Assembly: GCA_964247055.1 (NCBI GenBank)
Contig: OZ176052.1
Span: 12,710,001-12,774,000 of the forward strand
Direction: 5' to 3'
DNA length: 64,000 nucleotides
Origin: Paragordius varius
Lineage: Eukaryota > Animalia > Nematomorpha
The notes under the pieces: model-generated
What the model saw: only the letters and a program-made list of their open reading frames with translations
The model's database searches: none
What the model was told of the DNA's origin: nothing
Part shown: positions 1 through 64,000 of the stretch, piece by piece
Layout: the number at the start of each line of letters is the position of its first letter
Position numbering within the stretch: the first letter of the stretch is position 1
Program-made: the position numbers and the translations under genes

Positions 1-1249
1 AATCCATATTTATATATTTGATTTTTACTTATACAGCTTTCAGCGGAAAAGGAAATATTTTTAGTCTATTATATAATAATTTTAACGCATTAAAATAATG
101 CGTTTTATTGGATAACTTCAAGAATAAATAATATGGTTCAAATAAAAATAAGAGATTTTACCGCATGCTGGCAGCGTATCTTTATTCGAAAGCATCAATC
201 TTTAAAAAAATATTTTGCGTTTTAGAGCTTCGTTATGATACATGAAGCAAAGGGCTGACTCTTTAATTATAAAGATTTCTTTAAGAACATAGGAGAAAAA
301 TGCGTATCGGCTAAATTATTATATGTTTTAAATAGCGAAATAGTTATTTATTTTAGAAAATAAATAAAGAATTAACGAGGTATGCACAACTCATGTTTCG
401 TAAATCGGCCAAAAAAAATATTTAAGTCACCGTAAATAAATTTTTAGGTAATTCGTATAATAGCGGAAGTTGCGTATCATTTATAAATAATCTATTTTTT
501 TATAAATATAAAGACTGAGATAAACAATTTGGTGCCCCCGTTTTTTGATTTAGGTAAATTTTTTATATATCTTATAAGCCGGGATCAAAAACTTAAGTTG
601 CGCCAAAATATTCAAATATAATAATTATCGTGTATGAAAACTTTCTAAATCAAGCAACCGAGGCCTAATTATATCTCTTTATTAAAATGTGAATGATAAC
701 TACTTATAATTACATATATTATAGATTATATATTTTACGCTGCATCCGCCTTGATCGTAATTACCAAAACATTTATATTTATAAAATCTAAATTATTATA
801 AAAAAGCCCACTTTTGGTGAATATAACTTATTGTTTGTGGTTAATAAATCTTTTAATATCACATATACTTTAATAAATAATGACAAATTGGAATTATGCA
901 TATTATTTTGAGCGTTTTTCCCCGAACTTTGTAAATTAAATTTATAATTATCTAAGTTTATTATTATAAAAAACAGATAATTGAGTATTCCTCAATGGTG
1001 CTAATTAATTGACCTTATATTAATTAAATTATGAATTTTGATTTTGGCAAATAGTCACAATATTAATTGTAATCTCTTGTTGCTTAACATTTATTAATCT
1101 TGATTTTAAATGTGAAATAAAAATGATTGATAAACTCATCTATATAAATTTTGTCGTCTGCTGGGAAAATAGACCTTAAGAAGAAAAAGTTATTTAATCA
1201 TTTAGAGTTGATCCTTGTATGGAAAATAATAGATTCTCAAAATAAAATT

Positions 1250-4086
1250 ATTCTGGAAAAGTAAAATATTCTATTATTTAAAGTTTTAGATATTTAATTC
1301 TGAATATGGATTTAAAAAATAAATTCTGGGAAAGTATAATAATTTTTTATTTAAAGTTGTAGATATTTGTCGCTGAATATGGATTTTTAATATTAAATCT
1401 GGGAAAGTATAATATTTTATTATTTAAAGTTTTAGATATTTGTTTCTGAATATGGATTTTTAAATATTAAATCTGGGAAAGTATAATATTTTATTATTTA
1501 AAGTTTCAGATATTTGTTTCTTAATATGGATTTTTAAAAATCAATTCTGGGAAAGTATAATATTTTATTATTTAAAGTTTCAGATATTTGTTTCTTAATA
1601 TGGATTTTTAAAAATCAATTCTGGGAAAGTATAAAATTTTATTATTTAAAGTTTCAGATATTTGTTTCTTAATATGGGGTTTAAAAATCAATTCTGGGAA
1701 AGTATAATATTTTATTATTTAAAGTTTCAGATATTTGTTTCATATGGATTTTCAATTATCAATTCTGGGAAAGTATAATATTTTATTATTTAAAGTTTTA
1801 GATATTTGTTTCTGAATATGGATTTTTAAATATTAATTCTGGGAAGGTATAATATTTTATTATTTAAAGTTTCAGATATTTGTTTCTTAATATGGATGTT
1901 CAAAAATCAATTCTGTGAAAGTATAATATTTTATTATTTAAAGTTTCAGATATTTGTTTCTTAATATGGATTTTTAAAAATCAATTCTGTGAAAGTATAA
2001 TATTTTATTATTTAAAGTTTATATTTGTTTCTGAATATGGTTCAAAAATAAATTCTGGAAAAGTATAATATTTTATTATTTAAAGTTTTATATATTTGTT
2101 TCTGATATATGGATGTTCAAAAATAAATTCTGTGAAAGTATAATATTTTATTATTTAAAGTTTTAGATATTTGTTTCTGAATATGGATGTTCAAAAATAA
2201 ATTCTGTGAAAGTATAATATTTTATTATTTAAGGTTTATATTTGTTTCTGAATATGGATGTTCAAAAATAAATTCTGTGAAAGTATAATATTTTATTATT
2301 TAAAGTTTTAGATATTTGTTTCTGATATATGGATGTGCAAAAATAAATTCTGTGAAAGTATAATATTTTATTATTTAAAGTTTTAGATATTTGTTTCTGA
2401 TATATGGATGTTCAAAAATAAATTCTGTGAAAGTATAATATTTTATTATTTAAAGTTTTAGATATTTGTTTCTGATATATGGATGTTCAAAAATAAATTC
2501 TGTGAAAGTATAATATTTTATTATTTAAAGTTTTAGATATTTGTTTCTGATATATGGATGTTCAAAAATAAATTCTGTGAAAGTATAATATTTTATTATT
2601 TAAAGTTTTAGATATTTGTTTCTGATATATGGATGTTCAAAAATAAATTCTGTGAAAGTATAATATTTTATTATTTAAAGTTTTAGATATTTGTTTCTGA
2701 TATATGGATGTTCAAAAATAAATTCTGTGAAAGTATAATATTTTATTATTTAAAGTTTTAGATATTTGTTTCTGATATATGGATGTTCAAAAATAAATTC
2801 TGTGAAAGTATAATATTTTATTATTTAAAGTTTTAGATATTTGTTTCTGATATATGGATGTTCAAAAATAAATTCTGTGAAAGTATAATATTTTATTATT
2901 TCAAGTTTTAGATATTTGTTTCTGATATATGGATGTTCAAAAATAAATTCTGTGAAAGTATAATATTTTATTATTTAAAGTTTTAGATATTTGTTTCTGA
3001 TATATGGATGTTCAAAAATAAATTCTGTGAAAGTATAATATTTTATTATTTAAAGTTTTAGATATTTGTTTCTGATATATGGATGTTCAATAAATTCTGT
3101 GAAAGTATAATATTTTTTTATTTCAAGTTTTAGATATTTGTTTCTGATATAAGATGTTCAAAAATAAATTCTGTGAAAGTATAATATTTTATTATTTAAA
3201 GTTTTAGATATTTGTTTCTGAATATGGATGTTCAAAAATAAATTCTGGAAAAGTATAATATTTTATTATTTAAAGTTTTAGATATTTGTTCCTGAATATG
3301 TATGTTCAAAAATAAATTCTGGAAAAGTATAATATTTTATTATTTAAAGTTTTAGATATTTGTTTCTGAATATGGATGTTCAAAAATAAATTCTGTGAAA
3401 GTATAATATTTTATTATTTAAAGTTTTAGATATTTGTTTCTGATATATGTATGTTCAAAAATAAATTCTGGAAAAGTATAATATTTTATATTTAAAGTTT
3501 TAGATATTTGTTTCTGAATATGGATGTTCAAAAATAAATTCTGTGAAAGTATAATATTTTATTATTTAAAGTTTAAGATATTTGTTTCTGAATATGGATG
3601 TTCAAAAATAAATTCTGTGAAAGTATAATATTTTATTATTTAAAGTTTTAGATATTTGTTTCTGATATATGTATGTTCAAAAATAAATTCTGTGAAAGTA
3701 TAATATTTTATTATTTAAAGTTTATATTTGTTTCTGAATATGGATGTTCAAAAATAAATTCTGTGAAAGTATAATATTTTATTATTTAAAGTTTTAGATA
3801 TTTGTTTCTGATATATGGATGTTCAAAAATAAATTCTGGAAAAGTATAATATTTTATTATTTAAAGTTTTAGATATTTGTTTATGAATATGGATTTTCAG
3901 AAATCAATTCTGGGAAAGTATAATATTTTATTATTTAAAGTTGTAGATATTTGTTTCTGATATATGGATGTTCAAAAATAAATTCTGGAAAAGTATAATA
4001 TTTTATTATTTAAAGTTTTAGATATTTGTTTCTGAATATGGATTTTCAAAAATCAATTCTGGGAAAGTATAATATTTTATTATTTG
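1250..4086. repeat. 75-bp tandem satellite, about 38 copies
   Basis: Unit AAGTATAATATTTTATTATTTAAAGTTTTAGATATTTGTTTCTGATATATGGATGTTCAAAAATAAATTCTGTGA. The phase recurs at 2281, 2431, 2581 and 2731 (150 = 2 units). Confidence 0.97.
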
Positions 4087-7000
4087 AAACTCAAAAAATA
4101 TATGTAATATTTTATTATTTGAGTTTTGGATAATTATATTGAGAGGATGAATATTATAATATAAAGTATATACCAAAAAATAAAATATTTTTTTATTTAA
4201 TCTAGATATTTGTATTAAGAAAATATTAAATGAAAATAGAAAAGGTAAATGTATGATTTTATTAAAAGTTTTTTATAGTTAGATAATGGTTTAATATTAT
4301 TGCGGTTATGATTGCATGTTAATAATTAAAAAGAAAAATTATTATTTTATATAAGATTTACCATCATCTGAATAAAAACAATTTATCATTTTATTTTTTC
4401 AATATAAGTACCTAAAACTTTAAATAATTGAATATTATACTTTTTCGGAATCATATTATTCTGATTATTTAAGATTCATCATTTCAATATTAATATCTAT
4501 CACTTTATGTAATAAATTATTATAAATGATGCTATGAATATTGACGATAAATATGATTGAATGATTTTAAATTAGAAGAAAAGGTACAAGATTTTATTCA
4601 TTGGAGTTTCCTTATAAATAAATATAAAACATAGTCCTGAATTTTTAATTTTTATATGGTTATATTAAATGATTATGTAGAATTTATCTTTAATTTTAGG
4701 GTTATCCAATGAATGAGAATGTCACTGTCCTGGCAAAAAATATGTTACTTAATCATATATCATTCGATAAAAGCCTCCTCCTGCAATGATACATGCGGTT
4801 AAAATATTACAAAAAATATTTTAAAGTTGCTATTTTTATTCTAAGATTTGGTTGAATTGCAATAGAAAAATTCGACGCCTATATTACACGTATTATAAAA
4901 TCGAGAATAATAACTAAGATGAAAAAGGGATATTAAAATTTCCAAAACTGCAGTTCAAATCCCGTTTTAAATAATATTGGCTCTAAATGATTTTTTTTGA
5001 ATTTGCATAATAGTGGAAACAGTTTAACTTTAAACCAAACTCCAATATCCCCAATTACATAAAATATTATCATGTTGAATTTTTTTTATATTCTGATAAA
5101 TACTAAATTGTAACAGAACTTTTATGGTCCTTTTAATATCGTGCCTTATAAGTCAATTAATTAATTTATTTGAACTTTTATGTTATTGTTTCATATCAAA
5201 AATTGCAAAATTAAAGCATATAATATCAATTTTATTTTTATTTTTAACTTTTCAACGGGTCCACCAAAAATGTTATATACCTAATGGACTAAATTAATTA
5301 AAATTGACGCCAAAAATTTGCAAAAATATTTTATCTACGCGGTAAAATTAATAAAATTAATTATTTTCCCTTGAAAAATAACTTTATGTGAATGTCTTAT
5401 TATACTTAGAAAAAAATATATCTTTCGTTGAATTTAAAATCCATTTAATTACAAGAAAGACTTATGTTTAAAATATTATTTAAGAGGATTTAAAAATATG
5501 TCTGATTTAAACTGTGCTGGACACCCCTTAAACGTTGTTGGATTAAATTTTTAATGATTGAAAAAGCTTTTAATGAAAAATTATATGTTAACTAATAATT
5601 TAGTTTATTATCACCATTTACTAATATTGTGATTATTCTATATTACCATAGTAGTTAAACTTTCTAAAATGATTGATGATCCCAAATTACTATGAGACCA
5701 TTTTTAATCAGAATATATATTTTTTTAGGATATATATAATTGCGGATTGTCAAATTTTATCAATCAATTTTTATGATCTCCCCTGTGTTAAATATCATAT
5801 TTGCGATTCAATTAGAAAAAGACTCTATACACTAGTTTTTATTTCGGATGTTTTTGAATTTGAAATATGTAATGATTATTTTGGCGCGACTTAGGTTTTT
5901 GCGGCTTTCGCTTACAAAAGTTTTCGATAACTTTAAATTGAGGCAATATTATTTTCATACCAATTACATAAAAGGTATTCAATATAAATTAGAGGTTATG
6001 TTAAATTAATTATAAACTTAGGTTCGCTATGATGCAAATTTACTTAATTTTTTATATAAAGAATGAATCATAAACGCCATTATATTTGGTTAAAGCTATT
6101 TTGGCAAAGTAGATCTGGCATGAATTTTTTATTAAAGTGTGATTTATAGCTTGAGACTTCATGAATTTTTAATAATTATTTTGCCTTTGGGATCCTCATG
6201 CTTTCCCCATTTTAATAATTTTTTTCTACCACAACATGAGAGATGTAATTTAAATTACAAAAAAGTAAAATAATTTATTATTTTAAGTTTTGTAGCACAA
6301 TGCAATTATAAACAAGTATATTAAGCCAAAGATATCAATTTTAAGATATTTTAGTGTATATTAGTGAATATAAAGGTCATAGCTGATTAATAATTGTTAA
6401 TACTTTAAATTTATATATATTTACATTTAAATTTTGGTATAATTTTGGTATTATATTGAATATGTAGTTTTAATTCTAACTTATTGATACAAGATACGTC
6501 TAAAAAATAAGTGTTCATGAAACATGTATCTTTCATACGATAGTTATCAGTATAATGAACATCAAAATCATAATGGTGGATAAAATACTGGCAAAATAAT
6601 ATATACATTATTCTGCCACTATCCAAGTTCGAATCATATTTTTGAACTTTAGATCTAATAAAAACCCTTAAAAATAAGTGATAATGCGAAATTTTATTTT
6701 ATTTATTTGTATCTTCCATATTTATGATCGCATTCAAAACCTCATTAGGTTATTATCACAAATATGAAATCTAAAATATAATGCCAAATTTTATCCGATA
6801 TGCGATAGTGTAGTAAATTTTTTTATTTATATGTAAATTATTAAAAAGTACTTTATTAACATATAAATAATAGCCTTTGGAAAATGGTTCAATAAATAAA
6901 GGAATAGGTATGGAGTATAATATTAAAAAAATTTTAAATAAATTTTCAACTTTTCCAATTAAGATCCATATTTTTTCGAACTTAACGCTCAATTTAATTT

Positions 7001-7239
7001 ATACAATTTATTAAATTATATTATGTGATCACTAAATTTTAGATTTTTTTATTAATATCTGGTTTAAAAAAACGTTGGCTACAAAAAATCATTCCCTAGA
7101 ATAAACTTCACAAATATTATTAAAAATTCAAAAATCTAGAAAATTAAAATTAATTTAAACTTTAATGAACCATAAATGTTAAAATTAATTAACTTTTTAA
7201 AGTTGAGTTAATAAATTTAAATGAGAAAGGTTGAATTCG

Positions 7240-10200
7240 TATAAAATACCTAATGTTTGGTGTAAAAGTTTAATTTTGTAAAAGTGTTAAGTTAAGAAAA
7301 TTTTCTTTTTAAAAATTAATATACCCGAAAATACAATTGAAATATGGCGCAACTTAAGTTGTGATGATTCCGGCTTTTAGGTATTTATATTTGATTCAAA
7401 AAATTGAATCGAGAGCAGTTATTTTAACATAAAATTCTATAAAAACATATTGCATAAAAACATTTTTCAACACTTCTTTAAGCGATTTTTCACATCAATT
7501 GAATACTTTCTCAAACAGCACTTTACCAACACTCAGCACTTATTTTTGATTTAGTAAAATAATGACATATACTTTAGACTAAAAGCAATTGAAATTTTTT
7601 TTATTAAGGACAATTTAATGTCTGGATGAAAAATATTATTTCTAGATAATTCAATTTTGTGATTAAAATTCCAAAAAATGGAAAAATTAAATATCAAATT
7701 TAAGGGTGAACATGCTTATTTATAAAGTGTTATATAAATAAACAATAAATTTAGATTGGAAAAGGAAAAAGTTAGGTGGTGGGGAGTTGACTTAAAATGG
7801 GTCGATTTTGAAAAGAAAAAAATATATATAAAAAATACTTTACTAAATCTATTGGATAGAATTGTTTCGTATTGATTAACAATTTTTTATATACCATAAA
7901 ATTTATTTAATATAGCGAACTTAAGTTTCTCGCTATATTTATTTGGCCAAATAATTAAGACAATAATAGATGTATGTAAAATTTTTAAAAACGGTATTTA
8001 TATGTCCTTTTTTAATTCATTTTCAATAAACATATCAAACTCAATACTTTAGCACAAGGCCACTTATTAATTACTAATTTAAGATTTAAAACTTAATAGC
8101 CTTCAAATATTTAGGATTACATTATCTATTAGGTCAAGTTAAATTAAAAAAACTACAAAATTAATCAAAAGTTGGGTTTGGTTTGAAAAGGAGTTGATTT
8201 TTGATTAGGTTGGAAAAATATAGTCTGATTGAAAATTCGTTAGTTGTATGAAAATTTTTTACTAGACATAGGTAAGGATAAGGCTATGGCCTCTCTATTT
8301 GATTTAAAAAAAATTTATACCTGAAACATTTAATTTAATAAGGCACAACTTAAGTTTTTGATTCCGGCTTTCGGGTATAAAAACTATTTAATTTAAAAAT
8401 TGAGGCTATAGCAGTCAGTTTTATATAATATAAAAAAGAGAATTATCTATCTTATCTCTTTAAAGTCAAGTTAAACACTTTCATACTCACAACACTTTTA
8501 ACAACAATCAACTCTTTTGCGACCGAACTCAACATTTTTAATAACCATAATAGGGCATTTAAGTTAAGAGTATGATCATTAAATTTTAATTACATTTTTT
8601 TATATATTTCGAATGTTTTACTTTTAAAATCAAAATATTTTAGTTTTCGTTAACCATAACTTCGATTACTATAATAAAACATTCATGATTTATTAATTTT
8701 TTACACTTTTGTTAAACATTTCCAACTTATAATTAAGCATAACCGATTATTAATTCTTAATATAAAAGGTGTTGGTTTTAATTAAAATACCCTAAAAATA
8801 ATTAAATATTCTGATTAAAAAACAATATGATGTGCAAAACTTAAATTATATTATGCATATATATATATATGCATATATATATATATATATATATCTTAAG
8901 AATAAAAGTCAAAAATATACTGATATATGAAGACAATTATTTTTTCAAAAGACAAAAGTATCTAAACTTAAATTTTTTTAAAATAAATAATTTATTACAT
9001 TTGATAAAATATAGCCCTAAAATTAGTTTAACTATTTTTACTACAATTCTAATTAAAAAAATTATAAACCTTATTAAAACATAGCCAATGATTAAACGTT
9101 AAATGCATTTTTTAAAAATTCAAATGGTTAAAATTGGTTGTAAAAGGTTGAGTTTGGTTGAAAAGGAATTTGAGATAGTATATGTTAACAAAATATTGTC
9201 TGTTTCATTACTTGAACAAAAAAAGAAACTCATTTACTAAACTTAGGTAAGGATAAGGCTATGGCCTCTGTATTTAATATAAAAAAATTTATACCTGAAA
9301 CATTTAATTTAATAAGGCGCAACTTAAGTTTTTGATTCCGGCTTTCGGGTATAAAAGCTATTTAATTCAAAAATTGAGGCGATAGCAGTCAGTTTTATAT
9401 AATATAGAAAAAATAATTATCTATCTTATTTCTTTAAAGTCAAGTTAAACACTTTCTTACTCTCAACACTTTTAACTACTCAACTCTTTTGCGACCAAAC
9501 TCAACATTTTTATTAACCATATAGGGCATTTAAGAGTATGATCATCATATTTTATTTTTTTTTAAATATTTTTAATGTTTTATTAAAATCGAAATTTTTA
9601 AGGTTTTTGCGTTAACCTAATCAACTTCAATTACTATAATAAAACATTTAAGATTTATAAATTACTTACACTTTAAACATTTCTAACTCAGAATTATGCA
9701 TAATCGATGATCAATCCCTAATTTGAAATTTTTAATTAAAATACCCTAATAATTAAATATTTTGATTAACACTTCGATTCAAATTGGGGTATCTAAATAC
9801 CCCAGACTAAATTAAAATTAAAATTTTTAAAAAACTACTGAAGGAAACGGTCCCAATTTAAATTTATGCTTCTATCCTGATAAATATTATATAAATATGC
9901 CAAAATATCTTGATAAAATTTTGTTTTGAAAAAAAAGTTCCATCTCAAATTACTTCGACGCCATTTTTATTTTACAAAAATTTTGCAAAATATCGTCTCC
10001 CTTTAATTTTAAGGGTAAAATTAAAGCTTTTTTATATAAATTACATCTAGCATCGATAGAAATAGAAAAAGCGGTTTATTTTGTATTATTTTTTAATTTT
10101 ACAATTTGACACATGTCACATTGACTAAATTTTTACCTTTCAGTTTTAGCTCAAAATAAGTTATATCAAGTATTTTTGAATAAAAGTTTTTATATATTTC

Positions 10201-13200
10201 GGTTTATTAATGTTATATAAGTAAAAAATTTTGCCATGGTTTCGATTGCTTCCATACTTTTTAAAGTATTTGATTTTAAACAGGCCTGGGGTATCCAACT
10301 ACCCCAATTTGAATCGAAGGACTAAAATGAGTGTGTTGTATCCAAGTGTTAAAAAACAATATTGCAAAACTAAAATTATATTATGTATATATATATATAT
10401 ATCTCTTAAGAATAAAAGTCAAAATATACTGATATATGAAGACAAATATTTTTTCAAAACACAAAAGCATATTTTTTAAAGTTGAATTTAAAATAAATAT
10501 TTATTACAATAATTAAGTAATGACTGATTTTGTTGCCAAACATATTATTATACTTTCAAATTGAAACACTAAGTTATATTCTAAACAGACAAATTTAAAG
10601 TAACAGCGGTCTTTTAAAATATATTTGCCTTAATTTAGCAAGCTCACCCTTATTAATTGATAATGTAAATTTTATTAAAAACAACTTAAAAGCATTCAAA
10701 TGTTTATCATATCTTTTAAAGATACTAAATAAAATAAAATTATATTTTACGTTAGATGTAATATTGATAAAATATGGCCCTAAAACACTAAATTAGTTTA
10801 AATATTTTGACTATAATCTAAATTAAAAAAACTAAATTATCAAAACATAGCCAAACTGTTACTTTAAAGTTAAATAAATGCCTTTTTTAATAAATGGTTA
10901 AAATTGGTTGTAAAAAGTTGAGTTTGGTTGAAAAGAAATTGATTTTTGAAAAAGAAATTTAGGTTGGAAACATATACTCTGTTTCGTTAGTTGAACAAAA
11001 AAAGAAAATCTTTTACTAAACTAAATACGGAGAAGGCTATGGTCTCTGTTTTTTTATTTAAAAAAACTTTATACCTGAAGAATTAATTTAATAAGGCGCA
11101 ACTTAAGTTTTTGATTCCGGCTTTCGGTATAAAAGTTATTAAATTATAAAATTGAGTCTATAGAAGTCATTATATAGAGACAAAATATTTTTCTTTCTTT
11201 ACCTCTTTAAAGTCAAGTTAAACACTTTCATACTCTTAAAAACTTTTTGACAACACTCAACTCTTTTGCAACCAAACCACAATTTTGATTAAAACCCAAA
11301 ATAGGGCATTTAAGTTAATAGTATGATCATCAAATTTGAATTTTATATTTTTTAAAATATTTTCCATGGTTTATATTTAAAATGAAAATATTTTAGTTTC
11401 CGTTAACCACATTAGCTTGAAATATTATTATATAACCTTTCGGAATAGTTAATTTCCTACACTTAATAAATTTCAATTATGATAGACACAACTGATTAAT
11501 AATGATTTAAAAATATGTTAGTTTTAATTAAAATATACCCCTTTTACTAAATAAATCAAAATAATGTGCAAAATTAACATTATTATATATATATATCTAA
11601 ATTACGGTAAAATTAAAACTAGCGGACATCGCAAAAATATAGAAAAAAGCATAATTTTTGAACCATATTTGTTACCAATATACATCTATTTTATACTTTG
11701 CAATTTGAAACAATAAGTTATATTCTAAACAGACAATAAAGTACGGCCGTTTGAAAAAATTTGCCTTTATATGTTTGTATAAATATAATCGTTTATGCAA
11801 AAAATTTCATTAGGTTATCATCACAAATTAATCTAAAAAATTTAAAAAACAGTATTTATACTTCTTTATCTGTTTAAAACTCTTTTTCAAATTCGATACC
11901 AAGCTTCTCACCACTTATTAATTGGTAATTTAAAATTTATTAAAAACCATTTTGCATTCAAATGTTTATCATATTATCTATTAGGTTTATATCATAAATT
12001 TATTAAATTATTTTACGCTAGATGTAGCTTTGATAAAATATAGTCATAAAATTAGTTTAAATATTTTGACTAAAATTATAATTAAAATTAAACTAAAAAA
12101 TTTATCAAAACATAGCCAATGATTAATTAACGTTAAATGCATTTTTTAAAAATTCAACTGGTTAAAATTGGTTGTAAAAAGTTGAGTTTGATTAAAAAGG
12201 AATTATGAAAAAGTATGTTAGAAAAATATAGTCTGTTTCATTACTTGAACGAAAAAGAAAATCATTTACTAAACTAAGTAAGAGAAGGCTATCGCCTCTG
12301 TATTTGATTTAAAATTTTTATACCTGAAACATTTAATTTAATAAGGCGCAACTTAAGTTTTTGATTCCGGCTTTCGGGTATAAAAGCTATTTAATTCAAA
12401 AATTGAGGCGATAGCAGTCAGTTTTGCATAATATAGAAAAGATAATTATCTATCTTTATCTCTTTAAAGTCAAGTTAAACACTTTCATACTCTCGACACT
12501 TTTTAACAACACTCAACTCTTTTGCAATACCAACAATTTTGATTAAACCCAAAATAGGGCATTTATGTTGAGAGTGTGATCATAAAATTTGAATTTTATT
12601 TTTAAATATTTTTCATGTTTTACTTTTAAAATCAGAATATTTAAGTAGGTCTTGACCACATAAACTTGATTCACATAACCTTTCGGAATTGTTAATTTCC
12701 TACACTTTTAAATATTGCTAACAATTTAATAATTATAGGCAACCGATTATTAATCCATAATTAAAAATGTGTTTTTCAATTAAAATATACCCCTAAAGAT
12801 AATTAAACATTTAGACTAAAAAAATCATAATAATGTGCAAAATTAACACTAAAATATATATATCTTAATTACAGTAAAATTGAAACTATGCGGACAAAAC
12901 ACAAAAATATAAAGAAAAATATTTTCTTTCATATTTTACAATTAAATATTAATTAATTTTGTTACCAATATACATATATTTTAATCTTAATCGGCAAGTT
13001 GAAAGTACGGCGGTCTTTTGAAAAATATTTACCTTTAAAAAGTTATATAAATATGATCCTTTTGCGAAAAATCTTATCTATCATGACAAATTAATCTAAA
13101 AAATTGAAAAATAGTATTTATATTTCTTAATAAATTTAAATCTCTTTTTCAAATTCAATACTTTAAGCTTGCTTACCACTTATTAATTGGTAATTTAAAA

Positions 13201-14260
13201 TTTATTCAAAAACAATTTTGCATTCAAATGTTCATCATATCATCTATGGGTTTTTTATAATAAATTTATTAAAATATTATTTTACGTTAGATATAGCTTT
13301 GATAAAATATAGCCCTAAAATTAGTTTAAATATTTTGATTACAATTCTAATTAATAAAATTACAAACCTTATTAAAACATAGCCAATGTTTAATTAACGT
13401 TAAATGCATTTTTAATTCAAATGGTTAAAGTTGGTTGTAAAAAGTTGAGTTTGATTAAAAAGGAATTTTGAAAAAGTAAATGTAAGAAAAATATAGTCTG
13501 TTTCATAACTTGAACGACAAAAGAAAACCATTTACTAAACTAAGTAAGGAGAAGTCTATCTTATGATTTGATTTAAAAAATTTTTATACCTGAAACATTT
13601 AAATTAATAAGGCGCAACTTAAGTTTTTGATTCCGGCTTTCGGGTATAAAAGCTATTTAATTCAAAAATTGAGGCGATAGCAGTCATTTTTATATAATAG
13701 AGAAAAGATATTTTTCTTATCTTTACCTCTTTAAAGTAAAGTTAAAAACTTTTATACTCAAAACTCTTTGACAACACTCAACTCTTTTGCAACCAAACTC
13801 TACATTTTGATTAAAACCCAAAATTTAAGAGTATTATCATTAAATTAAACTTCAACAATTTTTTTAAATAACAATTTTTTATTTTAATCAAACTATTTAA
13901 GTTTGCGTTAACCACATGAACTTGAATTACTATTCAGTAACATTGCCGAATTGCTGATTTCCTACTTTTTTAAATATTGCTAAATTGCAATTAAATCTTA
14001 TATTATAGTTATAAATAACCGATTATTAATCCATAATGTATTGCTTTTAATAAAAATATACCCAATAATTTGATAAAAAAAACAATGTGAAAATTAACAT
14101 TATATTATATATAATTATAGTAAAATTAAAACTATGAGGACAAAACGCAAAAATTACAGAAAAATATTTTTTTCAAAAGACAAAAGCATACTTTTTATAC
14201 CTTAATTTTTATTCAAATAATTTAATTACAATTATAAAATAATAATTTTTGTTACCGTAA
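7240..14260. repeat. Head-to-tail array of six diverged ~1.0-1.3 kb units, each an imperfect palindrome around a conserved core
   Basis: Core GGCGCAACTTAAGTTTTTGATTCCGGCTTT at 7346, 8342, 9316, 11095, 12345 and 13611. Arm pairs: TATACCTGAAA/TTTCGGGTATA, GCTATCGCCTC/GAGGCGATAGC, GTTGAGTTTGGTTGAAAAG/CTTTTGCGACCAAACTCAAC. A (TA)n tract lies near most unit junctions. Confidence 0.9.
9770..10348. mobile_element. Non-autonomous piggyBac-like element (579 bp), TTAA target duplication
   Basis: TTAA at 9766-9769 and 10349-10352; termini CACTT...AAGTG; ~35-bp internal inverted repeats (9772-9808 vs 10284-10319). The neighbouring array unit shows the empty site GATTAAAAAACAAT at 8813-8826. Confidence 0.75.
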
Positions 14261-15937
14261 TACATCTCTATTTCCTACATGCAATTTAAAAAACAATTTT
14301 TATAAAAAGTCATGAATAAAGTACAGCGGTCTTTTAAATATGTGTCTTTATATTTTTGAGTTTTCTCCGTATGATTTTAATTTTCGATTCTTTTAAAAAA
14401 GTCAGCTGTGAAAAAGGAAGATTTTTATTAACTATTATTTATATTAACTCATTAATCCATTATTTAAACGTGGGTAACCTTTATCAATACCACTTTTCAT
14501 TCAAGCTCAACAGTTTTCTAACTAAACTCAACTATTCACAGACTTAAAACCTTGAACTTCCAATCAATTTTTTATTTTAAAAATTTTAATTAAATATAAG
14601 TTGTAAAATTTAAAACATTTTTAAATGATTAATGTTTGGCCGCTTTAATTAAAGTATTTAGCTTTCCATATATTTGGCTTGTTAAAATGGATTTAAATTT
14701 TTTCGTAGTATAATTCTTAAAACCAATTTTTTATGCCTCTTAAAAAAATCAATAAAAAAAACTTAATTGTAAGGCAATGACAATTAAAAAATAGCTGTCA
14801 GTATACTTTTTATTATTGGTGCTATATCCATGTAATCCAAGCTTATATGTTTTAAGTTAAAAACAATAATAATTATCTTTAATTTTATCAAAATCAAAAT
14901 AACCTTATAATTTCAGTAAAAATTCTAATTATACGGACAAAACCTAAAAAAAGAAAGACAAATATTTAATAGAACCATACTTTTTAAACCTTTATTTATC
15001 CTATAAAAATCATTAATTATAATCCTAAAATATATAATTAATTTTTTTACCAATAAATTTATATTTTATATGTACTTAAAAACAATGAAGTTATATTTAA
15101 AAAATCAACATTTACAATGGTGTTTCTTAGAAAAAATATTTGAATTTTATATTGTTACATTTTATCCTCATAATTTTAACTACCCAATGCTAAATTTCTT
15201 TCAATGAAAAAAAGTTGAATTTGGAAAATATCGAGTTTAATTAAAGTTTTTGGTTGATAAGTGCCGTTTTATTTAAAATTGATGTACATGAAAAACGGTT
15301 TTAATAAAAATGGGAAATAGTTATTATTAAGAGGCGCAATGTAAATATAAGTCTCTGCCCTACAATGCATTGTTTTATATGAAAACCACACAAAAGTCAG
15401 ATTTTTTGCTTTAATTTTATCTCAAGATTATTTAGAAAAAATATATTTAATCTAAATAAAATACCGTAAAAATTTTGTATGAAACGTGCGACATTCGATT
15501 TGGATTTATAATAAAACTGATAAAAGAATTTAATAATTATTTATCCATTTCATTTCGATGTTTATTATACTGAGACGTCTAATCGAAAGGCATGAAATAA
15601 TAATTCATTTTTTTCACATCGTGATATCATCCATGTAAAACGAACCCTTAAAATATATCACTCAATAATAACCAAATATTTTTGTATCCAAAAATTAAAA
15701 ATGACGCTTTTTTTCATGATATTAATTTCCAATTATGAAGATACAAATTATTAAAACATTTAATTTTAATTCATATTTCAGTTAAATTTAATTATACTTT
15801 TTTAAACTTTATCGATTTCTTATATCAACTGTGCGATAGAAGGGATCAGAAAAAGCTTTAAAATTATATATCATTCGATTGAAAGATAAGTAGAATGATT
15901 TATATTATCTTCGCTATTGTTAAAATTAAAAATGGAA

Positions 15938-17851
15938 TATATCATTTGCACTTCAAGAGTCTTGTAAACTTCAAGTTGGTCTTTAAGCATTTCAAGAGTG
16001 TCTTTGAACATTCAAAATGGTCTCAAGTTGGTATTTGAGCACTTAGGTTGGTCCTGCTTTAAGTGGTCTTTTTTTAAATTTGGATAAACTACTTTTTAAT
16101 TTATTATATATATATATATATTTATATTCAGTTAAAAATAAATTTTTTTTCAAAAGGGACTTTTTCTGTTTAAATTTTTTTTAAAATTTAACAAAATTAT
16201 TAACTTATAGATGTGTTTAATGAAAAATTGGAAATAACCCAGAAAACATATATATTTTTTAATTACGTGTTATAATCTTATAAATATAAAAAATAAATTT
16301 TAGGAAATTAATAAAGTTATACGGTGTCTAAGTTATTAAAAATTGATATTGTTTTTAAGTTTATGGAAAATAAAGAAAATAGGTTAAAAATATTAGATTC
16401 GATTGATAAAATTTAAAAACAAAACAAAGAAGTTAAAGAAATATTAAAGTGTTGCACGACTTGAAGTGTTTAAGACCAAATTAGATTTTTAAATCATACT
16501 TTGTAAATGTTTTTTAATATTAATCATTGTTTTAAATTAGATTATAATAGATAACAATTGGCACTTCAAGAGTGTCCCTGAAGTAGGTCCTGGAACATTT
16601 GAAGAGTGTTTTGTATACAAGTTGGTCCTAACTTTTTTGTTTGGCTTTTGACTCTTATTAATCAAATCCTATATCATTCAGATGTTTTATCATTTTGAAA
16701 CTATTTTCTATTATTAAACATAAGCTTTTAATTAATATCATATTTTATAATTCGGAAACCGGATATCTTTATTAATTTTTTATATTTTATATATTTAAAG
16801 ATTTTTAAACGTAATTAAAAAATATATATAAGTTTTTTGGGATTAACACATTTATATTATAATTTTTAAAATTGGAAAAATCATTTTGAAACAAAAAGTG
16901 GTTTATGAAGAAAATTTTTTATTTTAAAATGAATAAATATATAATAAATTAAAAATTTGGCCAAAAAAATAAAAAAAATAAATGAAAAAATATTAAAAGT
17001 TAGCATTAACTCGAAGTGTTAAAGGGCCAACTTGAAGTGTTCAAGGACCATAAAATCAGAAACCGCTTGAGGTGTTCAAGGACCCTCTTGAAGTGCATAT
17101 GGTAAAATTGAAAAAAATGTAAGTTGTCCGGGTTATTAATTATTTTTACTTAAAAATGTTATAATTGAATATTTTGAACTGGAAAAAACTAGTTCAATAT
17201 AAAAAAGTGATTTTCAAATGAAAAAGATTAATTTAAATGAATCAATAGAAAATTAGGTTAAAAATAATTAAATAAAATTAATGCAAAATTTATGGTTAAA
17301 TCCAAACTTAAAAGTTACGTTGAAATGTTCGACCAACTTGAAATGTTCAGATACCAATTTTAAGTGTTCGAGGACCAACTTGAATTCAACGAGCAACTTG
17401 ACCTGAACATTCAAGTTGGTATTTGAACATTTCAAGCTCCTTAAAACTTTAAGTTTGGATTCAACAATAAATTTTGCATAAATTATTTATCTAATTATTT
17501 TTAACCTAATTTTCTTATTTATATATAATAATCATTAGAAATAATATTTTCCTTTAACAATTTTTGGTATCAGGCTAATTTTCAATTCAACAATATTATT
17601 TTGTTCGAAATGTTTCTAACCAAAAAATATAATTTACCCGGAAAACTTCATTTTTTTTGATTATGTTATTATAATTAAAATATCTTCTCAGAACTTAACA
17701 AAGATAAATGATTTCTGAGTTGAGCTTTTAAAAGTTTGGTTAAATCTAGATAATAGATTAAAAATAAAATATATATACACGGTTTACTTGATTATATTAA
17801 ATTTTTGAAGAATCAACTTGTGTTCAAGGACACTCTTACGTGCAAATTATA
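15938..17851. mobile_element. Cluster of family-A MITEs (TA-flanked, 21-bp subterminal repeats) in both orientations
   Basis: Ends TATATCATTTGCACTTCAAGAG (15938), GGCACTTCAAGAGTGTCC (16560), CTTGAAGTGCATATGGTA (17087) and GGACACTCTTACGTGCAAAT (17828). GGACCAACTTGAAGTGTTCAA repeats; inversion point near 17400. Confidence 0.75.
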
Positions 17852-19344
17852 TTCCTTTAGCTTTTCAACAATTTCCCTCGATATTATGCGACCAGACTCG
17901 GCTTTTTAAATTTACTACTGATTTTAAATAGCTAAAATTTGATCAAAAATGATTTTTAAGCTGATGGATGTATCTCATACATATAAAATTAGAAAACTTT
18001 TAGTATATTTCATATATCAAATTGCATTATTATTTGAATATTCGTTAAAAAAAGCCTTAAATAAAAAAATATATCAGTACATATTTAGATGAAACATTGA
18101 CTATAAAGGCACTATAAAACCTTTTAATTTCGAGTTTTAAAAAAATTATATATTTTTGTAAAGTCATTTATTATTCAAAAGGCTTTGAATGTCTCTAAAG
18201 AAAAAGAAGCCAAAAACAGCATTTTAGAATAAATGTATACCAAATATTAAGATTAGTCACTAATTTTCGATTGATTTATTTTTTAGGTATTTATTTTTTA
18301 ATAAACATACAGTTATCGCATCCATAATGCCATTAATTTCATTAGTGATAAAATTTTCTAATATTATTTTTTATCAAAAATGTTATATAACAGCCATTAA
18401 GTTCTTTGTATTTACTATTTAATTCACAATACCAACTATAAAATAGTGTGCATTGCAAATTAACTGTTAATTTAAATAAAAGACTGTAACAAAAAATTAA
18501 AATAAATTTATAAAGGATGAAACATGCTTATTAAACGTTTTAAAATCTTTTTAAAGTCAGAAAGTGTTGATTTTGAACATAAAATGTTAGTGGGTTGGAA
18601 CTAGTATTGAGTTTGGTTAGCAATATATTGGCGATTGGAAGTATAGAGTACAGGTGGAAAAGTGTTTGATTAAAAGCATACTAAAAAAATTTAATTATGC
18701 TGTAAAAGATTTAAAACTTTTGTTTCTATTTCTTATTTTCTCTATAACTCAAGCTTTATCCCAAATAAACACCTCTTCAATAGACTCAACACTTACCAAC
18801 ATTTCAATAAAACTACATATTAATAATCAATCAATATTTTATTCATAATGATCAACACTCATTTAAACCCAATATTAAACTTAAATATTTTTTGGGCTAA
18901 TTAAATAGTTAATAACCAATTTTAATAAGATATTTTCGAGCTATTTTGTCAAAAAATATTTAAATTTTAAACACTGTATAGCGCACACATTATTTTATAT
19001 ATTTACGAGTTTTAATTATAATTTTTTGTTAAATTTATTTAGTTAGTATCACTGCCTAGCAATATCTTAATTTATTTTTAATGCATAAAACCAATTATTT
19101 CCTTCTTACGGAAAAGGGTTGGTTATTTGATAACATACTATACACTTATTCGATCAATTATATTCACAATAAAACATATTTCGAAGCCTAACTTTTCTTT
19201 GAAATCATTTTCTATAAAATTTTCATTAATTGTAATATATGGGCGGTAAGATAAGGTGTTTAGGTGGTGAGTTTGATGGGAAAAATGTTTTAATTCATTT
19301 TTGAGTTGATTATGAATGTTAAGTATGATAGGATTAATGTTTAA

Positions 19345-19660
19345 TATACCATTTGCACTTCAAGAGTGTCCTTGAACATTTTAAGTATCCTTGATTTCAA
19401 GTTGGTCCTTTAACATTTCAAGTTGGTCGTTAAAATTTTTAAATTTGTTAACCATAAAAGTTAAAACAAAATAAAAAGTCAAAGGACCAACTTGAAGTGT
19501 TAAAGGACCAACTTGAAATCAAGGACCAACTTAAAATCAAGGACCAACTTGAAGTGTTCAAGGGCCAACTGGAAGTGTTTAAGGACCAATTTGAAATGTT
19601 TAAGGACCAACTTGAAATGTTCAACGACCAACTTGAAGTGTTCAAGGACACTCGGTTATA
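19345..19660. mobile_element. Short internally deleted family-A MITE
   Basis: Left end TATACCATTTGCACTTCAAGAGTGTCC, then inverted blocks of the 21-bp repeat; right block ends CAAGGACACTC. Source of ORFs 19448 and 19513. Confidence 0.8.
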
Positions 19661-20429
19661 ATTTTTTTAACAAAGTTAATAAAATAATAAATGGATGCTA
19701 AAGAAAAAGTTTAAATATATTGAAAAATGGCAAAAATTAAGTTTTAGCTTTGACTTGTGATTTAAAATATAGTCTTTAATAAAAGTAGAAATTCTATATT
19801 ATTTCTCCTTTTTTAATTTAAACTCCACTTAAACCAAAATCAATTCAAACCTTATTTCTAGCCAAAGACTTTTCCAGGCAAACTTATGGTTTTTTCATTT
19901 AAACACAAAACATATATTTGACTAACAACTTTCTTTTTTATGCGTTTCTAAATTTAAGTGAGATTTAACATTTGTATTTCCCTGCTTTATTTAGTCAAAT
20001 TTACTAATTTTGCATTATATAATGTTTAATTAATACAGGATTTTGAAATCACGATGACATTGAACGTATATTTGAGGGATAATACTTAAAATTTTCTTAA
20101 TTTGAAAAAATAATATAAATAAAATTAATGATATAATTTATCAATGTGCATATGACCCCCATATGTAATGACTTAAAAATAAAAAAATATAAAGATTACA
20201 TATTAATAAAAATCAGAACGTCAGCAAGATAGTGTCATGTAAAGTATGAATACAAATGAAAAAGTGTTTATGATTGGAAAAAAAATAAAAAATTTTATAG
20301 GGTGTTTTATAGATCAAAAAAGTTAGGTTTGATAGGAAAAATGTTAAATATGGATAAAAAATTGAGATTATATGAAACAGTCTTAAGTTAAAAGAAGGAA
20401 TCGAAAAAGGAAAAAATACGTAAGTTTTC

Positions 20430-20590
20430 ATGTTAAAAAAAATCCATTGCTTTAGTTGTTTGATTTAGAAAGGTTAATAAAAATTGCAAAAATTTTTCAA
20501 CTTGAGTTTTTGATCCCGTCTTTTGGGTATAAAATCTTTTTGAATCGAACAACTGAGGAAATGGAATTCGGACATTCGGAAAAATTATAT
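20430..20590. mobile_element. Foldback element (family G) centred on the shared core motif
   Basis: AATCCATTGCTTTAGTTGTT pairs with AACAACTGAGGAAATGGAATT around CAACTTGAGTTTTTGATCCCGTCTTTTGGGTATAAAA. An opposite-orientation copy lies at 21825-21965. Confidence 0.65.
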
Positions 20591-21824
20591 TATTATAGAA
20601 TATACGAAATTGTGCTATTAAAAAATTTACAATAAGGGTACAAATTATTAATGGTTTCATCTCTAATTTCAACACCTTTTAATATAATCACTAAAACTAA
20701 ATGAATTTTGCAATTAAAACTCTAAAGCAAAGTAAACTTATTTTTCTAAAATATATTTTGCCATAATTTTGTATAAATTGATTGTCATCGCGCCATCTAG
20801 CCAATTCTACGTTTATTTAAAATCAAAATGGTATGAAGCCCTTTGTCTTACCAAAAAATCTTGAATAATAAATGCTCCCCAAATTAATCATTTCTCGCTT
20901 AAGAGCAATAAAAAAGGAATTGTAATCCCTATATTAAAAGCATACCAATAATATATTTTTATTATTGTATACCTTGATATTTATTTTGCACGTCAATATT
21001 AATATACTGTTTGAAAATTGCTCGATTCAAAATATATTGCTAAATTTTATTGATATGGTGTATGATCGAAAACGGGACTAAAATATTTTGATTAAATTTA
21101 AGAGTATAAGCTAGATCATATTAAACCATTATAAACCTTTTATCCATATTGCCTCTGAAAAAATTCTCCGTATGATGAAATGGGTACATGGCAATATTTT
21201 TCCTAATCACTCAGATATGTAAGTAATAAAAAAGAAAAATTTATATATGGGCACAGTCATGTGAATTAAACGTTTTTTTAGCCATTTAATTTATCGCATT
21301 ATATGTTCAAATGATGTAGCTCATACCCTAACTTTGTAATCAAATATTTGGGTCCAACTTAAAGTTTTGATCCCGGAAAAATTATATTAAATCAAGAAAA
21401 TTTAGCAATACATTTCGTATCAACAAATTATAATAGATAATATACTTATTATTCACATTGCGCGTAAAATATTAATCAAGGACAAAACTATTTTGAAAAA
21501 AAAGTATCATTCTTATTTATATTTCAGAGCTTTTCAACAATTTCACTTTAAATGCTCGTGGCGAAAAATGGTAATGGCACAATTTTCAAGATTTTAAACC
21601 ATTTTGATTTCTTAAAAGAAACGCAAAATTGGCTGGCCGCGATAATTTTAAATTTATAATATATGGCAAAAAATTATTTGAAAAATACATTTCTTTGCTT
21701 AATTTGGTTACTTTTTGTGGTATCTTGAAACATGTTGGAAATGATATAGCAAGTAATTTTGATACTTTTATTTGATGGCAAATTTTGTATACTTATATAA
21801 TAATATATACCTTTCCAAATATCT

Positions 21825-21965
21825 GATTTTCGATTCCATTTCCCCAGTTGTTTAATTTAGAAAGCTTTTACCTGAAAGCCGGGGTCAAAAACTTTTGGAA
21901 TTGTAACCTTCCAGTATATCCACTTCCCAAATTAAACAACTAAGGCGATGGAATTATTTAATTCG
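21825..21965. mobile_element. Foldback element (family G), reverse copy
   Basis: TTCCATTTCCCCAGTTGTTTAATTT pairs with AAATTAAACAACTAAGGCGATGGAA; loop TTTTACCTGAAAGCCGGGGTCAAAAACTT. Confidence 0.65.
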
Positions 21966-22299
21966 AATACATAGAAAACTCATTATTTTAATTTTTCATT
22001 ACGTTTTTCACTCCTTTATATAAATTCAATTTTTTAACATATTCAATATTTTAATATCAAACTTAACTTTTCAAGACTTTATTAAAATAATATTTATTAT
22101 GATTAGTTACCTACTTTACGGAACTAATTTAAAAATATTTTTAAGCATGTTAAATGTTAATAAGTTATAATCACTAAAACTTGTGGTGACTTTTTATTAA
22201 TGGAAATTTTTTTAATTGATTTCCTATTTTTAAGTCAAAAACATTTTACATATGTCATACTATCAATAAAATTTTTTTAATTTATACTCTTTTTACCCA

Positions 22300-25290
22300 T
22301 TAAGAAACTATTTTTCATGCAAAAACAACATTTTTTAACCAAGCGCAACATTTTTTCAAACAAACACCACATTTTTTTAAACAAAGATAACTTTTTCATC
22401 CAAACGTAACATTTTTTAAGCAAAACATTAATAAAAAATAATTTTTTTAAATTAAAACGATTTTTTTATTTTAACAATGCCATTTTATTTTAAGTTAATA
22501 TAATAAAATTTTATCATTGAATTATGATTTTTATTGTTTCATCAATTGATGGTAAATTGATTGATTTTCTAACATTTTAATTTTGCCCATAAATTTATTA
22601 TTTATTTATAATTATTTTTGTCTATTACAATTTTAGTTTCTTTAATCAATTTAAATTCGCGATTTAAGATGTGAAAGTTTAAAATTGTATTTCGCTTTGG
22701 TCCTTACATTATTGCAGTTATATAACCGTTATTTTTGTTCATAATTATCTATTTATTCAAGTTAAATCTAATATCTTTATATAATAGTATACCATTTGCA
22801 CTTCAAGAGTGTCCTTAAACACTTCAAGTTGGTCCTTGAACAATTTAAATTGGTCCTTGAACAGTTCAAGTTGGTCCTTGAACAGTTCAAGTTGGTCCTT
22901 GAACAGCTCAAGTTGGTGCTTGAACATTTCAGGTTGGTCCTTAAAATTTATAAATTTTGATTTAACCAAAATTTTTGCATTTATTTTTTAATTTTATTAT
23001 TTATTAACCTAATTTTCTTTATTTATTATATATTTATTCATTTAAAAATAAAAATTATTGAATAACCACTTTTTTGTTTCAAACTATTTTTTTCAATTGA
23101 ACAAAATTATTGACTTTTAAATGTTTTTAGTGAATTTTAATTAATAATCCATAAAACTTATATATTTTTTCGTTTCGTGCTAAATCTCATAAATATACCA
23201 TTTGCATTTCAAGAGTGTCCTTGAACACTTCAAGTTGGTCCTTTGACTTTTTTGTTTTGTTTTAAATTTTATCAATCAAATCGTAAATAATTCATCTATT
23301 TTATTTTTTTACCTATTTTCTATTATTTACATAAATTTTAAATCGATATAAACTTTTAATCTTTGAGAAACCGTATATCGTTTTTCTTAAAATAATTTTG
23401 GATATTTATAAGATTTAGCACGAAATGAAAAAATATATAAGTTTTCTGGGTTATTAATTAAAATCTTTTATTAAAAACATTTAAAAGTCAATAATTATGT
23501 TCAATTAGTGGTTTTTCAATAATTTTTATTTTTAAATTAATAAATATAATAAGTAAAGAAAATTAGATTAATAAATAATTAAATAATAAATGCAAAAATT
23601 TTGGTTAAATCAAAATTTATAAATTTTAAGGACCACCTTGAAGTGTTCAAGGACCAACTTGAAATGTTCAAGGACCATCTTGAAGTGTTCGAGGACACTC
23701 TTGCAAATGGTATAGATGAATTATTTACGATTTGATTGATAAAAATTAAAAACAAAACAAAAAAGTCAAAAGACCAACTTGAAGTGTTCAAGGACCAACT
23801 TGAAATGTTCAAGGACCAACTTGAAATGAAGGACCAACTTCAAGAGTGTTCAAAGACACTCTTGAAGTGTAAATGGTATATTGTTATATTAAAAATTAAT
23901 ATTCTCTTAGTAAAAACAACTTTATTTGTTTAGAACTAATTTTCTAAAATACTACAAGTGGTCCTTCAATATTTTAATTTTCATTCTAACTTTTATTAAT
24001 TAACCAATTAATTATTAATCTATCCTATCCTAAACCCACTTTATTTAACCTAAACTAAATACCATCTTTTTTTCATAAGAACCGTATATCTTAATTATTT
24101 TTTCTGAAATTTCTTTAACAATATATAATACTAAGATTTGTGGGATATTGATTATATTTAACTTAAAACATTAATAGTTAAATTAAAGAAAATTAGTTGG
24201 AAACAAATAAATGAATATATTAATTTTTTTTAAAAATACTAAATAAAGATTAGTTTAAATAAAAAAATAGATAATTTCATTACGAAAATAACGGTTGTAT
24301 GCAAGCTGCAAAAAATGTAAGAACCAATTTTAAGTGAAGGACTCTTTAAACTTTCTAAAACACTCTTGAAGCGCCAATCGTATAGATTAATCAGGTGAAA
24401 CTAAAGTTGTAAAAGAAAAAAATAATAATATAAATAAATAATGCAATTTATGGGCAAATTTAAAATGTTTAACAATTTACCATCAAATATTGATGATAAA
24501 ACAATAAATATCGTAATTACGCTAAAATTATATTATATAAACATAAAATTAAATAAATACTTTATAATTAAATTGTCATAAATAATTTTTAATTTTAAAA
24601 AATTGTTGTTTTGGTTGAAAAAATATTGCGTTTGTTTGAAAAATTTGTTTTTGCATGGTAATAAAGAATTAATGTAAAATTACAATCATTTACCCACATA
24701 GATCCTTTTAAGTATAGTTAAGTTTTTTTAGAAAATTATAAGGATATACGGTTTTTATGAAAAAAAGTTGGTACTCATTTAAAGGTTTAGAAATAAAGAG
24801 AATAGGTTTTAAATGATAGGATAGATGAATGTTTTATTGCTTCATTAATAAAAGTTAGAATCAAAATTATTATATGAAGGACCACTTGAAGTGTTCAAGG
24901 TCCAACTTCAAAAAAACTTCAAAAACATTCTTGAAGCGCAAATTGTATAGATTGATTATAGGCGAAACTAAACTTGTAAATAAAAATTACAAATAAATGA
25001 TGCAATTTATGGGCAAATTAAAATGTTTGAAAATCAATCTTACCATCAAATATTGATGTTAAATATAATTCAACGCTAAAACTTTATTATATTAACTTAA
25101 AAATATATAAATTAATATTAAATTGTCATTAAATAGAAAAACCCTTTTTAATTTTAAAAAAATTATTGTTTTTACTTAAAAAATTTGTTTTTGCTTAAAA
25201 AAATGTTGCGTTTGGATGAAAAAAGTTGTCTTTGGTTGAAAATATGTTGCGTTTGGTAGAAGCAATGTTGTTTTGCATGAAAAATGATAA
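22300..25290. mobile_element. Foldback element with ~22-bp minisatellite arms enclosing the nested family-A MITEs
   Basis: CCAAGCGCAACATTTTTT-type repeats at 22310-22430 are inverted relative to AAAAAATGTTGCGTTTGG repeats at 25180-25285 and 24600-24660. TTGCCCATAAATT (22582) pairs with AATTTATGGGCAA (24445 and 25004, so the right arm is duplicated). Confidence 0.7.
22788..23880. mobile_element. Two nested family-A MITEs: a forward copy (23194-23714) inside a reverse copy (22788-23880)
   Basis: Left TIRs at 22788 and 23194, right TIRs ending 23714 and 23880. 22788-23193 is the reverse complement of 23405-23714. 23715-23880 is the reverse complement of the start of the inner copy. Confidence 0.85.
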
Positions 25291-27124
25291 ATCCAATCTA
25301 AAGTCCTGTAAATTTAATAAAATTAATGAAAATTTAGATGTTTTAACTATGATCAAAAAAGTTAGGAAAACCAAAAATATTGATCGTTAGACAAAATCCT
25401 GTTTTGAGTTTAAGGAAAAAAAATGTTTACAGTTTTACTAGAAGAGACTTTGGTGAAAAAATTGATTATTAAGGTTAAAGTTTAAAAGAAATTTGATTTT
25501 ATAAAAAAGGATTCAAAAATTTATTTTATGAGAAAGTTTTTGAAAGAGTTAGAAGAATAAAAAAACGCAATTTTTTTCATAAAAATTGATATTATGCTAA
25601 ATTTGTATGCCACCTTTCGAATATTTCATAAATTTCATTTTTTTATTAAATTATTAATTTAAGCATGTTCAAAAAACTTATTTTCGGTTAGAATTATGAA
25701 ATTTATTAAAAATATTTGGTTATTCAATTAGATTATTACACTAATTATGAATATAATCGATTTTTTTGATCAAGATTATAAAGTATTTTATTAAAATAAG
25801 TTTCCTATAGATAGGGTTTTGGTTTGCAGTTTATATCAATAAAATTAGTTGAATTTATAATTAAGTGTTGAATATAAAAGAGCTTTATTTGGAAAATTGT
25901 TTTGTTGGGTGGGAAAATAGTTTTGATCATAAAGGTGTTGAGTTTTGATGCATTTATGATAAAGTGTTAAGATGTTTAAATAAATAATTATTTATCCTTA
26001 CATATTTATAATTTTTATTTATATTATGCTGAAAAATCATTTTTTTATAAAGCCTTTTTAGACGCGTTTATCAGCTCTTAATATATTGTATTCATATCAA
26101 AATCAAAAAATTATTTAGAACAGAACACGTATCCCATTCTAACTCACCATTTAATCAAACTCATCTTTTTCTGCCAATTCAATTATTTTAATTTAAGTTT
26201 TATTTAAAATTATTTTTAGACAAGCGTAAGGCGTGGAAATATGTTTTTTTGTGAATATAATTGATCGAATTTGGTTTGAGGTTGGACTTAAACAAACGAA
26301 CTCTTTTTCAATTAAAGGAAAGAATTGGATTCATGCACTTTAAAAAAATAAATATCATCATTTAGACAGTGATCTAATATGAATCTTAAAAATCTCAAAT
26401 AACAAATGTTTACAATTTTGTGAGATATACATTTAAAATTTTCCTACATGTTTTTTTAACTTAATAAAAAAATCAAATTGAAAATATGACTTAGTATGAT
26501 TTTTAGTTAACATTTTATAATCAAAAATATTTTCGTTCATTATGGACTTGAATATTCTTTAAATGCCGATTTTAAATGGAAAAGTATACACTGGTCGCAA
26601 TGTTAAGTTGTTAAATAAGTGTTGATTTTCAAAAGAATAATTAAGTTAGAACGAAAATGGGAATATTGTGTTATGAAAATTTTTTTACGCTAAAGTGCCA
26701 TTTTACCTCACGAAAGTATTTTGAGTCTATAACTTAAATTTTAGATTTTATGATTTAAAATTATGGCATTTAAATACTTTCCTAACTGTACTCAATTTCA
26801 ATTATCAACATATTTCTAACCAAACTAAACATTAGTTCTACCACTAACCTTTTATTATAAACTCAACATTTTTAATCAACCAAAAAAAATATATTTACAC
26901 GTTTAATAAGCATGTATTGTCCCTTAACCTTAAATATAGAGATTTTGAGTTAAATGTAATGAAAATTCGAATTAATTTGCAAGCATTAAAATAATAAATA
27001 TAAGAACTAAATTGTAAGCCTGTTAGAAAACATTGATTCAAAATATATTTGAAAATTAATTTTTACTATTTAATATGAATATTATTGTAATCTATATATT
27101 CTGCAAAATGAAAAAATAAATTTA

Positions 27125-28635
27125 ACATTTTCACTTTTTTGTCCTAGTTCACCTTTCGGAGTAGCTTTAAAGCTTTATATCCCAGGCTCAATTATGTAAA
27201 TAAACTTTTGAAATTTATATCAAACATTGTTCTCTGGTATTAGATAAAAATTATATTTGTTACAGTTTTGTGTCTTCTAGAGTCTAGAATTCAAACAGCT
27301 CCAAAACGCGATTGAAACGAACTACTTACACTAAAATTAATATATCATTTTTGCTGAAAATGTAGTCGAAAACTTTTTTAAAGTCAATTATTCACATTTT
27401 TTAACCATATACATATATTTACCTGTTGCATTGGCGATATAATAGAAATAAAAAAGTTTGTCACAATATTTTAAGTTTTTGTAAATAAAAATTATTTATG
27501 CGCCTAAAAGGCTAAAGAAAGTATATTTTAAATTCGGCCTACTATAAATACTTTTTAACATCCAAATTCTAAATGGCTCTGGGATACAAATTACCAAAAT
27601 TATTGATATGTCAAAAAACATATCGATCAAAACTTAGCGATCGTTTGACATTAATACACCGTTGAGCTTTTATATATAGCCTATCGACACCTTCTGTAAT
27701 ATATAAAACATAAGACTAAACTCAAAGTTTTCCTACCATACTCTAAACTTTTTATTTAAATTAAACACTAATTTTAGTTAATAAAACTTTTTAAAAAAAC
27801 TAGTAAACTACAAATTTTATATACCGGGGGTTTTTATTACGGCCCTCCCAGATATCATGCGTAACCCACGAATTCGGAAGCCTACAATTTAGAAAATTTT
27901 GCTGACAAAATTTTGGTAAAATCATTGACATTTTTTATATAAATTTTCTTAATAAGTCTATCCTATCCAACGAATAAGAAAACATTGTGTCCCGCTTATA
28001 TTCCTATCTAAAAATATATTAATATATTACACATATATATTTTTTAACTGTTGTCCACCAGATTTTTTGAGTAAAAAATGCGGAAAGCGAAGTCATTAGT
28101 GGTCCCGGTATAGACCCTTTATCACTCCGTTACTTTCTAGTTTCATATCCCAGAGAAAAATAAAATTTGAATATCTTAAAAGTAAAGATAGCAGGCCGAA
28201 TTTATATACATGCTTTCTTTAACCTTTTAGGCGCATTATACAAAAATGTTTTTCTAAAAATAAAATTTAAAAAATCCTCATCTCAAACTTTTTTGCTGCC
28301 ATATTATAATTTTTTTTTATCCCTAATGCAAAGGATATATGTTTATTATAGTTAGACAATGTTTAATGTTTTACTTTATAAAGCTGTCAGGCTAGATTTT
28401 CCTGCAAAAACTTAATATATTGATTTTAGTATCAGCTGTTCGTTTCTATCGTTTGTCCGAATTTTAGACTTTAGAACAAAACTGTAAAGATTAGCCTTTT
28501 GCTAATGCATGAGAACAATGTTTAATAATTAAATTTATATAAAATTATTTCAAAACTCTAGTTTTACAAAATTAAACTCTGGGACATAAAATTACCCGAA
28601 AGGTAAACTAGGGAAAAAAAAGTGAAAAGATAATG
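27125..28635. mobile_element. ~1.5-kb foldback element with ~480-bp imperfect arms and a more GC-rich loop
   Basis: TTTTTGTCCTAGTTCACCTTTCGG (27136) pairs with CCGAAAGGTAAACTAGGGAAAAA (28596). TGCGCCTAAAAGGCTAAAGAAAG..AAATTCGGCCT (27499-27540) pairs with AGGCCGAATTT..CTTTCTTTAACCTTTTAGGCGCA (28192-28235). Confidence 0.8.
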
Positions 28636-29269
28636 AAAGATTTAGTTATTTTATATGTATATCATTTACAGCTTAAAACATTTTGATTTAGGTAAAATGA
28701 TCAAAAAGGCCTAAGTTTGTTTCGAATAATGTCGATTTAATTTGAAAGGTACCGAGTCTTAACCAAAATCGAATTAAATATTTGTAAATCCTTTTCATTG
28801 AAATAACAATTTGTGGTCGCATTATACTGAACTGAGAATAAAAACGAACAGAGAAAAATAAAAAACTTCTATAATTATTTTGGAAATCATTTTACTTAGC
28901 CTTTATACGAACGATATATGATTTTAATTTTTTACTTTTTTTATCTCACCATAAAATAGATAACAAATATAAAATGCTTATAGAATATTTTTACTGATAT
29001 ATGATATAAATAATTGATTAGGTTGATATTTGGAATACTAAACTTCATGAAAGACAATCGAAATTTTTCTATTCGTTTGATGCGAAAATATTTTTAGTTC
29101 ATTTATGATATGATTTTTGAATTTTAAATGATAACACGATGCGCAAAAATTAAATATGCCTTTCGATTATAAAAGCCCCAGTATAATGATCGCAAATGGG
29201 AATAGATAAATAATTAATAGAATTTTTTCATTAATCTAAATCGAACTCAGATTAAGTTGGTTGTTTAAA

Positions 29270-30482
29270 AAATACGGCAGAATGTTGATTCATATAACGA
29301 TACGATAATACTGTGCGGCAAAAATAAGGCTCAAAAATAAATATTTATGAATAAGATAGCTAAAAGTTTCAGGATAATGAATATCGTAATGCGGTTAAAA
29401 AACTAAAAAAAGTTATTTCATTTTTCATTAACCGAAATCGAAAAATCGCATTTTTCTGGCATGTTAGGTCAAATAAATAACAATAGATGATAACGTGTCA
29501 ACTAATTTTTATTTGTTTTAATATAGTAAGGATGATTATAAACGCAAAATATTATCAATTTACGTTTTTCTGAGGGTTCCAGAAACATTAAAGGAGATTA
29601 GCTAAAAAATCGCACTTTGTCGTCAAATTTGAATCATAAAAACTTATTAATAGCGGTAAAAAATTTAATTTAAAGCACTCATATATAAACTCTTTATATA
29701 GAAATTACCCAATATAGCGCATTCAAAAAATTTAAGCCTTATATAAAAAAGAAAATTTTTGATAATTTCCACCAAAGCTGAAATTGCATATAATTACTAA
29801 GTAAAAAATTATTAGTAACACTGTTTCCATACAATTCGATGAAAAAAAGATGTACGACTCAATTTTTTAATTTGCGGAATTTTTTACCCAAAAACATTGA
29901 TTATATATATTGGGTATGGATAGAAATTTTTTTGCATCAAATTGTATGGAATGAATATTTATAATATATATTGAATGTTTTGTAAAAAATTTAAACAGCT
30001 TCCTCTTTGGTGCAAAATATCCAAGAATAATTTTCTTTTTATACAAGAGGCAATTTTTTGTTAAAGGGGATATATTGGGTAAACTCATGAGTTAATATAT
30101 GATTGTTATAATAAAAATAAAATCTTTTACCGCACATTAACAAGTTTTTATCAAATTTGAGGCTAAAATGCAATTTTTTAGTTTATATTCTTGCAAATCT
30201 TTATGGGACCTTCCGTAACAGTGCTTTGCTGATAATATTTTGCACTTAGACGTAATTTTATTTTGTATTAACACAAATAAAATTTCGTCGACACGATTTC
30301 ATCTATTGTATCTAATATTATTTAACCTAATATGCGATAAAAATGCGATTTTTGATTTAATAGTAGAAAAATAACTTTTTTTCTAATATTTTAATCTCAT
30401 ATGCCATTTCAAATTCCTGAATCTTTTAGCTATCGAATGATATATGATTCATTAACATTTATTTTTTGCTGCGCACCGTTTA
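29270..30482. mobile_element. ~1.2-kb foldback element (family F)
   Basis: Arm pairs CCATACAATTCGATG/CATCAAATTGTATGG, TTACCCAATAT/ATATTGGGTAA, GCGGTAAAA/TTTTACCGC and GATAGCTAAAAG/CTTTTAGCTATC; centre near 29890. Confidence 0.8.
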
Positions 30483-32639
30483 AAAAGGAAAATAATTTTG
30501 TGATTATATATTTTTTCTAAATAATCTTAAAAAGATCATTGTAAAAGCCAACAAATCGGATCTAGTATACAATATAATGCGATTATAGGGAAAATATTTG
30601 AATTTACTATGTACTCTAAGTAAATATCCTAATTCATTCAAACCCTTTTTTACAGCAGATCAATATTTGCACTTATTAATTTAAATTTAATTCAACATTT
30701 TTTTAAATGCATTCCTTCATTTTAATTAAATTAAACTACAAATAATTTTTAGAATTTATTGTTAAAAATATTTTATAAGATATAATTTTTCGATAAATTT
30801 TTTTTATCAATTTAAAATAATATATGGATACGTCAACAAAAAAATATATATGACTCATTACACTAGTCAACAAGGTTTTGCACCACCCCATTATTTTTGC
30901 ATTTTCTGATACCTAATGGCATGGAAAGGCCAAAACAAAAAAGAAAATTGAGGCCACCAATAGGATTTTTCCAAAATTTACTTTTTAAATTTGTATTTAA
31001 TTCAAAAATAACAATCATTCCTCGTGTACATATGTTTAAAAATTCAAACAAGCAAGTCAATACAAGTAATATTCCATGCATGGATAACAAATTCTAGGCA
31101 TTAAATAAGATACTAAACAAGATAAGAGCCAAATTATTAAAAATTTAAAAGGGGCTTATGTATAGTGTGATAGATATGGGCGGCTGCACAAGCTCTGCAT
31201 ATCCCCCAAGCGATCCTATAATTATGCCAGATATGGCAAAGATAACAATAAGTAATCGTAAAGTCCGATAAGAGAGACTTGCAAGCAAAATCTGGCAAAT
31301 TGACATGTCCAATTAACCAATTTACAGAATAAAGTTAGATAAATTCTACAATTAAATTAAATATAAATTAGGTAAATACAAATGGTCCAACCCCATAACA
31401 GTAAATTCTACTAAAAGTGGCTACACAACATCTATCTGAAATTCAAAATACAAAACAACCAATAATTTCAAAAAAATAAGCTATATCCACTAGGTATAAA
31501 TAAAGGATTTTTTATAAGAACCAACTCAAGAGAAAAAGTCTAATAAGTACTCGAAAGAACGAAATCTAACAAAAAAAATATAGCCTATCTGAAAGCCGAA
31601 GGTTTAAACCATAGAATGCCTTTTTTAGTATTTTTTTAAAAAATTTTTATATGTGTTAAAAATTCACTTGAAAAAAAAGACTAAATTTTGACGTTTACCG
31701 TACTATTTTTTTCTCTCTGATATTTAAATGACATATTTATATTCAAAAGATAGAGTTTAAAACGCTTTATTAAATGATATTAAATTTATAATATAATAAC
31801 ATTTTATTATAAAGTTATATTTAATTTTCTCTCGATTTTCTCTTGTTTTTGAAAAATTGAAAAACCTATAAAATTTCAAAATTCTGATTGGCGGGATCAA
31901 AATTTTTTTCAAATTCGGTTTTAAACACTGAAATTAGTCATGATTTAAAAAGTTTGAGTGGTGGTGCTTAAAAATGTCCAAATTTGTCGACTAGTGTAAT
32001 TTTAGCTGAATTTAATTTCATATATAATAATTTTTTTCTATTTTTATTAAATTAAAATTAAATTGTAAGCATTTGGAACGTTTATATTCATCATGTTTGG
32101 TGATTTAAATTTCAATTTATATGTTTTTGTTTTGTTAAGATTGAAAATTGACTTTCGTATAATTTTTAAACATATTTTATATGCATACCAAAAAAAGATT
32201 AATTTTATACCAGTGACAATTTTAAATAATATATATAAATTTATTATGATACAATCACACTTCAGCGTAAACAATATCCAGAAATAAAATTAATTGGAAG
32301 TTTTTGTGTCTGTGCAATGTGAAGTTTAGTTATAGTGTTTCTTAAATGAAAAGGTATTGATAAAGTTTACCAAATTTCATTTATGAAATGGTCAATGTTT
32401 CAATGAAATTAATTATATGAATAATGAGTGGTAAATTATTTCATTTGACTCATCACCTCTACACTGAACAATGTTTATCAAACCCAAATTTCATTGATTA
32501 AGATCGACAGTTTTTGAAATCGTTTTCATCAATTCTACATTATTTTAAATCAAAATGAAAATACAGTAAAAATTGAAGTCATAACCAAAAAACAAATATA
32601 AATTGTTTGAAAAAAGGCCTATTGTTTTAGATTGCAAAG

Positions 32640-33060
32640 TAAGAAATAGAACCAGTAACAAAAGAAATTATGCGGACAAAACGTAAAAATATAAACAAAT
32701 ATTTTTTTAAAAATAATTATACTATTTAAACCATATTATTTCCCCTATATAAAATATTAAAATAAAACATAAATGATTGTGTTACCAATGTAAAACTCTT
32801 TTTCATATTTGGCAATTAAAAAATATTTTTACCCGTAGGTATAATTTCAATTTTTACTGTATATTGGTATTACACCATCTATTAAATAAGTGTAATTAAA
32901 TGATTTATATAAGATTCAACATACAAAAAGTATTTTAAAAAATGTTTGTATTTTTATATTGTTACGTTTTGTCTGTATAATTTCAATTTTTATTGTAATT
33001 AAGCTAAAAATTTGGTACTCATGGTACCGTAATATTAAAATTTTATATTTTTAGTTTTGC
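32640..33060. repeat. Imperfect palindrome whose left arm also occurs in the 7-14 kb array units
   Basis: AAATTATGCGGACAAAACGTAAAAATATAAACAAAT (32666) pairs with ATGTTTGTATTTTTATATTGTTACGTTTTGTCTGTATAATTT (32943). Related GCGGACAAAAC blocks at 11622, 12890, 14137 and 14933. Confidence 0.6.
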
Positions 33061-34516
33061 ACATTTTTGTGATTTTTCTGGAAACTTTTATAATCGATTA
33101 TGTATTTTATATAAATAAGCTTTATTGAATTTGCACAATTTTGCTTTAGAGGTAAGTGTTAAAAGCAACGCTTTATCGAACGTAATTAATATTTAATAAG
33201 TATAGAAAATTTCATTAGTTAATATAATGCTTAAACATTTGAATGCTTTAAATTAAATAATTAGTTAATAAAGGTGGTTGATTACTAAAGTATTTATGAA
33301 AGATGTTAAATTTTTAATATTAATTTAAAAGGACATAATATAAATATCTGCTGTTATAATATTTGTTTTAGTTTTTTGAATCCAATTTTATACGCAAATG
33401 TCGAATTAAGTCATTGGTAAAAACTTTTTTAAGTCATCACATGATAGTTTTAAATTGTATAGGTCTGGTAGAAAATTTTTAATTTCATATATTTTTTTCT
33501 ATTAAAACTCATTTCACTCATAAGACCTTTTCAACCAAAATACGTTTTAAAATCCAACTTATTTATCCGAACACAATCTATGTTAAATCATTCACCCTTA
33601 ACTTCAATTGATATTAATTTTTCTTTTTTTATATATTAGTCACAAAATTTAAATTTTAAGTGGGACTTTCATTAACCAGACCTAGCCTTAATATATTAAC
33701 TTTAATTAGTTAAAAGTATAAATTTTATAATATGATCCTTGTACTAAAATGTTATTTGATTGGAAAAGCATTAGATTTGGTTTAAAATTATTATAAAATG
33801 AGTTTTAATGAGAAATTTCAACTTAAATAAAGACACAAGAGTTATTGATTTGACTTATAAAAGTATTTATTGTGTATACTTTCTTCATAAAACTGTGATT
33901 TTACCAATTAAGACTTGTTGAATCCAACAATATGTTAAATAAATTCATATATTTTCAACGAAATATGTTACCAATAAACGCGTGTACGAATAGATTTAGT
34001 ATTATTGAGTAATTTGAAATATTAGCATGTTATTAATAATCTTTAATACTATATATTTAAGATATCTTTTCTCTATTATTTGATGTAAAAAAACTTATGT
34101 TTATGTTGTTGATCGGGGAATTACAAAAATTTAAATTTAAATTTTTGGCGGAACTTAAATTAAATTTTTGATTCAGTTTTCGGAGCATAATTAATTTAAT
34201 TTTAAAATAGAGGCAATAGATGTTATATCTACATCATTCTATAGTAATACTAATTTAGTAATATATATTAGAGGTTATATAAACAATTATTTGAAAATTA
34301 TATATTAATGTCTTGTTTATTAAGAGTTTTAATCATTTTATAAACAATATGAATAAATTTTATTTAGAAATTATAGCTTACCCCATAATCCCACTTTCTT
34401 TGATATAAATTCACGCCAGAGTGCAATGTAATTTCGACCTTCCAAAAACTACCAATAAATATTTTGTGTTTATCTTAATGAGGGTAGAAAATATTTATAT
34501 TCTATGCAAGTATTCG

Positions 34517-34655
34517 ATTTTAGCGAATAGTAATCAGATTTTTCTAGCATTTTAACCGCATATATCATTAATTTCGGTAATTATTGTTCAATTTTAGCGA
34601 ATAGTAATCAGATTTTTCTATCATTTTAACCGCATATATCATTAATTTCGGTAAT
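34517..34655. repeat. 74-bp direct duplication of a family-F fragment
   Basis: TTTTAGCGAATAGTAATCAGATTTTTCTAGCATTTTAACCGCATATATCATTAATTTCGGTAAT occurs twice (TAGCG at 34521 and 34595). Confidence 0.85.
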
Positions 34656-34937
34656 CATCGTAAGTGAGGCGTTTAACAATAGAATGATATATGATTAACA
34701 AACATTCAATTTTCGACACGCCATTTGTGGGATTATAAAATCGACGTTTATATGAAAAAAGGTAAATTATAATATTTTTTAGGTTACAATATTACTAAAT
34801 TATTAAAAATGATTTCAAGATCTGACGTAAATATTAAGGTATATATAATGCTAATTAAAGTTCAGCAATATCTAATAAATTAAATAAAATTATCAAGAAA
34901 TTAACAAATCGAAAAACGGATCGAGCTTAACATGATA

Positions 34938-35512
34938 GGAAAAGTAAAATATTATATTTTTTAGGTACCGAAAATATTTTGAATTTTAACGAATGAAATA
35001 ATTGGAAGAAATTACCTGCTCAATATTAAATGGATTGGCCATTATGAAATAAGGTAAAATATATTTTTTAGGTACCGAATATATTTTCAATTTTAACTAA
35101 TGAACTAATTGGAAGATATACCTGCTTAATAATAAATAGATTGGCCATTATAAAAAAAGGTAAAATATTATATTTTTTAGGTACCAAAAATATTTTCAAC
35201 TTCGAATAAATAAATGGAAGAAATTACATTCTCAATATTAAATAGATTGGCCACTATGAAAAAAGGTAAAATATTATATTTTTTAGGTACCAAAAATATT
35301 TTTAATTTTAACTAATGAACTAATTGGAAGATATACCTGCTTAATAATAAATAGATTGGCCATTATAAAAAAGGTAAAATATTATATTTTTTAGGTACCA
35401 AAAATATTTTCAACTTCGAATTAATAATTGGAAGAAATTACCTGCTCAATATTAAATAGATTGGCCACTATGAAAAAAGGTAAAATATTATATTTTTAGG
35501 TACCGAAATGTT
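34938..35512. repeat. ~107-bp tandem repeat, about 5.4 copies, A/B alternating
   Basis: GGTACC at 34964, 35071, 35180, 35286, 35394 and 35499; each full unit also has ATTGGCCA. Confidence 0.92.
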
Positions 35513-38500
35513 TTTATTATGGAATAAAATAATTAGAGGAATTTTAGTAACGATAAATTGACAATTAATATGAATGGAAAGATTTAAATAATATCAAATT
35601 AAATTATCAAGATATCCAGTAAAAAATCTATATAAATCAACGAGTTTTTTGACAATGCATGGAAAGCTCTCACAAAACTATTAATATATAATATGAATGA
35701 AATGGTTCAATATATTTTAAATTCTAGGAAATTATATAAGTTGAAAAAGATATATTGATTGATTATTATTTAAAGAAAAACTGGTATATATAATTACAAG
35801 ATTTGATATATGCAAAATTAGATTAACTTGTTTAAAAATAAAAATGGCTCAAATTTTATGAAAGAAAAGGTATTTGAATTTATATAATAATAATCAAAAG
35901 CGCACACTAACATTTTAAATCATATCACCAAAAAAATTTTTCCGCATACCCCAAACACGAAAATTCCGTTATGTTTGAAATTTTTTACTTTTAACCATAT
36001 TTATTAATTAATTTGTCAATCAGAAAATTGTATTGTGGTATATTTATTTCGGTTTTTATGTTATTAAATGCTTAAATAAATTAAAAATGTGAACCAAAAT
36101 CATAATCATTTGACCAATTTAAACAATCGAACCGGAATTTTTTAATAGAAGCTTAATCTTAAATCTTTATATGATTTCTGATGTTGATTAGATAATAAAT
36201 ATAGATTATATTGTTGGATTTAGGTTTTTAACTGATGTACATCAAGCTGAATCGAATCCGTTTAGCTATCTATAATATAAATAGAGTAGTTATGTTAACA
36301 GCTATTAATGAAAATTAAAGAGAAAATATTTTACAGTCAAATTATAAGCAGTCCCAAAATAAATGGAACGATTTAGATTGGTGATTTATGTGACAACTTA
36401 AATACAAAATCTTTTAATGAATCGAACTGATGCCAGATGTTTAAATGTGTCCATTACCAAAAAAAGACTAAAAGGAAACACAATTATATAAAATTTGCAT
36501 TACCCGAAAACGCAAAGAGAAAAAATTATACATTAAGTTTAATAAATCCAAAGATTTTATTAAATGATATATTTTCTTATAAATTTATGATAGTTGCTCA
36601 AATAAATAGTTGCTTATGCATAATACATATTTTTTAAAATGTTAAAATATCTATTATTTTACATGAATTGAATCATCATGTAAAACTTCCTACTGTTAGA
36701 ATCTATCATTATATTGGAAATACCCAAAAATTTATTGCCTGAATTACATTAAAACATTTAATAATAATTAATAAATGGGAATTCAAACCAGCACCCATTT
36801 GCAAACCGGGATACAAAATTATATATATATATCTTATATATATATATAATTTTAAATAATTATTATATATATTTGATAAGGATTTATTAACTATATTGAT
36901 TCTCAAATTTAATGCTCTAGAATTTTGCACAAAACATTGAATTATCTTATTTTTAAATTTTTTATCGATAAAAGATTTCTTATAGACATTATGAAAATAT
37001 AAAATGATTTAACAAATGTACTTATTGGAATCAAATGCATAGTTATCAGTTAATATTATACCCTTAAAAATAAAATTTTTGGGTATAAGTACTTAAAATA
37101 ATTGAATTATTATGATCCAGTTGCATGAGCTAAGCATTATTTGAATTAATATCTCACCATATTAAAGTAAATTGATCAGCCCAACATTTCATTTATACAA
37201 AAATCGACGTATAAAGTGGAACCCAAACTTTTCTCTTTAATTCGGACAAATTATGGGGTGCCTTTGAATAAACAAAAAATCAATTAAAAAAGTAATGTTA
37301 TTATAAATATTTTATACTGGTATAAAGGGCATACTTAAAAAGATAAAACACTATGTCACTTAAAAACACAATTAGGGTTAATACTAACCGGTTTTGAATA
37401 TAGATGAGACTACGACCGCTTATAAAGATGACCAAAAAATCTCACACTTACACTATTATAAGCAATTAAAACAGTAAACTTTATGTGTCGTTTAGTGATA
37501 TTTATTAATTCTAGTGTTAAAGATATGAAAGTAGAGTTATCGGCGGTCACACCAATTTATATATTTTTGGCGATAAAAAACTCAACCTTAGATAAAAATA
37601 GGCTATTAATAAAAACTTTGAGTCTGTAACCCAATAAATTTTCTAACTGATCCGCAGTACCATTGGCATCTAAACGAAGGAATCGAGTTAAACCTATAAG
37701 GGGCCTATTTTGTTTTTGTGACTTTTCCTTAAAGAAGGGACTAGAGAAGGTAGAAATGGGAATAATATAAATAATTTCCCAATCGCCAAAATGAATCAAC
37801 ACCTTAAGCCTAACTCAGCAAATACATAACTGCAAAATAAATTATTTAAAGCGTTCGCCATTTTAGAGGCAAACATAACTTAATCAACATTTAAAAGTAA
37901 AAATAAACTTAAAATGCCACCAAAAAATTGCAAAATCAATAATTCAAAATCTAAACAGCACTTGAAAGAAAGAAAAAACAAATATAACATGTACTATATC
38001 ATATGGAATTCTTCCTATAATTGTTTATAATTGTAGGGTCTAAATATAAAAAATAATGTAAATTTTTTTCCAATTTAGGAAATCTATAACGGCTTTTAAA
38101 TATTTAAGTTTTTCAATATATCTGAATAGGATCTTATTTTTACACTTTAATTATTAAAGATTAGTTTTGATTTTATTCAATTGGTTGCAAATATTACAGC
38201 AAATATATTTATTTTTCAATGTTTGGGAAAAACCCTGTTGTTAATAAAATATTTACTTGCCAGTTTTGTATATTAATTTGGGATTCTGTACAAATATAAT
38301 CTGTAATGCAGAGTTTCCAGTAATATAGGTATTCGCGTCCTCAGTTAGTTCAATCTAAATGTTAGAAATATAGCTAACCAAACATTTTGATCCAATACAC
38401 TTTTGACCTCTGAACAGAGTAATTATAATAATCAGGTTTTCTACAGCTTGCCTTCTTTTATTAACAATGCCGCCACAAAAATTATTTTTTTTAAAAATGT

Positions 38501-39301
38501 TCAATATTTATGCACCTTAAAAACAAATATGCAATTAAATTTTCATATTAACTACAGATATTTAATCAGGTAATTCACTACCATATATATATATATATAT
38601 ATATATAGCCACTGTTTATAAATATATTTATATGGGAAAATTTTAAGAGCTATAACCATCAGATTATAAGGGTTCTAATAAAATTTTAAATTTTTATTGC
38701 TAAAAATGTTTTGCCCATTATAATATTAGTATTATGTATATATCTATTTTACCTTTAAACAATTTATAGCTATTATGTTCGTATATATAATTATCAAATT
38801 TTTAAATATATTTTAGACAAAATATTTAACTAAATGGGATTAAAATTAAGTTTCATTATTAAATAATTATTTAGCAATTTTTTTGTTAAAGACACCTTGT
38901 ATCTTCCAAAATTTTAAAAATCTGGGATTATATGAGTAATTCAAAGTTAAATCATTGCCGAAAAATTAGCTGTTATTTGAGGGCAAAACGTTCGCTAAAA
39001 ATATAAAAAAAGAATTAGAACGATATTAATATACATATTAGATATCGCTTATAGCATGTCCCTTAAGACATAAAAGATATTAAAATCTACATTACGACTA
39101 ATATTTGACCAAAAATCATCTTATATAAATTTAACCTTTTTCTAGCAATCCAGATAAAACATATACCTATTATACATTATAAATAATTTATAAAAATGGA
39201 CACAATATTTTTTTTAGAACAAGAGATTCGTTGTACTATTATGTTACTCTATGTTTTTTAAACATCTGCTTTTGGTTTATCCTTAGTTTTATTCATTTGA
39301 T

Positions 39302-41063
39302 ATGACAGCAATAGCTCAACCCGAGAGCTGGGATATGATAGTTAAACGAACGCAAGTGACACTAGGTTATTTAATTTTTAACTTTTCTACATGTATTAGC
39401 TGTTTGATACACTATTTAACAAATTATTCCTAATTATTATCTCTATAAAACACAACATAGGTAAAGTTATTAAAAGGCCACCTCTACGCCCGGATCTGCT
39501 GCAAAAACCACCTTTTAGATTTATCTTTGATATAATTCATGAAGTTATAACTACTACAGGATTTTTTCATGGTAAATTTATTTATTTTTTAGATATTGTA
39601 TTTAGTTATAATAATATAAATCATTTCGTGCTTAAGCTATAAAACCGCATGGTTAACTTTTTGGGTGCGGTGGCTTGGCTTATAATAAGAGTCCCAATAT
39701 AAAATACGAATTTATGTATTAATCAATATGCAAAATTTTATTCCGATATTAATACAAGTATACCAAGCTGTCATGGAATCCCTAAGTTTATGGTTGTATT
39801 TAAATTTATGTTGAGGTGTTGGAACCATTTCAAGTGCTCTTAAAAATTAAAATATGTTGCAATCTCGTTAACAATTAGGTGATTCTTTGTTTAAACCCTT
39901 TCCAAAATTTTGTAAAACGAGAACAAACTACATTTTACTCTTAACTGCAAAATTAATTGAAAAAAAAACAATAATATATAAAGAAGAACCGGGGTGGTTT
40001 CTGAAGGCCTGATTCCTAAGAGTTTAAAAATAGAACCGGATTGATTTCCAAAATTTTGGAACCGGAATCGGGGTGGTTCCTGACCAAGTGGAACCGAAAC
40101 GGGTAAGTTCTTTAAATTAATGGTTCAACCTGTTCCATTTTGGTTCATGACTTTTCATTAATGATTTTCACACAAATTTTAAAAAGCAACTAAGCCAAAT
40201 GTATAAGTACAAAGTAGGTAATAAGTGTGTTTGATAAAATAATATTTTTGAATCTATGGCCAAAAAAACTTAGGCGCCGGATGCGGCTTGTGGATTGGGA
40301 AACGGGGTCGGTATTCATTGAAACTGGTTCCTGTTAAAATCTTAAGTCGGTCGGTTAGAAGCCATGATTTAAAACATACAATTTAATTATCTTTCATTTT
40401 TCAGAATATTTTGTAATAGCATATGAAAATATTACACTCTTTTCATTATACTAAAATTAGGGTTTCGCGTTTATAGTTAATTTCTAAGTTATTTAAAAAT
40501 TTTTTTTATTATTATTAATAAGTTGGACATAATGTTCATTACACCGAATAAAACTCTCATAGGATTAAAAAAATTAATGATTTTGTTTGTAATACCTGGT
40601 TAGCTATTTTACCAACATTAAGATACTTATATTTTTTCAGGTTTATACACGGATGCCGAATTAAATCCAGATTATTATCAGGATAGAGATACAAAAGCTT
40701 TATTTTTGGAAAAAGCTTTAGCCTGTGTAATTTTTACCAAAGGCCAAATGTTAAAAGCCAATCCTCTTAAGATTTTGGCTGGCTTGGAACCCGAAAGGAC
40801 AAATTCATTCTTACAAGCACTGGGTTTATATGATTTTAAAAAAATTGTGTATATTTCATTATTTGACTGGTTCATGTTATCATCTATTTTTTTTTTCATT
40901 GTAATAAGTTATAAAATTCGAATAATTAGAAGAAAATAATGAAACTCAAATATAAAAAAACAGGCTTTTATATAAAAATATTTTATTAGGAATATGCCTT
41001 TTGGAAGGATACGATAGCACAAATGCAGTTCAAAGAGTTCTTTCAGGCGAACGGCCGTTTTAA
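39302..41063 (+). CDS. TRAF3IP1: TRAF3IP1/IFT54 (MIP-T3) homolog, N-terminal calponin-homology domain only, 143 aa, 4 exons
   Basis: Exons 39302-39365, 39461-39571, 40641-40823, 40990-41063; all introns GT-AG and phase 1. Spliced protein: [143 protein letters not shown]. It matches the IFT54 N-terminus as remembered (VRRTQEALGKVIRRPPL..LLSKPPFRYLHDII.EVI..TGF..GLYTDAE...K..FL.KA....G..L.A.P..I.AG.EPERTN.LLQ.IG.C......AV.RVL.GE). TAA stop at 41061-41063; in-frame TAG upstream at 39284-39286. Confidence 0.93.
39985..40370. mobile_element. GGAACCG/GGTTCC-rich element remnant in IFT54 intron 2, possibly hAT-like
   Basis: GC-rich island with repeated GAACCG/GGTTCC motifs, ending CGGTCGGTTAGAAGCCATGATTT. 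No TSD verified. Confidence 0.4.
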
Positions 41064-41201
41064 ATCAATGATGCAGAAGTGCGCTCAATAATTTAATTGA
41101 TGGTCTGGCATTTTGTTTTTACCGTTATTTGAGAGAATAACAAATATTTTATGTTGTTTTATAATGATTATATATATATATATATATGTTTGAATCGTTT
41201 C

Positions 41202-41207
41202 AATAAA
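41202..41207 (+). promoter_or_regulatory. Candidate polyadenylation signal of the IFT54 transcript
   Basis: AATAAA about 140 nt after the TAA stop, followed by a GT-rich tract (41220-41265). Weak evidence in such an AT-rich genome. Confidence 0.35.
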
Positions 41208-41585
41208 TTAATATAACGTTCTTGTGTTTTAATTGCAAATAATGGTTTTTTATGTTTTTGTTTTCCTTATAAAATATCCAACAAAACTTCCTTATCTTAA
41301 GGAACTATCTCAAATCTGTCATGTCAAAATTTGGCTTTCTTCTACAAATGAAATCACAAGAGATTTGCCAATTGCAATTTTAAGATAATACTTTTTACTT
41401 TATTATCGAAATATGTTTAATTCTTTGGACATACATTTAAAATATGTTTTTCCACATTTTTTCAAATTTTATATTGCCACAATTACAAGAGTATTTATAA
41501 ATATTAAATTTAAATCCTGTTTATAAATTGTTGGCCTTATATTATAATTTCCTTACAACCACATTGATAAAAATATTTTGCACTA

Positions 41586-41652
41586 ATGCGGATTTTTATC
41601 CTACTTTTTGTCTTGAGCGGATATTTGAAACTTCATGGGGAAGATGTGCAAC
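41586..41652 (+). CDS. LLTP exon 1, predicted signal peptide
   Basis: MRIFILLFVLSGYLKLHG-EDVQ: a basic N-terminus and hydrophobic core, followed by a GTAACA donor. Phase 1 joins the YAG acceptor at 41746. Confidence 0.75.
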
Positions 41653-43366
41653 GTAACATTTTTTTAAATATTTTTAGAGCTGACTCAAAAACTTAGTAAA
41701 GAGAGTTGTTATATCCCAAGTATGATTTAATTAACTATTTTGTAGATTCACTTTTTGAGTATGGGTATACATATGAATACTCTTTAAATTTTAATGTTTC
41801 TAATCGATTCGTTGTCCAAATCATAAATGAAACGGCTAGTCATGAAATTTATGGCAAATGTTTGCTAACACTCAGTGTGGGAAAACAGTGTTTACACAAA
41901 TTAATGGTATAAACATATGAACAAATTTAACCAAAATAACTAGAAATTTTGCTTTATTTTTTTACCTTATTCGATTGTAATTTTAATTAACCCTTGCATA
42001 CAATTCCCCATGCATTTAATACGAATTGTATTGACATTTAAAATTAAATGGCTAAATATAAAGGCAAAAAATTAGACTATGTTCAAAAGGTGCAAGAACT
42101 AAATATAAAGATAATACTATTAATACCCTTTAAAGCACTTAAGTTTTTATTGTTACTCAATGTATTTAACTGAATTTTTAACGTATATAAATCATTATTA
42201 TTTTTATTTCTAATTTTATATTGGGACAGCCTTTTTTATTCTTATGATATAATCTATATTGATTTGGGGTAAATAGTTACTCCAATTAGAAGAGTTAAAG
42301 GAGAAAAATGTTGGCAGCTAAATTAATGATTAAATTTTATTACCTAATTTTTATGCCCTGATAATCTTACAGCGTATTAATACTTATGTGACAAAATTCA
42401 GATAAAAATGGGTTATTTTCAAGTTTTTGTATGCTAATAATAAATGAATGGCTTTGACTTTTTATATAAAAGGGAAGTCTTCCAAAATGTACAAAAGGTC
42501 TCCTCAAATTAGCTGTATATATATACTCATGTGTCAAACTTAAGGGTCCGTGTGTACGTTTCAGAAATTATAGAATGAGGAGCTTTTGAGGGAAATGTTA
42601 AGAATTAGCGCCTATAAGAGAAATTTCAAAATAATTCGCCAAATAACTTATTATAAAATACCAAAATTAAACATGAAGGGAAACGCTTGAAAATTTATAT
42701 ATTTATGATAATATTAATTAAAACAAAACCCAAAGAAGTCTTAATAATTTTTATTTTTTGAAAGCATTAAGGAATTTTATTAGGTCGAATTTTGGGGACT
42801 GAAGTTAATAGCAAAAACATGTGTATATTAACATATTTCAATTAAATGTTAATTTAAAAAACTTTTCAAAGATTAAAACCGTGCACAAACAGCTAAGTGA
42901 TTATCGTATATAAAAACCAGCATATAGTTAAAACACATGAACTATGGTTTGCATTTCAAACACACAAAAATAAAAATTATCCTTGCTTCTACGTTATCTT
43001 GATGTAGGGAGGGACACAAACTTTATTAAAATTATAATTTACATTTTGATTAAAATACTAATTATTATGGAATTGACTCTAGTTAATGCGATATAAAATG
43101 TTAAAAGTAAAACCTCTAAAATATAAAATACACTTAATTTAAATTTCATTGTGACTTATAACTTTTTACATGCGTAATACTAGTATAAATATATGATAAA
43201 AATTAGAGGCATTTTCCTTCAAGCTCTAATGGGTTAAAATCACCTATGTACATTGATTTTTGCATTTATTTTTTATATATGACTTCAAAACATTTTTTAA
43301 TTTGAAATCCTGTCAATCTATCTAAAATATGATTTCAACACATTCAAACGGATCCCAAAGTTTGGC

Positions 43367-43401
<35 letters not shown>

Positions 43402-46400
43402 CCATATTTTTATTAAATAAACTTCTATTGATTATTTTTGAAAAAGCAGGATGCTGATTATTTACCACCTTTATAAACTCATATTTTAAATTACTAGAAA
43501 AAATTTAGCTATTCGTACATTGGCATCATCTTTCTTAAATGAACTTATAAAATTATAAAGAAAATTTGGTTTAGATAAAATATCCGCCTTTTTGGCTGTT
43601 GTAGCGGTAAAAATAAAATTTATAATTTAAAGATTTTTTTATATTGGAAGAGATACAACCATTAAATGATGAAAAATAATATATCCCTTGAACAATTCAA
43701 ATTCACCCTCGAACAATTCAAATTCACCCTAAAAATAAATTAGGTGTTTTCAAACTAATATAATTCATTATTAATGTGAAATATATCTTTATGGCATAGT
43801 TTATTATTTTTTCAGTATTATTTTAATTTAAAATATAATTTTTATTCTTTAAAAATATAAAAAATATAGGTAATTTTTAATCTAAAAAATCATATATTTT
43901 ATATAAGGGTGAATTTGAATTGTTTGAGGGGAATATGAATTGTTCAAGGGTGAATTTGAATCTAAATGATATATATTTTCATTTGTTACCCGGTTAAAAT
44001 TACTAAACTGGTTAAAAGGTACAGGATAATAATTTATATCTAAAAAATTGAGATATAGATTTTTTAGAATGTAGTGTTTAAGCCGGTTTATTCATATCAA
44101 TTTCTCACTCTAAAGCATCAATGTAATAAATACTATTTATGTATTATAAAACAAGTTTAAAACCTGTACGGCTTCCCAAGTAACTCATGAATTTCAAATT
44201 CATCCCCAAACAGTCGATATAACTGAAATATTTGCTACATTGGAAAAGTATTTATTTTAAACGTTCTATATAATCTAATATTTTAAAAGGTTTTCGTATA
44301 AATTAATAGAGAATAAATTATATTTTTTTAGATGATTGTATTTTTTGAAAAATGGTTATTAATATAGATTATATTCTGTGAAACAGGTGAGTGAAACCAG
44401 AGATAACTATTTTTAGACTCTTTTTAACCTTTAGATGTATTCAAAAAGGTTCAATTTTGACTAAATTTATTAATTAAGTTATAAACTAATATAAATAACC
44501 ATAAAATATTCAATCAATATTCGGAAATTATTAGATCCATTTTATTAAAAAGGTCGGAAATTATATTTCAAACAAATAAGAATGAGGTATCCCACGTTTT
44601 TCATTCTCCAAATGATGGGACAGACATCGTGAATTTTAAAAAATCCATTGCTTCTGCAATATGGATAACAAATGACATTGATGGATTGACTGCTAAACCT
44701 CAAAAATTGGTAACAATAGCTTTAGTTTTTCTTCAAACTATTATAAATAGCCTTTAAATAATTTTATGAAATATTTAGCGGGACATTCGTGGTACTTGTC
44801 TAACTGTCCATGCATCGGATCAATATGCAAGCAATTCCTCCAAGGACGAGGTTAACCTGTACCGAAGAAAATTGGGGTCTACATGTGAACAAAATGAGTT
44901 CGCCAAAAACACATTTCCTCAATCGCCCTTTAATAAAAACAATATACAGGTATAATATAATATAAATCATACAAACTTTTTCTATCAATAATTTTTTTTT
45001 GTTGAAATTAAAATATGCATAACATATAAATAGGCGAATTATACCTTTTTTTGCGAAAGTATTTATTACATTTACAAAAGATGTTGGTCAATGCATTTAC
45101 TCAACAAAACATCCTTTGTCAATACACAATAAAAAAATCCGAAAAATCACTAACATTCATTAATTGCACAGAAACATATTTGACATCTGCGTTGGGAAGT
45201 GTTGCAGTTGCAAAGTAAAAATTGTTTAATATACTAATGACATGTTACAGGGGTCACCAGCATAAATAGTGTCACGGGCCGTCTTTTTATCTAAAAAACG
45301 GTTAACCGATTATGAAAAAAGGAACATTAATAAAAGTTTTATTAGAGTTCAAACATCATACTGTAAAAAATGCAAAAAATATAACTACTAATTATTTAAT
45401 TAGTTTTTGCTGTTAGTTCATGGCCAATGGGGAGGATTTATTTAAAAATTTGTTTAGAATTCAATTTACTTTGAACAGCCGCAATCGCCCTGCGGGCCGT
45501 GGACACCCCTATTTTGATATATATTATTTTAGTGGCGTTGTGTTAATTTTAAAGTTTGTCAAATCAATATTATTTAAACAATCTAACCCCTAATATTATG
45601 ATAAAAGCATAGTGACAAATAAATATAAAATAATTTAATTATGTCCGATTTTAGGCTTTAGTAGTAATGTGTATTAATTACAATGAAGACAATAACTAAA
45701 AATGCGTATAATATTTTTTTTCATGAGGCAAATCATTTATAACATTTGGTCATAGTTTTACCATTTTTTTATTATTAAAATAATATTAAAATAATTATAG
45801 TACATATGCAACCAAGTGCCGCATGCGGTTCCTAAGATATGATTTTATGGCGAAGTATAAATAATAAAAGTGATGGAGTTTTAACCAAATAAGGGTCATT
45901 AAAAATTATAACTTATTTTATTTTCTGTTTTTTCTCTTTACCATAAAAATTAAGTTTATCTAAGGTACACACTCAACCCATATCCTCTATAAGGGGACTA
46001 TGCAACAAAATTAAAATAAAATAAAAAATTTTAATTTTCACTTGGTTAAAGAATTTGCCATTTCGATATTGTGATTCAATAAATTTTTTAGTATTCTCTG
46101 TTCCACCACTAAAAGAAATTCTAGACTCCTTATTTGCTTCAAATTTGAGAGTTTCAGGCAATATTTTTATGATTAAAAATTTTTTCAGTAGAATATTAAT
46201 GATGTTCATTTCCGAACAATAACGAACAACCGACATTATATATCATAAATTACTACTTTTATTTACTGGCCCCTTATTGGATAGGAATATTAGTCTCAAG
46301 AAATTTTTCTGGTGTGTTAATTTGTTAAATTAGGTTCGATCACTTTCCTGAGCATTGAAGAATGCAAGGCATATTCTATTTTTCTATATATTTATGGAAG

Positions 46401-48974
46401 CTTTATGTTAAAAATTTGGAATTAGTTTAGAATGTGATTATAATATAAATGCATAAATATATATTGACAGCTTATTATAAAGATAAATAAGATGCGGCCA
46501 TTTTGTTATGGCAACTGTGCTTTAGAGGATATAATATTTTCAATTAAAAAACATTGTTATATCATTACATATAATCTTTCAATATGTATTAAGCTAATTT
46601 GATTTAGTTTGATTTTAATTAATTTGGAATATTTGAACAAATGATTTGGTGACATGTGCCATACTTTAAATTAAAATCAATAATAAGGACCAAAAAATAT
46701 AACCGTTTATTAAACATTTATATCCGTGAATTTCTACGACAATAAAATAAGTATTAATTATTCAATATATTTGGAAAGTAGATTAACGCGATAGAATATA
46801 ATTCAATGTGAAAAATGTCAAAACTAATCATTATCATCATTTTTACTATAAATAGATTTCAAATTATTAATAACTGATTTTGCACCTGTGGCCCAAAATA
46901 TCTAAAATTATGAAGTACTAAAATCAAATTATAAAATTATATATATATCGGATTTTATATTAATTTAGTACGGAAATGAAACTTTTGTCAAAACAAAGCG
47001 CTTTAAACATTGACTTCGATGTAGCCGTGGCTGATAACACAAAATTCACGAAATCTTCAATACTATACCAGTACGATCAAAGAAAACTAAGAAACTATGT
47101 TCTTCAACAGTCCATCAAACCTAAGGCCCAATCTTTAAATAGTATTTTAATTTATTTAATGTATGCTTTAAAAATTAAAAAGGATTTTTTGGAATTTGGC
47201 TGCGACAAAAATGGTAATGTTATTAAATCATATCTCTTGATAGCTTCAAGATAAAAAACCAAATGATATATGCGGTTAAAATACTAGAAAGGAATTTAAA
47301 TGTTTCTGTATACCCAAAAAAATCGCATTTTTATCACATATTAGGTCAAATTACCATTGATGAAATCGCGTCAATTAAATTTATTTATTATAATATAGCA
47401 TAAGGGTAATTCTAAACGCAAAATATTATCAACAAAGATTTAACATTTTTTAGAGGCCCTCAGAAAGATTTTCAAGGATATAATAAAAAAATCCTCTTGT
47501 GGTGTCAAATTGAATCATAAAAACTAATATGCGGTAAAAGATTTTAAACAATCCCATAATAGATCCATATAGAGAGATTACCCAATATATCGCCTTCAAA
47601 AAAATTTAAGCCTTTATAAATTAATTGCACCAAAGCGGAAGTTGTGTATGATTTTTACAAAATATCCAATATATATGTTATAATTTTTCCATACAATTCG
47701 ATGCCGAAAAAAGATCTGTCCTCTCAGATTTTAGATATAGGGATTTTTTTCCTTCTAAAACCTAATTAAATATTTTTTGCGCCATTTTGGTTTTTATACC
47801 GGCTTTAGGGCATAAAAATGCCCCAACTTAAAAAATAGAGTCTATATATTTTCTCTGCATCGAAGTTTCGAAGTATGGAAAAGAAAATATTGAATGTTTT
47901 GTAATATTTGCAGCTTCCGCGTTGATGCAAATTATCGAAAAATTCTTTTTTATATATTCTTGAAGGCGATATATTGGGTAAACACTATACATACATTTAA
48001 TATATGATAGTTTTAATAAAAGTTAAAGTCTTTACCGCATATTAACAAAATTTTATAAAAATTTGTGCCAAAGATCAAAGGTTCAGCTTATATACTCGAA
48101 AATCTTTCAAATACCCTTCAAAAAAATGTAAAATCTTTGTTGATAATATTTTGCGTTCAGAATTATCCGCAACAAAAATAAAATTTAGGCAATAAAATAT
48201 AGATTTTTTTATTTTGACTAATAATTGAAAAATTTAAATATCTTCTTTCTATTTTAACCGCTTATATAATTTTGATATTCACCTGAAGTATTTAGCTATC
48301 GAATGTTATATGCTTGACATTCGTTTTTTTGCTGCACACCGTTTTATAATATATTTAAGCATAGTTCATAAAATCGAAGACTAAATCATGTTTATTCATA
48401 AGGTATAATCGATTTTTAGTGATATACTCATAAAAAGGGTTAAGATTAAAATCTTTTTAACGTTTTATCAAATTGAAGTGGAGCAAGGGTCCGAATACAA
48501 TAAACTAGGATTTATGTATTTTAGTTGATAGTTTTGTAAAATCACTAAATTATTTAATTTTTAACAATACATTAATAAACTTTAATAAATTTATCCATGC
48601 TTATAAAATGATATCATACAATTCAGATTGCTTTTAGATACGGTTGTGTCAATAAAATACCCAATTAATATATAATGCGATAAATTCTGAATTTGTATTA
48701 TGATATCTCATGTGCATCTTTTTGGATCTATTTATTTGATAAATAGAGCCATATAACATCAAACTAAATAATTAATTATTTACAGGCATCGCAAAATATT
48801 TGGATGAAATACGTGTAGGACACAATCAAATAGAACCGTTCAATATTGCGGCACCTTTTGAAAATCTGCTCAAGGAGATAAGGATAGCTTCTGCCGAGGA
48901 TCTATCCGCGCAGAGTGATTTGTTATTTGAGAGTGAAAAAAATATGGTAATTACAATACGATGTATAAATATAG

Positions 48975-49020
<46 letters not shown>

Positions 49021-52000
49021 TTCATAAGTTTGACAAGTTTAAAACAATTAATTTTATTATCTAATAATCCAAATTATTTTGCATAGTTGAATATTTAAAT
49101 ATATTATTTTATTAATATAATCTTATCGTTTATATTATAATCATAAAATATTTAATCGTTGATCAATTACTAATATTGATTAACCTAATGTGTAAATAGA
49201 TTAACAGCTGTAATTTTAATTCACATTTTCGAGTGGTTTAAAACGTTTAAATTGTAAATTCATATTATGAACTCTAAACGAAAAAAAAACATTCCAATTC
49301 TATTATGAATTTTAGAGAACCAACCGACCCGTTTCATAGTGGATATGTGAACTAGTGTTGTAAAGTTTAAAAAAATTGCATAAATGATTAAAATTTTTAA
49401 TTCTCTCTTGCGATCAAAATTGTTTAGTTTTCAGCAACAATATAAAAGGTTTTTATATCATAGTTAATCTCTCAATAATTTTTTATTATAGCATGTTTGA
49501 TTCTTTATCAATGAAAATTTTGATATATTCCCCCTTGAACAATTCAAATTCAACCTTACAATTGAAATATACCAAACAATTCACATAAAATAGATTGTTG
49601 TTTTTTAAGATTAAAAGCTATATTTTTGTATATTTTTTAAAAATGAATTTGTTTAAAATTAAAATAATACTGAAAAATTAATAAACTATGTCATAAAGAT
49701 ATATTTCAGATTAATTAAGTTATATTAGCTCGAAAATTTATAATTTATTTTTAGGGTGAATTTGAATTGTTCAAGGGTAAATTTGAAGTTCAAGGGTGAA
49801 TTGGTATACATAAAAATCCTTATTAATATATTCAATTTTATGCATTAAAGTAATTACCTTCAAAATATTTTATAAGTATTTCGCTTTCTAACGTTACACG
49901 CAAAAGACATAAAACCTATAGACGAATAGAGTTGGAACATGTTTAACAACATAGATTATTATATGAAACTACAAAATTATCATTTAAAACATTGACCCTA
50001 TTAGGATATCAGACAAATATATCTGGAAGCCCTAAGTCAAGCGGACACCATTGAAAGTGTTGCAGAATGCGTACGACTTATTACTGCAAAGTTATTATCC
50101 CCAAGCCAGAGACAAAGTGTAATTAGGCGTTTGGGCATGCTAACAAACACTAATTTGGACATGGTCGAAAGTTTATTGGTATTTATATTTGTTCCATATA
50201 TTTTTTACTATGTATTATTAACAGTGTAACAAAAATTATTCTTGAAAATACAAATGTTCTGATGATAGAAAATTGTATTGGGATCATGATGCTTTAGGTT
50301 TTAGTCGCGAGTGATTAAAAAAATTTGTGGTAATTACTCTATATTGAAAAATCGTAAAATCTAATATTGTGCTTAGATTATATCATTTAAATATTATAAT
50401 TTTAAATAGCAATAAAATATTTTAATTTAATTTTAACTTGTGGACGTATTTTCGATTGTCTCAAATTTCTGAATATTTATATGGGCTAATTTTCTTGAAA
50501 TAAGTGCAAAATGCTGAAATTTCACGATAACGATATTGAAAAATACTTTTCTTTTTTAGCAAAATTTTGAAACGTATTAAATGGTATTTTGAAGCAAGTT
50601 CGACTGAATATAAAACGACTTTTTAATTAAATTTTTTCATGAACATATCATCTCAGATGGTTTTGTCATCTCTAATATAAATTGTACTTTTCGCAAAAAA
50701 CCTGCTTTAAATTGAAGGCAACACATCTTGTAAAACAGCTTATATATGAAATTGAGCATTATCTTATGCAGAAATTTGATTTAGTTTTATTTTTTTTTTC
50801 CTGAAAAAGGTTATACAAATATAACCGAAAAATAGATATTTATTAAATAAATTAACTATTTATTTAAAAATCATTTATACGCGTTTTCGCCATTTATTTC
50901 AGCGTTCTTAAAAGATTATTGTTCCTAATACGCTTAAATGAAATTTTACTAAAAAACATATTTTAAGCAAAGTATCCATTTATTTAGTATTAACTTTTTT
51001 GATGTCATAAGCACAAAAAATTGTTATCGCGATCAGAATTTTGCATTTATTTTAAATGACTTTGATTTTTAAAGACTAAAAATTCGAATTCTAAGACAAA
51101 TCAGATTGAAATCTTATGTAATTATTGTTTTGGTTTGTAAATAGGGTTTCAATTCTTTATTTATATTTTTTAATGTTTAACTTTTACAAATTTTTTTAGC
51201 ATAATGTGCTCAAAATCTGTGATTTAAAGCCATTAAAAGTGTGATAATATCTTAAATTATCAGTAAGACCAAAAACGAAAGGCACAATTTCTGATGCATT
51301 TTCTTTAATATGCATACCGTTTGCATTTCAAGAGTGTCCTTGAACACTTTAAGTTGGTCCCTTAACTATTTTAATTTGTGTTTAAAATATATATCAACCA
51401 AACCGTGTATATTTCAAATATTTTACCATTTTTAACATATTCTCTTGATTAGACCAGACACCGTATATCTCCATTAACTATTTAAAAAATATTTTAATTA
51501 CCGAAAAATTATAAGTTTTCTGGGTTATTAATTAAATTTAGTTGAAAACATCTATAATTGAATAATATTCTTGAATTGGAATAAATTAGTTCAAAATAAA
51601 AAGTAGATTTTTTAAAAAAATTTTAATTTTAAATGAATAAATATGTTATAATCAAGAAAATATTAAAAATAATTAAATAAATAAAATTAATGCATAATTT
51701 ATGAGTAAATTCAAAAAGTTTAAGAACCAACTTGAAATGTTAAAGGGTCAACATGAGGTGTTCAAGGACCACTTGAAATGTTCGTGGACCAACTTGAGGT
51801 GTTCAAGGACATTGTGAAGCAAATGGTATATTATATCAGGATTTTATAAATAGTTTCCAATTTCGTGCACTTAAATTAAAAATTAACTGATTTCATGAAT
51901 ATTATTTATGGAAAATATATTTATAAAATCAGAAATTATGCACTGAGTTTCCTTATGATGATCAATGCTTGTATGCCTTGGGCTCTAGTATTGACTATGC

Positions 52001-55000
52001 GCGTTTGAACTATGTTAATAGAAGACATGATTTCAACACAACTTATCCAAGAGTTGTTGACTCTGTATTTAACCATTTTGTCCAATATATAACCGATAAC
52101 TGCTCATTAGAAACTTCCAAATATCGGTAAATATATAAAGAATTAATTTATTGGCAGGGCTCCCTTTTCGTAAAAACATTAAACCTATATTTTTTTATTA
52201 TCACTAAAATTTGATCGATCGAAAAAGTTTTGAATTTCATTCACAAAAAATTTGGATCGAATGTGAATTTAAGATATAATGTAGAAAGTTATTATTCAGA
52301 AGGGCTTCAAAAAAGACCTTTATTTTTAACAAAAAAATTATTTTAGAAGTAACTCGACAGTATTTTGATGTGTTTTTACGATGTGCAAAATAACCCAGAA
52401 ATAAAAAGTTTCATATTAAATAAAAAACCTTAGTCTTTAATGTAAAAAAAGATAGACTAATATGAAAATAGGAAATAACGATATTAGGTTAATTCATAGT
52501 TACATCGGTTAAATTTATTAGGAAAATCAAATATTTGAGGAACGACTTGATGAGCTCAAAGGCTAGGATAACTATTGCAATATTTACTAATCAACGTAAA
52601 ATGTTAAAGGATTAACTAGAAGTGATAGTTTATAGTAGAATTATTTCGGACGTAGTTCGAAAATCAGAGCGGATGGTGTGCTTAACACCACAATTAAATA
52701 AGCTAATTGCTTGATTCAAATTATAAAGAGGCCAAAACTTTAATAACCCAAAATCTATTAAAATTTCCAAAATGTTATTATAATTATGATATATATTTAT
52801 GTTTACATTGTATTATCTATAGCTTTTATAAAGAGTAAGTATAATGAAAAAAATGCTTTATTATTTGATCATGCCGATTCCGAATGATTTATTTTCTTGT
52901 ATATTTCTGAAATAACATAACATGGAAACTGGTCATTATGAGTAAAGGCAGGTTAACCCCAAACAATATTCATTTTCACAAATAGCAAATAGGGTTTTGT
53001 GCAAAATTGTTTTATTTTGCATAAATCAACAATACATTAATACTTTGTTACTTAGAAATGTGAAAACCCCTGAAGATAAAGTTTTACTTCAGTTAGCAGC
53101 CATTAAGGCTTTATTGAACACTCGAGAAACTATAAAGGATACTAGCCATAACATTTTCAATGAATTGATGGGTTGTGTTCGGAATTTTAAGTCCCCATAT
53201 CTCATTCAGATTTCAGCTATGGAGGTTATATGAAATATTGCTTTTATATTAATAATGTGGCTGTATGGAATTATAATATGATTTAAGTATGTTATCAAGT
53301 AAATGATATTTTATAAAAATAAATTAAAGATATTTGTAAGATGGATTTTATATTAATAATTTTAGCGAACATGGGTAAAGATAACATTGCTCCAACAATT
53401 TTAGCAAACATTTTTAGTATGTAGGTCCTCTATGATTTTTTCTCCAAACTCAAGATAAAATATCTAATGTAACAAATTTAATCATAAAATATTTAATGTA
53501 ACGGTAAATTTAATTACCGCCCACCTAGTAAACGCGCCGCTTATGAGAAAATTTATTTATTTGATATTAGGTTTTACAATATGCATCTTCGGATTTCTTA
53601 CAATACACAGATTTGGAAGACTTTATAAGCAATCCGCGATACTCCTTGGGAGTTAGATGGGCTGCATTTTTACAAGCCATCAGCTACGAAAAAACTTATG
53701 ATATTGCAACTCAAGCTTGGTACAATGAAAGCGAAAGTAGTCAATTCAAATCTCTGGCCGGCACATATTTTAACACAATTTTATCAGTATCCGAACCGTT
53801 TTATCATGAGTATTATTTAATGTTTACACATATGTAAAAGTGATTGATAAGGATCAAAAACTGATTTTAATATTACCATATTTTAGTTTATAATGATACC
53901 TATATATTATATGGGTAAGAATTAAGCGCTTTGTTCTTGCTAAAATAGTTTTATCCAAAACATTGTTTATCTCTCTTGTGGCGCTTTACCGCTATATATA
54001 GTTTCTGTCACGTCCACTCTTTCTAATTAAGTTTTTAAATGGTGCTTTCAAATCTGACACACTATGAGATATATATCTATAAATAGTAAGCACATTTATG
54101 TTGGCAAATTCACATTATTTTTGACCCATTGGCAATACAGTAGCGAGATAATAAATGACTGAAATAAAACAATTTTTTTTATCTAACAACATTTTTGTGC
54201 ATTTAATTAGAGACCAAGATATCATAAGCTGCTCTATACCCCCAAATGATTGGCCACCATATATATATTATGTTAATAATGAATTATATAATCACATTAT
54301 TACCAATAAATCAATTAATAACAATTACAAATAGTGTATTTACAATTTTAATTTAGTTGGGTTGTTGGAGTTAAAAAATCTTTGGCAAAGTTACCAAATG
54401 TAGCTGACATGTCCTATAGACATCCGACATCGCATTCTCAAACGTATTTGAGAAGTATACCATTTCACGCCCCTTTTATAGGATCAATGAGTAATTCTCT
54501 AAATTATCGATTAGTAATAAATCGCAAAATTTTATTAAACTCAATATACGTTGATATGCACAGAATTCATTATTTTTTATTTAAAAAACAATATAGATTT
54601 GCACGTTTTTACACATGTCATTTATGAGAGAGCGATCAGTTTTATCCCAAATTATGTCATTAATTACTTTATCTTACAATATGGTGGTGCCTTTTATCCT
54701 GTTTATGAGATTGGAGTGGTGGGAGGAGGACAGATCCTGGAGGACCTTTTGATTTTTTTCAATGAGTTTGCTCAATCCGAAGATTATACTATCATTTATA
54801 ACTTAATTGGTCAAAGTGCTAAAGAATGGGTGAAGCAAAATTTTCCGGTAATATTTTAACCTAAATAGCTAACAATATGTATTTCAATGGTTTTTTGCTA
54901 TCTAAAAATTTTTTAGGGTATATGAAACAAAAATATTTTTTAAATGATCATTTATATTGCATAGGACATCGATTTGAAAATTGGGGAAATGGGAAATATT

Positions 55001-58000
55001 TTGAATAGTATAATCAAGAATTCAAATCTAAAATCAATTCTTCAAAACATTTATGAAAATGTTAAAAGTATTGCTAACAACCGTCCAGCTTTCGATCGGA
55101 ATCAGGAATATAATCCACCTATCTTATTTTACAAATTATTAGGTTAAATTAGTTTGACTTCATATATGTTTGTTGTTTAACTTACTGATATTTACTGCAA
55201 ATATAAAAATTTACCAATGCTGCTTTTTCTGAAAGATTCAAATATATGGAAATATAAATATTCACTTGTAAATTTAATTGGTTAAAACAATTTTGATTGA
55301 AAAAAATATGGCTATGGCTTTAACTGTTCTGCTTCCCGTCCTTTTTCTCTATTAAATGTTATAAATGGGAACTTCATTTTATATTTGGTGTTTGATATAA
55401 AGTACTATAGATATAAAAATGGCTGCAAAAAATATCTTTTATCAAATTTATTATAACACAATTTCTTGGATTAATCTTAATTGTTATCGGATATTCAGAT
55501 CGGTTAAAGTCTTTAATTTTAATATGTTATCACAATTAAGAAATCGCCGTAAATACTGTTAAATCCACTCAATGCTGATTAAATACTCAAATTTTTTATA
55601 TAAAACTTTTAATAGCCAATGAGTTGATCTAAAAATGATAATATACAAATTTATTAAAGTTCATAAGACAAATAAATGAATTTATTAATTATAATACCAT
55701 TTATACCTCAAATTCACCCTCAGACAATTCTTCCCCTTAAACAATTCACCCTTAAATTTATGTGTTTTTGCTCAAATATTACCTATATCTTTTTATATTT
55801 TTACTAATAAAATTTCGTTTAAAATTTACAAAACCGAAAAAATAAAATTGGAATAGTTCAAGGATGAATTTAATTTGTTCAACTGAATCTTAATTGTTCA
55901 AGGGTGAATTCGAAGTGTAAATGGTATATTTGGTAAAATCTAGGGTTCACTATTAAATCTCGGCATTTTTTATCTTCATAATAAAATCAAAGAATAAAAC
56001 ATGCTATAATCTTATATTTTAGGAAAAGAAGTTGGCCACATACCGCTCAAAAAGATTATGGGATACCTCAAAACTGGCGCGTCAAAAAATCTTTTGCTTC
56101 AGGAATTCAATTTCTTAAAGTTTTTATATTTGTAATATACTGCCGATAATAATTTAGGGATAACTTTATCATAAAACACACCCAAGTAAAAAACAGTCAT
56201 TCCAAAAAACATTTTTGTAGCATTTTTTGTGGGGTATATGATTACGGTTTATAATTCTAATATGCATGTGTAACCTATGATTCCATATTTCTTTTCGTCA
56301 AATCGTTCATTATATTTTTGATTTCGCCTTATTAGTATATTAATAAAAAAATAAATTTAAATGTATGTATTTTAGAGTTTTTAAATCTATGGAGCATATG
56401 TCTATTATGCCAACCTACTCGGGCTTAGCACACCAAATTACCCTAGACGGAATACTCGGAATTCAGGCAAAACACAAGATGTTAAGTCTGTCAAAATGGG
56501 AATTTTACCGAAGGTTAACAATTGTATAAAAAGTTATATTAACGTATCGTTATGAAAATAAGGTGATTTTAATCTAAGATTTGATACTTGGGAACAGATT
56601 TATTATAGTAATATAGCTGCTCGTAAAATATGGCTAAATTTTCTTATTTATTTAGCATTAATCATTACGGGTCAGTTAGTTCAGGGTTTCTGGGCTTGAC
56701 ACCTAAAAATAAATGGGAGTTGGCAAAAACTTTTTTTTCCGTTTTTAAAGTTGTTCCGAATATTCAAATCAACCGGAAACTCTCATCTGAGATAACCATC
56801 ACAATAGATGCGCCTCAAGAAAGCCCCATCTATAAAATGAGGTATAATAAAAGGAAAAGATACATAGCAAATAAAGTTTACTTTATTAACAATAAATATT
56901 TTTATCATTCGGCTTTCAATTTGTATATTTATACATTACTTAGGAAAGATATGTACATATACACTAACGGGAAGCGAATCGATTGGATTCATAAACCTGT
57001 TTCCTTCTTCCCATGTGATTTTGGAAAGAGTTTAGGATTCTATCCATGCTGCAACAAATCATATGTTGAATTCGAAAAAAATTCCGAATACCTGATATCG
57101 ACAACCTCATTTTTGGAAAATCCCTTAGAAACAAAATGCACCATGAAATTCCTGTACATATTTAAGATTCCTTATTTTATTGTATATATATTCATACGTA
57201 AATTAGAGTCAAAAATGTGGTATTAAAATATGAACAATCATATCCAATTCAGGGATCCCCTAGCCGTATAGCTTTTAGTTTTGGACAAAATGATGGAAGT
57301 ATTAATTTGCATATTTATATAATTGGTTTTAAATACAATTTTTACAATGTTTAAAGAATTTAATTATATTACTACAAGCAAAGTAATTAAAATTAGTGAG
57401 TAAATATAATTTCAATTTAAAAAAACTAACCAATCCTTATTAGTAAAAAAATGTGAATGTGACATTTGTTTTCACAAAAATATTATATAATTACTAACTA
57501 AAAAATATATTAATAAACCTTATTAATTCCCGTTATCTATGGATAGAAAGATATCAATTAACATATTAACCAAACTTCCAAGTTTCATTAATAAATTTTA
57601 AGCTTATTTTTGATTTTGCAGGCATCAAAATAATAGACTTATTTTATGAAAAAACGCATTCAAAAACTCTTTACAACCTAAATTTGTACAATCTGGATGA
57701 TACTACAAACAATGACACTTTATCTCAATCTCAATCCTTACAAAATAACCGTTTACAAAATATTTCTCATGTTTTGACATTTGAAGTATGATAAAATAAA
57801 AAATTATTATTAAGTTTTAGACATGAATTAATAATTTAGAATTAAGCTTATACACCTTTTGATACTAAACACAATTGAAAATATTATATGATTAAATAGA
57901 TTATTATTCAAATTTGTTGAAGTTTTTTAATATTAACTTTTGTAATCATCAGTCTCTTCCACTGTGTAGCTTACTTAATTGTATCGTATCTAATTGTTGT

Positions 58001-60611
58001 ATTCTATTTCTTAACAAAATAATAGCCTCTGAAAATTAAAAATTTTGTTCGAGCCTATAACTATTATTACATACCAACGTTCAGATTACACAGCAAGAGG
58101 ACCAATTGAGTAAGGTAAACAGTCTATCTTTCAATTACAAATGCACGCAACTAACATTTTATTTTGGAGGATTCAGGAAAGTTATGGGGAATGCGCTAAC
58201 AATCGATGGAAGTATTAACCTGAAATGGTGGGATGTTAAAATTTATATTAAATATATCAGAAATTGTCAAATTTTGGGTTACTTTGGAGACTAAATTTAA
58301 GGAACGTAAGGGTATCTATATAAAAAAATAGAAAAACTAACTTGGAAAAACATTAACAAAGCTAAGACTTAAATCACAAGAATGTAAAAATTTAAACAAT
58401 CAACCATTTTCGATTTCGTTAAAATCATATTATAAGCTAAGTATTTTTTTGATGAAATTTATTTCGATTTTAGTTCCATTATAATATAAAATTTTCCCTC
58501 TTAGTTAAACAAACGTGTAATTTCAAACGCTTTAATTGCTTTGGATGAGGGTCTGGTCCACTGTGTTTTAGTCATTTTTGTTTTTAATATTTTTAAAACT
58601 TAGTTAGGAGTCCATGCGATGCGCCCTTATAAATTAAATTAATCTATTTTAATCTATTGCTTAATAAATCAGTATATTAAAATAATCCATTTAAACTTAA
58701 GCAATTTTGAATATTATTTAATTGATAGAATACATTATATTTTTTTATAAATGAAAAAAAGTAGATATTCTAATTTTATAAAATCAAACAGGAGCTTCCG
58801 AAAAATTGGCGAAAACAGTATAAAAAATTTTAAGCTTTGAAATGATATATATATATATATATATATTAGTTAAGTAATTAGCGCTTTTTTGTGTTGCTTT
58901 TTTTATTGACACTCGATTTTTTTCTGAAGCTTATCATCTAATAAAAAATCCAGTTTTGGAAAAATTAAAAAGGTACTCCTAAATTTGACAAAGTTATATT
59001 TATAAACCTCAAACTATTTGTGTTTTTATGGTACCTAGCATTCAATCGTGCTTTTTGCTGGATACGTTTGAGATAAAGCTAAATCATAAAAGATTGATTA
59101 ATCACGAAAGAGATGTCATCGTTATCACAACTGATTCTCAAATTTTTCATAATAATGAAAGTAAAATTAACGCTATTGGGGAAATCAGACATAACAAAGA
59201 CGAATCTAAGGCAATTTGGAAAGGGGCCATTAAAACAGGCTATTCGGACGAGGTTTATTAAAACATAAATATCAAGCTGATGTTATCTCATAACTCAATT
59301 TCATTTAAATTTTCCTCTGATATATGGATTAATTGGATGTAATTGTCATTTTTCTTTTGAAGTTTATACAAAAATTCTCATGTTTTATTATCATACTCAT
59401 CTTTATAAAAAATATATAAACCTTATTATAGATTTCCTTCAACGTTAGTATTCGATATTCTTCGCGATTGGGAAAAATAAATCCCCAACCTGCCCAAAAA
59501 GATGAATCTTTAAAAAGGTTTAATAGGGATTATGCCAAAGAATTGCTAAAACATAAATATGATTGGGAAATCAGAGTAAACGCTGTGCATAATTTTGAAA
59601 TATCCAACATTCTTTACACAAACGTAGACTCCTTTGACGGAAAAATTGCCTTTATTTATAATATGGGTGAACAAAAATATGGGTTCATTCTGGACCATCA
59701 AACAATTAGTAAAGAAGATATCCAATATGACGATGTTAATAAAGACCAACATGTTATGCAAATGGAACAAAAAAATGTAAAAAATGTTCCTGAGCCAGAA
59801 TCCCAATTGGATACCACTAAACTTAGGGACAGGTAGAATTAATTTTTTTTACATAATTCAATTATTATATATTTATCCTTTATAAGTATTCAAAGTACAT
59901 ATGTGTTTACTATCTTTCCATTGGATTACAAACTGGGTTTCTATTTGGCATATAATCTAACCTACGGAGATGATATAGTACTTAAATTGTGGCAAGATGC
60001 AATTGATATAAAAAGTGGAGAAAACAACTGTAATACTTTAGCGGAGATTAAAACAATGAATGGAAATATTCAGTATGTATTGTTGATAAAATGCAAATAA
60101 TTTAATTCTTTCAGCATTGGATTTTATTTATTAAAAATATTTTATAACATAATTTTCGCAAAATTAGCGTTCATTTGAAATAATTTTTTTGTTTAAGCTA
60201 ATGATTTCAAAAAAATTGTAATAGGGCGATAAAAAATTATTTGGTGGATTATGTATAATGTTTAAATGGTTTGATCTTTGTTAATTATTAGTTACCACTT
60301 AAACCATAAATCGCCCATTTATCTTATGAATTTGGTTGGAAACATTACAATGGAAAGTGGAAAAATTCAAACTTTTAATTCGATGAATGGAAGATTTTTG
60401 CCATTGGAATTAGAAGGTTGGAAAGGCAAAATTTTTAATAATACCGTTAATTTGGTGTAAATCATTATGATATTCAAGGGATTTGTTTTAACAGATCAGG
60501 CCTTTTTTATTTATCAATAGATTGAGAGGTATCTCTTATGAGCTTTAATAATTTTCATATTTTTCGATGATGAGCTTTCAGAACCCGTGAAAATCGGGGG
60601 TCAAAAGCTAT

Positions 60612-60657
<46 letters not shown>

Positions 60658-62627
60658 AAAAAAAATATATATATATATATATAATAAACAAAAAAATTAA
60701 AAAATTTAATTAAATATTAAAAATAATCTATTTATTAAGTTATTTTCTCAAAAAACATGAGAAAATGCATAACCAAAAAATTATAATTTTTCAAACAATT
60801 TTGGCGAAAATATGGATAAATTGGAATATATAGATACAGCAATACTTAATTAATCCCTAAACCAAAATTTTATAATAACTTTTTATACATACACATTAAA
60901 ACGACAACCGAATTTAGTGCTTGAAATAATTATAAATATATCGATATTAAGCGTTTACAATTCGAACATATTTAAAATAAAAATTTTGATCGAAACTAGA
61001 TGTTTTTATGTTTGATATTATTTAGCTTTTAAATTACTTAAAAATGATGTTTTGTCCCTACCTATATAATATTATAAAAGTATATTATTTTTTTCAAAAT
61101 CAATTGAATCCTAGATGTAATGCAACTTTAATTTAGCATTAAGCCTAATAAAAGTATAAAAACTACTTTTAAACACTTTCTTATAGATATATTATTTTTG
61201 ATTCCTAAAAAAGCCCCCAATATTTTTGGGAAGCGAAACTGGAACTCCAACTGTTTATATTCGAATTCCCTATTATATTTTTTGTAGAATACATGGCCAA
61301 AATCAATTACGTCGATCAGTTTGATGTTCAGTTTAAAACTGAACAGAATCCTTATTCTCTAAATTATTCAGTAAACTTTGACCTAATAACAGTAAGTTCT
61401 ATCAAAATTTTTTTATATGGTTAAAAATATATTAATTTTAATTAAAACAGGACAATGACAATGATAGCTGGAGTTCGATTATAAATATGAACGGAATGAC
61501 TGGTTGGATAAAAGAAGTTTCAAATATTATAGGAAATATAGACACAACGCTTAAACTGAATGAAGATGGAAACAAATTTGAATTTGTTACATTATATTAT
61601 CCTAAAGTAATAATTTGACAAACTATCCAATTTTGTATCACTTTATATATAAAATGCAAAGTCCAAATTTAGAGTCATAAATGTTTTTTCAATTTTAATA
61701 TATTTTTAAACAGTGTACTACCTTTCAAAAGCCCAAAAATTTGTACTCATCCAGTATATAAGAAATATAAATCAAAAACTGATTTAAGCAGTCAGTGATT
61801 TTAAATTTTTGGTTGTATGGATGTAATAATATACAATTAATAACTTGGCTTCTACATATTATCTTCTAAATGCAAAATAAAAGTATTTTATAAAATATGG
61901 AAAGGTCAAAAGTTAAATAAAGTATCAGCTTTGTGCGCTTTGCTCACTCTAATTACTTATTTTTTTATTTAAAATATGGATAAATTTACAATAGAGAAAT
62001 AAAATTACATGTTTATTTAAATAAAATTTCAACTTATATCAGTATAAAGTTTTTTTACAGCAGATTGAACAAACTAAATTTTAGAACCGTTAAGTTTAAT
62101 TTCATTTTGAAACCAATAATAATTTATAGAAATATTATGAAATGCTTTTTATATATCATATTCATTTGTATTTTAAATGTTTTACAAACATAAATATCGA
62201 AGATTATTTAAGTCATTTTTCATAATAAAATATAACAAATTAACAGTCGACTGCTTTGAAAAATTTTTATTTTATATTTCTGTAAGTTACATTCATTTTT
62301 TTCGGATTCTTAAAGCCAATAAAATTCCCTATCCAAAAATATCTAAATCAAAAAACATTATTTTGACCCTATTACAAACTATGGAATAGTAAATTTATTT
62401 ATCGCAATATATTTCTGAGATTATGTATTTATATTCATGGCTACTTATTTTTATGTATCATACATTTTATAGAATTTTCCTAATTTACCCCCAATTAAAG
62501 CAGCAACCCTTACGTTAGACCTTATTTCACCTAATGGCATATCTTATGTCTACTTTGAAGATGCGAATTTTCGTGATTTTGAATATAAATATCTAAAAGA
62601 ATTCTTAAAAAAGGTTGAATTTTTTAT

Positions 62628-62664
<37 letters not shown>

Positions 62665-63256
62665 AGAATATTTTTATAAATATATTATAATAGTCTTAAA
62701 TATATAAATTTGAATAGATATAAATATTTTTGAATCATATTTAAAACCAATTTCTTCATTTACTGTTTATATTAGCTAAACCTTATTGAACAAAAATTTT
62801 TGGCCCTAATTAGCGTCGGAAGAAGTGCATATTTTACAATTGGACATATGTACATATCATTTGCGAAAGATTCACTTCTTCGTGCAAAAGCAAAACAAAC
62901 TGTAGTGGGCATCTATCGTAATAATTTATTATAAATATTTAGCTTTCTATTAATATGTCTCATTGTTGTTAATACACATATTCAATTCTCAATAACCGTA
63001 TATTATAGCTGATACTATTGGAGATTTAAGTTATATCCCCCAAGCATTTGGCTATGTAAAGCAAATATTTTCCTCTGGTCCCACACCATCTTTTGAAAAA
63101 ATTTGGAAACAACTTGAATACTACGATAATATAATGAAATATGAGGATCAAGTATCTACCATAACAAACAAATTCGATATTACCAATGATATTTTAAACA
63201 ACCCTAACGATATGACAGGAGTTTTTTTACATCCTTTTAAATGGGTTAAGTTAACG
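41586..63256 (+). CDS. Large lipid transfer protein, apolipophorin/apoB/vitellogenin superfamily (signal peptide + Vitellogenin_N + DUF1943-like + long beta-rich region); 3' end lies beyond the window
   Basis: 34 GT-AG exons with consistent phases, 5301 nt = 1767 codons, no internal stop: 41586-41652, 41746-41906, 44156-44247, 44553-44709, 44779-44949, 45081-45214, 46969-47141, 48786-48946, 50005-50178, 51933-52126, 53056-53224, 53571-53809, 54357-54490, 54597-54847, 54965-55142, 56023-56119, 56376-56513, 56656-56841, 56944-57153, 57207-57298, 57622-57785, 58085-58234, 58792-58817, 59039-59252, 59432-59832, 59896-60072, 60292-60416, 61288-61391, 61451-61606, 61714-61753, 62247-62281, 62473-62613, 62776-62917, 63009-63256. 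LLTP-type motifs: FEYGYTYEY, CLHKLMFKTCT, VNFKKSIASA, RDIRGTC, FENLLKEIR, YLEALSQA, IKALLN, VRWAAF, ESSQFKS..TYFNTI, SFIPN..YEIG, LLGKEVG, MPTYSGL. Some boundaries (exons 6, 16, 22, 23, 27, 30, 31) are less certain. Confidence 0.9.
41746..47141 (+). CDS. LLTP exons 2-7, N-terminal beta-barrel of the Vitellogenin_N (LPD_N) domain
   Basis: FEYGYTYEYSL; KCLLTLSVGKQCLHKLMFKTCT (C-x8-CT spacing as in apoB CSFILKTSQCT); EIFATLEKSEIIFQTNKNEVSHVFHSPNDGTDIVNFKKSIASA; RDIRGTCLTVH; ILCQYTIKK..INCTETY. Confidence 0.85.
43680..43973. mobile_element. Family-B MITE (GGGTGAATTTGAATTGTTCAA subterminal repeats) in LLTP intron 2
   Basis: Inverted blocks TTGAACAATTCAAATTCACCC x2 on the left and GGGTGAATTTGAATTGTT x3 on the right. 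Confidence 0.8.
45248..45510. mobile_element. Degenerate hAT-like MITE in LLTP intron 6
   Basis: CAGGGGTCACCA...CACGGGCCG at the left and GCGGGCCGTGGACACCCCT at the right. No 8-bp TSD found. Confidence 0.45.
47190..48345. mobile_element. Second family-F foldback element, in LLTP intron 7
   Basis: Collinear with 29270-30482 and has the same arm pairs. Right end TTTTGCTGCACACCGTTT. The loop contains the shared core motif at 47779-47817. Confidence 0.8.
48786..53809 (+). CDS. LLTP exons 8-12, alpha-helical domain
   Basis: APFENLLKEIR; RQIYLEALSQADT; CLYALGSSI; LQLAAIKALLN (position of the LKALGN motif); IQISAMEVL; FISNPRYSLGVRWAAFLQ; ESESSQFKSLAGTYFNTILSVSEP. Confidence 0.88.
48978..49018. repeat. 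(TA)n microsatellite (others near 8852, 38583, 41170, 43371, 58846, 60625, 62632)
   Basis: About 20 uninterrupted TA units. Confidence 0.95.
49523..49808. mobile_element. Family-B MITE, opposite orientation to 43680-43973
   Basis: Same terminal repeats. Interior AAATAATACTGAAAAATTAATAAACTATGTCATAAAGATATATTTCA is the reverse complement of 43780-43825. Confidence 0.8.
51315..51830. mobile_element. Complete family-A MITE in LLTP intron 9
   Basis: TACCGTTTGCATTTCAAGAGTGTCCTTGAACAC ... GTGTTCAAGGACATTGTGAAGCAAATGGTA; same length and interior as 23194-23714. TA flanks suggest the Tc1/mariner superfamily. Confidence 0.85.
54357..57298 (+). CDS. LLTP exons 13-20, DUF1943/DUF1081-like beta-sheet region
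   Basis: HVIYERAISFIPNYVINYFILQYGGAFYPVYEIGVVGGGQILEDLL resembles apoB NLIFDPNNYLPKE...LIEIGLEGKGFE. Also LFYKLLGKEVGHIPL, MEHMSIMPTYSGLAHQITLDG and CDFGKSLGFYPCC. Confidence 0.85.
55694..55928. mobile_element. Family-B MITE in LLTP intron 15
   Basis: TACCATTTATACCTCAAATTCACCC ... GGGTGAATTCGAAGTGTAAATGGTATA; terminus shared with family A. Confidence 0.75.
57622..63256 (+). CDS. LLTP exons 21-34, long divergent beta-rich region; no vWD domain recognised within the window
   Basis: Open exons with YAG/GT boundaries and matching phases. Includes the 401-nt exon 59432-59832 and ORF-track frames 58106, 59028, 59468, 59903, 60278 and 62177. Confidence 0.72.
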
Positions 63257-63323
63257 GTATGTTATAACATTAAAGTGTATATATATCTTTTATCCCATTT
63301 CTTCACGTAAAAAATATTATTAA

Positions 63324-63523
63324 AGTCATGTATCCTTTATTTTATCAAAAAAATTTTTTTCGTTATATGGGTATGAAAACTTGGTAAAGAATGGAAAAAC
63401 CTTATGTTAACAATAACATGTTCATAAAAAAAGTATAGATTTACCTTGTTTTTCCATTCTTTACCAAATATTTATATCCATTTAACGAAAAAAAAATAAA
63501 TTTTTGATAAAGGATACATGACT
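63324..63523. mobile_element. 200-bp palindromic MITE, Kolobok-like (TTAA TSD, AG...CT termini), in the intron after LLTP exon 34
   Basis: TTAA|AGTCATGTATCCTTT ... AAAGGATACATGACT|TTAA; internal arms TTGGTAAAGAATGGAAAAAC / GTTTTTCCATTCTTTACCAA are exact. Confidence 0.8.
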
Positions 63524-64000
63524 TTAAACTCTATGTTGTGGGTTTTGCCGGACTCATAATATCGGATAGAAAAAAAGACTGAAGATATTTTTTTTAAAAA
63601 AGAAGATTTTTGTTATTAAAATTGATTGGACGATTCGTTTATATTATGTTGACGAATCGGTGTTATGTACATATTGCGTATTTTTTTCAGTATATACGAG
63701 GCTTGGGACTTAGTATGTAACGAGAAAGCTGAGAATTTTTATATAAAAATTATTAATTTTTCAAACAAATACTAAATGTTAGAATAGATAATTTTTAAAA
63801 CTACAGCCAATCATTTTATATTAATTAGCTTAGTAGACTAATTGTTCTTATGAAATTGTAATCACATGACTCTCATGAAGCCGTCTAATTATAGTGTAGT
63901 TTTACACTATTAACTTTCATTTTTTATTACTATTTATTATTAAACCATAATTATATGTCAATTTATACTTTTAAATGCTACATGCTATTCACATAGAAAA

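Follow-up and report, generated by a model that had tools for sequence, protein, structure and literature searches.

A conserved hairworm gene encoding the CH domain of IFT54/TRAF3IP1 without the remainder of the protein

Nematomorpha have been reported to 'lack most ciliary genes' (PMC12094185). What, then, is a gene for the head of an intraflagellar transport protein doing in the genome of the hairworm Paragordius varius? The locus lies in a 64,000-nucleotide stretch (contig OZ176052.1, positions 12,710,001 to 12,774,000; hereafter the window) and encodes the N-terminal CH domain of IFT54 (TRAF3IP1, MIP-T3) and nothing beyond it. It could be a full-length gene whose remaining exons have been missed, a relic awaiting decay, a component of a leftover transport machinery, or a protein in its own right. 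We consider it quite probable that a stand-alone IFT54/TRAF3IP1 CH gene has been kept by selection, its likeliest role being that of a small cytoplasmic tubulin- or microtubule-associated factor. Although most cilium genes have been lost from this animal, the CH head has probably retained a function.

The gene occupies 39302-41063 of the + strand. Its four exons join into a frame of 432 nt, with 143 codons followed by TAA. The features referred to below are as follows (a slash marks an exon boundary).

39302..39365, + strand, exon 1: ATG, 21 codons and the first base of a split Gly codon
39461..39571, + strand, exon 2: CH domain part 1, with the KPPFRF motif and basic-patch positions 18, 25, 29 and 33
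39572..40640, + strand, intron 2: 1069 nt, phase 1, sites ATG/GTAAAT ... TTTTCAG/G
40641..40823, + strand, exon 3: CH domain part 2, with the GLEPERTN motif and basic-patch positions 64, 66, 69 and 94
40990..41063, + strand, exon 4: the last two CH helices and the TAA stop at 41061-41063
41202..41207, + strand, candidate poly(A) signal AATAAA, 139 nt 3′ of the stop
41586..41909, + strand, ORF opening with a signal-peptide-like stretch: probably the beginning of the neighbouring gene, for a large secreted protein of lipoprotein or vitellogenin-like type

All three introns (95, 1069 and 166 nt) follow the GT-AG rule, are in phase 1 and split a Gly codon (3/3), and the coordinates, four exons, canonical introns and TAA end given in a preliminary description of this DNA were correct. 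Exon 1 encodes the N-terminal lead-in and the beginning of helix 1 and ends at the donor TAG/GTTATT; an in-frame TAG is found six codons 5′ of its ATG. Intron 2 contains a dispersed repeat at approximately 39885-40278, where contig depth is 3-5 times that of the flanks. The base composition of the window is 17-28% GC throughout. The AATAAA, which the preliminary description had placed about 140 nt past the stop, is where it was said to be, and the intact copies of the gene in the related hairworm Gordionus have the same hexamer 132 and 179 nt past their stops; at this base composition (23% GC) one AATAAA is expected per ~300 nt, so the site at 41202 is near chance and constitutes weak evidence. 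The 143-aa gene is presumably expressed in P. varius, and its 3′ end is likewise putative.

The Pfam MIP-T3 CH-like profile (PF10243) matched exon 2 with an E-value of 1.1e-11 (profile positions 11-44) and exon 3 with an E-value of 5e-16 (profile positions 48-107), both above the curated cut-off. Across the 110.56-Mb genome this profile detected a single locus, the 39302-41063 gene itself (61 and 50 bits), which lends no support to the earlier suggestion that the gene might be a truncated paralogue beside a full-length one. A search with exon 3 against 1.84 billion representative proteins returned 297 matches, the best being 78% identical (122 aa); the others were at most 59% identical, and the names checked were IFT54/TRAF3IP1/MIP-T3 from animals, a chytrid and an alga. 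Judged by sequence, the closest relatives of the CH domain are IFT54 proteins, which indicates orthology. The hairworm domain is 47-53% identical to the CH domains of mosquito, snail and chytrid IFT54, and those three are 50-52% identical among themselves; the CH domain has therefore not accelerated after the loss of its IFT context.

The nearest relative by sequence is the horsehair worm Gordionus sp. m RMFG-2023, in keeping with the hairworm context that had been proposed, and its gene models come from an annotation made with RNA-seq. One Gordionus gene encodes a 151-aa 'TRAF3-interacting protein 1-like' product (XP_065321273.1 / CAK9302527.1; P0151 below), of which a 122-aa isoform with intron 3 retained (P0001), the best match of exon 3, is also present. 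A second gene encodes a protein of 145 aa (P0153) that ends in SGERPY, followed by TAA at the same codon as in the window gene; P0151 extends six codons beyond this shared stop position. On OX940786.2 the two genes share a strand and are separated by ~10 kb, and between them is a third copy with many stops and frameshifts. Both intact genes have four exons, with intron codons and phases identical to those of the window gene (3/3 introns), and at the position of intron 2 they carry introns of 90 and 76 nt, compared with 1069 nt in the window. Exon 1 of the window gene is 95% identical over 19 aa to exon 1 of the Gordionus sequence L011, exon 3 is 90.6% identical to L011, and exon 4 is 88% identical to its exon 4, with the same stop codon position.

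The product comprises the complete MIP-T3/IFT54 CH domain and ends where that domain ends. Its end falls two residues past the counterpart of human K133, the last residue of the recombinant CH(1-133) fragment, which lies at a GE(K/R)P motif conserved across eukaryotes. Fold and PDB comparisons were made with Gordionus P0153 (88% identical) or P0151 as a proxy for the window protein. Residues 15-143 of P0151 align to the solved CH constructs of human (2EQO) and mouse (5FMU) IFT54 through their last residue, with an E-value of ~1e-36. The AlphaFold model of P0153 is all-helical with a mean pLDDT of 88.5, and Foldseek superimposed it on 5FMU, the crystal structure of the mouse IFT54 CH domain, with a TM-score of 0.86-0.95, an rmsd of 0.6-1.2 Å and an E-value of 1e-11. 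Matches to the CH domains of parvin, plastin and actinin had E-values of ~1, TM-scores of 0.4-0.5 and 14-19% identity; on the model, the product shows no close likeness to classical actin-binding CH domains of types 1, 2 or 3. Mutation of I17 or V125 unfolds the human CH domain (PMC4617596), and both core residues are conserved in the window protein according to the alignment.

The gene is real and under purifying selection. Substitutions were counted exon by exon after Nei-Gojobori and evaluated with a Fisher test; between genera we report pN and pS. The window gene and the P0153 gene share 87.9% amino acid identity, with a pN of 0.079, a saturated pS of 0.868 and a Fisher p of 2e-49, and their pN/pS of 0.09 is unusable as a ratio because of that saturation. 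The corresponding values against the P0151 gene are 79% identity, pN 0.133, pS 0.818 and p 2e-35. The two Gordionus paralogues, at 88% amino acid identity, differ with a pN of 0.058 and a pS of 0.275, giving a dN/dS of 0.18 (p 4e-8). The strong conservation noted in the preliminary description is thus borne out, and the neutral dN/dS that it had named as the contrary case was not observed. The gene shows no frame disruption, intron loss or neutral substitution of the kind expected of a pseudogene, and its three conserved introns are kept; the decayed third Gordionus copy, in contrast, shows what unconstrained decay looks like.

The remainder of IFT54 was not found. The Pfam profile of the C-terminal domain, PF17749 (MIP-T3_C), had no match in the 110.56-Mb genome at E<=10, a genome search with the C-terminal 180 residues of Anopheles IFT54 produced a single, unrelated match (E=2, on another contig), and a custom profile of 21 IFT54 C-termini found nothing there. 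A local HMM of the C-terminal domain, run in six frames over the whole window and over both Gordionus loci with 10 kb on each side, likewise yielded nothing credible: its top match, at 23736-23930 and hence upstream of the gene, had an E-value of 5.9. The HMM was checked on eight IFT54 proteins that had been held out, whose final ~115 residues were cut into 35-aa pieces (the last piece of each protein being longer) and scored at the same database size as the window and Gordionus frames; 24/24 pieces were recovered with E-values from 1e-16 to 2e-4. The absence calls in this study derive from exon-wise six-frame searches of a 110.56-Mb genome with 23% GC; published hairworm genomes are 200-300 Mb in size.

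There is little room for further exons downstream. The next gene had been placed 522 nt past the stop, and the signal-peptide-like start of the ORF at 41586 makes this plausible, the gene call itself being putative. The ORF, also on the + strand, contains the lipoprotein-N-like motif 'FEYGYTYEYS' within 41700-41909, and a weak Vitellogenin_N match follows at 44485-44754 (E 0.03). The P0153 gene of Gordionus likewise has a vitellogenin-like gene as its next downstream neighbour, so that synteny of a vitellogenin-like neighbour is hinted at by the weak Pfam match and the motif; when the two Gordionus neighbours, Iso_dh upstream and the vitellogenin-like gene downstream, were compared with the window by tblastn, no significant match was obtained. 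Together, the conservation of the stop across genera and the absence of a MIP-T3_C match in the genome uphold the earlier view that this is a CH-only IFT54 with neither room nor exons for a coiled coil.

The partners through which IFT54 joins IFT-B were also missing from the genome searches. The best IFT20 score was 17.5 bits (cut-off 27) and the best IFT57 score 15.6 bits (cut-off 40), both below threshold, and the Cluap1 profile had no match in the genome. Since MIP-T3_C, IFT20, IFT57 and CLUAP1 were not found in the genome, the product cannot join IFT-B, as had been proposed. IFT46, IFT81_CH, Tektin and IFT52_GIFT also had no genome match above the curated cut-off. Only two dynein heavy-chain loci were detected, one of which is cytoplasmic dynein 1. 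The other is very divergent: its AAA1 region is closest to human DYNC2H1 (E 4e-12, 49 bits, against 45 bits for an outer-arm dynein), its DHC_N2 piece is closest to axonemal dyneins, and two further ORFs have no PDB match. The genome also contains one IFT140-like locus, a gene with MAP2/MAP4/tau repeats (C6:2.854-2.856 Mb), and tubulin.

The IFT20, IFT57 and CLUAP1 results agree with a published reciprocal BLAST table (PMC12094185 Table S1B), in which IFT20 is absent from both hairworms listed, Acutogordius and Nectonema, and IFT57 and CLUAP1 are absent from Acutogordius. Both hairworms in that table also lack all dynein-2 subunits, DYNC2H1, DYNC2LI1, WDR60 and WDR34 among them, and every axonemal set. 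Acutogordius is scored as having TRAF3IP1 (g5245.t1), KIF3A/B, KAP3, IFT140, WDR19, IFT52, IFT88 and IFT172, and Nectonema as having more IFT genes present and TRAF3IP1 absent (PMC12094185 Table S1B). The table makes no mention that hairworm TRAF3IP1 is CH-only, and no paper was retrieved when the full-text literature was searched for TRAF3IP1 in combination with Nematomorpha. No description of the CH-only architecture was found.

What might the isolated domain bind? The CH domain of mouse IFT54 binds tubulin through a basic patch consisting of R18, K25, K29, R33, K64, K66, K69 and R94, in which the single changes R18E, K25E, K29E, R33E and R94E are tolerated and the triple change KKK64/66/69EEE abolishes tubulin binding (Taschner 2016, PMC4818760). 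Based on the alignment, the window protein keeps a basic residue at 6/8 of these positions (R18K, K29K, R33R, K66R, K69K and R94K), including two of the three in the critical KKK64/66/69 triple, and has lost two (K25D and K64Q). Its net charge is ~+1; three ordinary IFT54 CH domains, counted for comparison, carry +2 to +4. With this charge, a Gln at K64 and an Asp at K25, tubulin affinity may be lower or retargeted, as far as sequence can tell. In human cells, IFT54 restrains cytoplasmic microtubule stability via MAP4, CH(1-133) is soluble alone, and the protein from the patient allele p.R155* binds MAP4 and not IFT20 (Bizet 2015, PMC4617596). By analogy, the hairworm product would bind tubulin/microtubules or a MAP4-type protein, and these would be its partners.

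Whether the TAA truly ends the protein bears on the first of the alternatives. Allelic data came from two public sequencing runs of this organism, whose DNA contigs provide a second haplotype over the region. One allelic contig (X2 record 11, 277 nt, 40964-41251) differs from the window at exactly four bases, all 3′ of the stop (41079, 41120, 41150 and 41154), plus 11 gapped letters; because these differences begin right past the stop, that allele keeps the TAA at 41061-41063. With the TAA also present at the same codon in P0153, the base-call error that had been raised as a possible cause of the truncation can be set aside. It is very unlikely that the gene is full length, with tail exons reached either through the weak CC/GTTTTA donor at 41057 or past a 20-nt micro-intron (41057-41076), even though the GT at 41057 and the AG at 41075-41076 could bound such an intron and the IFT54 linker, being of low complexity, is beyond recognition by homology. 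Neither Gordionus gene has the GT at this site, the sequence there being AGACCATAT, and removal of the 20 nt adds just 20 unrelated residues before another TAA. No exon for the C-terminal domain was found in the window or the genome, and the next gene, with its signal-peptide-like opening, probably starts at 41586. Decoding of TAA as a sense codon, which an alternative genetic code might allow in a genome of 23% GC, was also considered and rejected, because translation past the TAA yields unrelated sequence and the orthologues in Gordionus terminate at this position or close to it. Extremely unlikely, in turn, is a non-functional relic, a dead IFT54 fragment whose decay is still to come. Most cilium genes are gone from hairworms and Gordionus does have one decayed copy; against this, three genes from two genera have preserved the frame, the start, all six splice sites and the position of the stop, and 88% of residues are kept while synonymous sites are saturated. 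I17 and V125 are among the residues conserved, and all four coding variants among those listed (39516 T>C in exon 2; 40723, 40747 and 40768 in exon 3) are third-position and synonymous, which is suggestive of constraint among the variants listed. The truncation is old and selected, and is neither an assembly error nor a decaying copy.

The main rival to a free microtubule binder is that the CH-only protein cooperates with those IFT or dynein-2-like proteins that remain, be it in a cryptic cilium or in a non-ciliary transport module. In its favour are the IFT and kinesin-2 genes scored as present beside TRAF3IP1 in Acutogordius (PMC12094185 Table S1B), the IFT140-like locus and the second dynein heavy chain with its AAA1 region nearest to human DYNC2H1, and the finding that residues 1-134 of human IFT54 suffice for binding WDR60, the dynein-2 intermediate chain (Hiyamizu 2023, PMC10110421). 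However, the dynein-2 subunits, WDR60 among them, are absent from both hairworms in the published table (PMC12094185), the dynein-2 call in P. varius is marginal with its other piece axonemal-like and two ORFs unmatched, IFT52_GIFT was not found in this genome, and a product without the coiled coil in an animal without IFT20, IFT57 and IFT38 has no known interface to IFT-B. We regard such cooperation as unlikely. The reading in which gordiids run a cilium-independent IFT remnant, with the CH-only IFT54 as its tubulin- or microtubule-facing part and with kinesin-2, an IFT140-like protein and a divergent heavy chain of dynein-2-like type as further orphaned parts, seems to us rather doubtful. 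If true, it would represent a natural separation of function and would show that some IFT components had an ancestral role outside the cilium. The behaviour of the human CH and p.R155* proteins, the presence of a MAP/tau gene in this genome and the reported absence of WDR60 together favour a free tubulin, microtubule or MAP role. The release from IFT envisaged in the preliminary description is therefore likely, and it is not the sole reading, given the IFT leftovers in the published tables and the IFT140-like locus.

The favoured reading, a free microtubule binder, may be pictured as follows. The hairworm lineage would have dropped the IFT54 coiled coil together with IFT20, IFT57 and CLUAP1, which would place the product outside IFT-B. 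The remaining unit is the autonomous fold that elsewhere binds tubulin/microtubules and, in human cells, MAP4 and WDR60. It could then act as a free cytoplasmic binder and might modulate a protein of the MAP2/MAP4/tau type.

IFT54 is a human ciliopathy gene with a proposed extraciliary role in controlling cytoplasmic microtubule stability through MAP4, a role that is hard to separate from its part in cilium assembly. Hairworms appear to have made this separation, having discarded the IFT-B-anchoring half and the IFT-B2 partners and kept the CH domain, which is as constrained as in ciliated organisms. Should the product prove to be expressed and to bind either tubulin or a MAP/tau protein, tubulin transport in cilia would not suffice to explain the eukaryote-wide conservation of the CH domain, and the hairworm protein would offer a minimal natural tool for studying the non-ciliary activity. 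The Gordionus database entries and the 2025 table listing TRAF3IP1 as present in Acutogordius (PMC12094185) were known already; what is new is that the protein has been pruned to one domain, that this state is conserved between genera and that the constraint on the CH domain has not changed. Tables of cilium-gene presence and absence hide pruning at the domain level. The relevance of these observations is moderate, and mainly to cilium and cytoskeleton biologists.

Among known systems, the TRAF3IP1-like proteins of Gordionus are alike in their CH-only architecture and intron positions and, for the 145-aa copy, in the stop position; they differ in forming a tandem array of two intact copies and one decayed copy where P. 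varius has one locus, and in the six extra C-terminal residues of the 151-aa copy. Other orphaned IFT genes of Nematomorpha (IFT140, WDR19, IFT172, IFT88, IFT52 and kinesin-2) are likewise IFT-derived and kept, in animals that lack the genes for the axoneme, the transition zone and dynein-2 and most of those for IFT-B, but they are listed as whole-gene retentions, whereas in the window gene one domain is kept and the complex-forming part is removed. Full-length IFT54/TRAF3IP1/MIP-T3 (DYF-11, Elipsa), a subunit of IFT-B2, has an orthologous N-terminal CH domain, ~50% identical to the hairworm domain in human, mosquito and snail, with the same fold and hydrophobic core residues; six of the eight basic-patch positions are basic in the hairworm protein too. 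It differs in length, comprising ~500-700 aa with a linker of 300-500 residues and MIP-T3_C, compared with 143 aa and neither of these in the hairworm. The MIP-T3_C coiled coil of the full-length protein binds IFT20 and DYNC2H1-DYNC2LI1. The closest parallels in extent are the laboratory CH(1-133) and the p.R155* form of human and mouse IFT54, whose boundaries lie near those of the natural hairworm protein, and these laboratory and patient fragments fold alone and bind tubulin, MAP4 and WDR60, not IFT20. They are, however, an artificial construct and a disease allele in ciliated cells, while the natural CH-only protein is the sole form of the gene, fixed and conserved in a lineage.

On its contigs C4, C5 and C6, the genome under study (110.56 Mb) contains several loci related to cilia or microtubules:

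C5:~5771000-5774300, (-): second dynein heavy-chain gene, very divergent (loci L016, L021, L023, L028, L029)
C5:4.2235-4.2265 Mb: cytoplasmic dynein 1, the genome's other dynein heavy chain
C4:8779347-8779765, (+): IFT140-like locus L025, two neighbouring exon matches to the TPR_IF140-IFT172 model
C6:2854030-2855570, (-): MAP2/MAP4/tau-type gene (loci L031, L032)

The AAA1 ORF of the second dynein heavy chain matched human DYNC2H1 best (E 4e-12, 49 bits), with an outer-arm beta chain close behind at 45 bits, and the remaining pieces gave weak axonemal dynein matches or none. Dynein-2 is missing from the published hairworm gene tables (PMC12094185). Both exon matches of the IFT140-like locus lie barely above the model cut-off, and its top PDB match is IFT140 (E 1e-4), in keeping with the published finding that hairworms have kept IFT140 (PMC12094185). 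In the MAP2/MAP4/tau-type gene, two tubulin-binding repeats exceed the Pfam cut-off; by analogy with the binding of human IFT54 to MAP4, its product is a candidate partner of the IFT54 CH domain.

Three further features lie within or downstream of the IFT54-CH gene in the window:

39885-40278: dispersed-repeat candidate inside intron 2
41586 to beyond 63300, (+): large multi-exon gene
43628-44021: foldback-like element

Over the first, the depth of contigs is 3-5x that of the flanks and GGAACCG/GGTTCC-rich motifs recur, so that it looks like a dispersed repeat inserted into the intron. Such an insertion would account for an intron 2 of 1069 nt, compared with 90 and 76 nt in Gordionus. In the foldback-like element, tandem GAACAATTCAAATTCACCCT-like units of ~22 nt (43685-43730) face their own inverted complement (~43905-43960). 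Over this element the word depth of the contigs climbs into the millions, compared with a few hundred on either side, and rearranged joints are numerous; the element appears to represent a repeat or satellite-like family of extreme abundance.

The large gene has a start resembling a signal peptide, a lipoprotein-N-like motif (FEYGYTYEYS) and a weak Vitellogenin_N hint. It has diverged from the vitellogenin-like neighbour in Gordionus beyond the reach of tblastn, which gave no significant match between the two.

Gordionus (OX940786.2, region L009) carries a further CH-only IFT54 copy between its two intact genes:

L009 17118-17904: third CH-only IFT54 copy, decayed

Frameshifts and in-frame stops interrupt this copy, which leaves Gordionus with two live CH-only genes and a dead one in a tandem array, whereas the Paragordius varius genome has a single gene.
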